NCBI GenBank assembly: GCA_048264885.1 | Contig: JBLXCO010000002.1 | Span: forward strand, 485,040 to 549,039 | Source of the DNA: Bacteriovoracaceae bacterium | Lineage (GTDB): Bacteria > Bdellovibrionota > Bacteriovoracia > Bacteriovoracales > Bacteriovoracaceae | Length of the DNA stretch: 64,000 nucleotides | Direction of reading: 5' to 3' | Shown: positions 1-64,000 of the stretch, in pieces | Numbering within the stretch: the first letter of the stretch is position 1 | Layout of the letters: each line of letters begins with the position of its first letter | Notes under the pieces: generated by a model | Databases searched by the model: none | What the model was told of the DNA's origin: nothing | What the model saw: the letters and a program-made list of their open reading frames with translations, nothing else | Position numbers and translations under genes: made by a program

Positions 1-132
1 TTCACCTATGGGTGATGCGCTCCTACGGTCGCTATCTCAGGGCCTTTGCTCGCGAGGAGCGCTCTGTCTAGTAAATGCCAAACTCCAACCGGGCCTGGTG
101 AATGCAATGTTTTTAGGCACAATGAAGAGGTC

Positions 133-1428
133 ATGAGTAAGTTTAAATCAGGTCGTTTCGAGCGAGCACTCGGAGTTGGTGTCTCTCTCACCAAAGCGGC
201 CGCCCACATGGGATTATCAAAAATTTCTGAGAAGGCCACTCCCGCCTTGTCGTATTCGCGCCGAGTGAAAGCCGCTACGGAGTTGGTGCGTTCGATGGGA
301 GAGTTAAAGGGCGCCCTGATGAAACTGGGGCAAATGCTCTCGGTGACAGACGATCTTATTTTGCCACCAGAGATCAGCACACTCTTTAGAACTCTTCAGC
401 GCGATTCTAAGCGCATGAGTGCTAGAGAACTTGGCGAGATGTTTGAGCGCGAATTTGGTAAAACTCCCAGCGATCTCTTTGCGACTTTTGGGTCTGAAGC
501 CGTGGCCGCAGCAAGTATTGGTCAGGTTCATGAGGCTTCGCTTAAAAGTGGCGAAGTTGTGGCGGTTAAGGTTCAATACCCGGATATTGAGGCGGCCATT
601 CGCGCTGACTTTAAAAATCTCGATAAACTTCACGATTTTGTCTCGCTCTTGGTCCCTGGAAAACCCGATGTTGAAGCGCTTTTGCTCGAACTGCGCGAGG
701 CCCTCATTAAAGAATGTGACTATCACCAAGAGGCGAGGAGTATGATGCGCTTTCGCGCAGATTATGAAGGCGTCTTTAGTCAGGTGATCATTCCCAAGGT
801 TTTCACAGAGTATAGCTCAAAGCATATTCTCACCAGTGAGTTTGTTCACGGCCTAAGCTTTGAAGAAGCGCTGGAACTCCCCCAGAGTGAGCGCGATGAA
901 ATTTGCCAACTTCTCTATGACATGCACATGTTTGGCCTTTATGAAAAGCGTCTCCTTCACACAGACCCCCAAAATGGAAATTATCTCTTTCGCCCGGGTG
1001 AAATCATCTTGCTCGACTTTGGCAGTACCAGAGAGTTTAGCGAAGAATTTATTCGCTCATACGTGCGTTTACTCTACGCCGTTGAAATGAATGAGTTTGA
1101 TACTTATGAACACTATGCTTACCGACTGGGCCTTTTCATGGAAGATGATGATCAGGCCCTCAAGCGTCGTCATTTTGAGATGATTCAAAAGCTCTACCTT
1201 CCCTACGCTAGACCCGGTCGCTATCCAGTGCCTGATCACAATCCCTTTGAGCTTTTGCGCGATTTTCTTGGAGGCGTGAGTATCAAAGGGAGGAAGGGTC
1301 CAATGCCTGAGTTCTTACTGCTAGATCGGGCCAATTTAGGATTTTATACTAAGATCAGAAAATTAGGTGGGTCGATTGATTGGACCACTTCGCGCGATCG
1401 GTATCGCGCGAAGTGGCTCGTGAATTAG
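133..1428 (+). CDS. ABC1/UbiB-family atypical protein kinase
   Basis: Lies in ORF 46..1428. Motifs 'AAASIGQVHEA', 'VAVKVQYPDIE', catalytic-loop-like 'HTDPQNGNY' and 'LLDFGS'. The ATG at 133 is preceded by GAAGAGG, so it is preferred over the TTG at 46. Confidence 0.8.
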   Translation: MSKFKSGRFERALGVGVSLTKAAAHMGLSKISEKATPALSYSRRVKAATELVRSMGELKGALMKLGQMLSVTDDLILPPEISTLFRTLQRDSKRMSARELGEMFEREFGKTPSDLFATFGSEAVAAASIGQVHEASLKSGEVVAVKVQYPDIEAAIRADFKNLDKLHDFVSLLVPGKPDVEALLLELREALIKECDYHQEARSMMRFRADYEGVFSQVIIPKVFTEYSSKHILTSEFVHGLSFEEALELPQSERDEICQLLYDMHMFGLYEKRLLHTDPQNGNYLFRPGEIILLDFGSTREFSEEFIRSYVRLLYAVEMNEFDTYEHYAYRLGLFMEDDDQALKRRHFEMIQKLYLPYARPGRYPVPDHNPFELLRDFLGGVSIKGRKGPMPEFLLLDRANLGFYTKIRKLGGSIDWTTSRDRYRAKWLVN

Positions 1429-2066
1429 CGATTTGAGTAAATGTAGTAGAGCGAGCCACCTTTGAGTTTGTCGATCAAGTCACGGGCCAAGCGATCATCA
1501 ACTGCTGGGCAACCCCAAGAGCGACCAGCTCTTCCATAGGAATCCACGTGAGATTGACGGGCATAAGTGGCCCCATGAACGACGATTCTTCGTGGGTAGG
1601 CATTGTCATTACTATTTTCTAGTCCATGCAGGTTTAGAGAATAACCGTTATTGCCGTAGTAGGTAGTTGAAGTCTCGTAGAGACCAAGACTTGTCATTTT
1701 TGATCCATTGTCATTAGAAAAGCGCACGGCATTGCCTTTGCCATCACCACTTCCAGTGCCGTGGGTGACGATCATTTCTGTCACATCGCCGTGGGGAAGA
1801 GTGATGAGATATCCTCTTTTTTTAGAAGAGTGCTGAGTCATGTCCGCGATATAGAACCATTTTTTAGACCTAAGCTTTTCAAGCTTTAGGCTATAGGCCG
1901 CATCTAGGGCGTGATAGAGTGCTTGCGCGGGAACATCTCTGGCGCAATCATGAGCGCCACAATCGGCTTCAGGGAAATAGCTCTCCCAAATATCTTGAGA
2001 GTCATAGGCCATGGCCCATGTTTGAGAAAAAAGAACCACCATTAGTGCTAGCAAACGAAACTTCAT
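1425..2066 (-). CDS. L,D-transpeptidase catalytic-domain family protein (YkuD_2-like), secreted
   Basis: Signal peptide 'MKFRLLALMVVLFSQTWA'. C-terminal 'HGATYARQSH...GRSWGCPAV' matches the His...Gly-Cys active site of L,D-transpeptidases. ATG at 2066. Confidence 0.7.
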   Translation of the reverse strand: MKFRLLALMVVLFSQTWAMAYDSQDIWESYFPEADCGAHDCARDVPAQALYHALDAAYSLKLEKLRSKKWFYIADMTQHSSKKRGYLITLPHGDVTEMIVTHGTGSGDGKGNAVRFSNDNGSKMTSLGLYETSTTYYGNNGYSLNLHGLENSNDNAYPRRIVVHGATYARQSHVDSYGRAGRSWGCPAVDDRLARDLIDKLKGGSLYYIYSNR

Positions 2067-2439
2067 GTACACCTCAAAAAAAATAATCCACACCATCCCT
2101 CATGCGTCCCTTAGGGGGCGAAGAGTTCGTTCATTGGAAGACGGCGCATATTTTTCTAGTCTAGCTAGAAGTGATTTTCTCAATTTGAAGGCGAACATAT
2201 CTGCCGATCGGATATTAGAGACTGAGCAGTAAACGTTGCTCAGGAAATGCCTAAGGGGAGAAATTGCCCTCCTTTACCTCGCGCGCGATGATGGAGGTGC
2301 AGAGCGCGAGTGAGGAAGCTCTAAGTCACCGTTTTTTAAGCCTTTCTAGGGGCATGTAAAGCTTTCTCACCGCCTTATGTTGTGCTGCGCAATTTGCTAT
2401 AAAGCTGCCTGAAAACGCGAATCACAAAAGGAATTCTTT

Positions 2440-3768
2440 ATGCTCTCAAAGGCCATAAAAATTGGACTTAAACTAGCACTCACTGGTGGGATCATGGCCA
2501 TGTCGTGCCCTAGCGCTGCTATGGCAGGTCCGTACTATGATCAGTTGATGAGAGACTTTGGCCTGAATAAGGCCGACCACTCTTTTTGCTTTGAAGATAG
2601 TAGTGGCGAACTGCAAGGGGACAATATTTATAAGAAAGTCCGCCTGGCCTCAACTTCTAAGCTCGTGACCACCCTGTGGGCGATGGATCTTCTGGGTCCC
2701 GAGTGGCAGTTTGAAACTAAGTTCTTTCTAAAGGGCGATCACCTGCATATTGAAGGCTCGCTCGATCCCGTTTTTTCTAAGCGCAAGCTTTTCTATTTTG
2801 TGAGTCAGCTGCTCAATAAGAATATTAAGCACATTTCAAAAGTAACATTTAATCAAGACTTCCGCGCCTTTGCCGCTGCCGAAGACTATGTTGGAAGTGT
2901 AGTGGTTATTGACGCCAATCGCTCGGCGAGAAATCTCTACGACTATTGGCATACGCCTGCTTACAATAAACTTAAGCCCGTGTACCGCGCCTTTATTAAT
3001 GAAACTCCAGAGTCCGTTATTGAGGAGTTGCAGATCCGTCGCAATCTTGAAGAGCTCGATCTCTCCATTGGCAGTGTCGAGGGAGTGGAGCGAGCGCCTT
3101 TTGATCTGGCCGATCCGTTAGTTAGTGAGTTTCACCATTTCTCTCCTGAGATCAAGAAATATCTTAAGTTCATGAATATCGAATCCAATAACTTTATTGC
3201 CGACCAAGTTTTTGAGAAGCTTGGTGGTGAAAAAGCTTTTGATCTATGGCTTGAAGGATATTTGGGTGAGCGCCTTAAAGAGCATGACCTTAAACGCGAA
3301 GGTTATAATGCTAATGAGCTCTCAATGAAAATGTATACTGGGAGTGGCCTAGATACTAAGAGAGCTGGTGAGCGCGTGGATAATTATTCAAGCTGCGCTC
3401 TGATGACCACGCTCCTTAAGGATCTTAGAAGTGAGCTCGATCAAAAGGGCAATCACTTAAAAGAAGTTGTCGCTGTGCCTGGCAGCGATGGTGGTACCTT
3501 TCGCACGCGCCTCAGAGGGGCCTTGACCAAAAACACACTTGTGGCCAAAACGGGCACGCTCTTTCACACTTCTAGTTTGACTGGAGTGATCTATTCAAAA
3601 GGACACACTCATCCTTTTGGCATCTTTCACCAACTCACTGGTGGTAAAGGGAATGCTCGCATTGTTCAAAATAAATTAGTGGAAAAGCTAGTGGAGGACT
3701 TTGGCGGGCCTGAGCGCTTTGACTACAGTGTTGAATACTTTTTCCCAGCTAGTGCTCCGCTAGAATAA
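2440..3768 (+). CDS. dacB: PBP4/DacB-family D-Ala-D-Ala carboxypeptidase/endopeptidase (peptidase S13), secreted
   Basis: Signal peptide. SxxK motif 'ASTSKLV', SxN motif 'ESNNFIADQV' and KTG motif 'AKTGTL', in the order expected for PBP4. Confidence 0.75.
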   Translation: MLSKAIKIGLKLALTGGIMAMSCPSAAMAGPYYDQLMRDFGLNKADHSFCFEDSSGELQGDNIYKKVRLASTSKLVTTLWAMDLLGPEWQFETKFFLKGDHLHIEGSLDPVFSKRKLFYFVSQLLNKNIKHISKVTFNQDFRAFAAAEDYVGSVVVIDANRSARNLYDYWHTPAYNKLKPVYRAFINETPESVIEELQIRRNLEELDLSIGSVEGVERAPFDLADPLVSEFHHFSPEIKKYLKFMNIESNNFIADQVFEKLGGEKAFDLWLEGYLGERLKEHDLKREGYNANELSMKMYTGSGLDTKRAGERVDNYSSCALMTTLLKDLRSELDQKGNHLKEVVAVPGSDGGTFRTRLRGALTKNTLVAKTGTLFHTSSLTGVIYSKGHTHPFGIFHQLTGGKGNARIVQNKLVEKLVEDFGGPERFDYSVEYFFPASAPLE

Positions 3769-4619
3769 TGAAGCGCGTGACCTATCTCCTTTTAGGGGCG
3801 AGCCTCATTACGATTGGCCTCTATTCGTGGCGCCCCAAGGGGGCGTCTCAACCAGTGGCCAAGAAACTCCAAGCGCCAGCAGAGTCAATTGACGATGGGG
3901 CAACGCAAGCTGCACGGCCAAGTACTAAAGCCCCTAGTGTTGGTACAGTTAAAGCATCTCAGACGCCCGAGATCGATAGTGACAAAGAACTCTCTAAAGA
4001 GCTTAGAGACCTCATTCTGAGTGGGGATGTCAACGCACGAGATGCACAAGGGCGCAGCGCTTTAATGATTGCGAGTTTTAGGCGCGATCAAGAAGCTTTT
4101 GGTGCGCTCATTAAGGCCGGCGCTGATCTCAATTTGGTCGATCATAGTGGTCAAGATGCACTCATGAGTGCCCTTAATGGCGGTTCCGAGGCTTTGGCCC
4201 TCAGGTTAATTGAGCTGGGGGCCGATCCCAAAAGGATCGATCTCTCAGGTCAGAGCGCTCTGTCCTACGCCGTTGGCTCAGGTCATTTGCAAGTAATGCA
4301 AGAACTCTTAAAACGAGGTGCTAATCCAAATCTCCTGGCCAATAGTGCTGGTTATACCATGGCAATGGACTTGGCCCATGAAGGTCAGCTCGAGGCGCTG
4401 AAGCTCTTTGTCGCCCATGGAGCGCGTGTTAATGGCGCTGATAATGAAGGCAATACTCTCACCCATCATGCTGTACTCTCGGGCAATGCCCAAGTGGTAG
4501 AGTTTGTCATTGGTATTGGGGCGGTGGCGGATACGCCCAATAGAGAGGGTCTCACGCCGCTAGACTTGGCCCAGAAATACGATCTCGCCCAGATTGTGAC
4601 ACTCCTATCTAGACCTTAA
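3768..4619 (+). CDS. Ankyrin-repeat protein with N-terminal signal/anchor
   Basis: Hydrophobic N-terminus 'LLLGASLITIGLYSW'. At least 5 ankyrin-like repeats ('DAQGRSALMIAS', 'DHSGQDALMSAL', 'DLSGQSALSYAV', 'DNEGNTLTHHAV', 'NREGLTPLDLA'). The start overlaps the dacB stop (TAATG). Confidence 0.85.
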   Translation: MKRVTYLLLGASLITIGLYSWRPKGASQPVAKKLQAPAESIDDGATQAARPSTKAPSVGTVKASQTPEIDSDKELSKELRDLILSGDVNARDAQGRSALMIASFRRDQEAFGALIKAGADLNLVDHSGQDALMSALNGGSEALALRLIELGADPKRIDLSGQSALSYAVGSGHLQVMQELLKRGANPNLLANSAGYTMAMDLAHEGQLEALKLFVAHGARVNGADNEGNTLTHHAVLSGNAQVVEFVIGIGAVADTPNREGLTPLDLAQKYDLAQIVTLLSRP

Positions 4620-4666
4620 CTATCCAAGGTTTAAAGACAATGTTATGATGTGGAGCTGAGGTATAG

Positions 4667-5257
4667 ATGGAATCATTAGTACAAATACTACGCTCCTGTG
4701 GAGATTTCTTTGCTCACTGCTTTGTCATTACTGACTTGGAGGCAGAGGATTCCCCGCTCATTTACGTAAATGACAATTTTTGCAAGCTCTCGGGCTACAG
4801 TCGCGAAGAAGTTCTTGGCAAGAATTGTCGCTTCCTTCAAGGCCCAGAGACCTCGCACGCCGATATCGTCAACATCGCCAAGGCGATTGGTGAGCGCGAG
4901 TGTTGCTATCAAGATATTTTGAACTACCGAAAAGATGGTTCGCCTTTTTGGAATAGGCTGATGCTTATTCCGATAAATACCGATGTGCTTGGGGTGCGCT
5001 ACTATATTGGAATTCAGCACGATATTAGCGATAAGGTAAAGAACAAGCAGTCTTTTATTGCCAAAGGTCCTGCAGGTAAATCGGGTCATATTTTTGCCAA
5101 GGTTAATAATCCTCTCACTGAAGTCATCCGTTCCCTTCGAACCCTTCGTTATCAAGGTGACGGCTCGAGTGAGACAGCAAAATTTTCTCAGGATTTAAGA
5201 AAGAAAATTCAAAGCGAGATCACTGCTTTGTGCACTTATGTGCATTCTCTAGACTAG
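4667..5257 (+). CDS. LOV-domain (PAS) blue-light sensor protein, short form
   Basis: Canonical LOV signature 'GKNCRFLQG' with the adduct-forming Cys, plus downstream 'DGSPFWN' and 'YYIGIQHDISD'. GAGG lies 6 nt upstream of the ATG. About 75 aa of helical C-terminal extension and no recognisable output domain. Confidence 0.85.
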   Translation: MESLVQILRSCGDFFAHCFVITDLEAEDSPLIYVNDNFCKLSGYSREEVLGKNCRFLQGPETSHADIVNIAKAIGERECCYQDILNYRKDGSPFWNRLMLIPINTDVLGVRYYIGIQHDISDKVKNKQSFIAKGPAGKSGHIFAKVNNPLTEVIRSLRTLRYQGDGSSETAKFSQDLRKKIQSEITALCTYVHSLD

Positions 5258-5282
5258 GCCCGCTAGAGCACTTGGGCCTTTT
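5256..5282 (+). terminator. Weak hairpin after the LOV gene (AGGCCC-12 nt-GGGCCT followed by TTT)
   Basis: 6-bp GC stem read directly. It overlaps the 3' end of the convergent HNH gene, and the U-tract is short. Confidence 0.3.
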
Positions 5283-5808
5283 GCATGCTGAGGGTTTCTC
5301 CCGGGCGATTGCCTGGAATCCATTCGTACCACTCTACTGGATCGTCTTCTTTTAATTTTAAGCACAGCTTGGCCGACCAGTTGGGACGCCTGGGTGCTTT
5401 GAGTAGGCGCATGCCGGCTTCTTTGGGAGTTCTGGCGCCTTTTTTGGTATTGCAACCCTGACAGCAGGTCACAATATTTTCCCAATTAGTGGCACCCCCT
5501 CGGGATTGAGGAATGATGTGATCAAAGGTCAGCTCTTTGATGGGTAGCCCCTTGGCACAGTACTGGCAACGACACTTATCGCGCAAGAAAATATTCATGC
5601 GCGAAAAGCGAACGCTCTTAGAGTCCTGATGGCGACGATTAAGTTTGAGAATCATGGGAAGGGCGAAGACGTTGTCCACGCTTCTGATGGAGCGATTTTG
5701 GTAGTCTAGGACCACCTCTGCTCTGCCCGTGAGTAAGAGGATCATGGCCTTCTGCCAGCCCACGATCTTTACTGGGAAGTAGGTATTATCCAGTAAAAGT
5801 GTTCTCAT
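5263..5808 (-). CDS. HNH endonuclease (McrA-like, stand-alone)
   Basis: 'CQYC...DHIIPQSRGGATNWENIVTCCQGCNTKK' gives a zinc-finger-flanked HNH motif. ATG at 5808; a TTG at 5817 is also possible. Confidence 0.8.
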   Translation of the reverse strand: MRTLLLDNTYFPVKIVGWQKAMILLLTGRAEVVLDYQNRSIRSVDNVFALPMILKLNRRHQDSKSVRFSRMNIFLRDKCRCQYCAKGLPIKELTFDHIIPQSRGGATNWENIVTCCQGCNTKKGARTPKEAGMRLLKAPRRPNWSAKLCLKLKEDDPVEWYEWIPGNRPGETLSMQKAQVL

Positions 5809-5959
5809 CGTTAGCAATTCTTAGCAAAAATCACTGACTTTCCAACCATGGTCCAATGGGAAAATGGCGTAGTCTTATTTATTGTACCACGAAGTTTTCT
5901 AAGCTGTACCTCTATAGGCCGACAAGTCCTGACACTTGTAAATGCAAGGAGTTAGAAAT

Positions 5960-6898
5960 TTATGAGTCGATATGTTTGCCTAGTTCTTGAGCAAAGAACT
6001 CGAACTGCTCGCGTCCCATGGACGGGGGATCAACAATGAGATGATGAATCGTCCTCTCATTGCTAGGGTTTGGGGTTAATTTAAAGAAACTCCAATTTCT
6101 CTCTTCACTAAACTCCTTGGTTTTTTCAAAATCAAGGAGCTCATCATCTGGGGACATAAAAACAATGGTCGAAGGCCAGCTCAAAACATGATCTAAATTG
6201 CTAAAAAAGTGATCGCGCCTGCGGCGCAGCTCACGGTAAGTTTCTAGACTGGTAAAAGCGCGCAGCCGGTAATCTTTGAGATTAAAAGAGGGCAAAGAGC
6301 CAAAGGGAATCCAGTCAATTAACTTAATGAGTGAGGGGAAAAAACGCTCATATAGAGCAGGAGAGATAAGTGTGAATGTGGTAGGAGTTACGCGGTAGCG
6401 CGAGTTTTGAGTGTCCAGCAAAGACAGAGCTCCCAATGAGTAGCCTAGGGCGTGAATCTTTGTGACTCCCAAACTTTGGGCCCGTCTCTGAACTACACAT
6501 AAAGCGTGATGAACCTGCTCGCGCCAGTTCGCATCTACATGAGTGTCTTTCTCATCTGGAAACTTGAGTTCAACTACAAAAGCTTCGCTCGCGTGGGCGC
6601 TATAGAGGGCCGCGATTGAATTGAGCTTACTCGGCTTCAGGTTGAGACCTGGCACCAGAATCGCGACTGATTTCCGCTTGAGATTCTTATCCATAGGGTA
6701 CCAGTGCCCCGGCGCCTGATCATCTGAGAGAAGAGAGCAGGGTAGAAGCTTCGCGGATTCCTGATCTGCCCCCCAAGCTTTTGACGAGGATGTGAAGCTT
6801 GCGAAGAAGAGCGTACTCACCAAGACAATGGCCCTGAGCCTGGTTTGACGGGCCCCAAGTGAATGCGTAAGCTTTATAAGACGTTTGCTTATTGTCAT
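5960..6898 (-). CDS. Exported alpha/beta-hydrolase-fold protein
   Basis: Nucleophile elbow 'GYSLGA', C-terminal 'TIHHLIV' and an N-terminal hydrophobic segment. The ATG at 6898 is chosen because the longer ORF would overlap the divergent gene starting at 6926. Confidence 0.6.
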   Translation of the reverse strand: MTISKRLIKLTHSLGARQTRLRAIVLVSTLFFASFTSSSKAWGADQESAKLLPCSLLSDDQAPGHWYPMDKNLKRKSVAILVPGLNLKPSKLNSIAALYSAHASEAFVVELKFPDEKDTHVDANWREQVHHALCVVQRRAQSLGVTKIHALGYSLGALSLLDTQNSRYRVTPTTFTLISPALYERFFPSLIKLIDWIPFGSLPSFNLKDYRLRAFTSLETYRELRRRRDHFFSNLDHVLSWPSTIVFMSPDDELLDFEKTKEFSEERNWSFFKLTPNPSNERTIHHLIVDPPSMGREQFEFFAQELGKHIDS

Positions 6899-6925
6899 CA
6901 ATCTATCCTCAAATAGGAGTTTAAC

Positions 6926-7516
6926 ATGAGAAAGATTCTCGTATCCACCCTTGTGGCCATGTCCTTTGGCCCCCTGGCCGTGAGTGCGGCCGAAGTTGAA
7001 TTTAAGGCCGGAGATCATTTTGAATCAGTCAATCTTTCTGGCTCAGTTGGGCTATGGTGTCCCAATGATCGCAAGGAGAGTGATTCGCAAGCGCCAAAGC
7101 GCAGCTACAAATTAGTTAATTGTCGCGCGAATATTCTTATGCCGGGCGAGTTCTCCAAAGTGGTCTATAACGGCAGTGCTGCCGCTGATGAGATTTCACT
7201 TTCAGTGACTCAGGGCTCGGGTAAGCGTGTCACTAAAAGCTCTCGCCTGAAAAATGGGGTGAGTACAAAGAATATTAACCTTTGGGTGAGAACGCTCTTT
7301 CAAAGACCCTTGCTTGACTTTGGGACCAATCAAGTTGAGTACTCAGTGACTAATAATGATAACCTGGTTGCGGCGGGGTCATTTGATGTCTATGTTGATT
7401 CACTGCCAGATCGCAACTGTCGACATCGCACTTATAGCGCTCCTTTTCCCAGCGATTGTACAAGTACAATCTCTATTTGTGATCGCTATTTTAGAGATGA
7501 AAATTACTGCCAATAA
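6926..7516 (+). CDS. Secreted hypothetical protein, six Cys
   Basis: Signal peptide 'MRKILVSTLVAMSFGPLAVSA', AGGAG 6 nt upstream of the ATG, and a terminator right after the stop. No family recognised. Confidence 0.6.
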   Translation: MRKILVSTLVAMSFGPLAVSAAEVEFKAGDHFESVNLSGSVGLWCPNDRKESDSQAPKRSYKLVNCRANILMPGEFSKVVYNGSAAADEISLSVTQGSGKRVTKSSRLKNGVSTKNINLWVRTLFQRPLLDFGTNQVEYSVTNNDNLVAAGSFDVYVDSLPDRNCRHRTYSAPFPSDCTSTISICDRYFRDENYCQ

Positions 7517-7527
7517 GATAGTAGAAA

Positions 7528-7554
7528 GGCCCCATTTTTGGGGCCTTTTTTTTT
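7528..7554. terminator. Bidirectional rho-independent terminator
   Basis: GGCCCC-ATTTTT-GGGGCC followed by T9, with an A-rich stretch on the other side. It sits between convergent genes ending at 7516 and 7553. Confidence 0.8.
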
Positions 7555-10018
7555 AGAATTCAGTTCTAAAGCGGTAATCACTGAGTGCTCCCCACTTGGA
7601 GTCTTTACCAAGTGCTAAGGAGAGAGTGACCCAATCATCTTCTAGCTCAAACATGGCCGGGGCCAACTCACCAGCGACTCCACTATCAGAATCACGTTTG
7701 ACAACAATAGTGTTGGCGCCCTTTTTAAGCTCTCCAAATTGATTAGCGACAATAAACTTGGCCAGTTCCTTGTAAGGCTTCCAATTTGAAGTGCGCGCCA
7801 AGCTTACGTAGAGATAAGTTGGGACGTCTGGGAGTTCGAATGTGATCGCAAAGGTATCTTCATCGAGGCGCTCAACTTTAAGTTCCTTAACCTGGTAGTT
7901 TTGATCAACGAGATCTCTACCAGAGACACTATCAAAATTGATTTCATCGTCGATGGCCTCATAGCGTGCGTCCAATTGATCCAGCTCTGTGCCTGAACGC
8001 GAGAGGTGTCCAAAGAGTCTTGAGGCATTACCGGCCAGGTAGTAACTAACTGGCTCATCTTCAAGTACCACGCGTAGCACACGAGCGAGCTCGTAGCTAA
8101 AGTAGTGACTTGTAAAGAGGGTGGTTAACTTTTCAACAAGTTCACTCTCTCTATTTTTAGAAAAATAGAGCTCTTGCAACTCAAGCCAGTCGCTTCTAAA
8201 AGATTTAGCGCGAATGAGCTTTGATCCCGTTTTGATGTGAAGATCTAAGAGTCCCAGAGGGAGGTTGGTTGCCAAAAGAGGTGATCTGGTGGTGCCATAC
8301 CAGGCACGTCTCCAAAAGCTTGACCATTTGCCCTCTTCAACGCCAAAGGCGCGCTCGAGTGTGCTCCACATCTTCTCTTTTGGAGTCGAAATAAAACGCT
8401 CGACTTGCTTTCTAGTTAGACCAAGACGGAAGTAGAAAGAAGTTCCTTTGTAGCGGGCCACGTGCTTTTGATTGCAGTCTTCATTGGAGATTTTATTACA
8501 CGGACGATATTTGGGTGGACGGGGAAAGAACTGGGGTTGACCTGCGAGCGTTTCCATCTCCTCCATATATTTATAGAGTTCAGTCGCGCGAGTGCGAGAG
8601 TCTTCGATCTTGCCCTCTAGTCTTAGTACGAGACCTTGGTCCCCTGTTCGGTAGAGGTCTTCATCTAGGGTTGCCTTAAAAGTGTAGCTCTTAACTTCTT
8701 TATGGCCCAAAATGGTGTCGCGCACGCGAACATTACTTGAAATGGCGCGATGAAGTTTGATTTGCTCTCCGTTTTGAAGTGTCACGTGAGCAATCAGTGT
8801 GCTCTCACTCACTGTGTGTGAGCGCTCAGCAAGAAAAGAGAGGATCATGCGGTGATTTCTAGCTGTGGTGTGACCTACTTGATTGCGAGTCACAACTTTT
8901 TCAACACCCATGCCTTCATGTGAGAGCTCATCACTCTTAGCAAAACGACCAAAAACGGCCTGATTAAAAGCTTTCTCACCCTCAATCGTTGAAAGATCAT
9001 AGCGGTAGGTGACATCAAAAGTTTCAAAGTCAGAGTCGAGCATATTAAAACTAAAAGGAATGACGTCGGCATCAATTTCACCAATGCGCGCCCCTAATAC
9101 CACCACACCTTCAAACAGCACATGCTTACCCCGACTTGCACCGATGCTAGCACTATTGCCATGAGAGCGAGTGCGAGTGAGCTTGATTAAGGCCTGATCC
9201 TCTGACTCTCTCATCACGCTGATGCGGTGAGAGCCATCGAGAAAAGTGGATAGACCAACCCCAGGTGTGACGTTGTCAACACCAGGAATCTTAATGGCAC
9301 TCCAACCAACACTCGCGCCAAGTTCAACGCGCCCTCTGAGCGTGTAGCTCATAATTTCGCCGATACTGAGGTCATGCTTGAGTTTCGTTGCACTCAAGGG
9401 CAGCTTCAGGGGGCCAGTGAAGAGATTCCAAAATTTATAATATCTGGCCCTGGTCAGTGGGTTATCACTATTCCAAGGCAGAATCTCACCGATGGGGCCA
9501 AGAAGACTATCTCCGTTGTCATCGCGACTATTTATTCGCGCCACTTCATCTTTGAGATCCAGTGTGAGCTTGGTGGTCTCTTCCAGTGTCTCCAGTCCTT
9601 TTGGGAGCACTTGGCGTATATTCATGAGCTCGGGGCTGAGGGTGAGGCCCAATTGAAATTGCAACGACGAAGCACCAACACTGATGGCGTCCCCAAGTGG
9701 AACTGGCCAACTGATAGGAACTTTCATGAAGTCAATGACAGTGTAGGAGTTTAGCAGATCGTAGTTTTTATAGACCTTTCGCTCTACTCCTAGTTCTACT
9801 TCTACTGGTCCCAGACTCGTCTCGATCAAGGAGAGATCACTTAGACTCTCAAAAAGAGAGGAGTGTAATTCAGCTCCGGCCTGATCCCATTCATTACCTG
9901 CGCGCTCGCGCAGACGATCGTAGAGGTCAGTTGGCCAGTCAATAGGTGTATTAGCTGCGTGGGCAATACTTAAAAAAGCGAGGCCGAGCGCCGCGCCCAT
10001 CTTTATAAAACGAATCAT
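7553..10018 (-). CDS. Large secreted hypothetical protein (about 821 aa)
   Basis: Signal peptide 'MIRFIKMGAALGLAFLSIAHA' and a long uninterrupted ORF ending '...YRFRTEF'. No family recognised. Confidence 0.7.
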   Translation of the reverse strand: MIRFIKMGAALGLAFLSIAHAANTPIDWPTDLYDRLRERAGNEWDQAGAELHSSLFESLSDLSLIETSLGPVEVELGVERKVYKNYDLLNSYTVIDFMKVPISWPVPLGDAISVGASSLQFQLGLTLSPELMNIRQVLPKGLETLEETTKLTLDLKDEVARINSRDDNGDSLLGPIGEILPWNSDNPLTRARYYKFWNLFTGPLKLPLSATKLKHDLSIGEIMSYTLRGRVELGASVGWSAIKIPGVDNVTPGVGLSTFLDGSHRISVMRESEDQALIKLTRTRSHGNSASIGASRGKHVLFEGVVVLGARIGEIDADVIPFSFNMLDSDFETFDVTYRYDLSTIEGEKAFNQAVFGRFAKSDELSHEGMGVEKVVTRNQVGHTTARNHRMILSFLAERSHTVSESTLIAHVTLQNGEQIKLHRAISSNVRVRDTILGHKEVKSYTFKATLDEDLYRTGDQGLVLRLEGKIEDSRTRATELYKYMEEMETLAGQPQFFPRPPKYRPCNKISNEDCNQKHVARYKGTSFYFRLGLTRKQVERFISTPKEKMWSTLERAFGVEEGKWSSFWRRAWYGTTRSPLLATNLPLGLLDLHIKTGSKLIRAKSFRSDWLELQELYFSKNRESELVEKLTTLFTSHYFSYELARVLRVVLEDEPVSYYLAGNASRLFGHLSRSGTELDQLDARYEAIDDEINFDSVSGRDLVDQNYQVKELKVERLDEDTFAITFELPDVPTYLYVSLARTSNWKPYKELAKFIVANQFGELKKGANTIVVKRDSDSGVAGELAPAMFELEDDWVTLSLALGKDSKWGALSDYRFRTEF

Positions 10019-10227
10019 TTGAATCACCCCCAAGTGGATCAAGATTTCGCGAGTTTACCAATTGAGAGCATTTACCGTTAATAAAGAAGAATATCCAGAT
10101 AATAATTACACGCTCTATTAGGCCAAACTAATAAAAAACATTAGATATTCTTGGGAAAATGCTGGCCAATTGAGTGAAAATTCGAGATTGTTATCGCCTC
10201 AATCTCATCTTTTATTTGGAGCTACTC

Positions 10228-11712
10228 ATGTGTGGTGTCATCGGCATTATTGCCAGTGGCGAAAGTGGGCAAGCCGGTACTGCAAGTACGGCCTATGAAA
10301 CTTATCGCGGTCTACTCACCCTCCAACATCGTGGCCAAGATGCGGCCGGAATTCTCTCCTATGACTTTGAGGCCAATAAATTTTCAAGTGAAAAAGATTT
10401 GGGTCTCGTCGCCAGTGTTTTTAACGAAAAAAATTTAGAGAACCTACGCGGTCGCATGGCCATCGGCCACACTCGTTATGCAACCACCGGCAGTGACTCT
10501 AAAGTAGATTTGCAACCTTTGGTTACGGGCTACCCCTTTGGTGTAGGAATGGTTCACAACGGAAATCTCGTGAACTACCACGAGCTCGCCAGGAAGCTCA
10601 CGGGTGAGATGGGAATGCAGCTACTCACCAACAATGATCTGGAAATTTTTCTTAGCTACTTCTGTCGCTATGCTGGTAATCCAACAGCTGGGGCCATGAA
10701 GTTTGACTATCAACTTGGCCTTAATGCCGCTAAGAAAATTGTCGCAGAAGCTACTGGCGCTTACGCCCTGGTAGGACTACTCGCCGGTGAGGGGCTCTTT
10801 GGCCTGCGCGACCCGGGTGGAATTCGCCCGCTGGTACTCGGCAAAAAAGAGCGGGGACCTGGCAATATCTCTTACTGCTTAGTGAGTGAGAGTGTTACGC
10901 TCAATTTTCTGGGCTTTGAGTTTGTCAGAGATGTGGAGCCGGGTGAATTTATTTTTATTGATAAAGATGGTGTGATTCATTCTGAGCTTTGCACTCAAAA
11001 GAAAGAAGAGACGCAAAAGTCTCCTTGTATGTTTGAGTGGATCTATTTCTCTGGTGCAGAATCTAAGTTTGAAGGAAAGAACGTCTACACAACTAGGCTT
11101 GGACTTGGAAAGGTTCTCGCTCGTCGTATTCAGGCCCTTATTGATGCCGGTGAAATTGATCCCGAGATTGTCTGTCCAGTTCCAGATACCTCCCGCACGG
11201 CCAGTATTTCTCTGGCCGAAGACTTAGGTCTTCCTTACCGCGAGGCCCTGATCAAAAATCGCTACATTCAGCGCAGTTTTATTCTCAACACTCAAGAGGC
11301 GCGTGAGCGCGCTGTGGAGTTGAAACTCTCACCGGTGCGCTCGGAGATTGAGGGCAAGAAGATCTTACTAGTTGATGACTCGATTGTGCGTGGAACGACT
11401 TCAAAAAAGATAATTGATCTCTTAAAGCGCTATGGGGCCAGTGATGTGACACTTGCTGTGACGTGTCCACCACTACGCTATGCGTGTTACTACGGGATCG
11501 ACTTCCCTTCACCACGCGAGCTCATTGCAGGTGGGCGCAATGAAGAGGAGATAGCTCGCTTCATTGGCGCCAATCGCGTGATATTTCTCGAACAGAGTGA
11601 CCTTTACGAGGCCATTGGGCTACCATCCCTATGTATGGCCTGCTTGAGCGGCAAGTATCCAACGGATGTGAGTGCGGGGGAAGAATTTGCCAAACACCGT
11701 CGTGGCAATTAG
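10228..11712 (+). CDS. purF: Amidophosphoribosyltransferase
   Basis: N-terminal 'MCGVIGI' (Ntn Cys), PRPP loop 'ILLVDDSIVRGTT' and C-terminal Cys cluster 'CMAC'. ATG at 10228, preceded by TTGGAG. Confidence 0.95.
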   Translation: MCGVIGIIASGESGQAGTASTAYETYRGLLTLQHRGQDAAGILSYDFEANKFSSEKDLGLVASVFNEKNLENLRGRMAIGHTRYATTGSDSKVDLQPLVTGYPFGVGMVHNGNLVNYHELARKLTGEMGMQLLTNNDLEIFLSYFCRYAGNPTAGAMKFDYQLGLNAAKKIVAEATGAYALVGLLAGEGLFGLRDPGGIRPLVLGKKERGPGNISYCLVSESVTLNFLGFEFVRDVEPGEFIFIDKDGVIHSELCTQKKEETQKSPCMFEWIYFSGAESKFEGKNVYTTRLGLGKVLARRIQALIDAGEIDPEIVCPVPDTSRTASISLAEDLGLPYREALIKNRYIQRSFILNTQEARERAVELKLSPVRSEIEGKKILLVDDSIVRGTTSKKIIDLLKRYGASDVTLAVTCPPLRYACYYGIDFPSPRELIAGGRNEEEIARFIGANRVIFLEQSDLYEAIGLPSLCMACLSGKYPTDVSAGEEFAKHRRGN

Positions 11713-11730
11713 GGCCAGCAAGGAGAGTTT

Positions 11731-12888
11731 ATGAGCACGGACGTAATTTATAAGGGCTCGGTTAAGGATATACTCGCTCCCTCGGATTCGCCTGATCATC
11801 TTCTATTTCATTTTTCAGATCGCTATAGCATTTTTGATTGGGGAGAAATGCCCGATCTCTTAGCTGGCAAGGGCGAAGCACTTGCGGTTATGGCCTTAAT
11901 GCTCTATCGAACTCTCGGCAACTCTCTTACCTGGAAACATTGGAATTTGCCCGAACATATGCGTGAGTCTTTTAATATGATCTCGATGTTTGAAAATTTT
12001 AAGCACATCGGGGTTCCCCATCACTTGGAGGGCTTTAGTGATCCACAAGGGAAAATTCTCAATATGGGGGAGAGTTCAAATTATTTAAAAGTTAAAAAAG
12101 TTCATGTTGAAAGGCCTACCTTTAAAAATGGCAAGTATGATTACTCCGCTTATAAAAAGTCTTTTACGAAAACGTTAGTGCCGCTTGAAATCGTCTTTCG
12201 CTTCGGTGCCCCCGAGGGCTCATCTTTAATTAAAAGAGCAAAGGATGAGAAGTATCGCAACGAGGTAGGCCTAAAGAGCATCCCTAAGCCGGGCACTAAG
12301 TTTGAGCGACCTATCATTGAGTTTTTTACAAAACTAGAAACGACTGATCGCTATTTGAGTTATCAATCGGCGCGCGAAGTGGCCGGTCTCTCTACCGGAG
12401 AGCTTGAGCGTTTGATTAGCTTTACCACCTTAATTGCTTATCGCTTAAAAGATTACTTTTATGATGTTGGGCTTAATCTTTGGGATGGTAAAATTGAAGT
12501 CGCCTTTGAAGATAAACACGAATCTGGTCGACACTTCATGCTGGTTGATTCTATCGGTCCAGACGAACTCAGAATTGATTTTGAAGGCGTTGCCATGTCG
12601 AAAGAATTGTTGCGCTCATTTTACCGTCACAGTTCATGGTATGAGGCCGTGGAAGCGGCCAAGGCCACTGCTAAGTCTCGTGGGGAGAGAAACTGGAAGT
12701 CACTACTAAGTGATCATGAGCGTCCAGCTCCTTTGACAGATAGTCAAAAAAGATTGGCCTGCGCTCTCTATCCCAGTCTTGCCGTTGCGCTTAAGTCGGC
12801 GCTCAAAATGGATATTAACTATCATCCCAAAGAGGCGCTTAAACTCTCAGAGCTTGCTCAAAAGATGAATGAGGTAATCGATGTCTAA
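11731..12888 (+). CDS. purC: Phosphoribosylaminoimidazole-succinocarboxamide synthase (long form)
   Basis: 'YKGSVKDIL' and 'FSDRYSIFDWGEMPD', and its position in the pur operon. Confidence 0.85.
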   Translation: MSTDVIYKGSVKDILAPSDSPDHLLFHFSDRYSIFDWGEMPDLLAGKGEALAVMALMLYRTLGNSLTWKHWNLPEHMRESFNMISMFENFKHIGVPHHLEGFSDPQGKILNMGESSNYLKVKKVHVERPTFKNGKYDYSAYKKSFTKTLVPLEIVFRFGAPEGSSLIKRAKDEKYRNEVGLKSIPKPGTKFERPIIEFFTKLETTDRYLSYQSAREVAGLSTGELERLISFTTLIAYRLKDYFYDVGLNLWDGKIEVAFEDKHESGRHFMLVDSIGPDELRIDFEGVAMSKELLRSFYRHSSWYEAVEAAKATAKSRGERNWKSLLSDHERPAPLTDSQKRLACALYPSLAVALKSALKMDINYHPKEALKLSELAQKMNEVIDV

Positions 12889-14155
12889 GGTCGTTGTTTT
12901 AGGTTCGGGCGGTCGCGAGCATGCAATTGCCTTAAAGTTACTCGAGTCGCCGTCAGTGAGTGAAGTGAGTGTGATTCCTGGAAATGCGGGAATGGAACTC
13001 AGCTCTAAGATCAACGTGATTAACCTAAAAACTTTAGATGAAGTCGCTGAGAAACTCAAAGATATTGACCCTTCACTGGTTGTCATTGGCCCTGAGATAC
13101 TTATTGAAGCTGGTTGGAGCGACCGACTGCGCTTAGAAGGACACAGGGTCTTTGGCCCCAGTCAGAAAGCGGGCATGCTTGAGAGTTCAAAAATTTTTGC
13201 CAAAGAATTTATGAATTCTCACAATATACCCACTGCTAAGTCGGTGAGCGTTCGAAGTTATGATGAAGCGATTGCAGCACTTGAGTCTTGGGGAAGTGAT
13301 TTGCCTCCAGTTATTAAGTGCGACGCCCTGGCCGGTGGTAAGGGAGTGGTGGTGGCCGAAACTTTGGCGCAGGCCCGAGAGGCCATTTTTAACTTCACGA
13401 AGAATGAATCCTTTGGCGTGCACTCTCAGGGACTGGTCTTAGAAGAGCGCCTTCATGGCCGTGAGATGTCGTTATTTGTTTTATGTGATGGCAAGAACTA
13501 TCAAGTTCTCTCTTACGCCTGTGATTATAAACGCCTGTGCGATGGACACAAAGGACCAAATACTGGCGGCATGGGCTGTGTGACTCCGTTGGACTTCCCT
13601 ACAAACGCAGCATGGGACTATATCAACCGCGAGATCGTGCAAAAAAGTATGCAAGGACTGATCGCTGATGATCTGCACTTTCAAGGTGTGCTCTTTATTG
13701 GCCTGATGGTCACTTCAAGTGAGGCCCAGGTGATTGAGTACAACGTGCGCTTTGGTGATCCTGAGACTCAATTGATGCTACCAACTCTAGACGTTGACCT
13801 CTATGAGCTCCTTTTAAAATGCGCCTGTGGCGAACTTACTCGCAGCTCTGTTAACCCGCTACCGACAAAAGGCGCCGGAGTTCACGTGGTGATGGTCTCA
13901 CAAGGCTATCCTGATCTGGAAGGTAAGGGGATGAAACTAGGGCATGAAGTTAAAATTGAAGGTGAGCTTGATGGAATTCTAACCTATGCAGGTGTGAAGA
14001 AAAATGAACAAGGTCAACTCGTCAATTCTTCTGGACGAGTGCTTGGGCTCACAGTTATAGGGAGTGACCCATTGCAAGCGCGAGAGAAGGCCTACCGTGA
14101 ACTTCAAAAAATTAAATTTGAAGGAGCTCACGCAAGGAGTGATATTGGACTCTAA
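12881..14155 (+). CDS. purD: Phosphoribosylamine-glycine ligase
   Basis: 'VVLGSGGREHA', ATP-grasp 'LAGGKGVVVA' and 'VIEYNVRFGDPE'. Overlaps purC by 8 nt. Confidence 0.95.
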   Translation: MSKVVVLGSGGREHAIALKLLESPSVSEVSVIPGNAGMELSSKINVINLKTLDEVAEKLKDIDPSLVVIGPEILIEAGWSDRLRLEGHRVFGPSQKAGMLESSKIFAKEFMNSHNIPTAKSVSVRSYDEAIAALESWGSDLPPVIKCDALAGGKGVVVAETLAQAREAIFNFTKNESFGVHSQGLVLEERLHGREMSLFVLCDGKNYQVLSYACDYKRLCDGHKGPNTGGMGCVTPLDFPTNAAWDYINREIVQKSMQGLIADDLHFQGVLFIGLMVTSSEAQVIEYNVRFGDPETQLMLPTLDVDLYELLLKCACGELTRSSVNPLPTKGAGVHVVMVSQGYPDLEGKGMKLGHEVKIEGELDGILTYAGVKKNEQGQLVNSSGRVLGLTVIGSDPLQAREKAYRELQKIKFEGAHARSDIGL

Positions 14156-14768
14156 CTCAAGTGCTCGTATTGCTCTCTTTGCTTCTGGTCATGGCACGAA
14201 TGCCCTGGCGCTTTTGCATCACGACCGTGAAGTATCTCGTTCAAATGCTATCAAGTTGCTTATCTGCGATAAAGAAAAAGCCCCTATTCTGGAGCATGCG
14301 CGCACTTATCAACTTCCAGTGATGTTGATTCCAAAAGAGCAAGGGGAATCGCGCGAGTCTCATGAAAAAAAAATACTCATGGCCTTGGGCCCATATGATA
14401 TCAATTGGCTCTTCTTAGCGGGGTATCTCAGAATTTTATCAGCTCAGTTTATTCAAAGATTTTTTGACCCACAATTGAGCAACGCCCGCATTCTTAATAT
14501 TCACCCCAGCCTGCTGCCGGCCTATCCCGGTCTTAATTCCTATGAGCGTGCTTTTGAGGATGGTATTTCTGAATCTGGAGTGACTGTGCACTTTGTGAGC
14601 GAAGAGGTGGACGCCGGTAGTATCATCGCACAAAGAAGCTTTCCACGCCTTAGTGGGGACACACTCTTGGACTTTATCTCTCGAGGTAAGGCCCTTGAGC
14701 ACCAACTCTATACTCAAGTTTTTGAAATGGTCTTAAGTAATCGCATTCTATCCCAGGAGAAGATATGA
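14145..14768 (+). CDS. purN: Phosphoribosylglycinamide formyltransferase
   Basis: 'IALFASGHGTNALAL' and the signature 'NIHPSLLPAYPG'. The start is uncertain: TTG 14145 (AGGAG 6 nt upstream) or GTG 14139. The track ORF extends to 14064, inside purD. Confidence 0.85.
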   Translation: MDSNSSARIALFASGHGTNALALLHHDREVSRSNAIKLLICDKEKAPILEHARTYQLPVMLIPKEQGESRESHEKKILMALGPYDINWLFLAGYLRILSAQFIQRFFDPQLSNARILNIHPSLLPAYPGLNSYERAFEDGISESGVTVHFVSEEVDAGSIIAQRSFPRLSGDTLLDFISRGKALEHQLYTQVFEMVLSNRILSQEKI

Positions 14769-17700
14769 GCGTAGCTCGTCTTGAAGTGAGAGATCGCTAT
14801 CCCACCAAAAAAGCTGAGAGAATTGCTCTTAAAGCCCAGAAAATGGGGCTTAGCACTCTAGATTATGTGCAAATCGCTGACGCTTATAAAGTGAAGTCAG
14901 ATGCTGGTCTTGATTCATCGATGACTGAACTCTTTATTGATCCCATTTTACAAGAGGGTCTGCTGGGTGCCGGTGAGTTTGAGTTTGATAGACCCATCTC
15001 CTATGTTGCCGAAGTTTTCTTTCGCCCTGGAGTCACTGATAATAGCGCCCATAGTGCTGAGGAGGCCCTTAGTTGTGCAGGTCTGAAGGCGCGAGTTGCA
15101 CGAGGGAAGATCTACTTTTTCGGCGGCGATAATCTCGATCAAAATCTTTTAAATACTTTCTGCCACGGAGGTCTTGCCAATCCTTTAATTGAACAGGTGA
15201 GTCTTTACCCCTTCGAGCAGTGGCAACGCGATCACTGGAAATTTCTGGACTTTCCTGAAGTAGATATTCACCACAATAGTGATTACTCAGTTATTAATCT
15301 CAATTTGAGTGATGATGAATTGCTCTCTTTGAGTAATGAGCGCTGCTTGGCGCTGACTCTCAATGAACTTCACTTTGTGCGCGATCACTTTAATGACGAG
15401 CAGGTTATTAAAAGCAGAGAGCGTGCAGGTCTTCCCGCACAGCCTACGGATGTTGAGCTTGAAGTGATTGCGCAGTCTTGGAGTGAGCACTGTAAACATA
15501 AAATTTTTGCTGCGGCCATTGATTATCAAGAGGGAGAGCTTCCAAGTGGAATGAAGCGAATTGGAAGTCAGAAAATAGATTCTCTTTTTAAATCAAAAAT
15601 TAGAAAGGCCACTCAAGACGTTAAAGAAAAATTTCAAATCCCTTGGCTCGTTTCCGTTTTTAGTGACAACGCGGGTATTGTTCGCTTTGATCCTGAGCTT
15701 GATTTGTGTATCAAGGTGGAAACCCACAATTCTCCTTCAGCGCTAGATCCCTACGGTGGGGCGCTCACTGGGATCTTGGGGGTTAACCGCGATATTCTGG
15801 GTTGTGGCTATGGCGCTCGCCCTGTGGCGAATATGGATGTCTTCTGCTTTGCTTCTCCCGACTATCCCCTTAAAGGCGAAGAATCCTATATGCCCGCCGA
15901 TTTGCTCACTCCGGCCCAACTTCTTGAAGGCGTGCACCAGGGAGTTGAGGATGGAGGCAATAAGTCTGGTATTCCCACCATCAATGGTGCCATTCATTTT
16001 GATCAAGACTATGCTGGAAAACCATTAGTTTTTGTTGGCACTGTGGGGGCGATGCCTCATCAGCTCACAAGTGGCACACCTACCTCTCAAAAGAACGCCG
16101 CCCCGGGGGATCGCATTTATATGGTGGGCGGTGCTATTGGGGCAGACGGCATTCATGGCGCTACCTTTTCTTCACTCGAACTCAACGAGAATTCTCCCAG
16201 TACTGCCGTGCAAATTGGTGATCCGCTCACTCAAAAACGCGTGATGGATTTTTTATTAGAGGCCAGAGACTTGGAACTCTTTAGCTGTGTCACCGACAAC
16301 GGTGCCGGTGGTCTCTCTTCAAGTATAGGAGAGATGGCAACGTTAACAAATGGCGCGAAGCTTGACCTCGCCTTGGCCCCCACTAAGTATCAGGGACTCG
16401 CTCCTTGGGAATTGATGATTAGTGAGTCTCAAGAGCGTATGACTTTTGCGGTGCCATCTCGCCATGCAAGTGCCTTTGAAGAGCTGGCCCGTAGGCGAGG
16501 AGTCAGTGCTACTGATCTCGGTGAATTTACAAATTCTGGAGACCTCGAAGTTTTCTATCATCAAAAACTAGTTGGGTGCCTAAACCTTCATTGGCTTCAC
16601 GAGGCACTACCTCAAATGAAACTTGAAGCCCGTTATAATGGACCTCGAGCTCGCACCAGCTGGAGACCTGAGAGTAAGGCGCTAGTGCCTAGTGACTTTA
16701 AAGACTCCTTACTAAGCTTGCTCTCTTCTCCCAATATTGCTTCAAAAGAAGGACTTATAAGGCGCTATGACCACGAAGTGGGAGCGGCCACTGCACTCAA
16801 GCCCCTTGGTGGTGTTCACTCCCATGGTCCTAATGATAGTGGGGCGCTTTGGTTAGGAGCACTTGGTGGAAGTCCAGATGGGGCCATTAGTGTAGGCTGT
16901 GGCCTCTCTCCGAAGTACTCCCTAGTTGATCCCTACCTCATGGCCCTTCGTAGTGTGGATGAATGTGTTCGGGGCATGGTGGGAAGTGGTGGTGACATTA
17001 AGAGAATGTGCCTGCTCGATAATTTCTGTTGGCCAGACCCAGTGAAGTCAGCAAAGAACCCTGATGGCGATATCAAATTGGGTGAACTGGTTCGCACCTG
17101 TGCAGGCCTCTATGATATTTGTCTCTCTTATGGTCTGCCACTGGTCTCTGGTAAAGACAGTATGAAAAATGATTATCGCGGTAAAAATAAAGCAGGTGAA
17201 ACTAAGGTCATCTCTATTTTACCAACTTTATTGGTCACCGGCATGAGCTACGCTCCGATGGCTCACTTGTGTGACACCTCCTTTAAAAACGTGGGGGATG
17301 TGATCTATCTCTTAGGTCATCGCCCCAGCGACGGACTTACCTTGGCGGCCACAGAGTTCTCTTCTCTCTACAAAGTAGAAGATGAACAGACGAATCAATT
17401 TTATCAAGTCGATCTCGAACTGCTGCGAAAGCGCTATGAAAAAATTTATCACGCTCACTCCTTGAGTTTGATTCATTCTTGTCACGACATAAGTGAAGGA
17501 GGAATGGCCGTGGCCCTTGCTGAGTCTATGATCGGACCAGAGTTAGGCGTACTCTTAAATGATAAGACCGAGGCCCTCACCGACCAGCTGTTTTGGTTTG
17601 GAGAATCTATGGGCTCTTTTGTCATGAGTGTGTCCCCGCAAAGAGCACCGGAATTTGAAGAGCTCTTTGGTGATGAATGTAAAAAAATTGGCACCGTCAG

Positions 17701-17785
17701 CTCTCAGTTTTCACTTGAGAAAGCGGGGGAATTTGCCCTGGCCGGCACTGAACTTAAGAGTGCCTTCTTATCGAGGTGGTCATGA
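14765..17785 (+). CDS. purL: FGAM synthase subunit PurL with an N-terminal PurS-like extension
   Basis: 'SWSEHCKHKIF', 'VETHNSPSALDPYGGA' and 'SGKDSMKN'. The protein is 1006 aa and a separate purQ follows. The N-terminal ~230 aa contain 'FFRPGVTDNSAHSAEEAL', which looks PurS-like. ATGA overlap with purN. Confidence 0.9.
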   Translation: MSVARLEVRDRYPTKKAERIALKAQKMGLSTLDYVQIADAYKVKSDAGLDSSMTELFIDPILQEGLLGAGEFEFDRPISYVAEVFFRPGVTDNSAHSAEEALSCAGLKARVARGKIYFFGGDNLDQNLLNTFCHGGLANPLIEQVSLYPFEQWQRDHWKFLDFPEVDIHHNSDYSVINLNLSDDELLSLSNERCLALTLNELHFVRDHFNDEQVIKSRERAGLPAQPTDVELEVIAQSWSEHCKHKIFAAAIDYQEGELPSGMKRIGSQKIDSLFKSKIRKATQDVKEKFQIPWLVSVFSDNAGIVRFDPELDLCIKVETHNSPSALDPYGGALTGILGVNRDILGCGYGARPVANMDVFCFASPDYPLKGEESYMPADLLTPAQLLEGVHQGVEDGGNKSGIPTINGAIHFDQDYAGKPLVFVGTVGAMPHQLTSGTPTSQKNAAPGDRIYMVGGAIGADGIHGATFSSLELNENSPSTAVQIGDPLTQKRVMDFLLEARDLELFSCVTDNGAGGLSSSIGEMATLTNGAKLDLALAPTKYQGLAPWELMISESQERMTFAVPSRHASAFEELARRRGVSATDLGEFTNSGDLEVFYHQKLVGCLNLHWLHEALPQMKLEARYNGPRARTSWRPESKALVPSDFKDSLLSLLSSPNIASKEGLIRRYDHEVGAATALKPLGGVHSHGPNDSGALWLGALGGSPDGAISVGCGLSPKYSLVDPYLMALRSVDECVRGMVGSGGDIKRMCLLDNFCWPDPVKSAKNPDGDIKLGELVRTCAGLYDICLSYGLPLVSGKDSMKNDYRGKNKAGETKVISILPTLLVTGMSYAPMAHLCDTSFKNVGDVIYLLGHRPSDGLTLAATEFSSLYKVEDEQTNQFYQVDLELLRKRYEKIYHAHSLSLIHSCHDISEGGMAVALAESMIGPELGVLLNDKTEALTDQLFWFGESMGSFVMSVSPQRAPEFEELFGDECKKIGTVSSQFSLEKAGEFALAGTELKSAFLSRWS

Positions 17786-18528
17786 AACCTAAATTTCTCA
17801 TTCTAGCTGGTGATGGTATTAACTGTGAGCGCGAAAGCGCTCGGGCCATTGAAATGGCGCAGGGACAGTCTCAAATCGTGCATATTAACGATCTAGTGGC
17901 CAATACCAAGATGCTGACTTCTTTTCAAGGACTCTTCATCCCAGGTGGTTTTAGTTTTGGCGATGAGCTTGGAAGTGGGCTTATTTTGGCGACTAAAATC
18001 AAGTATCAACTGGCGCAAGAATTTAGAGAGTTCGTCTCACGCGGTTGTGCTGTGTTGGGAGTTTGTAACGGCTTTCAGGTGCTCACCAAGCTCGGTCTCT
18101 TACCCTTTCCCTTTGAAGTGAGAAGTGCCGCTCTGGCACATAATGAAAGCGGACACTTTATCAACCGTTGGTCTAAACTGGTAGTCAATCCAAAGACGAC
18201 TTGTAAGTGGCTCGAACCTCTACGAGGTGAAAGTCTTGAGTTGCCAGTCAGGCATGGAGAGGGAAGACTTCTCTTTAGCTCGAGTGATGTTCACGCCAAG
18301 GTGAGAGAGCTTGGACTTGATTGTCTGAGCTATAGTGAAGATATCAATGGTTCAACCGATCAAATAGCGGCGCTCACTGATCCTAGCGGAATGATTCTGG
18401 GAATGATGCCTCATCCTGAAGCTTTTCTCACCCAGGCCACTGCGAGAAACCCGGTGAAAGACTATCAGGCCCCAGGAGATGGAGCGAAAATTTTTAAATC
18501 AATGTTAACTTATCTTGGCCAATCATAA
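17782..18528 (+). CDS. purQ: FGAM synthase glutaminase subunit
   Basis: Nucleophile 'GVCNGFQVL' and 'MMPHPE'. ATG 17782 overlaps the purL stop (ATGA), with GAGGTGG upstream. Confidence 0.9.
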   Translation: MKPKFLILAGDGINCERESARAIEMAQGQSQIVHINDLVANTKMLTSFQGLFIPGGFSFGDELGSGLILATKIKYQLAQEFREFVSRGCAVLGVCNGFQVLTKLGLLPFPFEVRSAALAHNESGHFINRWSKLVVNPKTTCKWLEPLRGESLELPVRHGEGRLLFSSSDVHAKVRELGLDCLSYSEDINGSTDQIAALTDPSGMILGMMPHPEAFLTQATARNPVKDYQAPGDGAKIFKSMLTYLGQS

Positions 18529-18538
18529 GGAATTTATC

Positions 18539-20116
18539 GTGAAAACACAGCTTATCCCCTTTAGAAGACTTCTGGTTTCAGTGACCAATAAAGCCCAGCT
18601 ATCGCTTTTGGTGAGTGTTGCCAAGAAATTTAATATCGAACTTATCGCTAGTGGCGGCAGTGAGAAAGAACTCATTAACCATGGCGCTCATGTCACGACG
18701 GTTCAGTCGATCACTGGCAACCCTGAGGCCTTTGGTGGACGCATGAAAACTTTGAGTTTTCAAATTAGCAGCGCCCTTTTATACCGTCGTGGTCATGAGC
18801 AAGATGAAAAGGAAGCACGCGAGCTAGGAATTGAGCCTATTGATGGAGTGAGCTGTAATTTTTATCCCTTCTTTCGTGTGGCCAGAGAGCAATCTGAGGA
18901 CGCGAACCTGATCGAGAATATCGATATTGGTGGCCCCTCGATGGTTCGCGCAGCCGCTAAGAATTTTGATTCAGTGGTTGTGATGACTGATCCAAGTGAC
19001 TATGAGGCGCTGGCCCGTGAACTTGAAGAGTGTGGTGGTTCAACTTCTAGAGAGTTTCGCCAGGCCCTGGCACTCAAGGCCTTTCGCTATACTGCTGAAT
19101 ATGAATCTGTGATCGCCGAGACGCTCAGTGTTCGCTGGAAGGCCGATGAGCCTTTTATGCTCGCAACTCCAGGGCATGCCAAGACTCTACGCTATGGTGA
19201 AAATCCGCATCAAAAGGCTTGGGTCTATGCTCATCCGCTAGTTGATGGTCTTGCCGGTGCTGTGCCACTACAGGGAAAAGAGCTTAGTTACAATAATCTG
19301 CTCGACGCCGATGCTGCTTTTAGATCTTGTTATGATCTTCATCAGCTCACTAGGGGCAAGCGCAGCACTGTGACTATTATCAAACACCTCAATCCCTGTG
19401 GGGCCGCAATCGCTGACGATGCACTTAGCGCACTTAAGCTCGCTTGGAGTGGGGATCCAGTGAGTAGCTTTGGAGGTATCATCGCTTTTAATACCCCCGT
19501 TGATAAGGCGGTGGCCCAATACCTCAGTGAAAACTTCATTGAGGTTGTGATTGCCCCCTCATTCACCTCTGAAGCACAGTCAATTATGAGTGCTAAGAAA
19601 AATGTCCGTTTGCTTACGCGCAACTTTGAGCGTGCGCCAGATTCAATGATGGTTCGAAGTATTGACGGTGGTATGCTAGTTCAAGGAGAGGATACTTCTT
19701 TTGCCTCTCTGGCCCGCGATACAACTTCTTCAAAACTTCCTGAGCATTGGATTAATTACGCCAGTCACGCCATTGCTGTAACAAAACATCTGCGAAGTAA
19801 TGCCATCGCTCTTTTTGAATTAAATGGCGATAATTTCAGGCTTGTGGGCGCTGGTATGGGTAATCCCAATCGCCTGGTGAGTATTGAACAAGCCGCTAAT
19901 AAGGCGCGTGAAAATGGAGTGAGTGATTTCTCGGAGCTTTTACTCGTGAGCGACGCTTTCTTTCCCTTTAGCGACAGTATTGAGATGATGGCCAAGTATG
20001 GAATTCGCTACATTATAGAGCCCGGTGGAAGCATGCGCGACGCTGAAGTGGTGGCCGCGGCCGAATCCCATGGTCTGTCACTGCTCTTTACTGGTGAGAG
20101 ACACTTTAGACATTAG
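18539..20116 (+). CDS. purH: Bifunctional AICAR transformylase / IMP cyclohydrolase
   Basis: 'LVSVTNK', 'YGENPHQ' and 'IKHLNPCG'. GTG at 18539 with AAGGAA 7 nt upstream; the track start at 18515 is also possible. Confidence 0.9.
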   Translation: MKTQLIPFRRLLVSVTNKAQLSLLVSVAKKFNIELIASGGSEKELINHGAHVTTVQSITGNPEAFGGRMKTLSFQISSALLYRRGHEQDEKEARELGIEPIDGVSCNFYPFFRVAREQSEDANLIENIDIGGPSMVRAAAKNFDSVVVMTDPSDYEALARELEECGGSTSREFRQALALKAFRYTAEYESVIAETLSVRWKADEPFMLATPGHAKTLRYGENPHQKAWVYAHPLVDGLAGAVPLQGKELSYNNLLDADAAFRSCYDLHQLTRGKRSTVTIIKHLNPCGAAIADDALSALKLAWSGDPVSSFGGIIAFNTPVDKAVAQYLSENFIEVVIAPSFTSEAQSIMSAKKNVRLLTRNFERAPDSMMVRSIDGGMLVQGEDTSFASLARDTTSSKLPEHWINYASHAIAVTKHLRSNAIALFELNGDNFRLVGAGMGNPNRLVSIEQAANKARENGVSDFSELLLVSDAFFPFSDSIEMMAKYGIRYIIEPGGSMRDAEVVAAAESHGLSLLFTGERHFRH

Positions 20117-20124
20117 GAGTTGTT

Positions 20125-21126
20125 ATGAGCATGAGTTATAAAGATGCCGGTGTAGATATTGAAAAAGGTGACGAATTCGTCGAGCGCATTAAGGCAAAGG
20201 TCGCGCGCACTTATGGAAAGCGCGTTGTCAGTGGAGTCGGGGGGTTTGCCTGTCTCTATGATATGGGCGATCGTCTGTTGGCGGCCGGAACGGATGGAGT
20301 TGGAACAAAGCTCAAAATCGCTTTTGAACTTAACCGCCATGAGACTATAGGAATTGATTTAGTTGCGATGTGTGTGAATGATGTCCTCTGCACGGGAGCG
20401 ACTCCGCTCTTTTTTATGGATTATCTCGCTTGTGGCGCCCTTGAGCTCGAAACCAGTGAGGCCGTTATTGACGGAGTGGTTGAGGGGTGCCTGCAAAGTG
20501 AATGCGCATTGATCGGTGGTGAAACCGCAGAAATGCCCGGCTTCTACGCCCCAGGGGAATATGACATTGCTGGCTTTGCTGTAGGTGAAGTCAAAAAAGA
20601 AGATCTCCTTGGTGGTGAGCTCGTTAGGCCAGGTCAGGGCCTGGTGGGAATTGCTTCAAGTGGTGTACACTCAAATGGACTGTCGCTAGTGCGAAAGCTA
20701 ATTACTAAAGAGGATGGAGAACTCTATCTGGAAGCTCTGCGCCCCACGCGCATTTATCACAAACTCGTTAAAGATATAAAAAGTTCTGGGATCTTCATTA
20801 GTGGTATGGCCCACATCACCGGTGGAGGTCTCTCTAATATTGCTCGAATGAATCCTGAGCTAGACTACAAGATCACACGTCTTCCCACTGAGAGTGAGCG
20901 TCCCCAGATTTTTAACACTCTTGCCAAACGCTCTGGACTTGCCGCCCAAGACTTGTATCAAACTTGGAATATGGGGCTAGGCTTAGTGATTGCCACCGAC
21001 CGGGCCAGTGAATTGGTAGAGTTCTTAAAAACTAAGTGTGGTGAAGAGGCTTATCTCTTAGGTGAGATCACAACAGGCAGTGGACAAGTGCTTGTCTCAA
21101 CAGAGCAGGAGAATTTTATCCTCTGA
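20125..21126 (+). CDS. purM: Phosphoribosylformylglycinamidine cyclo-ligase (AIR synthetase)
   Basis: 'YKDAGVDI', 'GGFA', 'TDGVGTK' and 'GGETAEMPG'. GGAG upstream. Confidence 0.95.
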   Translation: MSMSYKDAGVDIEKGDEFVERIKAKVARTYGKRVVSGVGGFACLYDMGDRLLAAGTDGVGTKLKIAFELNRHETIGIDLVAMCVNDVLCTGATPLFFMDYLACGALELETSEAVIDGVVEGCLQSECALIGGETAEMPGFYAPGEYDIAGFAVGEVKKEDLLGGELVRPGQGLVGIASSGVHSNGLSLVRKLITKEDGELYLEALRPTRIYHKLVKDIKSSGIFISGMAHITGGGLSNIARMNPELDYKITRLPTESERPQIFNTLAKRSGLAAQDLYQTWNMGLGLVIATDRASELVEFLKTKCGEEAYLLGEITTGSGQVLVSTEQENFIL

Positions 21127-21128
21127 TA

Positions 21129-21650
21129 TTATTCTGAATAAGTATTACTCGTGTGAGGAAGTGGGCCATGAAACTCTGCTAGCTTGGCGCTACAACTGAG
21201 GGTTTGCCACTTCTTTTCACACGCAATATCTTCAACTTCTCGGCCTCCGGTAAATGAGCGCAAAGCCTCTTTTGTCTGTTCATCGAGTACGAGCTCTAGC
21301 TCATCCACTTTCTGATCAATTTTGGTTTTCTTGAAAGGGATTTTTAAGTGCATGATTTCTGTCTTTGTAGGGCCTTGATTCATCTCTCTAAAGAGGTGAA
21401 GGCCGTCATCTTTGACAATGGCATTGGCCAGAATTTTGGGTTTTTCACCGGCAATGAGTTCACTCTTTAACTCATACACTCCCCAGATCCTCTTTATTCT
21501 TCCAAAATTTAATTCCCAGCGGTTGGGGTCTGGTTGCTGGGTACTTGCAGGCGTGCGTCCCACATTAAAATGTAGCCCCTTATGCATGACATAGGAGAGT
21601 CCAAGCGCCAGAGTGAGAATCAGAATGTGTATGTGGCGATAGAAAAACAT
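21129..21650 (-). CDS. Hypothetical membrane-anchored/secreted protein
   Basis: N-terminal hydrophobic helix 'ILILTLALGLSYV'. No family recognised. Convergent with purM, 2-bp gap. Confidence 0.5.
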   Translation of the reverse strand: MFFYRHIHILILTLALGLSYVMHKGLHFNVGRTPASTQQPDPNRWELNFGRIKRIWGVYELKSELIAGEKPKILANAIVKDDGLHLFREMNQGPTKTEIMHLKIPFKKTKIDQKVDELELVLDEQTKEALRSFTGGREVEDIACEKKWQTLSCSAKLAEFHGPLPHTSNTYSE

Positions 21651-21902
21651 AAGCTATTATAGTGCGAAAGACAGGCCAGGAACATTGTCTGTTATCTAAC
21701 ACTTAGATGCTCGCTCACTGTCTAAAGAATAGACAAGCATTCATCTAGGTCACGCTATGGCCCTTCAGCGGTGTTTAATTCTCAGACATCTCTGTAAATT
21801 TATCGGTCTTTGTCGTTTGCCGCAGAGGAACGACTAAGATGTTATCAATCAATAGATTCATTTGAACTTTGCCTATGTGCTTATTTCTCTTTTGGAGACG
21901 TT

Positions 21903-23081
21903 ATGAAATTCTACCTTCCTTGGGGACTTTTCGCTGCCCTTATTACGACTCACGTCAGTGCCGCCGGTACATTAGACGTCTATGCATATCCGCCAACGTC
22001 TCCACTTGATTGGTCGACTCCCAGGTCAACTCTTAAGAGTTTTCTAAAGAATTATCTGGCAGGCGTGGTCGGTGAGAGTTTCACCGTTAAGGGTCGTGAT
22101 GACTTTAATGAGGAATTTAGTCTCGATTCTAACTATCGCTCTTCGATGGGACATACGATCGGACATATCTCTTGCACACTCAGTAATGGGCAGAAGTATC
22201 AGCGCTGGAGTAGCTTTTCCGGGCAAGACTTTAGAGAGGTCGATAAAGAAATCGTTTTTAAAAAGAAACTGGGTCTTGGCTCACTTTTTTATGACTTTGA
22301 AGATGGCCACATCATTAGTGGCGACGAAAATATCATGCGTCTGACTTACTTAAAAGGCAGGCACGTGAAGGATTCCAATGGACGGCGTGTGCGTGAAAAA
22401 CCGCGCTATATTCGGATGCAGATTAACCAAGAGCAATGTGATGACCTCAAGCAGATGGTCGACTTTTTTGAGGGTTTTCACTTTCCTAAAGGTGCGCAGC
22501 TTGCTGAGCTTAAAAAAAGAGACCCTCGCGATGTCCTCTACTTCACCAATAATATGGACCCCTATGAAAGTTATATAAATCGCCAGCAAAGTGAATGGGC
22601 CAAAGTTGGCGGCGGGTGCGCTCCTTATGGAGTTGCGATGATGAAAGTGATAGGTTTCTATCCCGAAGAGCTCGATGCCACTTTCAAGCTCAATATTCCT
22701 GTCTCCTATAAAATCATTGGTAATGAGCACGGGCATGAAGTGAGTATGTCCTCCATTATTTTTGGTAAGAACGGCAGTTCCTGGACTTTTAAAGGCCATA
22801 AAAATCGCTTTTTTAATCAATATGACCCAAAGCTCATTTGGGACTTAATTGGTGAGGTGCGTGCTTGTCTTGGACGCACTGACTATCAAGGTGAAAAATG
22901 CACCGATAGTGCCCGCAAGTTTATGAATCAATATGACTTTAAGGTTTCACTTGCTCCGACGCAGAACTTTTCACATCAGACGCGCACCTATCAATGGGTC
23001 GATGATGGCGATCGTCGCAGACGCGAAAAGGTGAGTGTGACCACTACTAGTGAGGCCACGGGAATTGAATTAGTTAAGTAA
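21903..23081 (+). CDS. Secreted hypothetical protein (about 392 aa)
   Basis: ATG 21903 preceded by TTGGAG. Signal peptide 'MKFYLPWGLFAALITTHVSA'. No family recognised. Confidence 0.65.
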   Translation: MKFYLPWGLFAALITTHVSAAGTLDVYAYPPTSPLDWSTPRSTLKSFLKNYLAGVVGESFTVKGRDDFNEEFSLDSNYRSSMGHTIGHISCTLSNGQKYQRWSSFSGQDFREVDKEIVFKKKLGLGSLFYDFEDGHIISGDENIMRLTYLKGRHVKDSNGRRVREKPRYIRMQINQEQCDDLKQMVDFFEGFHFPKGAQLAELKKRDPRDVLYFTNNMDPYESYINRQQSEWAKVGGGCAPYGVAMMKVIGFYPEELDATFKLNIPVSYKIIGNEHGHEVSMSSIIFGKNGSSWTFKGHKNRFFNQYDPKLIWDLIGEVRACLGRTDYQGEKCTDSARKFMNQYDFKVSLAPTQNFSHQTRTYQWVDDGDRRRREKVSVTTTSEATGIELVK

Positions 23082-23996
23082 TTTGATTTGATAGCTCTTG
23101 TGTATCGATGAGTTCTTAAAGTCCTGTGGAATACTTTGAGAACTCGTCTCTCTAACTTGAAAAGATTCCATCACTTTATGACTGAGCTTAAATTTTTTCT
23201 TATTGGTGGAAAAGAGTAGGAGTCCATCCTTTGTCAGCCACTTTGTCGTCTCAGTAATGAGCTGTTCGTGATCTTTGACGATATCAAAATCGCTCTGCAT
23301 TCTCTTTGAGTTTGAAAATGTTGGCGGGTCAAGAAAGATGAGATCAAACCGCTCATTTGGTTTTTCACTGATAAAGTCAAGGCATGATCCCGCTAGAAAT
23401 TGGTGTTCACCGGGATTGAGACCATTGAGGCGATAGTTTTCCATTCCCCAATCGAGATATGTATGAGAGAGGTCTACATTGGTGGTCTTGGCCCCTGAAA
23501 GAGCGGCCGCTACTCCCACTGAGCAGGTGTAGCTAAAGAGGTTGAGCATCTTCTTTGGCCGCAGCTGCTTTTCAATGAGGTCTCGCTGAGTGCGCATGTC
23601 AAGAAAGAGTCCAGTGTCGACATAATCCCATAGATTACATAGATAGCGGCGCTCGCCCTCAGTGATTTCAATGAATTCATCTTTTCGAGAGATTTTGTGA
23701 TAGCGATCATCTCGCTTTTGAACCTTTCGCTCTTTCCAGATGAGGTCACTCTCGTTGAGAGCGAAAATATCAATAATCTCGACTTTAAGAATTTCAACTT
23801 TCGCAAGCAGCGCTTGATCGCGCTCGGGGTCAAGCTTATTCCACACCACAAAGTAGGGCCCATAGCAATCCACGATAAAGGGATACTCGGGAATATCATG
23901 ATGGTAGAGGCGATAGGCATCAATATTATTTTTTCGCGCCCACTTTGAGCGGTGGGAGTAATTTTTCTTTAAGCGATTTAAGAAGGCTTCTCTCAT
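23070..23996 (-). CDS. Class I SAM-dependent rRNA methyltransferase, RlmK-like (resembles the C-terminal half of RlmKL)
   Basis: N-terminal 'FLNRLKKNYSHRSKWARKNNIDAYRLYHHDIPEYPFIVDCY', then 'LNLFSYTCSVGVAAA' and 'DLIFLDPPTFSNSK'. ATG 23996 overlaps the upstream stop (ATGA). Confidence 0.7.
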   Translation of the reverse strand: MREAFLNRLKKNYSHRSKWARKNNIDAYRLYHHDIPEYPFIVDCYGPYFVVWNKLDPERDQALLAKVEILKVEIIDIFALNESDLIWKERKVQKRDDRYHKISRKDEFIEITEGERRYLCNLWDYVDTGLFLDMRTQRDLIEKQLRPKKMLNLFSYTCSVGVAAALSGAKTTNVDLSHTYLDWGMENYRLNGLNPGEHQFLAGSCLDFISEKPNERFDLIFLDPPTFSNSKRMQSDFDIVKDHEQLITETTKWLTKDGLLLFSTNKKKFKLSHKVMESFQVRETSSQSIPQDFKNSSIHKSYQIKLLN

Positions 23997-25120
23997 TGGG
24001 CGGTAATTCCAATCACGTGATTGGCCAGTCGTTCGGCCCATTCGTATTCACGTAGGATAATGGGCGCCACCAAGTGTTCCTCTTCTCCCTCTGTCGTTGG
24101 ATCATAGTCATAAAGAGGTAGACTTGAGTCGGGGTAGAGAGAGTCTCTCACATAAAAGACTCCTTTGCCGCGACACCCGCCGCGCTTATTCATTTCTACT
24201 CTCACTTCAAGAGCTCGGCGCTCATCACGACGGGCCTTTGAGAGCAGGCGACGTTTTTCATCAGGGTCTTGTGTTTGCTCTGCAAGAGTCCTAGATTCCT
24301 GAGCCTTTTTAAGGAGGGTATCTGTGAAAGTTGTCGTGAACTCACAATTCTCACTCGAGACATGGTCGTTATAGCCCACAACCATGACCGCATGCCAGAA
24401 GGCGTGATGATTATAGATCACAATGAGGGGTGCTTCATATTTATCAAACCACTCTTTCATGAGCTCAACGATATTGTCGGGTGTGCTGTTGACCGCCCAC
24501 TGACTGCCTTGTGGATCGGCATGCAAAACTGTGCGCGAGAAGTGGGGCATAGGAATTGGCGCGCCACTGAGATGATCTAGTCCAATAATCCAATTGGCCG
24601 CTGGTCCGTAGTAAGCGCCTGGCGTATTTGGTCCTGCGAAAACGCGATCACCACTTTGATCATAGCTATACCAGGCCTTCATAAAAGGAAAGTCTGCGTT
24701 TCTCATCATTTGGGTGGTGGAATTGAGGCGATAGATGGTGTCTGTGCGCCAATCACTGATCAGCTCATCACCAATGCCCGCCTTAGAGAGATTCATAAAG
24801 TAGCGCTCAGATAAATCGATCTTTTGGCCTTGACCCAGCTTGGAGAGCCACCACTCGGCCACAGCGGTGTGGGACATAAAGAGGCACGAGCCAGCATTAT
24901 CTTGGTAGGGCGAGGGCATCACATAGGGCAGGAGTTTATTCATGCCTCCAGCATAAGAAAGTGGGCCCGGGCGCATGGCCTTACTCATTGATGGTATTTC
25001 ACCTTCGACTTCAGGGTTTTCAGCAAATTTAAGTCCCTTAAGATAAATTTGGCCGCTTGTGGCGCTAAGAGTGGTGCTGAAAATTAAGCCCGTAATAAGG
25101 CTAAGTATTCGAATATACAT
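23993..25120 (-). CDS. Secreted papain-like (C1-like) cysteine peptidase
   Basis: Signal peptide 'MYIRILSLITGLIFSTTLSA'. In 'YQDNAGSCLFMS' the Gln lies 6 residues before the Cys, as in papain. The His motif is 'WHAVMVVGYND'. ATG 25120 has GGAG 7 nt upstream; the track start is 25144. Confidence 0.6.
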   Translation of the reverse strand: MYIRILSLITGLIFSTTLSATSGQIYLKGLKFAENPEVEGEIPSMSKAMRPGPLSYAGGMNKLLPYVMPSPYQDNAGSCLFMSHTAVAEWWLSKLGQGQKIDLSERYFMNLSKAGIGDELISDWRTDTIYRLNSTTQMMRNADFPFMKAWYSYDQSGDRVFAGPNTPGAYYGPAANWIIGLDHLSGAPIPMPHFSRTVLHADPQGSQWAVNSTPDNIVELMKEWFDKYEAPLIVIYNHHAFWHAVMVVGYNDHVSSENCEFTTTFTDTLLKKAQESRTLAEQTQDPDEKRRLLSKARRDERRALEVRVEMNKRGGCRGKGVFYVRDSLYPDSSLPLYDYDPTTEGEEEHLVAPIILREYEWAERLANHVIGITAQ

Positions 25121-25261
25121 AATCGCTCCGGTTTTTTTGGCCATCCATTACATGCTTTTTTGAGGGGTTAGTCAGGACGCAATGAGTTGATTTATTTGCT
25201 CAAGTATAGCGACGTTACGGCCGATAAGTGGGATCAGGAACCACTCAAAAGGATAGAGAAA

Positions 25262-26233
25262 ATGACCATGAAACGACTTCGACCGCTAGCGATGGCAGTC
25301 TCGCTAGCCGCTTTTATTGCTGCTGCCCCAGGGGTGCACGCCGCTGGTGTGATGCATGCACTCGTTCATTCCTCCTCTCAATTAGAAGAGTTGCTTTTGC
25401 GCAAGGGATTTAATTCCTCACAAGCAAGTTCACTGATTGCTTCACGAGCAGAAGTCCTGCGCTCGCTGGGAGGTGAGGGAGAGATCTTAAGTGGGGGGGT
25501 TCTTTATCAACGTCTGGCCGCGCTTAAAGTTGAAGGCAATCGCGACGCTAAGATTCAAAGGCAAATGTTGAGATTGCTCGCTAATGATGATTCAAAGCTT
25601 AATCAAAAACAATTGGGCACGCTCTTTAATCAAATGATTTATCTTTCAAATCGCTACGGCACTTCAGCGTCCGCGGTGATGGTTTGCTCTCAGTGTGTGG
25701 ACACAGAGCTCGCGCGCTCGGGAGTTCATTTTGCGCTTGGAAGTATTGTCGGGCCAGCAAATAAAAAAGCACTCGAGCTGATTCCCAATCGCCCCAGTGA
25801 TTTAAAGCGATATCTTGGTAGGGAACTAAAGGCCGCAGGTCTAGGTGATTATTCGCGCGTTTCAAGTCGCTTTGTAAGGCCCGAAGAAGAGCGCTCCTTT
25901 GCTCTTTTTCTCTCGATGAGAAATTCCGCTGATGAGGCCAGTCGTGAACTCTATGGCCAAATCATCAAGCTCTCAACTGATCAAAAAACTAAAAAAGTTG
26001 ACCTCTTTAATCCCAACGACACTCATAAACTTTGGAAGATCTTCTCTGATGACCCCAATAGTGCAGAGAAAAAGTCATGGACTTCTTTATTAAAAGAAGT
26101 AGAGCAGGCGCGCGAGGACGGGGAGAGTCTCGAGCGGGCGTTTTATAGTGTGCTTGAAAAGCGTGCTCGAAGTGATGAATCGCTGGCCGATGAGCTCGAG
26201 ATTCTTAAAGAGAAAAATTGTTATTTTAGATAA
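25262..26233 (+). CDS. Secreted hypothetical protein, probably helical
   Basis: Signal peptide 'MKRLRPLAMAVSLAAFIAAAPGVHA'. Lies 23 bp upstream of the amidoligase-like gene. No family recognised. Confidence 0.6.
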   Translation: MTMKRLRPLAMAVSLAAFIAAAPGVHAAGVMHALVHSSSQLEELLLRKGFNSSQASSLIASRAEVLRSLGGEGEILSGGVLYQRLAALKVEGNRDAKIQRQMLRLLANDDSKLNQKQLGTLFNQMIYLSNRYGTSASAVMVCSQCVDTELARSGVHFALGSIVGPANKKALELIPNRPSDLKRYLGRELKAAGLGDYSRVSSRFVRPEEERSFALFLSMRNSADEASRELYGQIIKLSTDQKTKKVDLFNPNDTHKLWKIFSDDPNSAEKKSWTSLLKEVEQAREDGESLERAFYSVLEKRARSDESLADELEILKEKNCYFR

Positions 26234-26256
26234 TTATATTTTCGAAGGTGTTTAGA

Positions 26257-29200
26257 ATGAAAAAGAATTATTTTGCTAAGAGCGCGGCCTATCTCTCCCT
26301 CTTGGGGGTGATGACGAGTTGCTCTTCTTTTAATCGCTCCCTAAGTTCGGCAGATCCGATCAACAATCGATCCGCCCATCAGGTGTATGGTGAGCTTCAA
26401 GAGAGTGGGGTGGGCTTTAGTGCGCGCGCCTTGATGGTTGATGGCGCTGATGCCAATGGTGATCTCGCAGGTGGCGTCACTTGGGGTGCCGAAAAAGAGG
26501 CCTCCTCCTGGCTTATCCTGAAAGCGATGGGTCCTAGTGGTGATCAATTCAAAAACTTCATTGGAAATCTGCCGGATGATAAGCGCGAATTATTTTTGCG
26601 CGACTTCTTAAGTAACTACGCTAAAGATGCCAATGGCTATCGCACTTTTAGAGATGACTCCGGAAAGGTGATTGATCTTGCTCGAGACGTAAAGAATGTC
26701 GACGGCGAAGCTAAGACGCTTGACCTTGCCTTTTTAAAAGAGACAAACTTTGAAACGGCTTCTCTGAGTGAACTCGATGAAAAGTTTGCTAAGCTTTGTG
26801 AGGCTTGGGAAGGAAAGCCCATGTCTTTTATCAAGCCCAGTGTGCGCGCGAAGCTTTGGAAGAGTCAGCTCCCAGGTCTTCAAGGAGTGCGCTTTACTAA
26901 GAATTATTATGATTACACGCCAAATTTTGGCCCGGCCGAGAAGTACGTGCGCGACGCCCACGGCACCGGTGTGGGTGGTTGGGAGATAAACTTTAGACCC
27001 CTTGGCACTTATGGAGAGTTTGAAGAGTCAGTGGCGTGGTTTAGATCTGAACTTAAAAATGCGGGCACACTCTTTCAGGCCCCAGGTCACCAACGAATGG
27101 TCTTTCAGCGCCATCCCAATCTCCCGGAGGAAAAGCTTGCTGATCTCTACCGCGCCATTCAGGCCTTGATTGTCCTTGATGGTATTAAGGGGCGCACGGG
27201 CATTGAGTTTGCCAATTATAAGTCAGTTCAAAGTGACGCCGAAATGGCCTCATTAAGAACAGGACGTGGTGTGATTCGCCTTGAGGGAGATCGTTTTGGC
27301 GCAAACACGATGGCCGTCGAATTTCGTGCCGGCACAAAAGATCTGAGGCTCGCAAGATTTCTGCAAACCACCCTCGCTGCTCGTATTGCCGCCAATGACT
27401 TTGATGGGCTGGAAGATATTTCTAAATACTCTCTCTACAGTCCTGTCAGCTACAACGGTTGGGACGCCGCTGATCTTTCTAATCGCTTCGGGGTAAAAAA
27501 GAAAGTGGCCCAACAGGCGATTGATAACTTGAACGCTGCCGGAATCAAGGCCGGCTATACCATTCCCTTTTGGAATTGGACAAAGCGAGGCATTCCCTTT
27601 ATTAGCACTGCTAAGCGCGCTATCATTAGAGATGCCACCAAGTCCTTTATTGAGCAAGCCGCGCAAGTTTCCGGTTCACCGGATCAGAGCAAACGTGAAT
27701 TGAGAGATTTAATGGTGGGCTGGACTAAGCACACAAATCTTCAAAATGATCTGCGCCGCTATATTAAACCTAAGCGTTCTGTGGCCGATACGGCCGACAT
27801 CTTAAATTTTAATCCTCCTCCAGGTCGTGCCTTAGTCGCAAACCCTGTGGATGTGAATCAGATTGATCTTGGGATTGAGTATTCGGGTAAAATGCCGGTT
27901 AAGCTCTACGCCGATTTCTCTGATGACAAACTTCAAGATAATAAAAAAGCTTGGATCCAAACCTCGGCCGACCTGGGCACCGAAGAGCGCAAGGCCCTGC
28001 TTGAGCGCGTTGCGGTTGATCTGCATAAAAATCTTGGAGGAAGTGGTGAGGCCTCTTTAGTTCAAAGTGATGGCCACGGCCATGGTCTAGATATCTCCTA
28101 TGAAATTCGCGATCCCAAAAATCGCAAGTGGATTGTCGAGTGGGATGGTATTGGACGCAGCTACAGTGCTGAAGGTGAAATCATTGACGGCTCTGTGCGC
28201 TCGGGTTCAGTTGAGCTTGTGACTCCTAAATTTGTCCCGACAGCTGAAGATATGGGGGCGGTATTTAAGGCCTTTGATAGCAATAATATCGTGCCACACA
28301 TTCTCACTGGTGGTGGTCACATTAACATTGACCTCGCGGCCTTTGATGGCAATCCCAAGGCAATGGCGCGCTTTATGACGATCTTTCATGAGCACCGAGG
28401 GATCATCTCTTTGATGTTCCAGCACTATAATCGTCTGCGCACTTCAGAGCCACTGGAAATATCTAATTCCCTTGCCCAAAAGCTCAAGAACTTTAACGGC
28501 ACTGAGGATGAACTCAAGCAGCTTCTCTATAATGAGCAGTACTTTAACACTCGCTATGGCAGAAAGACTCGCTACGTTCAACTCGATCTCTCGGCCTATT
28601 ATCAGGACGTTATTCCTGAGCAATTTATTACTGAGGACTTTGATATTCAAAGCCCCGTCGATCCTTGGCGCAGAACCTTTCGCGTAGACCCGCGCATTCG
28701 CAAGGCGGAGTTTAGAATGTTCAATGCCCCTAGAGATCCCGTTGAGTCGGCACTACAGATTCGCCTGGTGCGCGCCATGCTAAATAAGGCCCTCAACGAA
28801 GACAGTACGCTATCAGGCAAGGTTCAGAAGGTCGATCACCTTGAATATTTGGCCCATCCAGAGCGCGCTCTGAATGATCTAAAAAAGATGTGTGATGATC
28901 TTGGACTAGAAGTCGATGATTATCGTCCGGCCATGGGTGAGGGTCTCTCAGATACTGACCTTGCTAAGAAGTCAGAGTTCTTTGAAACCTTCCAGCAGAA
29001 AATTGCGCCTTTTAAAGCGCAAACGGGCTGGGGGCAAGCGGTGCCACCAAGAAGTGCTGCTGCGGCCCTGAGTTCTGAAGGTCGTCACTGGAGTCCGGGT
29101 CCTGCTGATGAGCTCAATACCATGACACATGAGGATCGCATTGCGGCCGCTCGTCGCGCTCAAGCTCTGCGCGATCAGATTGTGCCAAACCGCTCGATGC

Positions 29201-29259
29201 AAAAGTCTTATCGCCGAAGTGATAGCTGTGCAGCCGCTATCTCCTCCTTCTTGCGATAG
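26257..29259 (+). CDS. Lipoprotein with two tandem amidoligase (glutamine-synthetase-like, PF12224-type) modules
   Basis: Lipoprotein signal 'LSLLGVMTSC'. Module 2 has 'WIVEWDGIG', 'SVELVTPKF', 'GGGHINIDL', 'RYGRKTRYVQLDL' and 'KAEFRMFNAP'. Module 1 has 'GWEINFRPLG', 'APGHQRMVF' and 'AVEFRAGTKD'. The assignment rests on remembered family motifs and was not checked by search. Confidence 0.55.
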   Translation: MKKNYFAKSAAYLSLLGVMTSCSSFNRSLSSADPINNRSAHQVYGELQESGVGFSARALMVDGADANGDLAGGVTWGAEKEASSWLILKAMGPSGDQFKNFIGNLPDDKRELFLRDFLSNYAKDANGYRTFRDDSGKVIDLARDVKNVDGEAKTLDLAFLKETNFETASLSELDEKFAKLCEAWEGKPMSFIKPSVRAKLWKSQLPGLQGVRFTKNYYDYTPNFGPAEKYVRDAHGTGVGGWEINFRPLGTYGEFEESVAWFRSELKNAGTLFQAPGHQRMVFQRHPNLPEEKLADLYRAIQALIVLDGIKGRTGIEFANYKSVQSDAEMASLRTGRGVIRLEGDRFGANTMAVEFRAGTKDLRLARFLQTTLAARIAANDFDGLEDISKYSLYSPVSYNGWDAADLSNRFGVKKKVAQQAIDNLNAAGIKAGYTIPFWNWTKRGIPFISTAKRAIIRDATKSFIEQAAQVSGSPDQSKRELRDLMVGWTKHTNLQNDLRRYIKPKRSVADTADILNFNPPPGRALVANPVDVNQIDLGIEYSGKMPVKLYADFSDDKLQDNKKAWIQTSADLGTEERKALLERVAVDLHKNLGGSGEASLVQSDGHGHGLDISYEIRDPKNRKWIVEWDGIGRSYSAEGEIIDGSVRSGSVELVTPKFVPTAEDMGAVFKAFDSNNIVPHILTGGGHINIDLAAFDGNPKAMARFMTIFHEHRGIISLMFQHYNRLRTSEPLEISNSLAQKLKNFNGTEDELKQLLYNEQYFNTRYGRKTRYVQLDLSAYYQDVIPEQFITEDFDIQSPVDPWRRTFRVDPRIRKAEFRMFNAPRDPVESALQIRLVRAMLNKALNEDSTLSGKVQKVDHLEYLAHPERALNDLKKMCDDLGLEVDDYRPAMGEGLSDTDLAKKSEFFETFQQKIAPFKAQTGWGQAVPPRSAAAALSSEGRHWSPGPADELNTMTHEDRIAAARRAQALRDQIVPNRSMQKSYRRSDSCAAAISSFLR

Positions 29260-29271
29260 TTTCTTTAAGTT

Positions 29272-29305
29272 GCGGGCAAGCTCTGTCTTGCCCGCAGCTT
29301 TTTTT
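29272..29305 (+). terminator. Rho-independent terminator
   Basis: GCGGGCAAG-CTCTGT-CTTGCCCGC followed by AGCTTTTTTT. The T-run overlaps the prfC stop codon. Confidence 0.8.
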
Positions 29306-30926
29306 AATTGCGATAATCTGAGTTTTTAAAGAATTCCACTTCGGGAAATTTCTCCATCGCTAGCTTCAAGTCCCATTCACTGCGTACGGAAAAACAAGGG
29401 CGCTCTTTGTGGTCATAAACGATATTTGAGCTATTTGCGCTGATGAACTTATCTCTATCTTTGTCATTTTTAAATTTCAGCCAGCGCACGCCACTAAAGG
29501 GATAAGACTCATAGTCTCCGCGAACATTATACTCATGCTCTAAGCGATGTTTCACAACTTCAAACTGAAGAGCGCCCACGGCGCCTAGAATTTTCTCTCG
29601 GGTGGTGGAGCGAATAAAGAGCTGTACTGTGCCCTCTTCCGAGAGCTGAGAGAGTCCTTTATCAAGTTGCTTGGCCTTGAGAGGGTCTTTCAGAAGCACC
29701 TTTTTAAAGAGCTCCGGGGCAAAGGATGGGATGCCTGTAAATTGAATGGCCTCACCTTCAGTGAAGGTGTCGCCAATTTGAAATTTTCCAGTATCGTGCA
29801 GACCGATAATATCCCCAGGGAGCGCCTCTTCGGCGATCTCGCGATCTTGGGCCTGAAACATCAGCGGGGTAGCAATCTTGAGTTCGCGTCCATCGCGTAC
29901 ATGATAGATTTTTTGGCCGCGGGTGAATTTGCCCGAGCACACGCGCATAAAGGCCACGCGGTCGCGGTGGCGCGGGTCCATATTGGCCTGAATTTTAAAG
30001 ATGAAGCCAGTGAACTTATTCTCACTGGGATCGACTTTGCGAATTTCAGCGTGCTCATCAAATGGGGCGAGCTTAGCACTTCTGCCCTTGGGGCCTGGCG
30101 AGTTTTCAGCGATGAAGTCGAGAGTTTCCTTGACCCCAAAATTATTAAGGGCCGAGCCAAAAAAGACGGGAGTCATAATTCCGGCGAGGTACTCTTCTTT
30201 AGAAAACTCAGGGATGAGCTCGCTGACCATCTCGAGATCGGCAATCAATTTTTCACGCACCACTTCGGGCAGAAACTTTTTAATCTCATCACTGTCTAAG
30301 TCTGAGGCATCGATAATGGTTGGGTTGTGAGGGTCGTTACTCTCTTTAAAACTTCTAATATTTTTGGTGGCAAGGTCGTAGACACCTTTGAAGTTTACGC
30401 CGTCACCTACTGGCCAGGTGAGGGGGATACATTGGATATTGAGAATCTTCTCCACGTTATCAATGAGGTCAAAAGGGTCCATTGAGTCGCGGTCAAATTT
30501 ATTCATGAAGGTAACAATCGGCGTGTCGCGCATGCGACAAACTTCCATAAGTTTAATTGTCTGCTCTTCCACGCCCTTGGCCGAATCGATCATCATGAGC
30601 ACACTCTCAACTGCGGTGAGGGTGCGATAGGTATCTTCACTAAAATCTTTGTGCCCAGGAGTGTCGAGTAGGTGCATGGCACGTTCGACCTTATCTGAGA
30701 GGTAGGGAAAGCTCATGACCGATGAACTAATGGAAATCCCGCGCTCTTTTTCAATTTCCATCCAGTCTGATTTGGCAAAGTTGCCGTGTTTAGATTTCAC
30801 CATACCGGCGGTGCGAATGACCTCTCCAAACCAAAGTAGCTTTTCAGTCATGGTGGTCTTACCGGCATCCGGGTGAGAAATGATGGCAAACGTGGCGCGC
30901 TTAGCGCGGGGATTAAATTCGCTCAA
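29304..30926 (-). CDS. prfC: Peptide chain release factor 3
   Basis: 'RATFAIISHPDAGKTTMTEKLL', 'DTPGHKDF' and 'NKFD'. TTG start. Confidence 0.95.
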   Translation of the reverse strand: MSEFNPRAKRATFAIISHPDAGKTTMTEKLLWFGEVIRTAGMVKSKHGNFAKSDWMEIEKERGISISSSVMSFPYLSDKVERAMHLLDTPGHKDFSEDTYRTLTAVESVLMMIDSAKGVEEQTIKLMEVCRMRDTPIVTFMNKFDRDSMDPFDLIDNVEKILNIQCIPLTWPVGDGVNFKGVYDLATKNIRSFKESNDPHNPTIIDASDLDSDEIKKFLPEVVREKLIADLEMVSELIPEFSKEEYLAGIMTPVFFGSALNNFGVKETLDFIAENSPGPKGRSAKLAPFDEHAEIRKVDPSENKFTGFIFKIQANMDPRHRDRVAFMRVCSGKFTRGQKIYHVRDGRELKIATPLMFQAQDREIAEEALPGDIIGLHDTGKFQIGDTFTEGEAIQFTGIPSFAPELFKKVLLKDPLKAKQLDKGLSQLSEEGTVQLFIRSTTREKILGAVGALQFEVVKHRLEHEYNVRGDYESYPFSGVRWLKFKNDKDRDKFISANSSNIVYDHKERPCFSVRSEWDLKLAMEKFPEVEFFKNSDYRN

Positions 30927-31114
30927 GAGATCCTCTTTAGTTTGAGACGCAATTGTGACTTAGATTATTTTGGCACACTGTAATAGTTTCCACCACTCTA
31001 GTAAAGGTTCAAAGGCGCGACTAAAATCTCAAGCATTCAAGATAGTAATTTGCGTTTGTTGTTGTTCGTGTGATCTATGATGTGTGATGAGTTCCTCGTT
31101 GAACTATCTTGAGG

Positions 31115-31140
31115 AAAAAAGGCCGCCCCAAAAGGGCGGC
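31115..31140 (-). terminator. Rho-independent terminator downstream of gcvP
   Basis: On the minus strand, GCCGCCC-TTTTG-GGGCGGC is followed by CTTTTTT. It lies immediately after the gcvP stop. Confidence 0.8.
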
Positions 31141-31147
31141 TTTTTTT

Positions 31148-34100
31148 TTACTTTCTTTCTTCGTGCGCGGCTACGATGCGCTTCATGACCTCATTGATTG
31201 GCATATTGGCGAGCTCTTTGGGACTCACTATATTGCGCGGCAAGTTGGGAAGACCGGTGATCTTCTCACTGAGAACGAGGTTTTTATTGGCGCCCACTTC
31301 ATCCATTTTGCAAATAGGCGTGAAGTGAGGAGCGGTGGTGAGCACTTCTGGGTGCTCGTGAATCATGGTGTGAATTCCTTCGACTACTTCACTAAAACGA
31401 TCGAGCTCTGCCTTGGTGAAAGACTCCGTGGGCTCGATCATCAGTCCGTATTGCTCGGGAAAGGCCACCGTGGGGGCGTGCAGACCAAAGTCGAGAAAGA
31501 GCTTGCCGATTCTGGCGATGGCATTGGCCTTGGGCGTACCGGCCGCCTCAATGCGAGCAAAGCTCTCGGGAGTGAGTGTGAGGATGAACTCATGCATGCG
31601 TGGCACTTCGGTGTCAGCTGGCAGAGTTGGGAAGGATTTCTTCAAGCGCTTAAAAAGATACTGAGCACTGAGCACCGAAAAGGCACTCATCTGGCGCACA
31701 CCCTCAGTACCCAGGGCCTTGATATAAGTGTAGGCGCGCACTTTGTGAGCAAAGTTCCCGTAATGGCGATGGATACTTCCCATACTTCTTTCAGGGTGAA
31801 TGACCGAGTAACCCTCAGCGCTCTTTTGAACTTGTACTCCTGGCAGATAGGAGACCAGTTTTTCACTCACGGCCACAATGGCGTCGCCTGGGCCACCACC
31901 GCCATGGGGGATGGTCCAAGTTTTGTGGAGGTTATTGTGAACGGCATCCACACCCAGAGCGTTCAGATCAATGTGACCCGCAATGGCGTTCATATTGGCG
32001 CCGTCCATATAGACAAGACCACCGACTGAGTGGATGAGCTCGGCCATTTCTTTAAATTTGCTCTCAAAAACACCACTGGTGTTAGGGTTGGTGACCATCA
32101 CGCCGGCAATGCGATTGCCAAATTTGGCCACCAATTCTTTGACGTGTTCAAAATCCATTTCACCACTTGGGTAGGCGCTAATTTCGACAATGCCATACTC
32201 TTGGCCGGCCACTTTCTTAGTGACAAAACCGGCCATGGTGGCCGTAGCGGGGTTGGTGCCGTGGGCACTTTTTGGGATGAGTACGACATTTCTCGTCTGC
32301 GCTTCTCCCTTATCGTGGTGATAGGCCTGAAACATTTTAAGACCCACGAGCTCGCCCTGAGCGCCGGCCACTGGTTGAGTGGTCACGCCGGCAAGTCCGG
32401 TGATCTTTTTAAAGTCCTCTTGGATTTCAAAGAGAATTTGTAGCGCTCCCTGTGCATCTTCAAGTGGGGCCTGCGGGTGAATATTAGTAAAGCCAGGAAG
32501 TGAAGCCGCCCAATCATTGATGTAGGGGTTGTACTTCATGGTGCAAGAACCAAGGGGATAGATGGCATCATCTGGGCTAACATTGAGAGCGCCCAGTTCG
32601 TCATAGAATTTCTCAAGCGTCTTGGCCTCAATCTTTGGCAGACCACAAGATTCATTTTGACAGAAGTTCGCCGGGATCTCTGGGAGTGAATTTTCATCAT
32701 CAGACTTAGCGCCCACTCCAAACTGGGATTTAAAGAAGTTCAGTAAGTTTTCAATATCGGCATCAGTTTGGCGGTCAAAGAAAGAGACGAGCAGAATATT
32801 TCTCCCATCGTCAGTGCGCTCACTGATATTGACTCCTAAGTGTAGGCCTTCGACAGCAGCTTTTTTAATGAGCGTGTCGACATTTCCATCAAGCTCTAGC
32901 GCCACTTCGTTATAAAAAGGAGTCTCATTAAAGGCGAGGTCAACCCCTTTGAGCGTGGTCACCACGCTGGCAAATTTATGGGCGTTAGTTTTGCCTTTAA
33001 GTGCACTCTTAGCAATTCCCTCTTCGCCACGCGCGAGCAGTGCCGCCCCAGCGATGGTGGCGACAAAGCTTTGATTTGAACAAATATTACTGGTCGCTTT
33101 CTCACGGCGAATGTGTTGCTCGCGAGTGGAGAGAACCATACAAAGAGCGCTATTGCCCTTTTCGTCGGTTCCCTTTCCTACATAGCGCCCAGCGGTTTGG
33201 CGGATGGAGAGTTTATCTTTTTCATTGTAGCGAATGCCAAAAATGCCAAGCCCTGGGCCACCAAAGTTTGGTCCTAAGCACAGGTGTTGACCTTCACCTA
33301 CGATGATGTCGACACCTTCCGCATCTGCACCCCACTTGCTTGGACGAATGAGTCCGCCCCCAGCAAGTAGCATGGGATCGATCAAACCAATTGTTTTAAG
33401 ATCGTGAGCGCGGGCAAAGTCCGTAAGTGCGTGCACATCTTCTAAGCTTCCCAGGTGCCCCACTTGTGGGAAGGCAAGGGCGGCGAGCTCTGGGCCGTGC
33501 TCAGCGACGAGCTGGCTCAGGGCCGCTAGGTCTGTTGTGCCGGTACTTGAGTTGACCGGGACTTCAATAATTTCCAGATCAGTTGCGGCCGCTAGGGTGT
33601 GAACAACTTCAAGATCTCCGGGATAAATAGTTTTAGCAACGAGAACTTTTTGCTTACCACGCGCCAGACGCGTGGCCGTCATGAGGGCCTCGTAGAGACA
33701 GGTAGAGCGATCATAGAGAGAGGCGTTGATCGCTTCAAAACCAGTGAGGGCACTCAGAGCACTGCTGTAGAGCCATAGGGTGTAGAGTGTTCCTTGACTG
33801 CGCTCAGGTTGGTAAGGAGTGTAGGCGGTGGTGAGTCCTCTGATATTGCAAACGTAACCTACGATGCTTGGCACTTCATAGTCTTTGAGACCGTCGCCGA
33901 TAAAGCTAGGTTTGATATTATTTTTTTGGGAAATAGTTAATAGGCGCTTTTGCAACTCTTCATAGGAGAGCTCTGGGCCAAGGCCTAAATCTTCTTTGAA
34001 GAAAATATCTTTTGGCATCCCGGCAAAGACGTCTTCGATTTTTGAGAGCCCAAGTTCTGCCAACATTTCTTTTTGCTCGCTCTCAGTGGCGCTGATATAA

Positions 34101-34162
34101 AAGCGAGCGAGTTCGCGCTGGAGTTCTTGCGGATTATAGGGCAAGTTATGGCCTGATCCCAT
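31148..34162 (-). CDS. gcvP: Glycine dehydrogenase (decarboxylating), glycine-cleavage P protein, single-chain form
   Basis: 1004 aa. PLP-lysine motif 'NLHKTWTIPHGGGGPG', and both alpha-like and beta-like halves are present. Confidence 0.95.
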   Translation of the reverse strand: MGSGHNLPYNPQELQRELARFYISATESEQKEMLAELGLSKIEDVFAGMPKDIFFKEDLGLGPELSYEELQKRLLTISQKNNIKPSFIGDGLKDYEVPSIVGYVCNIRGLTTAYTPYQPERSQGTLYTLWLYSSALSALTGFEAINASLYDRSTCLYEALMTATRLARGKQKVLVAKTIYPGDLEVVHTLAAATDLEIIEVPVNSSTGTTDLAALSQLVAEHGPELAALAFPQVGHLGSLEDVHALTDFARAHDLKTIGLIDPMLLAGGGLIRPSKWGADAEGVDIIVGEGQHLCLGPNFGGPGLGIFGIRYNEKDKLSIRQTAGRYVGKGTDEKGNSALCMVLSTREQHIRREKATSNICSNQSFVATIAGAALLARGEEGIAKSALKGKTNAHKFASVVTTLKGVDLAFNETPFYNEVALELDGNVDTLIKKAAVEGLHLGVNISERTDDGRNILLVSFFDRQTDADIENLLNFFKSQFGVGAKSDDENSLPEIPANFCQNESCGLPKIEAKTLEKFYDELGALNVSPDDAIYPLGSCTMKYNPYINDWAASLPGFTNIHPQAPLEDAQGALQILFEIQEDFKKITGLAGVTTQPVAGAQGELVGLKMFQAYHHDKGEAQTRNVVLIPKSAHGTNPATATMAGFVTKKVAGQEYGIVEISAYPSGEMDFEHVKELVAKFGNRIAGVMVTNPNTSGVFESKFKEMAELIHSVGGLVYMDGANMNAIAGHIDLNALGVDAVHNNLHKTWTIPHGGGGPGDAIVAVSEKLVSYLPGVQVQKSAEGYSVIHPERSMGSIHRHYGNFAHKVRAYTYIKALGTEGVRQMSAFSVLSAQYLFKRLKKSFPTLPADTEVPRMHEFILTLTPESFARIEAAGTPKANAIARIGKLFLDFGLHAPTVAFPEQYGLMIEPTESFTKAELDRFSEVVEGIHTMIHEHPEVLTTAPHFTPICKMDEVGANKNLVLSEKITGLPNLPRNIVSPKELANMPINEVMKRIVAAHEERK

Positions 34163-34241
34163 GGTGCTACCTTTTGTTGGATGTGAAATTTGCCCTTATT
34201 TCTAACATGAGGCCCATGGCTTTACCAAGTATAATGCTCAT

Positions 34242-34997
34242 ATGAAACAGCTCAATGCCTCGAAATTGTTGATCGAAGACGCCAGCTGGCGCGATAAAAT
34301 TGAATCTTTGGGTTTTTCGCTCCAGCTCAATGACTCCTTTGGTCTAACGCTCCATGATGGTGGGCTTGCGCTGGCCATCGAGGGACGTCACTTAAAGCTC
34401 GAGTGGGCGCGTGTTTTAGCGCACTTGCGCCGGCAAAAATTGGGCACTCCCAGTGATCTCTTTGCCAAGGCCTTAAGACCTAAAGGAGCGGCGCCCATTG
34501 AGACTGTTCTCGATCTCACCTGTGGCACTGGGCGCGACACGCTTCACCTCTACGCTCTAGGTCTGCGCGTGACCGCACTGGAGCGCGACCCCTATCTCTA
34601 TTTGCTCAGCTACTTTGAGGCCCAGGCCCTAGAGATTGAGGGCATCGAGATGGTGCACACCCAGGCCCAAGAGTACCTAAAGAATTGCACCAGCTTTGAT
34701 ATAATTTACTTTGATCCCATGTATGAAGAAGCGAGTGCGGCCAAAAAGCGCAAGGCCGCGCCTCGCAAAGAAATGCAGCTCTTTTACGAATATTTCTCCC
34801 ATCCTCTCTCTGCAGCTATCGGCGACGATAGTGGCGAGGAGCTCGCTCGCATTCTTGATTTGGCGCGCCTGAAGTGCACCCGGCGAGTGATTGTGAAGCG
34901 ACCAATAAAAGGGGCCGCAATTGTAGCGGCCCCCTATTCTTACGCGGGAAAGAGTACCCGCTATGATGGTTATCCTGCGCTTACGCCGCAAACTTGA
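34242..34997 (+). CDS. rsmJ: 16S rRNA m2G1516 methyltransferase RsmJ-like
   Basis: 'VLDLTCGTGRDTLHLYALGLRVTALERDP' and 'IIYFDPMY' match the RsmJ pattern. Confidence 0.7.
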   Translation: MKQLNASKLLIEDASWRDKIESLGFSLQLNDSFGLTLHDGGLALAIEGRHLKLEWARVLAHLRRQKLGTPSDLFAKALRPKGAAPIETVLDLTCGTGRDTLHLYALGLRVTALERDPYLYLLSYFEAQALEIEGIEMVHTQAQEYLKNCTSFDIIYFDPMYEEASAAKKRKAAPRKEMQLFYEYFSHPLSAAIGDDSGEELARILDLARLKCTRRVIVKRPIKGAAIVAAPYSYAGKSTRYDGYPALTPQT

Positions 34998-35739
34998 GAC
35001 TTGATTTCTCTTTGCGTGAAGCTTTTGAGATCGCGCGTAGAATTGTGCGCATGTGGAGATTCTCCCAAATATTTTGATACTTAAAGCGAATCCCAATTCC
35101 TTTTTGGCCATCAAAAATGTGCTCACTCATAATGACGGCATCGACGCTGATATGAAGGCCTTCAAAAGTCATATTCACACGCAATTTCTCTCCCACTTTT
35201 TCAGGACCACGGTAGTTGAGAAAGGCACCGGACAAAGAAATGTTAAGCACGTGAGCATCCTTGACCAAGTTTGGATCCATGCCCGTAAATGAGACCGGGA
35301 TCGCGAGGTTAAAGCGCTCCCGATGCTCCCACCAACGAAGATCGCGCTCGAAGAAGGGACGACGCACTTCGGGCAGGAGAAAGTAGAGAATGATCAGAGC
35401 ATTCATAAAGAGAATCATCAGCGATGTCGAATGGGGAACCTCGCTGTAGTAGGGCCAGCTATAGCGCTGATAAGTGATATGAGAGTAAAAAGAATAGAGC
35501 TGCACTCCCACAAAGAGCGGGTAAGACCAGCGCTTCACGCCCAGTAGGGCGATTCCCCCGATAGGAAAAAGGAGCCAAAACTCAAAAAATCCCCAGGCCC
35601 CAAAGGGCCCATGGGCAATATTGCCAAGGATTGTCTCAAGCGAAAATCCTGTCATGACTTTAAAGGTCGTGAGTTTGAGCAGGGGCTCTACAAGGTGGAG
35701 AAAGCCCAAGATAATAAACAGCAGTGGCCGGTTTTTCAT
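34981..35739 (-). CDS. Membrane protein with C-terminal PilZ domain (putative c-di-GMP receptor)
   Basis: About 4 N-terminal TM segments, then 'RRPFFER' (RxxxR) and 'NISLSGAF' (N/DxSxxG). The 3' end overlaps rsmJ by 17 bp. Confidence 0.7.
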   Translation of the reverse strand: MKNRPLLFIILGFLHLVEPLLKLTTFKVMTGFSLETILGNIAHGPFGAWGFFEFWLLFPIGGIALLGVKRWSYPLFVGVQLYSFYSHITYQRYSWPYYSEVPHSTSLMILFMNALIILYFLLPEVRRPFFERDLRWWEHRERFNLAIPVSFTGMDPNLVKDAHVLNISLSGAFLNYRGPEKVGEKLRVNMTFEGLHISVDAVIMSEHIFDGQKGIGIRFKYQNIWENLHMRTILRAISKASRKEKSSLKFAA

Positions 35740-35875
35740 GCTTTAAATGTCCTGGCAAAAAGTCATGAACTGATTTTACCGGACTACCGAGTAGGGGCCA
35801 TAGGGGTGAATTTTTGGTGGTTTGCACCACTCGGGTACTTTTAAAAGTGCCTTAAATTATGGGCGTCTTGATATT

Positions 35876-36163
35876 TTATTGGTCGTGCTCGGTTATTGTG
35901 CAACCAACTCGCTCTCCTAAATATGAGGCGGTGTAGCGCTTTCCAAGTGCCCAGGCGGTGACCGTCATCTTCGCTTCATCGACATGCTTGCCCTTGATTG
36001 GAATCACCTGTGAGGCGTGGTTATGGCAGTAGGCCTCTGATTGCTTCATCACAAAGTGACAGGAGCAAAATTCTTTTGCGTAGTATGAGCTAATGACCCC
36101 AGGAATTTCACAACCTGTGAGGGTGAGTAGCGATAGGGCGCAGATCATTAATGGGAGTCTCAT
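35876..36163 (-). CDS. Small lipoprotein (95 aa)
   Basis: Lipobox 'LLTLTGC'. The start overlaps the stop of the upstream hydrolase gene (TAATG). Several further Cys residues. Confidence 0.6.
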   Translation of the reverse strand: MRLPLMICALSLLTLTGCEIPGVISSYYAKEFCSCHFVMKQSEAYCHNHASQVIPIKGKHVDEAKMTVTAWALGKRYTASYLGERVGCTITEHDQ

Positions 36164-37242
36164 TACTTGCTCTCCTGCTTAAGGACTTCAAGGGCGAGTT
36201 TTAAAAGCGTGTCCGTATCGATGCGCTTGTCTTTATCTTCTCCCGTGCGCACGACCACGGCGTCGAGATCTGGAAACACCGCAATCATCTGGCCGTGGTG
36301 ACCTGAGGCGATCATGGTATTTTCTGGAGCACTTGGGTAGGGTCGCTTGAGATCCTTTGCGGGTAAATCCCAATTGAGCCACCAACTGTAACCATAAGAC
36401 TCGCGCTTAGCAGAACCCAAGAGCTTAGTCTTTAAAAAGGCGGGCGCGATTTCACCGCTCGCCTTGACCCAACCCTTGGGGAGGATGGCCTCACCTTGCC
36501 ACACTCCATCGCGCGCGTAGAGGAGTCCAAAGCGCGCGGCATCTCTTGGAGTCATATAAAGATAGCTTGAGCACACAAAGTTGCCGACTCCATCGCGCTC
36601 CCAAGTGGCGCTGGTGATGCCCAGGGGAGTGAAGAGCTCGTCCCAGGGAAAGTCGTGATAAAGCTGAGTATCTCCCAGGGCCTTTCTAAGCATATGACAA
36701 AGTAGATTGGTTTCCCCTGAACTATAGTTAAAGCGCTTGCCGGCCTTCTTTTTCATGTCTTGATTGGCGGTGTAGCGGGCCATATTTTTTTGGCCATCGA
36801 GGTAGAGCATCGCAATGACATTTGATTTTAGTGGATTGGCCTCATAGCCCTCGCTCCAGTCGATACCTGAACTCATTTGCAGCAGATCTTTTATTTTGAT
36901 GCTATCGGCTTCGGGGCGGTTGAGTCGCGGCTCGAGAGTGTAGGCGTAGGTGTCTAAACTCAAGATTCCTTTTTTGGTGGCGATTCCAATGAGTGCGCTG
37001 GCAAAGGATTTGCTCACAGACCATAGGAGGTGAGGCTTTGTCGCACTAAAGCCGTGGGCATACTTTTCAAAAATAATTTTCTCACCTTTTAGAACGAGTA
37101 GCCCATCGGTTTGGAACTTGGCCCCAGGGTCAAAGGCATAATTCTCTAGCGCCTGTGTGGCGGCGTTTTTTAGCGGTGTCGCTTCGAGGGCCCGTGCCAG
37201 CTCGAAATGAAAAAGTGCGCATAAAAGGAGGAAATATTTCAT
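36163..37242 (-). CDS. Serine hydrolase, beta-lactamase/DD-peptidase family (S12-like), secreted
   Basis: Signal peptide, SxxK motif 'WSVSKSFAS', 'FNYSSGETNLL' and 'ASGHHGQMIAVFP'. Confidence 0.75.
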   Translation of the reverse strand: MKYFLLLCALFHFELARALEATPLKNAATQALENYAFDPGAKFQTDGLLVLKGEKIIFEKYAHGFSATKPHLLWSVSKSFASALIGIATKKGILSLDTYAYTLEPRLNRPEADSIKIKDLLQMSSGIDWSEGYEANPLKSNVIAMLYLDGQKNMARYTANQDMKKKAGKRFNYSSGETNLLCHMLRKALGDTQLYHDFPWDELFTPLGITSATWERDGVGNFVCSSYLYMTPRDAARFGLLYARDGVWQGEAILPKGWVKASGEIAPAFLKTKLLGSAKRESYGYSWWLNWDLPAKDLKRPYPSAPENTMIASGHHGQMIAVFPDLDAVVVRTGEDKDKRIDTDTLLKLALEVLKQESK

Positions 37243-37373
37243 AGCGTTTTACCCCGGTAAAAGCTGCAGGGGAAACTTTAACCCCGTCTTCATTGTTAAC
37301 TGACTCTTAAAGTTATTCGATACAATGAAATAAGAATCGTTTCATATCTTAGCTACTCTCAAAAGGAGTCGTC

Positions 37374-38612
37374 ATGCGCGCAGTGCTATTGGTGCTCTTC
37401 CTGCTTACTCTCGGTTTGCGAAGTGCGTGGGCCGGATGGAGTGATGCCGCCCTCAACTATCAGAATTCATACGACTTTGATGTCGAAGATGGCTATCTCT
37501 CCACCGTCTGGGGCTCTTGTCATTCGCCCAATCCCAAATGGGACAGAATGCGGGCCAAGCTGGTCAATTGGAATGTCACTACCGATGAACTCTACTACCG
37601 AACGCTTCCTACTAAAATGGCGCTGACAACCGATCACCGCGCTCGTGTGAAAAAAGCCCCGGTGATGTTCTTTATTCCCGGCGCTTTTACTAATCTTGAC
37701 GAAAAAATGCCCAAGCATTTTATCGACCGCTTTACCAAACTTGGCTACCACGTCTTTGTGGTCCCCAACCCTTGGGGCACTCAGTATGTTTCTAGAAAGC
37801 CCAAGACGATCACGGGTCACATTGAGGCCGAAGCTTATACCCTCTATGATGTTTTTAAAAAGGCCCATCGCTATTTAACAGAAAAGGGCTATGCCAATGG
37901 AGAGTATCATATCAGTGGAGTCAGCTACGGGGCCTTCCTCTCGGCGATGATCTCTGGTATTGCCGCCAGTGATCCAGCGCAAGTGGTCTCTTTTAAGTCA
38001 ACGACCATTATCTCGCCCCCCCTTGATTTGGGACTCGCTTTAGACAACCTTGATTCTGTGCTTGATGAGACTGTCGACTACACGTCGATGTGGCTGCCTA
38101 GACTTGCCCGCAAGTATCTCTCGATTTGTCGCGTAGATATGGATGATGTGGGCCGATATTCTAAGCGCGACGCCATGGGGCTTGCGGCCTCGCAAGGCTT
38201 TCACGTGAATTTAATTAACTCACTTCGCCTCTATGACAAGTTGTGGAACCTCAATACCATTCCCGGAAATTTCTGGGGGGCGTTTTCACGCAGCTATCGC
38301 CGTTGGCGAAAAGAGATGTCTTTTAGTAAGTACTTTCGCCAGTACAACCGAGGGGCAGCGCAAATTGTCGATGGCCCCAAAGGAAAGCTCTCTTATTGGA
38401 TTGCCATGGCCCGCGAACACTCGGATACGCGCATTCAAGTTCTCATGGCCAGTGATGACTTTCTCAATACCGATTACACTAAGAGTGTAGTTCGAAATGA
38501 TCTAAACGAGGGGGAGCTCATCGAACTTCCCACCGGCGGGCACTTTGGCTTTCGTGCCCTGCCATGGTTTGATGAGCTCTTAGAGCGGGCCTTTTCAAAA
38601 GAGTTCTATTGA
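37374..38612 (+). CDS. Secreted alpha/beta-hydrolase-like protein
   Basis: Signal peptide 'VLLVLFLLTLGLRSAWA', nucleophile elbow 'ISGVSYGAF' and C-terminal 'PTGGHFGF'. AAGGAG upstream. Confidence 0.6.
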   Translation: MRAVLLVLFLLTLGLRSAWAGWSDAALNYQNSYDFDVEDGYLSTVWGSCHSPNPKWDRMRAKLVNWNVTTDELYYRTLPTKMALTTDHRARVKKAPVMFFIPGAFTNLDEKMPKHFIDRFTKLGYHVFVVPNPWGTQYVSRKPKTITGHIEAEAYTLYDVFKKAHRYLTEKGYANGEYHISGVSYGAFLSAMISGIAASDPAQVVSFKSTTIISPPLDLGLALDNLDSVLDETVDYTSMWLPRLARKYLSICRVDMDDVGRYSKRDAMGLAASQGFHVNLINSLRLYDKLWNLNTIPGNFWGAFSRSYRRWRKEMSFSKYFRQYNRGAAQIVDGPKGKLSYWIAMAREHSDTRIQVLMASDDFLNTDYTKSVVRNDLNEGELIELPTGGHFGFRALPWFDELLERAFSKEFY

Positions 38613-40033
38613 ATCTCTTGCAAGATGTCTTCAAGTAGAATGCGAAGATCAGGTGGAGAGAGCTTTGTCTCTTCATCTTCTTCGTATTTTTCATAGAGCT
38701 TTTTATACTTATTTACTTTCCAAATAGAGCCAAGGGCCATGCCACCGACTGGTCTTTTAGAAGCGATTTGCGGATAGAAGACATAGTCAACGCGTTTAAT
38801 ACCTAGCTCTTCTCGGGTTTTGTCATCGAGGAAGGCCTTGGCAAAACTCTCAAATGCCGGACGTGGCTGATAGCGACTGGGATCATTGCCAAAGGCGAAG
38901 TTGAGTGTTTCTCCATTATCGCCTAAAAGGCGCAGAGGCGTGCTGAGCACACCTGCCATAGAGTTTGTGAACTGCACGTACTTTCCTTCGATACCTGCCA
39001 TTTTGAGCGCCTTCACGGTTTCAGTGGTGCAATTGAACTGACCGGTGATATCGAGCTTCTTAGTTCTAAATTCAATGTGAGAAGCTTCAAGGGCATCGCG
39101 AAAGAGTTTGAGCTTCTTATGATCAATTCCATAGGCAATGAGAGTGTATGTAGGGCGGTAGACATTTTGTCCTTGAACTAAGTGAGAGAAGTAATTGGTA
39201 AGAGCAGTGTTACCAGAGAGAATATCTTTACCGTTAGTGACGTAGGCGTTTGAAACTTCTCCTCGCAAAGACAGGTCGTCTTTGACCGTGGCAAGACCCG
39301 CTACAAAGTGACCATTCACACTCCCAAAGCTATCGCCTTGACGACCTGAGAGCGTGATAATGAGGGCGTGATCTCCCTTTTCCACTCCCTGTCCCTGGCC
39401 TTCAAAGAGGGTGACGCGAAAGGGTTTTTTCGCCTGAGAATTCACGTTTCTTGGCATGTGCTTAAAGATGAGGGCCTGTCCGTCTTTATAAAATGGGGCC
39501 TTCGAAGCATTAAAGAGAAAGGCGGGCGTCAGTGCTTGCATCACAAAGACTGAGTTTTCATCATAGTAACCGTCAATGATGAGGTCGCGTCCAATCAGAG
39601 AACTTTTTGAGACTTCATCAAACTCATAGCCATTGAGAACTTTGGTATATCCAAAGCGCGCCTCTTGGCCGGCCACGCGATATTTTCCAGTGGGGGCGAT
39701 GAACTCCAATGTTGCTCGCAGACTCACGGGCCCTGGAACGTTGGTGGGCACCTGCTCGAGCTTGAATTGATCGCCCTCAAGGGTTCCTTTAAACTCATAA
39801 CTATAGGGGCGTTTATTTGATTGCTTTACAAATTCGGGATGAGTCAGGCTTGGCAGTGATTTCTTGATAAGATCGGTAGTGACGATTTTATGTTCGCCCT
39901 CGCTATTTTTAATCCAAAAGTCTTCACCCTTTTGTACCAAAGAGCCGGTGATAAATTCACTACCATAGGCTTGGCCCAAAGTGAGGGCAAGAGTCGTAAA
40001 GGCCAAGAGACCAAGTGAAGTTGATCTTCTCAT
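38606..40033 (-). CDS. Secreted hypothetical protein (475 aa)
   Basis: Signal peptide 'LGLLAFTTLALTLGQAYG' and an uninterrupted ORF. No family recognised. Confidence 0.65.
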   Translation of the reverse strand: MRRSTSLGLLAFTTLALTLGQAYGSEFITGSLVQKGEDFWIKNSEGEHKIVTTDLIKKSLPSLTHPEFVKQSNKRPYSYEFKGTLEGDQFKLEQVPTNVPGPVSLRATLEFIAPTGKYRVAGQEARFGYTKVLNGYEFDEVSKSSLIGRDLIIDGYYDENSVFVMQALTPAFLFNASKAPFYKDGQALIFKHMPRNVNSQAKKPFRVTLFEGQGQGVEKGDHALIITLSGRQGDSFGSVNGHFVAGLATVKDDLSLRGEVSNAYVTNGKDILSGNTALTNYFSHLVQGQNVYRPTYTLIAYGIDHKKLKLFRDALEASHIEFRTKKLDITGQFNCTTETVKALKMAGIEGKYVQFTNSMAGVLSTPLRLLGDNGETLNFAFGNDPSRYQPRPAFESFAKAFLDDKTREELGIKRVDYVFYPQIASKRPVGGMALGSIWKVNKYKKLYEKYEEDEETKLSPPDLRILLEDILQEIQ

Positions 40034-40159
40034 CGTGTGTTCCTAGTTAGAGTATAAGCATTATAAATGGGAGCAAGTATGAGGCCAAAGAGATTTTGGA
40101 TAAGTGGCCCAAAATGAGCTTTTAGAGGCTTTTAAGGGCCGGGTGTGTCTGTCCTCTAG

Positions 40160-40188
40160 ACGGGCCGTCTAAAAAATCGACGGCCCGT
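40160..40188 (-). other. GC-rich stem-loop (10-bp perfect stem, 9-nt loop)
   Basis: ACGGGCCGTC-TAAAAAATC-GACGGCCCGT read directly. It lies 10 nt downstream of the 42-codon ORF and 127 nt upstream of the 475-aa gene. There is no trailing U-tract on the minus strand. Confidence 0.6.
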
Positions 40189-40197
40189 GATATTTCA

Positions 40198-40326
40198 TTA
40201 GAGGTGGATGAGGCAGTGAATTTGCGACTTTCTCAGTTCGCTCTCGATTAAGTAGTCATGGCGTTCTTGCGGGTCATAGAAGCTCACGCGCCCCGAAGTT
40301 AAGTAATGCCAGAGATTGTGTAACAT
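40198..40326 (-). CDS. Small ORF, 42 aa (MLHNLWHYLTSGRVSFYDPQERHDYLIESELRKSQIHCLIHL), not in the ORF track
   Basis: ATG at 40326 is preceded by AAAGGGAGGA (40331-40340) with about 5-nt spacing. The reading frame runs to TAA at 40198-40200. It is divergent from the XRE regulator gene. Confidence 0.45.
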   Translation of the reverse strand: MLHNLWHYLTSGRVSFYDPQERHDYLIESELRKSQIHCLIHL

Positions 40327-40392
40327 AACGTCCTCCCTTTGTTGTTTTTAAGATCGTCGCATTCGTGTTATTATTCAATACTTAAAAGTGAA

Positions 40393-40409
40393 GTATCACT
40401 ATGTGATAC
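40393..40409. promoter_or_regulatory. Perfect palindrome GTATCAC-TAT-GTGATAC, candidate operator
   Basis: Read directly. It lies 24 bp upstream of the XRE-family regulator ATG (40433), in the 106-bp divergent intergenic region. Confidence 0.5.
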
Positions 40410-40432
40410 CTTAGTAGCGAAGGAGTCCACTC

Positions 40433-41167
40433 ATGTCCCAAGTCGCTGGGCTGCTCGAGTCTTTTAAAAATACGCTTAAATCCCGTGGTCTCACCTACCG
40501 GGATTTAGCACTAGCGCTGGAGCTTTCAGAGTCGAGCGTGAAGCGTCTCCTAAGCACTAAGGCCCTCTCCCTGGAGCGTTTAGAATTTCTTTGCGAACAC
40601 TTTGATATATCCCTGTCTGAAGTCATTAAGCGCGCCAACTTAGAGCGCGAAGATTCGCAAGCGTCGATGAGCTTTGAGCAAGAGAGTGCTCTGGCCAAGG
40701 AACCGGAACTATTGGCCCTCTACTCTTTGCTTTATTCGGGCCTAAAAGTCAGTGAGATCTTGCGCCGATATGAGCTCACCAAGGCCCGTTGTGAGCGCCT
40801 GCTGCTGAGTCTTGATAAGCTCAATCTCATTGAATTACACGCTGGCAATCGAGTGAGAATGAATTCTGGGGCCGGGCTCGCCTTCAAAAAAGATGGGCCT
40901 TTAGGGGCGATGCTCTTTAAGGTCGCCCGCGAGCGTTTTTTAAATGACAATTTTAGCGGTGAACAGGACTTCATCCGCTTTGCCAATATTAAATTGACTC
41001 CGGTCTTGATCACTAAGTTGCGCCACCGCCTGAGCGTCATTGAAAAGGAGATTGAAGAGGAATCGCGCTTTGTGCGCGATGAGACCCCCGGCGCCCGAGA
41101 AATGGGAGTGATGCTTGCCTTTAGGCCTTGGCATTTTGAGCAGTTTAGCGCCTTAAAAAAGAAATGA
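40433..41167 (+). CDS. XRE-family helix-turn-helix transcriptional regulator
   Basis: N-terminal HTH-like 'LKSRGLTYRDLALALELSESSVKRLLS'. GAAGGAG 7 nt upstream of the ATG. The ~170-aa C-terminal domain is unassigned. Confidence 0.7.
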   Translation: MSQVAGLLESFKNTLKSRGLTYRDLALALELSESSVKRLLSTKALSLERLEFLCEHFDISLSEVIKRANLEREDSQASMSFEQESALAKEPELLALYSLLYSGLKVSEILRRYELTKARCERLLLSLDKLNLIELHAGNRVRMNSGAGLAFKKDGPLGAMLFKVARERFLNDNFSGEQDFIRFANIKLTPVLITKLRHRLSVIEKEIEEESRFVRDETPGAREMGVMLAFRPWHFEQFSALKKK

Positions 41168-41274
41168 ATCTGGCCAATCAAAATCTAAGATTTAAAGGCC
41201 TGTTTACAACTTGAAATTGTGTGTCATTTAGCGCATAAGGGGAAGGCCAAAACATCATCTTCAAGGGAGACCCC

Positions 41275-41583
41275 ATGCGCTCAATTCTACTTGTTCTCAC
41301 TCTAGCTTTTTCTACCCACGCCCGCGCCAACTGCCTATCGGCCATTTATGATCTAGGGATTCGCTCTGATTATCCAGTCAATGTGCACTTTGACTCAGTG
41401 ATTGCCCCGGGAGAGACGGTCAATAATTACCGCGGCCAGATTCTCTTTACCAATGAGACTGGCGAGAAACTCGATTTCTACCGCGTGAGTGGCAGTGTGC
41501 ATTCAGGCTACTTTCTAGATGGTGTGGTGATCTCTGCAAAAGACTGCACGGTGATTGATCACTTTGAACTGGCCAGTGAATAA
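41275..41583 (+). CDS. Small secreted hypothetical protein (102 aa)
   Basis: Signal peptide 'MRSILLVLTLAFSTHARA'. GGGAGA upstream. Confidence 0.55.
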   Translation: MRSILLVLTLAFSTHARANCLSAIYDLGIRSDYPVNVHFDSVIAPGETVNNYRGQILFTNETGEKLDFYRVSGSVHSGYFLDGVVISAKDCTVIDHFELASE

Positions 41584-41682
41584 AAATAATTAGATAGAGA
41601 CGATCTCTTCGAGCGCCTTGACTTGCGCCGCCCCAATTGAGATATCGCCGTTTATCAATATTAAATAAGCTATAGGTGACTT

Positions 41683-42204
41683 ATGAAAAAGCTCGTTGTT
41701 GCTCTCGTTCTGTGTTTTTCTCAGGCCTTTGCCGCTGATCTACAGACTCACTTTGATTCGTTGGTTAAACCAAGTGCCGATCAAGGAGAGTTTACGCTGA
41801 CTCTTTCAATCGATAGAAATGGCTCTACTGGTGAAACTCTGAAAGAGATCCTCAGTAATCTCTCTCATATGGAAGATATCGTTATCTCTACAATTGACGT
41901 CGAGTACGGCCGAAGTGTGGAGGCCAATGTTGAGCGTGCTATTGCCAATTTAGGTCTCGCCCAAGATGGTTTTTTCTGTAGCGCTTTTATAGACTTTCAA
42001 GATGACGTTGATTTTGAGACAGGCAAGTGTGGCGAGCTCGTAAAAGCACTCTTGACCCCTTTCTTTGCCACTAAGGGACTCTTTCGTGCCAAGGCAATCT
42101 ATGTCGAGGGCAATTACTATGGTGATTGGATCTACTCTCACCTCATCCTAGAGACTCAGGAAGAGGTGATCGTGCTCGATTTTGATATTGTTCACGAAAT
42201 TTAA
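41683..42204 (+). CDS. Small secreted hypothetical protein (173 aa)
   Basis: Signal peptide 'MKKLVVALVLCFSQAFA'. A strong terminator follows. Confidence 0.6.
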   Translation: MKKLVVALVLCFSQAFAADLQTHFDSLVKPSADQGEFTLTLSIDRNGSTGETLKEILSNLSHMEDIVISTIDVEYGRSVEANVERAIANLGLAQDGFFCSAFIDFQDDVDFETGKCGELVKALLTPFFATKGLFRAKAIYVEGNYYGDWIYSHLILETQEEVIVLDFDIVHEI

Positions 42205-42219
42205 ATAATAGTTAAAAAA

Positions 42220-42246
42220 GCCTCTCAATTGAGAGGCTTTTTTTTT
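42220..42246. terminator. Bidirectional rho-independent terminator
   Basis: GCCTCTC-AATT-GAGAGGC flanked by A6 upstream and T9 downstream. It sits between convergent genes ending at 42204 and 42245. Confidence 0.85.
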
Positions 42247-43036
42247 ACTTGGTTTTCTTTGTTGATTTTTTGGTCGCTTTCTTGGCAGTTTTCTTGGCCG
42301 TTTTCTTTGTCGTCTTTTGGGCCGCTTTCTTGGTGACCTTTTTCGCCGCTTGAGTGGGTGCTTTCTTGGTTACTTTCTTTGCTACTTTGGCCGTCTTTTT
42401 GTCTGTGGCCTTGGCCGTTTTCTTGGTGGTTTTTTTGGTCGCTGCTTTGGGCGTTTCTTTAGCTACTTTCTGGGCCACTTTCTTGGTCACTTTTTTTGTT
42501 TCTTTCTTTTCTGCTTTTGGGGCCGCCTGCTTGGTCGTTTTTTTGGGGGCCTTGGCAGCAAGGGTGCTCACTTTCTTTTTAACTTCCTTGCGCGCTTTTT
42601 GCACTTCATCTTCAACTTCTTTTCTCACGCGCTTGGCTTCGCGCTCGACATCGGCCTTTACTTTGAGTGCTTCTTTTTTCATATTCTCAGCTTCGCGCGC
42701 GACTTCTTTTGAAACGCGATCGATGGCCTTATTAATTTTCTTTTTTGTGGTCTTAACCACTGTTTCAAAGACATCCATGGTCTCGCCGGCCTCGAGTCGT
42801 AAATTTCTTAGCTCTTCAACCAGTTGCGAGTAGAAGCCTTGAATTTTCTTTTTCTGCACATTCACCTTGTCATAGCGTTGGTGAAAAATAGTGGCGAGTT
42901 CTTTGTAGCGCTCTTCATTGAGAGATTTTATCTGCGCTAGCAGGTCCGTGCACTTTTCACGAAAATCGGCCTTCTTCTTTTTGACCTGTCCTTCGAGTTG
43001 TTCTTTTTGTTTTTTCAGAAAGTCGGGAAGTCCCAT
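42245..43036 (-). CDS. Lysine/alanine-rich histone-H1-like protein with N-terminal coiled coil
   Basis: The C-terminal ~100 aa are degenerate (A/T)KK(A/T/V)xKK repeats ('KKTTKKTAKATDKKTAKVAKKVTKKAP...'). The N-terminal half is charged and heptad-like. ATG 43036 has GGAG 6 nt upstream; ATG 43051 is also possible. Confidence 0.7.
   Translation of the reverse strand: MGLPDFLKKQKEQLEGQVKKKKADFREKCTDLLAQIKSLNEERYKELATIFHQRYDKVNVQKKKIQGFYSQLVEELRNLRLEAGETMDVFETVVKTTKKKINKAIDRVSKEVAREAENMKKEALKVKADVEREAKRVRKEVEDEVQKARKEVKKKVSTLAAKAPKKTTKQAAPKAEKKETKKVTKKVAQKVAKETPKAATKKTTKKTAKATDKKTAKVAKKVTKKAPTQAAKKVTKKAAQKTTKKTAKKTAKKATKKSTKKTK
42248..42560 (-). repeat. Degenerate in-frame coding repeats (AAG/AAA-rich) encoding the KK-repeat tail
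   Basis: Reiterated cttggc / tttctt motifs on the plus strand. They generate the spurious Phe/Leu/Gly-rich shadow ORFs 42317..42712 and 42354..42833. Confidence 0.7.
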
Positions 43037-43161
43037 GATGATCTCCGCCATTGATGGTTATAGTTTAATCGCCTCCAAGTTTATCACATTTTTTAATTGT
43101 GGGCCCGTGCTCGCTCCTTTAAGATGGGTTATCACACGTTCATTATAGCTATGGAGTTTCT

Positions 43162-44175
43162 ATGAATTACGCGTCAAATAAGAAGTACCACGTCTACGGA
43201 ATCGGCAACGCTCTGGTCGACATGGAGTATGAAGTCTCCGACGAGTATCTGGCGCGCATGAATGTGGAAAAGGGAGTGATGACGCTGGTTGAAGAGGAGC
43301 GTCAAACTGAATTGCTATCTGTTCTTTCTGGCGAGCAACACAAGCGTGCCTGTGGGGGCTCTGCGGCCAACACCATTATTGCCGTGGCCTCTTTGGGTGG
43401 AAAATCATTTTATTCGTGTAAAGTCGCCGCCGATGAGAGTGGGGATTTCTATTCTAATGATCTAAGTTCTCACGGCGTGGCCACCAATCTCGTGGGTAAG
43501 CGCGAGCAGGGCAAAACCGGCAAGTGTATGGTCTTCGTGACTCCTGACGCCGAGCGCACGATGAATACTTACCTGGGCATCACCGCCCACTTTAGTGATC
43601 GCGAATTGGTCCTCGATGAGATCTCTCAAAGTGAGTACCTCTATATCGAGGGTTATTTAGTGACTTCCCCCAACGCTCGCGCCGCTGCGATTAAGGCGCG
43701 CACTCACGCTGAAAATGCTGGTGTGAAGACGGCGCTCACTTTTAGTGACCCCAGCATGACTTCTTACTTTGCCGAGGGTCTCAAGGAAATGATTGGAGAG
43801 AAGGGTGTTGATCTGCTCTTTTGCAATGGCACAGAGGCGCTTCAATTTACCGGCTGTAAAGAGATTCACGAAGCGGCCATTGAGCTTAAGAAAGTGGCGC
43901 GCAGCTTTGCCATCACTTTAGGGGCCCAAGGGGCCTTAGTTTTTGATGGGGAGCACGATATTGAAATTGTCGCCCCTCAAGTAAAACCCGTGGACTCAAA
44001 TGGGGCAGGGGACCTCTTTGCCGGGGCTTTTCTCTATGCTATTACCCATGGAAAGACTTTTGCCCAAGCAGGACGTCTGGCCACCACTGCGGCCAGTGAG
44101 CTGGTCACTCGCTTTGGGCCAAGACTTCCCCAAGATAAATTACTCTCAATTAAAGATAGCGTGTTTGGAGCCTAA
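43162..44175 (+). CDS. PfkB-family kinase, adenosine-kinase-like
   Basis: 'YGIGNALVDMEY', 'GGSAANT' and the anion-hole motif 'DSNGAGDLFAGAFLYA'. Confidence 0.7.
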   Translation: MNYASNKKYHVYGIGNALVDMEYEVSDEYLARMNVEKGVMTLVEEERQTELLSVLSGEQHKRACGGSAANTIIAVASLGGKSFYSCKVAADESGDFYSNDLSSHGVATNLVGKREQGKTGKCMVFVTPDAERTMNTYLGITAHFSDRELVLDEISQSEYLYIEGYLVTSPNARAAAIKARTHAENAGVKTALTFSDPSMTSYFAEGLKEMIGEKGVDLLFCNGTEALQFTGCKEIHEAAIELKKVARSFAITLGAQGALVFDGEHDIEIVAPQVKPVDSNGAGDLFAGAFLYAITHGKTFAQAGRLATTAASELVTRFGPRLPQDKLLSIKDSVFGA

Positions 44176-44178
44176 AAA

Positions 44179-45576
44179 ATGACTGAGATTTTAAAAGTTA
44201 AAGACATCGTTGCCGAGCATATTAAAGACCGTGAGGCCACCGTGAGAGGTTGGGTGCGCTCGGTGAGAAACTCCAAGGCCTTCTCATTCTTGGTGATCAA
44301 CGACGGCTCTTGCCAAGAAAGTTTGCAAATTGTTCTAGATAGCACGATGGAGGGCTACGCTGAAGCGTCTTCACTGCTGACAGGTTCAAGTGTGAGCATT
44401 ACTGGCAAGCTGGTTGAGTCTCAGGGCAAAGGTCAAAATATTGAAATGCAAGCAGCTCACGTGGAGATCGTGGGCCGAGCGGATGAGACTTACCCGATTC
44501 AAAAAAAGGGAACGAGTCTTGAGTTTTTACGTGAGGTGGCCCATCTGCGCCCGCGCACCAATCTCTTTGGCGCGATCTTTCGCATTCGCCACACGCTCGC
44601 CTTTGCAACCCACGAGTTCTTTAACTCTAAGGGCTTCTATTACCTCAACACCCCAATCATTACGGGAATTGATGCCGAGGGTGCTGGAGAGATGTTTAAC
44701 GTCTCAACACTTCCCTTTGAAAATCCTCCTCGCAACGACAAAGGTGAGATTGATTACTCAAAAGATTACTTTGGAAAGAGCGTCAACCTCACAGTGAGCG
44801 GACAGCTAGAGGCCGAGTGCTTTGCTTGTGGCATGGGTGCGGTTTATACTTTTGGTCCAACCTTTCGCTCTGAAAATTCAAATACCTTCCGCCACCTTTC
44901 TGAGTTTTGGATGATTGAGCCCGAGGTGGCCTTTGCCGATCTTGATAATGTCGCCGATCTGGCCACTGATTATATTAAGCACCTTATTGATGCCGTCTTA
45001 AAGCGCAACCCTTCAGACTTGGCCTTTCTCGACTCGAGAAGAGAAAAGGGAGAAGAGAAGGTGATGCCCATTCTTGAACACGTGCTAAAGAGTCCGTTTG
45101 TTAAGATCACTTACACCGAAGCGATGGACATCTGTGCGAAGTCCGGGCGCAAGTTTGAGTTTCCCACCATCTGGGGACATGAGCTTCAAACAGAGCACGA
45201 GCGCTTCCTCACAGAAGAACACTTTAAGTCTCCAGTGATCGTGACAGACTATCCAAAAGACGTGAAGGCCTTCTACATGAAATTAGGCCCCGATGGAAAA
45301 ACTGTGCGCGCCATGGACGTGCTAGTTCCCGGGGTCGGCGAAATTATTGGCGGCTCTCAGCGTGAAGAGAATCTTGAGAAGCTGCAGGCGCGCATGCGCG
45401 AAATGAATATGAATGAAGAGGCGCTTAAGTGGTACCTTGATCTTAGACGCTACGGCACTGTTCCCCACGCCGGCTTTGGCCTTGGGTTTGAGCGCTTTGT
45501 GATGTACGTCACTGGGGTTAAGAATATTCGCGACGCCATTGCCTTTCCTAGAACCCCCAAAAATTGCGAGTTCTAG
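44179..45576 (+). CDS. asnS: Asparagine-tRNA ligase
   Basis: Class II motifs 'FRSENSNTFRHLSEFWMIEPE' and 'GFGLGFERFVMY', with an N-terminal OB region. Confidence 0.95.
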   Translation: MTEILKVKDIVAEHIKDREATVRGWVRSVRNSKAFSFLVINDGSCQESLQIVLDSTMEGYAEASSLLTGSSVSITGKLVESQGKGQNIEMQAAHVEIVGRADETYPIQKKGTSLEFLREVAHLRPRTNLFGAIFRIRHTLAFATHEFFNSKGFYYLNTPIITGIDAEGAGEMFNVSTLPFENPPRNDKGEIDYSKDYFGKSVNLTVSGQLEAECFACGMGAVYTFGPTFRSENSNTFRHLSEFWMIEPEVAFADLDNVADLATDYIKHLIDAVLKRNPSDLAFLDSRREKGEEKVMPILEHVLKSPFVKITYTEAMDICAKSGRKFEFPTIWGHELQTEHERFLTEEHFKSPVIVTDYPKDVKAFYMKLGPDGKTVRAMDVLVPGVGEIIGGSQREENLEKLQARMREMNMNEEALKWYLDLRRYGTVPHAGFGLGFERFVMYVTGVKNIRDAIAFPRTPKNCEF

Positions 45577-45577
45577 C

Positions 45578-46075
45578 ATGAAGAGCAAGTCCCAAAAGTT
45601 TAAGAGTCTTTTCTTTTTGCTAGCACTTTTGGGGCTACTCTCTTGTGAGCGCAAAGAGAGCACCTCTTTTTTACCCAGTAATCCTGAAGAGGTAGGGGAT
45701 TCTCTTTGGGGCATCGATGATGATCACTCGGGAGTGCGCGACGATGTTGAAGAGTGGATAAAATCTAGTAGTTACGCTGATAAAGAAAAGTTGGCGCTTC
45801 ATTTTCTAGCGCGCCAGTATCAGGGGATCTTACTCACTGGTAGTGGGCAAGAAGACGCAAATCGCGTTGTGGGTGAGTATATCCGCGCCCTTGACTGCCT
45901 CAATCTAACCTTTGGACCTGAGCGTGCCAGAGATGTGCGTGAAACTCTAAAGCGAGTTCAATTCAATACCCCTAAGCGCATCGCCCGCTTCCGTGAGACG
46001 AGCAAGCACTTTAGCCCCGACAAAATAAAACCCCTTGAATCCTACCGCGACCGCGCAGAAGTCTGTCCATTTTAA
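45578..46075 (+). CDS. Hypothetical lipoprotein
   Basis: ATG 45578 lies directly after the asnS stop. Lipobox 'LLGLLSC'. Confidence 0.6.
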   Translation: MKSKSQKFKSLFFLLALLGLLSCERKESTSFLPSNPEEVGDSLWGIDDDHSGVRDDVEEWIKSSSYADKEKLALHFLARQYQGILLTGSGQEDANRVVGEYIRALDCLNLTFGPERARDVRETLKRVQFNTPKRIARFRETSKHFSPDKIKPLESYRDRAEVCPF

Positions 46076-46264
46076 AACCCAAGGCCGATAAAACCCTAAT
46101 AATTGGGTGTCGGCCTAGTGGTCAACTCGTGAAATCTTTTCAAAAATTCGACCTTTCCTTTGCCTTTAATGCCCCCAAGTATTAGATTGCGGTAAGTCTT
46201 TTTCATAACTTAAGTTAAATTGCAGGGCCTTCTAGCACGGGGGCCCCCCAAACACTGGATCCTC

Positions 46265-47692
46265 ATGAACCGCTCATTGCTCGCACTGTCGCTCCTATGC
46301 TCTTCGCTCACCGCTAGCGTTAACGCCCAAAATCTTCCCACTGAAGATAAACTTGAAACATCCGCCAACCTTGGCCAAAGAGAACTTCCTCGTGGATTCT
46401 TTCTCGAGAAAGTAGAGTACGAAGAGTACGTCTACTCAAGATCAAAGAAAACAGAACTTGGCGATCAAGTGGAAATCGATGCTTCGATTCGTTATCAATA
46501 CGACGAAAACACCTTTGGGCGCTTTCGCTTTGAGACAGATCCAGTCGATAACCGTTTTAATAATAAGACTTCTAAGTTCGAACTCTTAGGTGGCCACAAG
46601 CGTGGAAACTTCATGGTTCAAATCGATACTGAGCTCAACTCAAATGATGGGGGCGGCACTAGTATTGGATTTGATCTCGATAGTGAAGGAACTTTTCTTG
46701 GCTATAAAGCAGATAATGGTCTTGGCCTTACTTTCTATCCGTTTAATTTTGATGGTGAAGTTGGGGTTGAGTTTGATACCTACGATGTCACTCGAATTTT
46801 CTATATTGATGGCTCTCCAAGTACTGTGAATAACACTCAACTTGGCAATGAGAAGATTGCTGAGAAAACTATTCCAGGTTTAGAACTTAGTTTTGGGCCT
46901 AGCTTTCTTAAAGGTCTTGAATTCTATGTGGGCGCTGGTGTGGCCACTTATCTTTATCCCACCAATGCAAGCTATAATATTAAAACTAACCGCGCTGCTG
47001 ATCGCTGGGAGCGTCGTCAGGACTTTGGATATAAGTTTGGTGCAAAGTATAGAGGTGCTCGCAGCGGACTCAGTCTTGAAGCCGTGGGCCATGATAAGTC
47101 TGAAGAGACGGGCTCACTCCTAGAAGCTGCGGCCTCTTTGAATTTCTTCACCTTTGGTCTACCTGGTGGGCTATCAGATGATCTCTTTATTGAAGGTGAG
47201 ATCACGGTGACTAAGGCCGGTAAATCTCCTTATCGCCTAAGTCGTACATCAACTTGGTTTGAACAAACTTCTCCTTTCCAGCCTGTTTATTCTGATTACT
47301 ACGGCAACACTCAAGACTGGGTTGGTAAAACTGACAGTGCCTACGCTCTTAAAGTAGGTCACAAATTGAGTGACACTTTTCTTCCCTATGGTTTCTACCG
47401 CTACCAGGGCAAACATTTTATTTTTAAAGAGCGTGAATCGGCCCATATGTTAAGAACGGCCGATGAAGCCGCTTCTCACGGTGGTCTCAATCGCTTTGGT
47501 CTAGGACTTTACAAAGTTTATGACAAATTTACCATCAATCCTGAATTTGAATGGCTCAAGGCGAGCAATCCTGTTTTTGGCAACAGCTCAGATGTTCGCG
47601 CTGACCGCGTTCTTAGTAGTTTTAAAAAGAATGATTTCTTACTCTACCTCATTGTTTCTTATAACTTTGATGGCTCAAAGGTCATTAAGTAG
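46265..47692 (+). CDS. Putative outer-membrane beta-barrel protein
   Basis: Signal peptide 'LLALSLLCSSLTASVNA'. Alternating hydrophobic/aromatic-rich beta-strand-like segments run throughout. First gene of a 4-gene cluster. Confidence 0.55.
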   Translation: MNRSLLALSLLCSSLTASVNAQNLPTEDKLETSANLGQRELPRGFFLEKVEYEEYVYSRSKKTELGDQVEIDASIRYQYDENTFGRFRFETDPVDNRFNNKTSKFELLGGHKRGNFMVQIDTELNSNDGGGTSIGFDLDSEGTFLGYKADNGLGLTFYPFNFDGEVGVEFDTYDVTRIFYIDGSPSTVNNTQLGNEKIAEKTIPGLELSFGPSFLKGLEFYVGAGVATYLYPTNASYNIKTNRAADRWERRQDFGYKFGAKYRGARSGLSLEAVGHDKSEETGSLLEAAASLNFFTFGLPGGLSDDLFIEGEITVTKAGKSPYRLSRTSTWFEQTSPFQPVYSDYYGNTQDWVGKTDSAYALKVGHKLSDTFLPYGFYRYQGKHFIFKERESAHMLRTADEAASHGGLNRFGLGLYKVYDKFTINPEFEWLKASNPVFGNSSDVRADRVLSSFKKNDFLLYLIVSYNFDGSKVIK

Positions 47693-47699
47693 GTCAATT

Positions 47700-49712
47700 A
47701 TGAAAAAGCAAAATCTAGTCACAGCTTCACTCATCCTAGGTCTTCTGGGTCTGCCTCTTTTAAGTGGTTGCAGTGGTGATTCTGAAGTGAGCTCTATTGA
47801 TACGACTGGCGCCAATCGCGAACTCATCGCTGAAGCGGATCAGATTCAAGAGGCCGTCACTCAAGGGCGCTTGCTGCGCTCAAGCTCTGAACGCGATCGC
47901 AACGGGCTGACTTCATCTTTGCGTGATGCCAGGAGCGCTTTGATTAGACTTGCACGAAATAATACGGATCGCCTAGGCATTGAGCTTGGTTATAGAGCAC
48001 TTAAGGAACTTGAAAGACTCTATATTCTTCGCGGTGACATGGGCGTGCTAGGTAACTTCTACCGCGAGCTTGGAAATGTGGTCAGCGAATCGGCCCGCGC
48101 TGCCGGTGTGGTTCTCGATGATCTCGCCTGGACTCAGTATAGCTACGCCTTTAGTGATGATGTGGCGCCTTTTGCCACACAAACGACAGGGCCTGAATGG
48201 TCGACGGGTGTATCGCTTGATAAGAGCTACATCCGAGTGAGACAATCGGGCAAGACCAATCAGGCCTGGCTACTCTCTCCCTCTTTTGATCTCACTAAGA
48301 TGACCAATCCTGGCTTTCGCATCACTCACAATACCAGCATGGAAAAGAATGATCGCTTTAATGATCCCTTTAACCGTGTGCTTATCAATCAAACCGTCTT
48401 TAAAGTGCTCGTCTCAACTAAGTATGAAGATGGTGATGAACTGAACCTCTCTGACTGGGTCGATGTTTCTGATCAGTTGGGTGTGATGCCTACTGGTGTT
48501 GACTTTCACACTGTTGAAAGTGCCGTGGTTGATCTCTCTAGGTTTATCAGTGATAAAACGGTTGTGGCCTTCGTCTTTAACGAAGACACTAAGCTCGTAG
48601 GCCGTCAGTACTTGAGTTGGCAAATTAATAAATTTGAACTCGTGGGCGCTGGTGAACTAAAGGCCATGAGTCCACGTGCTAAGCCATTACTCGTCACTGA
48701 AATTGATGACAACTCTCTTTCTCCCTTTGCCGTCATTCCCATGAGTGCCCAGGCCCCCAATTGGGAGTATTTTCAAATTGGCGGAAGTCCTAAATTTGCC
48801 AAAATTTCGGCAAACTCTAAAGAAGGTGAGTCTTGGCTATTGTCGCCTAAGTATCAGCTCAAAAATTTAGACTCTCTTTCTTTGGTAGTAAAAGAAGTCG
48901 TGCGCAATCCAAAGTTTGATCAAATGGAGATCATGATCTCAACCGACTACGCCGGCGGAGATCCAAGCCAATCAAATTGGGAAAAACTCGAGCGCCAAAA
49001 TGTGGCCGATATTCCTGCGGGCAATTGGACCGATGTGGTCTCTGGCCCCTTTGATCTGGCCAAGTACTTTGGTCAAGATGTGGTCGTAGCGCTCAAATTT
49101 ACGAGTAAGGCCGGTGATGATCACGACTGGGAACTGGCGACTTTGTCCTTTGTAGGTGAGGGTGAAGAGCTCTCCTTTGAGCGCTATAAAGTAACATTTG
49201 ATATTCCTGGTGGAGTGCAAAGCGACGCTGTGGCCGCTTTTAATTTCAACTACGGCGCTGAAGGTTTCACTACAAGTGAAGTCAGCGGCACGCCAGCTGA
49301 ATTTAAGCTCACTAGTCGCGACAATCGCCAATACTACAATATCTCTGGTTTTAAGCCGCGCAAAGAAGGTGTGGTGAGATTGATTTCTCCCACCGTTGAA
49401 CTTAAGGCCAGTGCAGGTAAGAAGATCGCTCTTAAAGTGACTCAAAACTACAACTTCTATAAAGCCGAGGATCAGGCCAAGAAGAAACTCTTAAAGATTT
49501 TCCTGGCCGACGATTCAGGGCATGAAGAAGAGATCATTTTTGCCACTGTTCCCAGTGGTGACAATTTCGACATCGTCACCAGTGAAGAGCTCATTTTAGC
49601 AGACACTTGGATGGGTAAAAAGGTCCAGCTTATTTTTGAATACGCTACGGGCGATAACGTCTTCCCACAGTGGAATCTCTATGACGCTAGCTTTGTTCAG
49701 CTTGAACAGTAG
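47700..49712 (+). CDS. Lipoprotein with three repeated beta-sandwich-like modules (choice-of-anchor-J-like)
   Basis: Lipobox 'LPLLSGC'. Three repeats each contain 'AWLLSPSFDL' / 'SWLLSPKYQL' / 'VRLISPTVEL', then 'VLVSTKYEDGD' / 'IMISTDYAGGD', then a terminal Trp motif. Lies 7 bp after the barrel gene. Confidence 0.65.
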   Translation: MKKQNLVTASLILGLLGLPLLSGCSGDSEVSSIDTTGANRELIAEADQIQEAVTQGRLLRSSSERDRNGLTSSLRDARSALIRLARNNTDRLGIELGYRALKELERLYILRGDMGVLGNFYRELGNVVSESARAAGVVLDDLAWTQYSYAFSDDVAPFATQTTGPEWSTGVSLDKSYIRVRQSGKTNQAWLLSPSFDLTKMTNPGFRITHNTSMEKNDRFNDPFNRVLINQTVFKVLVSTKYEDGDELNLSDWVDVSDQLGVMPTGVDFHTVESAVVDLSRFISDKTVVAFVFNEDTKLVGRQYLSWQINKFELVGAGELKAMSPRAKPLLVTEIDDNSLSPFAVIPMSAQAPNWEYFQIGGSPKFAKISANSKEGESWLLSPKYQLKNLDSLSLVVKEVVRNPKFDQMEIMISTDYAGGDPSQSNWEKLERQNVADIPAGNWTDVVSGPFDLAKYFGQDVVVALKFTSKAGDDHDWELATLSFVGEGEELSFERYKVTFDIPGGVQSDAVAAFNFNYGAEGFTTSEVSGTPAEFKLTSRDNRQYYNISGFKPRKEGVVRLISPTVELKASAGKKIALKVTQNYNFYKAEDQAKKKLLKIFLADDSGHEEEIIFATVPSGDNFDIVTSEELILADTWMGKKVQLIFEYATGDNVFPQWNLYDASFVQLEQ

Positions 49713-49742
49713 TCGTTAAGAAGTAGGAAGAAGTTAAGGATT

Positions 49743-52259
49743 ATGGCCATGAAACATTTTAAATTCACGCTCTTGCTCGCTGCCCTGACTCTAGGTGCCT
49801 GTTCAGACAAGGCCTATCGTCTTGAGAATGACAATTTTGTCATTGGTACTGAAGATGTGCGCACGAAGGGCTCTGTTCCAGAGGGCAATCTCATGGCCAC
49901 GGCGATTAAAGAGGTCAACGATCTCGACATCGTCTTTTACCCATCAAGACTTCTAAACTCTGGGACTCCAACGCTCCTTAGAACCTCGATGGACAGCTCT
50001 GATGAGAGTTCACTGCTCTCAGTTTATCCTGATGGCATTAAAGATCAGTTTATCGTCGGTAATATGAAAGGTCGCGACATTCGCGCTTTTCTAGAAGAGC
50101 GCTCAGAAGACAATTACGACGTTGATCTGCAAGTGGCCGGTATGAATTATCATATCCACTATGTTGGTGGTTGGAAGCAATACGCTTACTATGAGCTTGA
50201 GCGCGGGGTGCCTTGGGATGATGATCGCATCTACCGCGTGGCCGTGAGTGAGTACTATTATTTTAGTGGCGCGACTTTTCCAAGCTATAAGTATCGCAAT
50301 GGCCTAGGTCTGCGCGATTTTGTTGAGTCTTCATTTATTAGTGCTAAGAGCTCTCTTAAGAGCTATCTGGGGAGTGGTCGCGAGTGGCCTTTTCTTAAAG
50401 AGCCGCGTGCAAATGTCACTCGAGGCGTTCTTTCAGATCTTGGAACTAAGACAATTGCTGAAATTCAAGGTGAGTCTCACCGCTCACCAATCTATGGTCA
50501 TCAGGTGACAACCACTGGTGTTGTGACCGCCACCGGAAGTGTGGAGTGGTATCCAGGCGGAGAAGAAGTTTTCATTCAAAGCCTAAATCCAGATCAGAAT
50601 CCCTTGACGTCTGAAGGACTGCACGTTCATTTTGGTCAACTGAGAACGTACCTTGAGCTCGGTGATGTAATTGAAGTGAGTGGAACTGTTTATGAGCAGG
50701 TCTTTTCAAATGGTCTTGGTCGCACTGGTCTGCGCGAGATCACCTCGCTCAAGGTGCTCAGAAAAGGTGAGGAGCTTCCGGCCCCCATAAAGCTCGGTCT
50801 TGGCGGGCGAGAAATTCCAAAAGATAAAATCTCTACCTATAGAGGTAACCTCAATCTTAAGCCAAAGCTCAACCTCGCCGATGGAGTTGATTTCTTTGAA
50901 GCTCTAGAGGGAATGCGAGTCACAATCTCTAACCCTAGGTTAGTTGGCTTTAGAGGTGGAAATGAAGAATTTGAAAGCTCTAAGCCAAAAGGCTACTTAA
51001 ATCTCTACTTGGTAGCCGATGCCAATGAGTCGACTGAATTGATGACGGACGCTGGTGGGATTATTATTGATGAACTCAAAGATGATTTTAATCCAGAGAT
51101 TGTCCAAGTCCTCTCCAACCATTTTTCTAATGGGATCGCTACTGATGTGTACTTTAATGTCGGTGATATCATCTCTGGTGATATCACTGGGGTGATGGGT
51201 TATGAGAAAAATATCTTTGGTGGTGGTGACTACGCTATTGTGATTCCTGAGGCGCAAAAAACGATTTCAGACTATGCGGCCAGTGCCACTGTGAGAACTG
51301 AACTTGAAGATCGTCCCATTACTCAACTTGTGGGCACTGACGACCAACTTACCGTCGCGAGCTACAACGTAGAAAACCTGGCCGGTAATCAAAAGACTCG
51401 TCTTAAAGAAATTGGCAAATCAATTGCCCTTAATCTCAAATGCCCGGATATTCTAAGCTTAGTTGAGATTCAAGACCTCAATGGGGATGACTTTGCTGGC
51501 GACTCCGGTGCTGATAAAACTCTTCAGCGCCTGATCCGCTCTATCGATTGTCCAGGTGTTGACTACCGCGCTCTCAATATTGATCCAATCATGAATGGTG
51601 AGGGTGGAAAGCCAGGTGGTAATATTCGCGTGGCCATCATCTATAATGCTAACCGAGTAGGCTTTACCCCCCGTGGAAATGCCGGTGCCCTCACTGAAAC
51701 TCGAATCATGCAAGATGGCTCACTTGAGAATAATCCCGGTCGTGTATTTCCCAATGATCCCTCTTTTGAGCACACCAGAAAGAGCTTGGCCGCGGAATTT
51801 ACCTTCAAAGGTGAGCGCGTGATTGTGATTGCCAACCACTTTAACTCTAAACTCGGAGACGCTTCGCTTTGGGGCGCCGAGCAGCCTGCCTATCTAGGTA
51901 GTGAAACGCGCCGCCAGCAGTTGGCGACAAAAATGAGTGACTTTGTTGAGCTACTCGTTAAACGCGATCCTAAAAATCATGTTTTGGTTGTGGGTGACTT
52001 TAATGCGCACATCGAAGAGTCGGCCATGCGTATTCTTGAGGGCAATGAACTCAAAAATCTGATGACCTACGGGGACTTGGTTCCTTTTAATAATCGCTAT
52101 ACGACCAATTACAATGGTAACTCTCAGGCCATCGACTTCATCTTTGCCAGTTACAACCTGCTCGAGATGAATCCTGAGTTTGAACCCCTGCATATTAACT
52201 CTGACTACATGGGAAGACTTTCAGACCACGATCCGGTTATTGCGCGTTTTAAATTTTAA
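49743..52259 (+). CDS. ExeM/NucH-like extracellular nuclease lipoprotein (C-terminal EEP domain)
   Basis: Lipobox 'ALTLGAC'. 'IAEIQGESHRSPIYGHQVTTTGVVTA' is an OB-like insert typical of ExeM/NucH. EEP motifs are 'VASYNVENL', 'LVEIQD', 'VGDFNA' and 'LSDHDPVIARF'. Confidence 0.7.
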   Translation: MAMKHFKFTLLLAALTLGACSDKAYRLENDNFVIGTEDVRTKGSVPEGNLMATAIKEVNDLDIVFYPSRLLNSGTPTLLRTSMDSSDESSLLSVYPDGIKDQFIVGNMKGRDIRAFLEERSEDNYDVDLQVAGMNYHIHYVGGWKQYAYYELERGVPWDDDRIYRVAVSEYYYFSGATFPSYKYRNGLGLRDFVESSFISAKSSLKSYLGSGREWPFLKEPRANVTRGVLSDLGTKTIAEIQGESHRSPIYGHQVTTTGVVTATGSVEWYPGGEEVFIQSLNPDQNPLTSEGLHVHFGQLRTYLELGDVIEVSGTVYEQVFSNGLGRTGLREITSLKVLRKGEELPAPIKLGLGGREIPKDKISTYRGNLNLKPKLNLADGVDFFEALEGMRVTISNPRLVGFRGGNEEFESSKPKGYLNLYLVADANESTELMTDAGGIIIDELKDDFNPEIVQVLSNHFSNGIATDVYFNVGDIISGDITGVMGYEKNIFGGGDYAIVIPEAQKTISDYAASATVRTELEDRPITQLVGTDDQLTVASYNVENLAGNQKTRLKEIGKSIALNLKCPDILSLVEIQDLNGDDFAGDSGADKTLQRLIRSIDCPGVDYRALNIDPIMNGEGGKPGGNIRVAIIYNANRVGFTPRGNAGALTETRIMQDGSLENNPGRVFPNDPSFEHTRKSLAAEFTFKGERVIVIANHFNSKLGDASLWGAEQPAYLGSETRRQQLATKMSDFVELLVKRDPKNHVLVVGDFNAHIEESAMRILEGNELKNLMTYGDLVPFNNRYTTNYNGNSQAIDFIFASYNLLEMNPEFEPLHINSDYMGRLSDHDPVIARFKF

Positions 52260-52271
52260 TGAGGAGATTTT

Positions 52272-53048
52272 ATGAAGAAGCTACTTCTTTCAGTTCTCGC
52301 TCTGGGCCTCGCTCTTTTGGGCCCGCAAACGTCTGCACTGGCAAAAATAAATCCGACCACCCAGTGGGGAAGCACTACTGCTGATCAACTTGATTCTCGC
52401 TTTGAAATGTGCTTTTGGAATATCTACAAGGCGCCAACTGAGCAGACAATGCGCGATATCGATGCGCTCGTGGAGCGCTCAGATATTCTTCTTTTGCAAG
52501 AAATGGAGTTAAAAAGAAATCCTGAGGAACTCTACAATGGTCACTTCGCCGCCTCTTGGGGCACTACTGGTGTGGCAACTCTTTCAGATGTGAAGCAAAA
52601 AAAGGCCAAGGCTTTTGTCTCGGACTCCTATGAGTTTGGCTTTGTGACGCCAAAATCAATTTTGCTTTCGCACTTTGATCTTGCTGGGCAAGACTTGCTT
52701 GTGGTCAATGTGCACGCCCTCAATTTTGTCGCCTTTGATGCCTTCGCGCTTCAAATGAAGGAGCTTGGCAAGCTTGTCTCAAAGCATGAAGGTCCAGTTT
52801 TGATTGCGGGAGACTTTAACACTTGGTTTTTTACTCGCACCGAGCTTATTGCCAATATTCTCGGGGAACACGGTATTACTGAAATTGAGTTCGCCCTTGA
52901 AGGGGATCACGACCCACGCGCTGGGCGCTTTGGTCTGCTTGACCGCGCTTATGCACGAGGACTTGATATTGTGGCAACCGAGATTATGGATGAGATGACC
53001 TCAAGTGATCACATGCCTTCTTGTGTTACCCTTGATAAAGGAATTTAA
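52272..53048 (+). CDS. Secreted endonuclease/exonuclease/phosphatase (EEP) family protein
   Basis: Signal peptide. 'FWNIYK', 'ILLLQEM', 'VVNVHA', 'AGDFNTW' and 'SSDHMP'. Confidence 0.75.
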   Translation: MKKLLLSVLALGLALLGPQTSALAKINPTTQWGSTTADQLDSRFEMCFWNIYKAPTEQTMRDIDALVERSDILLLQEMELKRNPEELYNGHFAASWGTTGVATLSDVKQKKAKAFVSDSYEFGFVTPKSILLSHFDLAGQDLLVVNVHALNFVAFDAFALQMKELGKLVSKHEGPVLIAGDFNTWFFTRTELIANILGEHGITEIEFALEGDHDPRAGRFGLLDRAYARGLDIVATEIMDEMTSSDHMPSCVTLDKGI

Positions 53049-56000
53049 ACTAATTCTTGATAGGCCAGGGTACTCTGACCACCCGTGTGCTTACTTAAGA
53101 TAAGTGAGCGTGGCAACCTGGCCGTGAGTGCTTCTACGTGGGAGATAATCCCAATAGTCTTACCACGACCGCGCAAGCCTAAGAGCACTTCAGTGACACT
53201 ATCGAGAGTCTCGCTATCAAGTGAGCCAAAGCCCTCGTCAATAAAGAAAGAGTCGATCTGGGTTTTTCCCCGGGTCATTTCAGCAAGTCCTAGCGCGAGG
53301 GCGAGGCTGACCATGAAGGTTTCTCCGCCCGAGAGTGAGGCGACCTTGCGCTCGGTGAGGGAGATCCATTTGTCGATCACCACAAATTCTGGGCCATTGG
53401 GGCCCCCTTTTGAGCTCAATTGATAGCGACCTTCGCAAAGTTTGGCGAGTTCATCATTTGTGATGAAAATGAGTTCTTCTTCAATCATAGAGAGTACAAA
53501 GTTTTTAAAATCATTGCGCCAAAAGAAGTCCTTCATTGAGTTCATAAGGGCAAACTTGGCCTCACGCTTTTTCAGCTGGACGGTGAGTGCCGCAACTTCT
53601 TTCATCTTATTGTCGTAGAGGTCGAGCTTACTCTTGATCTGAACGAACTCTGTGTGAGCGCTATCTTTTTTGCGCTCTAGCGCCTGCTTTAAAGGTAGGT
53701 AATCGCCTTCATGAAGCGTTTTAATTTGCTCATGCCCCATATGTTCAACATCGAAGTGCTCCACCACAAATTTTGCGACGGCGCTCGTTAGTTCATCTTG
53801 GTCATCAAAATAAGAGGCGGCATGCTTGGCGGCCTTTGTATACTCTTGTGAGTGTTTTGAGAGCCACTCCCGCGCCGATTTTAAATTCTCTCTAATATGG
53901 CCTATGGCCTCGCGCGAGCGCTCGCTTGAGAGCTTCTTCTCATTTAATTTTTGTCCGAGATTCCACAAATCATCGCGTTTGGCCTTGACCTCTTGATCTT
54001 TAGATTCCAAGTGCTTATTGAGATCAAGCTCTTTGTGCCCTTGGGGGATTTGATCTACTAGAGATTGGATAATGGCCTTATACTCTTGAACCCTACGCTC
54101 TCGAGAATCACAGCGTTCACGGTCCTTTGCGATTTGGGCCTTGATTTCTGTGAGAGAATTTTCTAGATGAGACGCTTTTTGAATAAGCGTAATTTCCTTG
54201 TAGAGGCGTCCCCTCAGCTGAGAGAGATATTCAGAGGAGAGTTCTGCAATAGAAGTCGATTTTACGAAGTGATTGAAGGACTTCTTTTTTAGAATCTCTG
54301 AACATACTTGGTCAAGTTCTTTGGATTTTTGAAGAGTCAGCGCGCTACTTTCTTTGGCCCTGGCATATTGTTCACGGTATCCGGCGAGGGTGTTCTTTAG
54401 GCGCCCTTCTTCGCTTAGAAGGGCATCGAGTTGCTGCCTCTTCTCTTGATTAGCTTTTATTTGGGAGACGCTCTCTTTGAGCTTAGCTTGCAAGTGATCT
54501 ACTAGTGCGCTAGGCCCTTGATCCTCTCGACCAGTTAACTCTTTAATTTCTTCTTGTAGACGAGCACTCTCTGCTTTTAAAACGACGAGCTTACTCTCGC
54601 TTTCCTTGGCCTTTGTTAACTCTTGCCTGTACTCAGAGAGGGCCAGCTTTATTTCGTCGACTTTTTGAATCAGCTTTTCTTTACCTTCTAGCGGTAGGTG
54701 TGGGGTACTTGGGTGATCATGTCCACAGAGCTGACAGGTGCCAAGTTCTAAAGTTTTTTGCCATAGTTCTTCTATGGTTTCGTACTGATTGAGCAGAAGT
54801 TGGCGCTCGGTGAGTTCGTCTTGTTTTTTTAATAAATCTTTTTCAATTTGATCTGTCGGTATATTGCTCTGACTTAAATTGGCGATTGCCAAGAGCTTTT
54901 CTTGCTGCTTAGTTGCTAATTCATTAAGTCTTTTGATTTTATTTTCGCAAGCGATTTTGTCTTGGTTATGGGATTCTTGCTGTTGTTCGAGCCCTAGCAG
55001 CTCCTGTTTTTTTAGAGTCAGTTCTTCTTCAGTTAACAGCGTATACTTGGACTTTAATTCGTTTGCTTGGTCTGTGAGGTCGCCCATTTGCGCCTGATAG
55101 GCTTTATATTCGGCCATCAGTTTGGAGTGAAGTTCTCGGTTTTGTCCGAGTTCATCAATTTCACGCAGAATATTTTCGCCCTCTTTCGCAAGCAGCTCGC
55201 GCTCGTCTAAGGTCCATTCAAAAGTGATCTCACTCAGTTGAGTCTCTAGTGCCTTTTGTTTTTGTTCTAAAGAGAGCGCTCTTGTCTTTAATTCAGCGAT
55301 CTCACTTTGCTCACGCTTAACTTCGGCCTGTTGAGATTCAATTTTCCGGTTATTCTCGATGCTCTTTATGATATCTGGGCGCTCTTTGTGCCACGCTTGT
55401 TCCAGCGTGCGATGGGAGAGTTCTAATTTTTGATACTCTTCAAAGACCTCTTGATACTCTGAGACCAAGACTTCTAGAGCAGAACTGGCCGTTTGTTCTT
55501 TTACTTTTGTTTCGTCGATTATTTTTTTATATTCGATGATTTTTTCGATGAATCGACCAATTTCAGAAAAACTCGCTAGCTGTTTGGTATAACGTTGATG
55601 GGCCTGTGAGCTGGTGTCTTTCTTAGTCAGTAGCTCAAGGTGCTCTTCTTTGCTGAAGATCTCGCTGCTTTGCGCTTTCTCTTTGAGAGCGGCTATCTCC
55701 TTGTCGAGGATGTGATACTTAGAGACGAAGGATTCCTTGAGATGTTCAAGCTCGGCGATATTGACTAACTTTTCGAGAATAACTCTGCGTTCACTAAAAG
55801 TGCTGGTTAAAAATTTTGCAAATTCTCCCTGGTGCAAGACCACACATTGATTAAATTGATCAAGAGTTAATTTAATAAGGTCACTGGCCCCTACTTCTAA
55901 GACCTCTGAAGTGTGCAGGTCTTCAATAAAACTTTTAGTAATTGGCTTTGACCTGGGAGTTCCATCTTTTTTGAGGACCGTGCAACTCCAAAAGGCGCGA

Positions 56001-56263
56001 TAGGTGCGAGATTCAATGGTGAAGATGAGATTGACCTCAGCTCCGGTGGCGCCCTCAGAGACATAGTCCTTAGCGGCAAGCCCCTTCTTGGCGCCTTGAC
56101 CGTAAAGGGCCAAAGAGATGGCACTTAAAAGTGAACTCTTACCAGAACCGGTGGGACCAGTGATTGCAAAGAGGCCCTCTTTGGCGAGCATATTTTTAAA
56201 GTCGACCGTGTGCTGCCCACGAAGAGAAGCAATATCTTTAACCGTGAGCTTATCAATGTACAT
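53045..56263 (-). CDS. sbcC: SbcC / Rad50-like ATPase subunit of the SbcCD nuclease
   Basis: Walker A 'GPTGSGKSS', a long coiled coil with zinc hook 'CQLCGH', signature 'LSGGETFMVSLALALGLAE' and Walker B 'FFIDEGFGSLD'. ATG 56263 has GGAG upstream; the track start is 56278. Confidence 0.9.
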   Translation of the reverse strand: MYIDKLTVKDIASLRGQHTVDFKNMLAKEGLFAITGPTGSGKSSLLSAISLALYGQGAKKGLAAKDYVSEGATGAEVNLIFTIESRTYRAFWSCTVLKKDGTPRSKPITKSFIEDLHTSEVLEVGASDLIKLTLDQFNQCVVLHQGEFAKFLTSTFSERRVILEKLVNIAELEHLKESFVSKYHILDKEIAALKEKAQSSEIFSKEEHLELLTKKDTSSQAHQRYTKQLASFSEIGRFIEKIIEYKKIIDETKVKEQTASSALEVLVSEYQEVFEEYQKLELSHRTLEQAWHKERPDIIKSIENNRKIESQQAEVKREQSEIAELKTRALSLEQKQKALETQLSEITFEWTLDERELLAKEGENILREIDELGQNRELHSKLMAEYKAYQAQMGDLTDQANELKSKYTLLTEEELTLKKQELLGLEQQQESHNQDKIACENKIKRLNELATKQQEKLLAIANLSQSNIPTDQIEKDLLKKQDELTERQLLLNQYETIEELWQKTLELGTCQLCGHDHPSTPHLPLEGKEKLIQKVDEIKLALSEYRQELTKAKESESKLVVLKAESARLQEEIKELTGREDQGPSALVDHLQAKLKESVSQIKANQEKRQQLDALLSEEGRLKNTLAGYREQYARAKESSALTLQKSKELDQVCSEILKKKSFNHFVKSTSIAELSSEYLSQLRGRLYKEITLIQKASHLENSLTEIKAQIAKDRERCDSRERRVQEYKAIIQSLVDQIPQGHKELDLNKHLESKDQEVKAKRDDLWNLGQKLNEKKLSSERSREAIGHIRENLKSAREWLSKHSQEYTKAAKHAASYFDDQDELTSAVAKFVVEHFDVEHMGHEQIKTLHEGDYLPLKQALERKKDSAHTEFVQIKSKLDLYDNKMKEVAALTVQLKKREAKFALMNSMKDFFWRNDFKNFVLSMIEEELIFITNDELAKLCEGRYQLSSKGGPNGPEFVVIDKWISLTERKVASLSGGETFMVSLALALGLAEMTRGKTQIDSFFIDEGFGSLDSETLDSVTEVLLGLRGRGKTIGIISHVEALTARLPRSLILSKHTGGQSTLAYQELV

Positions 56264-57548
56264 GATTTTGCTCCACACTTTGCTCTTGATCAGGTCTTAG
56301 TAGTTCGTGAAAGAGGTCTTTAATATCTGTGGGGATCTCCCTAGACTCGGGGTACTTTTGGGCGTAATAGCGCTCAAAAAGTTCTCCAATATTTAAAGCG
56401 GCGAGATTTAAAGCAGGTGAGCGCTCTCTACTACTCGACTCTGTGCCCTCACTTGTTTGCACTCGGTGACCCACGGCCAGCAATTTGGGAAGATCTGCTT
56501 GCTCAACTCCTGGGAGGGCCAGCTGTATTTCATTTCTAATCTCATCAGCGGCCCCTATCCAAGGTGAGTCACATTCAAGTTCTGCCTCGATAAAGCTGGT
56601 GAGAGTGGTCTTTTTTTGGCGCTCTTCATGACAGAGGGCCAAGATCTTTTCTTTAAAATTTTCCTTGGTGGCCCGCAGGCGATAGAGTTTTCTAAAGGCC
56701 GGTATGTCGACAAGTTCGTATTGAAGGTCATTTTTTTGCGTATCAATTGTAATGAGTGAGATTTTCTTTTTTTCGTGCTCACTAAAGCGCATTCTAAGGG
56801 GGGAGCCACTATAGACCACGGGCCTATTTTCAAAGTTCATCACTTGCGGTTTATGAATGTGACCGAGGGCCACGTAATCCCATTTACCAAGAACATTAAG
56901 AGGAATCGTTTCCAGACCAGAAAGAGGCACTCCGAGCTCTGAGCCACTTGCCATATAAGGGCCAAACACGTGGTGGGCCATGAGAATTGACGGAAGTCCA
57001 CTGGTTGTCATTTGCTTCCAATTCTCTAGTAACCTGCTGAGAGCGAAAAGTAAGCGCACACTTTCAATTTCTTCATGCTGGGCCGAATTGATTTCCAATT
57101 TTTTGGCCAGGTTAAGAATTTCGTGCAACCTAAAGTAGGCGAGGGCGCAAACGCTTCCCCACGGTCTTTGAATGACAAAATCTTGCCAGTTTTCCGGATC
57201 AAAGTTTCCAATTAAATGCAGGCGCCCGCCTTGGAGGGCACTATCAAGGAGTGAATAGGGGGCGTTGATTAAAGGTCCTGAGTCGTGGTTGCCACCCAAG
57301 ATAATGGCCTCACGCTGTGGTGAGTGTGAAAACCATTTGGCCAAAAAGTCGTAGTAAGCTTTTTGAGCGCTATGAGGCGGATTGGGTGAGTCAAAGAGGT
57401 CCCCACTCATTAGCAATACATCCACATCATGAGTGTTGGCAAATTCCAAGAGCCAGTTGAGATAAGCCTCGTGCTCTAATGTGCGATCTTCTTGGTAGAG
57501 CTTCTTGCCAAGATGCCAGTCACTCGTGTGGATGATTTTCTTTTTCAC
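56253..57548 (-). CDS. sbcD: SbcD / Mre11-like nuclease subunit
   Basis: 'IHTSDWHLGK', 'SGDLFD', 'GGNHD' and 'LGHIH'. GTG start with GGGAG upstream. Confidence 0.9.
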   Translation of the reverse strand: MKKKIIHTSDWHLGKKLYQEDRTLEHEAYLNWLLEFANTHDVDVLLMSGDLFDSPNPPHSAQKAYYDFLAKWFSHSPQREAIILGGNHDSGPLINAPYSLLDSALQGGRLHLIGNFDPENWQDFVIQRPWGSVCALAYFRLHEILNLAKKLEINSAQHEEIESVRLLFALSRLLENWKQMTTSGLPSILMAHHVFGPYMASGSELGVPLSGLETIPLNVLGKWDYVALGHIHKPQVMNFENRPVVYSGSPLRMRFSEHEKKKISLITIDTQKNDLQYELVDIPAFRKLYRLRATKENFKEKILALCHEERQKKTTLTSFIEAELECDSPWIGAADEIRNEIQLALPGVEQADLPKLLAVGHRVQTSEGTESSSRERSPALNLAALNIGELFERYYAQKYPESREIPTDIKDLFHELLRPDQEQSVEQNHVH

Positions 57549-57563
57549 CTAAGCTCCCAAGTT

Positions 57564-59156
57564 CTAGGAGTTATTGCCCTCATTGCCGCCACCACCTTTA
57601 GGTCTTCTGCGGTTGCGATTGCGACGACGCTTTTTCTGAGGTTCACCACTTTGTGGGTTCGCTCTCTCAGTTGCTGTGGCCCTTTGCTCACGATCGCGGT
57701 TATTGGGGCGCGAGCGATCGCGGGGACGGCGCTGATTTGATCTGTCACGATTTCTCTTTTGGGAGTCTGGCGCGTCTGAGCTGCCCTGGGCCTTTGCAGG
57801 AACGGCGGCGCTTTGATCATGATCCTCTTGCGAAGACCCATCATCATTTTGATCCTCATCGACTGAGTTCTCCTCTGAATCGTCCTCTGAGTCCTCGCCA
57901 GAGTCCTCGTCAGAGTCCTCGTCAGAATCTTCTGCCAGATCCTCGTCGCCCTGATCAGCGTCGTCTTCGTTTGAGTCGTTTTCACCCTCTACATAATCAT
58001 CGTCTTCTTCATCGTCACCCTCTTGCCACATTTGTTGATAGCGCAGGGCCTGAAGTTTTTCTTCTTCGGCCAGTCCAATGACATTTGAGGTTTCATTGGT
58101 GATGTGGTCAAAGCGATCGGGGAATTTCCAATCACTAGGAAGTTTGATCTTTTTATCAAATTGATTGCGAGCGTAGCGGCGTCTCTGACCGTGCTCGGTG
58201 AGCATATCAAATTGCTCGATAAAGATATGGAGGCGATCAACACGGCCGCGATCACCATTTTTAGTTTCAATGAAGCTGCCTTCTCTAGGAAGGAGAGAGC
58301 GCTTGTCGGTGTAGACTTCGTCTTCATACTTAATACAGCATTTGATCTGCCCACAGATACCGTTAATTTTACTGGGGATCAGGGCGAGGTTTTGGTTCTT
58401 GGCCATCTTAATGCTGACGTGACCATAATTTTTAAGAAATGAGGAACAACAGGTTTGAAGCCCACACACTCCAATTGCCCCGAGGGCCGCAGTGCGATCG
58501 CGCACTGAAATTTGGCGCAGCTCAACTCTCATTTTGAGTTCGCCCACAAGTTCCTTGACGAGCTCTCTAAAATCTACGCGAGCTGGGGCGTTGAAGTAGA
58601 AGACAACTTTTTTGCCAAATTGCATGAATTCCACATGGGTCAGGTTCATCTCGAGGCGATACTTTTCAATCAGGCGATTACAGCTACTGGCCGCTTCCTT
58701 TTCTTGTTGCTGATAGAAAGTTTGCTTATCAATTTCTTCTTGTGAAGCGAGTTTTGAAATTGTTCGCAGGGGAAGCATACTTTTAGTAAAGGGGCGCTCG
58801 TAGGGAAAAGAGTTCACATACCCCACGGTCATGCCGCGATCACTCATGGCCAGAACTTTTTGTCCGTAAACAAAGGAGCGTTTGCCTAGTAAGAAGGGTT
58901 GCGACTTGGCGTTACCTGGAAAGCGCACGCGAATGAAGGTGAGGGGTTCACCTTCAGTGAAGCGCTGATCCTTGTCGGTGTCGACGTCGTCGCTGTCATC
59001 ATCGTCATGGCCGTGATTGCTCTTGGAGTTGTGAGTGTCGTGAGGGTCATGACTGTCATTATTGTCATTACTGTCATTAGGACGCTCAATTTGATCCTTG
59101 ATTTCTTCAGCTTGATTAGACGCTATATTTGATTCAGTTGGCCCATTTAGCCCCAT
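57564..59156 (-). CDS. PSP1-domain protein (RicT/YaaT-like) with long low-complexity N- and C-terminal extensions
   Basis: Core 'VVFYFNAPARVDFRELVKEL...MRVELRQISVRDRTAALGAIGVCGLQTCCSSFL...GICGQIKCCIKYE'. Its position downstream of holB matches the tmk-holB-yaaT gene order in Bacillus. Confidence 0.75.
   Translation of the reverse strand: MGLNGPTESNIASNQAEEIKDQIERPNDSNDNNDSHDPHDTHNSKSNHGHDDDDSDDVDTDKDQRFTEGEPLTFIRVRFPGNAKSQPFLLGKRSFVYGQKVLAMSDRGMTVGYVNSFPYERPFTKSMLPLRTISKLASQEEIDKQTFYQQQEKEAASSCNRLIEKYRLEMNLTHVEFMQFGKKVVFYFNAPARVDFRELVKELVGELKMRVELRQISVRDRTAALGAIGVCGLQTCCSSFLKNYGHVSIKMAKNQNLALIPSKINGICGQIKCCIKYEDEVYTDKRSLLPREGSFIETKNGDRGRVDRLHIFIEQFDMLTEHGQRRRYARNQFDKKIKLPSDWKFPDRFDHITNETSNVIGLAEEEKLQALRYQQMWQEGDDEEDDDYVEGENDSNEDDADQGDEDLAEDSDEDSDEDSGEDSEDDSEENSVDEDQNDDGSSQEDHDQSAAVPAKAQGSSDAPDSQKRNRDRSNQRRPRDRSRPNNRDREQRATATERANPQSGEPQKKRRRNRNRRRPKGGGGNEGNNS
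57889..57936 (-). repeat. In-frame 12-bp tandem repeat (gagtcctcg[c/t]ca x3 plus a degenerate 4th unit)
   Basis: Read directly. It encodes the 'DSDEDSDEDSGEDSEDD' acidic tract of the PSP1 protein. Confidence 0.8.
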
Positions 59157-59274
59157 GAATATCTTCCCGTTTTATATGAGAGACCACTCCTTGAGAGCGG
59201 TCCGTTAATTGATTATTTTTTCAAGTAATGACTAGGTTTGTCTAGGGACAGCGCTTGATAAAATTGGCCGGAAT

Positions 59275-60027
59275 TTACTGCAGTTTAGCGCCACTAAAGA
59301 CGCAAAATGGCAGGAGCCGCTCCCACTTGGCCTGGTGAAAGGTGGCGGACTTTTGCCACCATTGAAGGTGTTCTAGCCACTTTTCACAATGGGCGTAACT
59401 AATTTCTTCGCTGGCCGCCAAGAAGACTTCGTGCAATTGATTCATGAGGAGCTTTTCATCAAACTCCTCGCGCTTAATCAAATCAGGAAGGGCCCCATAA
59501 TTTTTACTGCGAGCGCATTCACCCAACTGCCTCAGCCAATCTTTAAATTCTTCACTGTGCTTCACACTGTCGTTTTGAATTTTGGGCAGGCGCCACTTGA
59601 TGGCGCGAGAGTTGATGGTGGCGAGCATCTTAGCACTGCCTGAATTGATCATCAGAATACAAATCCAAGGCGGAGTGTCTTCCAGGTCTTTTAGCAGGCG
59701 ATTGGCCACGCGCGCACTGAGGCGCTCGCTTTGTTCAAAAATGATCAAGCGGTACTGACCGTGATCAGGGCGATGAGAAAAAAATGAGCGCCAAGTGTCT
59801 TCCTCGAGATCTTCAAGCTTATACTGATCTCCAGAGGGAGTGAGGGTGAGAATATTTTGCTCGCGCACTGACTTTTGCGGCATTAGTTCAGGCAGGACGC
59901 GTTCACCTAGCCACTGATTAATGTGCTCGCCGGGTCCACTTAAAATGTAGAGGTGAGCAAGCCTTTGGTTTTTTGCCAGATCAAGCAGTCGTTGCGCAAA
60001 AAAATCCCAGTCCCCTAATCGGCTCAC
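59275..60027 (-). CDS. holB: DNA polymerase III delta-prime subunit-like protein (short)
   Basis: Sits between tmk and the PSP1 gene. 'LAHLYILSGPGE' resembles the degenerate P-loop region of delta-prime. GTG start overlaps the tmk stop (GTGA). Assigned mainly by gene order. Confidence 0.55.
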   Translation of the reverse strand: MSRLGDWDFFAQRLLDLAKNQRLAHLYILSGPGEHINQWLGERVLPELMPQKSVREQNILTLTPSGDQYKLEDLEEDTWRSFFSHRPDHGQYRLIIFEQSERLSARVANRLLKDLEDTPPWICILMINSGSAKMLATINSRAIKWRLPKIQNDSVKHSEEFKDWLRQLGECARSKNYGALPDLIKREEFDEKLLMNQLHEVFLAASEEISYAHCEKWLEHLQWWQKSATFHQAKWERLLPFCVFSGAKLQ

Positions 60028-60755
60028 GCGCCCTCTTCTTCTGATTCGCCTCGCTCTTGCTTATTTTGCTCATTGAGCCAGCTCTCTAATTTGCCCAAGA
60101 GATTGGCAGTGACTTTGGGGGTCTCTAGTGAGCCATCTAGGGTGACAATGCGATTGGGAAAAAGTTCGGCGGCGTGATCATAGCCCGCGACCAGTTTTTT
60201 ATAAAAATCAGTACCCTTGCGCTCAAAGTAATCTTTAGGTGCATTTCTCACTTTTTGACGACGATGAGAAAGCTCTGGATCAATTCTTAAATAGAAGGTG
60301 AGGTGAGGCACTAAGTGCAAAGGAAAGGGCCTGTGAATATTGAGTACCGTTTGCATTCCAATTTCACGACCAATTCCTTGGTAGGCCAAGGTGCTATCAA
60401 TATAGCGGTCTAAAATGATAATGGTACCCGGGCGAGAGAGCTCTTTCATGACAACTTCATCGAGAAGTTGAGCTCGTGAAGAGGCAAAGAGGTAGGCTTC
60501 AGCAATGGCGGAGATAGGCGCGTTTGATTCCAAGATGGCCGCTCGAAGTTTCTCTCCAAAGGGAGTTCCACCTGGCTCTCTTAAAACGTGAACGTTAAAA
60601 CCGCGGGCTTCAAGCCACTCTCTGGTTTTGATGATTTGAGTTGATTTGCCCGCACCCTCAATACCTTCAAAGCTTAGAAAATAAGAGCCCGGAAAGGCCG
60701 GGGGGCGTAGAATAGATAGTTCTTCAGTGTTGACGGCAAATAGTTCTTTTCTCAT
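60024..60755 (-). CDS. tmk: Thymidylate kinase
   Basis: P-loop 'FEGIEGAGKSTQ', 'DRYIDSTLAYQG' and 'REPGGT'. Confidence 0.9.
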   Translation of the reverse strand: MRKELFAVNTEELSILRPPAFPGSYFLSFEGIEGAGKSTQIIKTREWLEARGFNVHVLREPGGTPFGEKLRAAILESNAPISAIAEAYLFASSRAQLLDEVVMKELSRPGTIIILDRYIDSTLAYQGIGREIGMQTVLNIHRPFPLHLVPHLTFYLRIDPELSHRRQKVRNAPKDYFERKGTDFYKKLVAGYDHAAELFPNRIVTLDGSLETPKVTANLLGKLESWLNEQNKQERGESEEEGA

Positions 60756-60828
60756 CCCTCATTTATAGCATGAGGATCGCTTCTCGCCAGGGGTTTTTTT
60801 GCCAATTCAAGACTTTGAAAGCGAGTTT

Positions 60829-62238
60829 CTAATAGCCCTCGCTCTCATAGAATTCTTCGGCCGGGAGCTCTTCAACTGCGTCGTCGATCCCATTGCCGGC
60901 CTCTGATTCAAGTGCGTCATCAACCCAAGTCTTGCCGCGTGAGACGCTGGCCGGCTTTCGAACTGGCGCAGCATCAAAGGCTTCCGGTGCCAGCTCCTCT
61001 GGATAGGGCTCGTCGGCCAGGGACTCTTCAACCGGTGAGAGTTCTGGGTCAAATGTTTCCTTGGAGATTTGTGAGCGAATGGGGTCTTGCTCCATGGCAG
61101 CGGTGCCATCGTCATAATTGTAGCCGTCGTCTTCAATCAAGGCATTGTCTTGGAGCGCTTTTTTAAATGAATTTGACTCTCTAAATGAAGGTGCGCCTCC
61201 TAGTGGCTTCACTTTTCTTTTGGTCAAATCCATCGCGCGCTCAACTTGTGCGGGAGGAATTTTTTCAATGGGCGTCAGTGTTGTTGGTAGCTTTTGCTTA
61301 TTCGCCTGAGTGGGAACTTCATGTGGCGTCTCAAGAGTTGGTTCATTAAAATTGGCCGGAGTGCGCGAGATCCCAACTGAGTCACCCGGTGTTTGCCAAG
61401 TGAGTCCCATATAGAGAATTCCAATTACCGAAACGGCAAACATCATCGCGTAGAGATAGGCACTCACGGTGGTTGTGGTGGTGTCTTCTAATTGACTTTG
61501 AGAGTCCATCTCTTGGCGCACGTCTTGGCGTGAGCGCTTCATCTCTGAAGGGTTCCAGGCGAGAACCTTTCCCGTTTTGACGGCGCCTACATAGGCGAGA
61601 TTGGCCATCACTTCAGCGTCTTCAGAGCTATCGTTTTTAGCCTTAAAGTCTTTTAAGACTTCAATATTTCCGAGCGTGAGAAAGTCTTCATTGGGTCTTT
61701 GCGGGAGCGCCGTTGTCATTAAGTTGCGGCGGTCAAACTCATCCCATTCATAGAGCTTACTAAAGCTCTCACCGCCGTCGACACTTATGAGGTCTGTGGC
61801 GAGAAGCTCTTTATCTGCGGCCAGTGTCTTGAGTTCCTCAAGTGAGATGGGTCCAAACTTTGAGCCATCTCTTAGAATATAGAAAGCATCGTCGTCCATG
61901 GCCTCAAGGCTGCCAGTGCTCATGAGTTGCGGCTTTCTTCTTTGAAAAAAGGGGGCACTCGCTAGCGCCATCCAGGGGCCGGCACCTTTCCAATCATCAT
62001 GGGCATTGCAGACGCTAATATTGGTGAGAATTTCAGTTTCATCTTCAATCGCAACTTTCAATTCACTTTTTTCAAAAGGGCCTAGGATATCCCCGGTGGG
62101 TTCAAATTTTATGTAGACTAGATCTGTCAGATCGAGTGATCGCAATTGCTGTTCTGTTGGATCAACTAAAAGCTTTTCTAGCTCGGCCCCGAGTAGTTCC
62201 CAATTGATTGTTTGATTGTCGCCTGAGTTTGCGCTCAT
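60829..62238 (-). CDS. Membrane protein with two GYF_2-like modules
   Basis: 'FYILRDGSKFGPISLEELKTLAADKELLATDLIS' and an earlier 'VYIKFEPTGDILGPFEKSELK'. One TM helix 'YLYAMMFAVSVIGILYMGL' and an acidic/Pro-rich C-terminus. Confidence 0.55.
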   Translation of the reverse strand: MSANSGDNQTINWELLGAELEKLLVDPTEQQLRSLDLTDLVYIKFEPTGDILGPFEKSELKVAIEDETEILTNISVCNAHDDWKGAGPWMALASAPFFQRRKPQLMSTGSLEAMDDDAFYILRDGSKFGPISLEELKTLAADKELLATDLISVDGGESFSKLYEWDEFDRRNLMTTALPQRPNEDFLTLGNIEVLKDFKAKNDSSEDAEVMANLAYVGAVKTGKVLAWNPSEMKRSRQDVRQEMDSQSQLEDTTTTTVSAYLYAMMFAVSVIGILYMGLTWQTPGDSVGISRTPANFNEPTLETPHEVPTQANKQKLPTTLTPIEKIPPAQVERAMDLTKRKVKPLGGAPSFRESNSFKKALQDNALIEDDGYNYDDGTAAMEQDPIRSQISKETFDPELSPVEESLADEPYPEELAPEAFDAAPVRKPASVSRGKTWVDDALESEAGNGIDDAVEELPAEEFYESEGY

Positions 62239-62340
62239 GCAGCCTCCATAAGCCTAAATTACATGAGTCTTATCGGGCATGAAGGCAGGGAGCTTGACCG
62301 AAGGCGCGCCCTGGTGAGGGAAGGGAGAATTTTTGGCGGT

Positions 62341-62373
62341 AAAAATAAAAAAGGCGGATCAAATTGATCCGCC
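62341..62373 (-). terminator. Rho-independent terminator downstream of the porin-like gene
   Basis: On the minus strand, GGCGGATCA-ATT-TGATCCGCC is followed by TTTTTTATTTTT. Confidence 0.8.
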
Positions 62374-62402
62374 TTTATGCTTAAAACTTTGATTGGCCTA
62401 AA

Positions 62403-63290
62403 TTAGAAGACTGAAAGACTCATGTTAAAGCCGTATGTGAGCTGTCTGTGGAAATCCTCATAGAGGAAGTTTCCATCGTGCTCTTGCATCATGTATCCAG
62501 AAGTGTAGATACCAGTATAAATTTGTGGGTGAACTTGATAACCAAGCTCGAGTGAAGCAACCATGTCGCCGCCCTCTTGCTTAGAGTCACCTTTATTGTA
62601 GTAGTGGGCCCACTCTTGAAGGAAGCTCACTGAGAGTTTGTCTGTAAAGTTGTAGGCCTGACTTGTGATCAGGTACATGTAGCCCGTGCCGCGACCTTCG
62701 CGATCGGCTTGGCCACTTTTTGCTAGGTTGTAGGCATAGTGGAGTTTTGAACTTAGGTAGAGACCGCTGTCAAATGAGCGGCTTACATTTAGAGCTGGAC
62801 GAAGCATCCCGTTGTTACCGCCAGCGGCGCGACGAGAGTATGTCGGGTAGTAGCGGCCGTACATTTCGGCATAAACACCAACGCCGGCATCGGCTTGGCT
62901 AAGAAGAGTGCGTCTATAAGTGACATAAGCACGGTACCACTCTTGTGAGCCAGCTTCGTTTTGTGGATCATCAGTGCGGTAGTAGGCCGTGGCCGAGAGA
63001 GTGTCTTTATCAGAGAGTTTTCCCGAGAGAGTGGCGAGGTGGAAAGTTGAGTAGCCTGAGTAATTGTAGCTATCACCTTCAAGTGTTTTCATTGATTCAA
63101 CACCTGAGAGCAGACTAAAGTGAACTGGACCATTTTTGAGCTTCGAATAGAAGTCCGCCATTGTGCTGGTGCTGGTTGCTGTTTCAGAAGGTGCTGTCAC
63201 TGCTTCTGATTGGGCCATGGCGCTGGTGCTTAAAACTGCTGCAAACAGTCCTAGGGCCAAAATTTTCTTGTTCACCTTTATCATCGTCAT
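62403..63290 (-). CDS. Outer-membrane beta-barrel/porin-like protein
   Basis: Signal peptide 'ILALGLFAAVLSTSAMA', alternating Tyr/Gly-rich strands and a C-terminal '...MSLSVF' with terminal Phe. ATG 63290 is preceded by GGAGAGAGAG. Confidence 0.65.
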   Translation of the reverse strand: MTMIKVNKKILALGLFAAVLSTSAMAQSEAVTAPSETATSTSTMADFYSKLKNGPVHFSLLSGVESMKTLEGDSYNYSGYSTFHLATLSGKLSDKDTLSATAYYRTDDPQNEAGSQEWYRAYVTYRRTLLSQADAGVGVYAEMYGRYYPTYSRRAAGGNNGMLRPALNVSRSFDSGLYLSSKLHYAYNLAKSGQADREGRGTGYMYLITSQAYNFTDKLSVSFLQEWAHYYNKGDSKQEGGDMVASLELGYQVHPQIYTGIYTSGYMMQEHDGNFLYEDFHRQLTYGFNMSLSVF

Positions 63291-63615
63291 CTCTCTCTCC
63301 CTTTTGTGTAATGCCAATTACAAAGTTCTTTAGTTGGTTTTTTTTGTCGTTTGTTAAGCAAAAATCAATCATTTAGCGCAAGTAATATTATTTGGTAACT
63401 CAATTTTTGTAGCTTGTTGGGGCCAGAAAACTAAGTGGACGCAAATCATATTTTTTGACGCTCGAGTGAAAATCTCTTAATTTTGTTAGGAATTCAACAA
63501 GAAAGAGTCTGAGAGTTAAAAATCCTTGTTAAATGTAAGATTATGTCAAATTTAGTTCATAATCTTTACCTTTGCCTTAAGAAAGGCCCAAGGACCCTGT
63601 GCAGACTGTGACATA

Positions 63616-64000
63616 ATGGCACCAAAATCAATGCAAAGCGCAAATAAATTAACCTATTCAACCTTAGTTTTTCTTCAGTTTATCAGGCTCTACCTCTTGG
63701 CCCCGTTGTTGAGGCCCTTCATGAGAAGCCGTGTGAGCTTTGAAAAAAAGAATCCCTCTCTCGGATTTCCTTTTGGTGCTCAGGCCCTCTTTGAAATTAG
63801 CTCCCAAGGTGAGTGGGAGCAGGTGGCGCCGCTAGTGCTTGAGCTTCTCGCTCAGGGAGCGCGCGTGGACATGCTCTATGCGAGCCCCTCAGTTGAAAAA
63901 GAAATGATGGGTCTAGAAGAGCGCTTTCAAGGACAGCTTCGAGCAAAGCGGCTTGAGTTAGTAGTTGATGGCAAGTCGGCCTCACTTCTTCAATGGTCAC
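63616..64000 (+). CDS. Partial CDS (5' end): membrane-anchored glycosyltransferase N-domain, possibly Kdo transferase (WaaA)-like
   Basis: The frame is open from 63556 to the window edge, so it is not in the ORF track. An N-terminal hydrophobic helix and basic stretch are followed by 'LFEISSQGEWEQVAPLVLELL', which resembles the WaaA 'HxxSxGE...PL' region. The start is uncertain (ATG 63616 or 63631). Confidence 0.35.
   Translation, partial: MAPKSMQSANKLTYSTLVFLQFIRLYLLAPLLRPFMRSRVSFEKKNPSLGFPFGAQALFEISSQGEWEQVAPLVLELLAQGARVDMLYASPSVEKEMMGLEERFQGQLRAKRLELVVDGKSASLLQWS

Follow-up and report, generated by a model that had tools for sequence, protein, structure and literature searches.

A predicted exported protein with two distantly related glutamine-synthetase-fold modules in Bdellovibrionota

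The locus and its genes

In the 64,000-nucleotide stretch of Bacteriovoracaceae DNA analysed here (the window), a putative ligase gene is preceded by the gene of a smaller secreted protein and flanked by a divergent peptidase candidate. The features are as follows.

23993 to 25144, reverse strand: divergent candidate for a secreted papain-like (C1-like) cysteine peptidase, with invariant Q81, C87, H251 and N259
25262 to 26233, forward strand: upstream secreted gene, an ORF of 323 aa with signal peptide MTMKRLRPLAMAVSLAAFIAAAPGVHA
26257 to 29259, forward strand: two-module ligase gene, product of ~1000 residues with signal peptide and lipobox
26257 to 26322, forward strand: signal peptide and lipobox, MKKNYFAKSAAYLSLLGVMTS|C, the Cys being residue 25 in GTG numbering (PS51257-type rule)
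26470 to 27402, forward strand: N module (residues ~75-385), divergent GS/guanidino-kinase-fold domain (AF2 model, Foldseek)
27403 to 27852, forward strand: helical linker (residues ~386-535) with an HTH-like stretch, RFGVKKKVAQQAIDNLNAAGI (AF2 helices 407-519)
27853 to 28812, forward strand: C module (residues ~536-855), Amidoligase_2-type GS-fold domain (PF12224 profile, fold matches)
28813 to 29217, forward strand: C-terminal helical region (residues ~856-990; AF2 helices 864-976)
29218 to 29259, forward strand: conserved Cys tail SDSCAAAISSFLR (C994) and stop codon (alignment A1)
29267 to 29300, no strand assigned: terminator-like hairpin between the ligase gene and the convergent prfC (14-bp stem, 8 G-C pairs, T run)

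Residue numbers of the ligase run from a GTG at 26248; the true start is the Met at residue 4 (nucleotide 26257), as indicated by an AAGGTG ribosome-binding site just 5' of this ATG and by the database homologue P0001. The resulting lipoprotein has a mass of 110 kDa.

The upstream protein has three invariant Cys, two in a CxxC (C142, C145) and one located four residues before the C-terminus ('KNCYFR'), all kept in 27 of 27 aligned proteins (the window and 26 loci). It is 32% identical to the H. marinus neighbour, finds no match in Pfam, NCBIfam, PADLOC, PHROG or PDB, and has a homologue directly 5' of the ligase at every orthologue locus with upstream flank. Its stop lies 23 bp from the ATG at 26257, as previously given. 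A terminator scan found none between that stop and the ligase gene, its one weak match (25285-25308) lying inside the upstream gene, at its 5' end. The signal peptide, the absence of database matches and the uninterrupted spacing agree with the preliminary description of a co-transcribed secreted protein without a family, and the two genes are predicted to form one transcript.

The divergent gene had been placed 141 bp away, which is correct if an internal Met is its start; from the first ATG the gap is 117 bp. The window protein itself has no Pfam match. Six of 14 orthologues match PF00112 weakly (best E 0.0017), and a profile of the family retrieves falcipain-2 and cathepsin L as its best PDB entries (E 0.07-0.1), with the Q-x(4)-G-S-C nucleophile motif anchoring the alignment. 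These weak but consistent matches bear out its designation as papain-like. The protein is 45% identical to the H. marinus neighbour, and tblastn places the gene at 22 orthologue loci, 21 of them grouped by neighbour clustering. At 9 loci a bona fide Peptidase_C1 lies directly downstream of the family gene.

The two-gene unit proposed earlier is conserved in the orthologue clade (at least 51% identity) but absent around 44 more distant family members. Only in this clade, made up of marine Bacteriovoracaceae, are the upstream gene and the divergent peptidase linked to the ligase. Housekeeping neighbours (methyltransferase, prfC) are syntenic there as well, so the neighbourhood is weak evidence of a functional link.

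Architecture of the ligase protein

Every motif string quoted in the preliminary description was found in the translation of 26248 to 29259 (forward strand):

LLGVMTSC, residues 18-25
GWEINFRP, residues 244-251
APGHQRMVF, residues 278-286
AVEFRAGTKD, residues 356-365
WIVEWDGIG, residues 628-636
SVELVTPKF, residues 654-662
GGGHINIDL, residues 688-696
RYGRKTRYVQLDL, residues 769-781
KAEFRMFNAP, residues 819-828

The first strand of each motif set had been overlooked: GAEKEASS (80-87) and DLGIEYSG (540-547). With these strands, each module displays Glu, Glu, His, Arg and Glu-x-Arg in that order. That the same ordered motifs occur twice is confirmed by the pattern E-x(3,4)-P ... G-H-[LIVMFQ] ... 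E-F-R, which has two copies in the protein; in 5000 residue shuffles at least one copy appeared in 10 and two or more in none, for a pattern chosen post hoc on data already seen. Across 84 relatives, with identities down to about 20-30%, the motif residues vary little or not at all.

The C module conserves E544, H610/H612, E631-x-D633, E656, H691/N693/D695, R772/K773 and E821-x-R823. PF12224 aligns to residues 587-786 of the window protein (profile positions 18-215) at E 0.011 and 16 bits, below the 22-bit cutoff; among the aligned homologues, all 32 have a C half that hits the profile at E <= 0.1, the lowest value being 6.4e-9 and homologue P0096 reaching 35 bits. In BFVD the best fold matches are phage amidoligases (E 6.9e-4, probability 1.00, TM 0.47-0.50). 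The proposed assignment of this half to Amidoligase_2 holds.

The N module carries a comparable set (E82-x-E84, E246, H281, R344, E358-x-R360), its first strand separated from the remaining fold by a ~140-residue insert. These residues are retained in 80-83 of 84 sequences, R344 in 68. No Pfam or other profile matches the module in any of 32 members. Its AF2 model (residues 41-401, pLDDT 88.9) retrieves glutamine synthetases as the top 28 PDB entries in Foldseek, then arginine, lombricine and taurocyamine kinases, with marginal E-values of about 1e-2 (best 8.3e-3, probability up to 0.95) and a uniform ranking. Guanidino kinases have the same fold as glutamine synthetases. As modelled, the N module is a GS-fold domain far more divergent than the C module and outside any existing profile.

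The linker contains invariant W442, W444 and K456 and gives weak HTH_11 matches in 4 of the 32 members (E 0.002 at best). Beyond the C-terminal helical region, many relatives continue into a HEAT-repeat extension of 500-1100 aa, for total lengths of 1400-2100 aa (HEAT_2 in relative P0107 at 2e-13); these extensions hint at protein partners or substrates. Alignment A1 shows C994 as invariant, and of the 134 family members 117 have a Cys within their final 25 residues (5% expected), which persists even past the HEAT extensions.

For the full-length model (pLDDT 82.3, pTM 0.82), the top 50 PDB matches are all glutamine synthetases, at marginal values for both models (E 8e-3 to 1e-1, TM 0.2-0.35); sequence profiles show no similarity to GS. 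With glutamine synthetases leading the PDB for the whole protein and the N module alone, and phage amidoligases leading the viral library, the models support the view that both halves have the GS fold: the protein is predicted to consist of two such modules joined by a helical linker. The further claim of two tandem amidoligase modules did not survive. A duplication is not demonstrable, since the profile-profile comparison of the halves reaches a probability of 5-18% on a stretch that avoids the quoted motifs, and PF12224 never hits the N half. The protein is better described as having two distantly related GS-fold modules.

In each module a complete acidic/His/Arg constellation follows the order in which GS-type carboxylate-amine ligases present their ligands for metal, ATP and acyl-phosphate. 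Of 84 sequences with identities down to about 20-30%, 77 retain the N set (EEEHER) and the C set (EEDEHRER) in full. A few relatives have degenerate sets: P0128 and P0130 lose the N set and keep the C set, P0183 the reverse. Such rare losses of one set fit independent sites, and stand-alone secreted proteins exist in both N-like and C-like form.

Export signal and distribution of the family

The sequence MKKNYFAKSAAYLSLLGVMTSC satisfies a PS51257-type PROSITE lipobox rule, applied as a regular expression. Among 134 full-length relatives, about 130 begin with a signal-like sequence; together with the lipobox here, this family-wide conservation upholds the reading of an exported ligase-fold protein, and the product of 26257 to 29259 is predicted to be Sec-exported with a lipobox in this genome. 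The term lipoprotein suits the window protein but not the family: a Cys lipobox occurs in only about 55 of 134 members (strict in 34, Asn at -1 in 21), the remainder having ordinary signal peptides.

The family is confined to Bdellovibrionota. It has about 175 representatives among 1.84e9 proteins, and its 69 genomic loci all belong to this phylum except one record (L008), probably mislabelled. Protein and genome searches surfaced no homologue in B. bacteriovorus sensu stricto. Members also occur in a Silvanigrellales MAG (L062) and in the epibiotic B. qaytius, lineages not known to invade prey.

Proposed role and comparison with known systems

Conservation of the catalytic residues in both modules implies bond-forming, probably ATP-driven chemistry outside the predator cytoplasm, and export by obligate predators makes that the most likely site of action. 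The best reading, held with slightly less than even confidence, is an exported carboxylate-amine ligase working in the prey compartment. Each module would be an independent active site, in which a carboxylate is activated as acyl-phosphate with nucleotide and divalent metals and then passed to an amine, giving an amide or isopeptide bond. The reaction could take place in the periplasm or cytoplasm of the invaded prey, where prey ATP may leak or remain available, on a prey or bdelloplast component such as peptidoglycan peptides, envelope proteins or small amines. Two modules might serve two ligation steps or two substrates. In marine Bacteriovoracaceae, the upstream CxxC/C-terminal-Cys protein may, on the model of Bd3459/Bd3460, act as a partner or serve self-protection. 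Secreted papain-like peptidases encoded nearby could undo or process the modification.

The periplasm normally contains no ATP, which counts against an exported ATP-driven ligase and favours an alternative we consider unlikely, a housekeeping role in the predator's own envelope. Here the lipoprotein would stay in the periplasm or outer membrane and its GS fold, without ATP turnover (as hydrolase, transferase or in the reverse reaction), would remodel the predator's own peptidoglycan, lipoproteins or osmolytes. Ser at +2 of the lipobox suggests envelope retention, the gene sits amid housekeeping genes in conserved synteny, and the lineages not known to invade prey also point this way. However, full metal and phosphoryl-transfer residues in both modules would be superfluous for a pure hydrolase, some 60% of relatives are secreted without being lipoproteins, and the confinement of the family to a predatory phylum speaks for a role tied to that lifestyle.

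Quite improbable is protein tagging of the PafA/Dop type, in which one module would ligate a tag to target lysines, the other remove or prepare it, and papain-like peptidases process or deconjugate it. Pup ligase does have the GS fold, HEAT-repeat extensions suit protein substrates, and the ligase gene recurs beside thiol peptidases, neighbourhoods that the Pfam text for PF12224 reportedly mentions; most family members, however, have no peptidase neighbours. No Pup-ligase profile matched at E <= 0.1 in 32 members, no small tag-like gene is conserved near the ligase loci, and both modules have complete catalytic sets of the same type rather than a ligase/deamidase split; the likeness to PafA/Dop drawn in the preliminary description is not supported.

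The kinases that follow glutamine synthetases among the N-module matches would suit a guanidino-kinase-like phosphotransferase, one or both modules transferring phosphate to the guanidino or amino group of a molecule from the prey or the envelope. We give this little credence: GS entries rank above kinases throughout, E-x-E / H / E-x-R is the GS/amidoligase pattern, and for the C module both the amidoligase profile and phage amidoligases give matches. Least probable of all is a protein that is not exported or not catalytic (a mis-called start, an anchor leaving it in the cytoplasm, or a binding or structural pseudoenzyme); the few degenerate relatives fit it, but the start is fixed by ribosome-binding site and homologue, an n-region, h-region and lipobox or Ala-x-Ala-like site recur in about 130 of 134 relatives whose N-terminal sequences are otherwise unrelated, and most members keep both catalytic sets.

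For the exported carboxylate-amine ligase, we found no paper describing the two-module exported architecture, in line with the earlier statement that no such system had been described. The Bd3459/Bd3460 pair of Bdellovibrio bacteriovorus consists of an exported DD-endopeptidase for the prey wall and a neighbouring self-protection protein (PMC4686830). It likewise places an exported predator enzyme beside a small exported partner and may serve as a model for the upstream CxxC protein; it differs in being a PBP-type hydrolase with an ankyrin-repeat partner, and has no homology to the window genes. Lig E is an exported ATP-dependent ligase (10.64898/2026.03.22.713542), a nucleotide-dependent enzyme with a signal peptide acting outside the cytoplasm, although its fold is unrelated (nucleotidyltransferase), its substrate is DNA and it is small and single-domain. 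With this precedent, the paradox seen earlier in an exported ATP-dependent ligase is smaller than stated; the export signal itself is real.

PafA and Dop are also a paralogous GS-fold pair in one system, with protein modification as a possible shared role, but in Actinobacteria they are two individual proteins of the cytoplasm, linked to Pup and the proteasome. The window units are fused, exported and from a different phylum, with no Pup-like gene and no profile match. Type I glutamine synthetase (GlnA; for example PDB 8fbp, 2bvc, 4s17), the best PDB fold match of the whole protein and the N module, shares the order of E-x-E strand, Glu strand, Gly-rich/His strand, Arg and E-x-R strand. TM-scores of only 0.2-0.35 and the lack of sequence-profile similarity set it apart, as do export, two catalytic modules in one chain, and no sign of the GS N-terminal domain or ring oligomer in the window ligase.

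Amidoligase_2, reportedly described by Iyer et al. 2009 (Mol Biosyst 5:1636) as amidoligases of bacteria and phages that have a single domain and belong to the GS-like carboxylate-amine ligase superfamily, resembles the C module in several respects. The module covers most of the profile (positions 18-244 of 245 in various homologues), keeps the same order of conserved residues, has phage amidoligases as its best structural match and lies near a thiol peptidase. Known members, however, are single-domain proteins of about 250-500 aa, cytoplasmic or phage-encoded, whereas the window ligase is predicted to be exported, measures about 1000 aa, and adds a divergent second GS-fold module, a helical linker and a Cys tail, to which its relatives add HEAT repeats.

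Two GS-fold modules in one exported protein

The ligase gene encodes an exported, two-module protein of the glutamine synthetase (GS) fold, with conserved ligase-type residues in both modules. Its open reading frame at 26248..29259 (+) yields a translation of 1003 aa, numbered here from the GTG at 26248; the predicted start is the ATG at 26257, which is preceded by an AAGGTG ribosome-binding site and matches the database protein P0001 (1000 aa, 100% identical). All peptide strings quoted in the preliminary description recur in the translation in the order given, and the first strand of each motif set, absent there, reads GAEKEASS (80-87) and DLGIEYSG (540-547). Set post hoc from the observed data, the motif series E-x(3,4)-P ... 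G-H-[hydrophobic or Q] ... E-F-R has two occurrences in the ligase; among 5000 residue shuffles of the protein it was found twice in 0 and once in 10.

The sole Pfam match of the window ligase is PF12224 (Amidoligase_2), at residues 587-786, with 16 bits and E 0.011, short of the gathering score of 22 bits. Every one of the 32 aligned homologues has a match to this profile at E ≤ 0.1 (best 6.4e-9). Four relatives, more distant ones among them, exceed the threshold: P0096 (35 bits), P0099 (27.1), P0097 (22.7) and P0090 (22.2). In every case the match is confined to the C half. Because homologues match, some above threshold, the C module can be counted in Amidoligase_2 by transitive homology, as had been proposed, with the window protein itself sub-threshold. 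This domain assignment is not new, since NCBI already names some family members 'amidoligase family protein'. A Foldseek search of the full model against BFVD likewise placed phage 'Amidoligase enzyme' proteins on top (E 6.9e-4, probability 1.00, TM (target) ≤0.50).

On residues 1-540, neither PF12224 nor any other GS-clan profile gave a match in 32 members at E ≤ 0.1; the earlier claim of two amidoligase modules thus holds for the C half but not for the N half. The AlphaFold2 model of the whole ligase (pLDDT 82.3, pTM 0.82) returned glutamine synthetases for 50 of its top 50 Foldseek matches in the PDB, with a marginal best E of 1.4e-2, a probability of 0.96 and TM ~0.3. Modelled alone (residues 41-401, pLDDT 88.9), the N module again drew glutamine synthetases as its top 28 PDB matches, from at least 14 distinct entries; the best E was 8.3e-3, the probability ≤0.95 and TM 0.22-0.33, so that here, as for the whole ligase against the PDB, the E-values are marginal and the ranking is uniform. 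From these models the N half is predicted to be a GS-fold domain that lacks any sequence-profile match, and the GS-like fold suggested earlier for both halves is borne out at marginal E-values. Sequence searches of the PDB with the family profile gave no GS-type match; the matches obtained, to the Vis ADP-ribosyltransferase (E 0.06) and MET kinase (E 2.1), were discarded as spurious. A known defence or phage module was ruled out as well, NCBIfam, PADLOC and PHROGs giving no match for the ligase or its three neighbours.

The preliminary description had regarded the halves as tandem duplicates, a claim that profile-profile comparison did not sustain. With alignments of 32 and 84 sequences, in local, low-mact and global modes, hhalign gave N against C a non-significant probability of 5-18%, and the alignments were inconsistent mid-length; the comparison was rejected as a sign of recent duplication. 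A low-stringency path does pair E82 with E544 and E358-x-R360 with E821-x-R823, and the order of secondary structure around the motifs is alike in the two halves of the AlphaFold2 model. We conclude that the halves are two distantly related GS-fold modules and not recent Amidoligase_2 copies. HTH_11 weakly matches the linker segment RFGVKKKVAQQAIDNLNAAGI (residues ~410-430, window ~27470-27540) in 4 homologues out of 32, with a best E of 0.002; such a resemblance to a helix-turn-helix is odd for an exported enzyme.

Catalytic residues were followed through an alignment of 84 relatives, with identity down to about 20-30%. The N set (E82, E84, E246, H281, E358, R360) and the C set (E544, E631, D633, E656, H691, R772, E821, R823) are each kept in 80-83 of the sequences, and both are complete in 77. 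Ligand-type residues E-x-E, Glu, His, Arg and E-x-R are thereby present, ordered and conserved in both modules, and we infer from this motif order that they correspond to the GS metal and ATP ligands. The exceptions differ in kind: in P0128 and P0130 the N set is gone and the C set nearly complete, P0183 has lost the C set and kept the N set, and P0129 and P0143 have lost both. Secreted modules also stand alone, C-like in P0216 and P0218-P0220 and N-like in P0221. As one-set losses and stand-alone modules of either type occur, we infer that the two modules behave as independent active sites under selection. A test for split genes was negative: neither P0221 (locus L074) nor P0220 (locus L075) is adjacent to a complementary module. 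The rare members P0128, P0130 and P0183 amount to natural half-dead variants.

Export signal and C-terminal cysteine

The N-terminus of the window ligase reads MKKNYFAKSAAYLSLLGVMTS, followed by a Cys at the predicted lipidation site. Its signal MKKNYFAKSAAYLSLLGVMTSC passes a PS51257-type rule, which asks for a basic n-region, an uncharged h-region and, by residue 35, a [LIVM..]-x-[AGS]-C lipobox. Signal-like N-termini are found in about 130 of the 134 full-length relatives, but lipoboxes are fewer, 34 being strict and 21 having Asn at -1; the remainder are ordinary-looking signal peptides. On these counts export is predicted to be a family trait and lipidation is not. The exported lipoprotein of the preliminary description therefore stands as to the window lipobox and the family-wide export signal, while the lipobox itself is not family-wide.

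The Cys content of the family is very low (0.21%). A Cys is nonetheless present among the 25 final residues in 117 of 134 members, where 5% would be expected; it lies mostly 5-14 residues before the end and is retained even past HEAT extensions of ~1000 aa (homologues P0092, P0093, P0107 and others). In the window ligase this feature is:

29218-29256, + strand: C-terminal Cys tail with C994, SDSCAAAISSFLR, from the ligase translation

Known C-terminal sorting models gave no match to the tail. A C-terminal Cys as a general export tag was considered and dropped: in the window it is seen in 5 of ~17 secreted against 3 of ~30 cytoplasmic ORFs, which is too weak.

Distribution and gene neighbourhood

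The ligase family is confined to the predatory phylum. Searched exhaustively with the profile, 1.84 billion representative proteins gave just 175 matches at E ≤ 1e-3; in GTDB genomes, scanned at one per species, 69 ligase loci were found, all from Bdellovibrionota barring the record L008. They comprise Bacteriovoracia (Halobacteriovorax and Bacteriovorax stolpii MAGs included), Bdellovibrionia (Bdellovibrio sp. HCB337 and B. qaytius included) and a Silvanigrellales MAG. L008 (JBLHVN010000001.1, a 'Sulfitobacter sp.' MAG) carries the whole synteny block of peptidase, methyltransferase, upstream gene, ligase and prfC; since this Bacteriovoracaceae block is complete, the organism label is probably wrong. 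No homologue surfaced in B. bacteriovorus sensu stricto, HD100 included, in searches that were not exhaustive for that species. Two or three paralogues per genome are frequent (loci L020 and L068, or L021 and L027, for example), and many relatives reach 1400-2100 aa owing to a C-terminal extension, which in P0107 matches a HEAT-repeat profile (HEAT_2, 2e-13).

Directly before the ligase gene lies:

25262-26233, + strand: secreted protein without family; carries a signal peptide, unmatched in every library searched

Its earlier portrayal as a signal-peptide protein of no known family agrees with these searches, as does the spacing of 23 bp to the ligase. From its stop to the ligase gene there is no terminator-like site, the sole listed match being weak and inside its own 5' end (25285-25308), and a hairpin with a 14-bp stem follows the ligase gene at 29267-29300. 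Given the short gap, the lack of an intervening terminator-like site and the hairpin after the ligase, the two genes look co-transcribed. Aligned over 27 sequences (the window and 26 orthologue loci), the upstream protein has three Cys that are invariant in 27/27: the pair of a CxxC (C142, C145) and, four residues before its C-terminal end, that of 'NC[FY]F'. A partnership with the C-terminal Cys of the ligase, by redox, metal or disulfide chemistry, is conceivable.

The gap to the divergent ORF 23993..25144 (-), put at 141 bp before, is 117 or 141 bp by choice of Met. Its product had been called a papain-like cysteine peptidase. PF00112 (Peptidase_C1) has no match in the window protein but is weakly matched by 6 of 14 orthologues (best E 0.0017); in the PDB the family profile matches falcipain-2 and cathepsin L best (E 0.07-0.1), through alignment on the nucleophile motif, and a Gln/Cys/His/Asn set (Q81, C87, H251, N259) is invariant. 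The divergent gene is thus weakly indicated as a candidate papain-like peptidase, its divergent position being as described.

Throughout the orthologue clade (marine Bacteriovoracaceae loci, at least 51% identity), the upstream gene is present at every locus with flank to inspect. The divergent peptidase is found at 22 of these loci by tblastn, 21 of them grouped by neighbour clustering. At nine orthologue loci a Peptidase_C1 gene (25.8 bits, above threshold) lies on the same strand directly 3' of the ligase, in H. marinus (L001, 9126-10214, +) and relatives; the window has none, and a terminator and then prfC follow its ligase. The methyltransferase and prfC are as syntenic as the other neighbours, and none of the upstream gene, peptidases, methyltransferase or prfC stands beside the 44 more distant family members. 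Clustering the flanking ORFs of those 44 loci gave no conserved partner; solely a histidine kinase recurs, at 8 loci. Since methyltransferase and prfC are equally syntenic and the neighbours are missing at the distant loci, the two-gene unit is clade-specific and its functional link suggestive only: the unit proposed before is real across the orthologue clade but does not extend to the rest of the family.

Four further genes of the window deserve mention:

49743-52259, + strand: lipoprotein with 5'-nucleotidase C and EEP domains
52272-53048, + strand: secreted EEP protein
42245-43051, - strand: protein of 268 aa, its tail repetitive and rich in Lys/Ala/Thr (KKTAKKTAKKATKKSTKKTK), no Pfam match
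21810-23081, + strand: ~385-aa secreted protein, probable start MKFYLPWGLFAALITTHVSAAG, no match in any library

The adjacent exported nuclease/phosphatase-family pair at 49743-53048 fits a predator's secreted hydrolase arsenal. The 21810-23081 protein was detected, among 73 loci, only in L005, the closest relative. Both 42-44 kb and 54-56 kb show an unusually strong negative AT skew (-0.27).

A possible role in predation

As a tentative proposal, which we hold to be rather improbable as a whole, the protein would be a Bdellovibrionota-specific, exported 'two-headed' GS-fold ligase, working outside the predator cytoplasm on prey-derived ATP, where it would modify prey or bdelloplast components with new amide or isopeptide bonds: a biosynthetic predation effector, in contrast to the known, hydrolytic ones, its Cys tail a new tethering, sorting or regulatory element, with a CxxC partner or self-protection protein in one clade. 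In the reading that we favour, though with less than even confidence, each module would activate a carboxylate as an acyl-phosphate and couple it to an amine, at a site where prey ATP could be reached, namely the periplasm or cytoplasm of the invaded prey; peptidoglycan peptides, envelope proteins or small amines are conceivable substrates. The papain-like peptidases might process or reverse the modification. The upstream protein might be a partner or, by analogy with Bd3459/Bd3460 (PMC4686830), a self-protection factor. Periplasmic Lig E offers a precedent for an exported nucleotide-dependent ligase (PMC10799422; bioRxiv 10.64898/2026.03.22.713542).

Several rival readings have to be weighed. 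The ligase may serve the envelope of the predator itself, with no ATP turnover. It may belong to a PafA/Dop-like protein-tagging system; profiles of Pup ligase/deamidase and of Gln-synt_C (PF00120) found no match in 32 members at E ≤ 0.1 or in the window protein at E ≤ 1. It may be a phosphotransferase: in the N-module search the ranks after the glutamine synthetases fall to six guanidino kinases (for arginine, lombricine and taurocyamine), enzymes with the GS catalytic fold. A cytoplasmic or non-catalytic protein is poorly supported, alongside the near-universal signals and the conserved catalytic sets.

Were the ligase indeed to use prey ATP extracellularly, it would represent a bacterial predation effector of a new class. 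Mutagenesis and assays can target the N module at E82, E84, E246, H281, E358 and R360, the C module at E544, E656, H691, E821 and R823, and the tail at C994.

We found no publications on amidoligases in Halobacteriovorax or Bdellovibrio; the 'amidoligase' of a Klebsiella paper is an ATP-grasp enzyme, without bearing on this family. As anticipated in the preliminary description, no published account of the architecture was found. We found none described of the second, unprofiled GS-fold module, the two-module fusion or the near-universal export signal, nor of the restriction to Bdellovibrionota, the C-terminal Cys tail or the clade-specific partner genes. The amidoligase superfamily gains a second, unprofiled GS-fold domain family together with a fused two-module architecture.

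The enzymes of Bdellovibrio-like predation known to us so far are nearly all hydrolases or transpeptidases. The ligase family stands apart from them: it is large, strongly conserved, restricted to one phylum and exported, and it has two intact ligase-type sites. These traits point to energy-dependent bond formation, either in the compartment of the prey or in the envelope of the predator, which to our knowledge nobody has sought.
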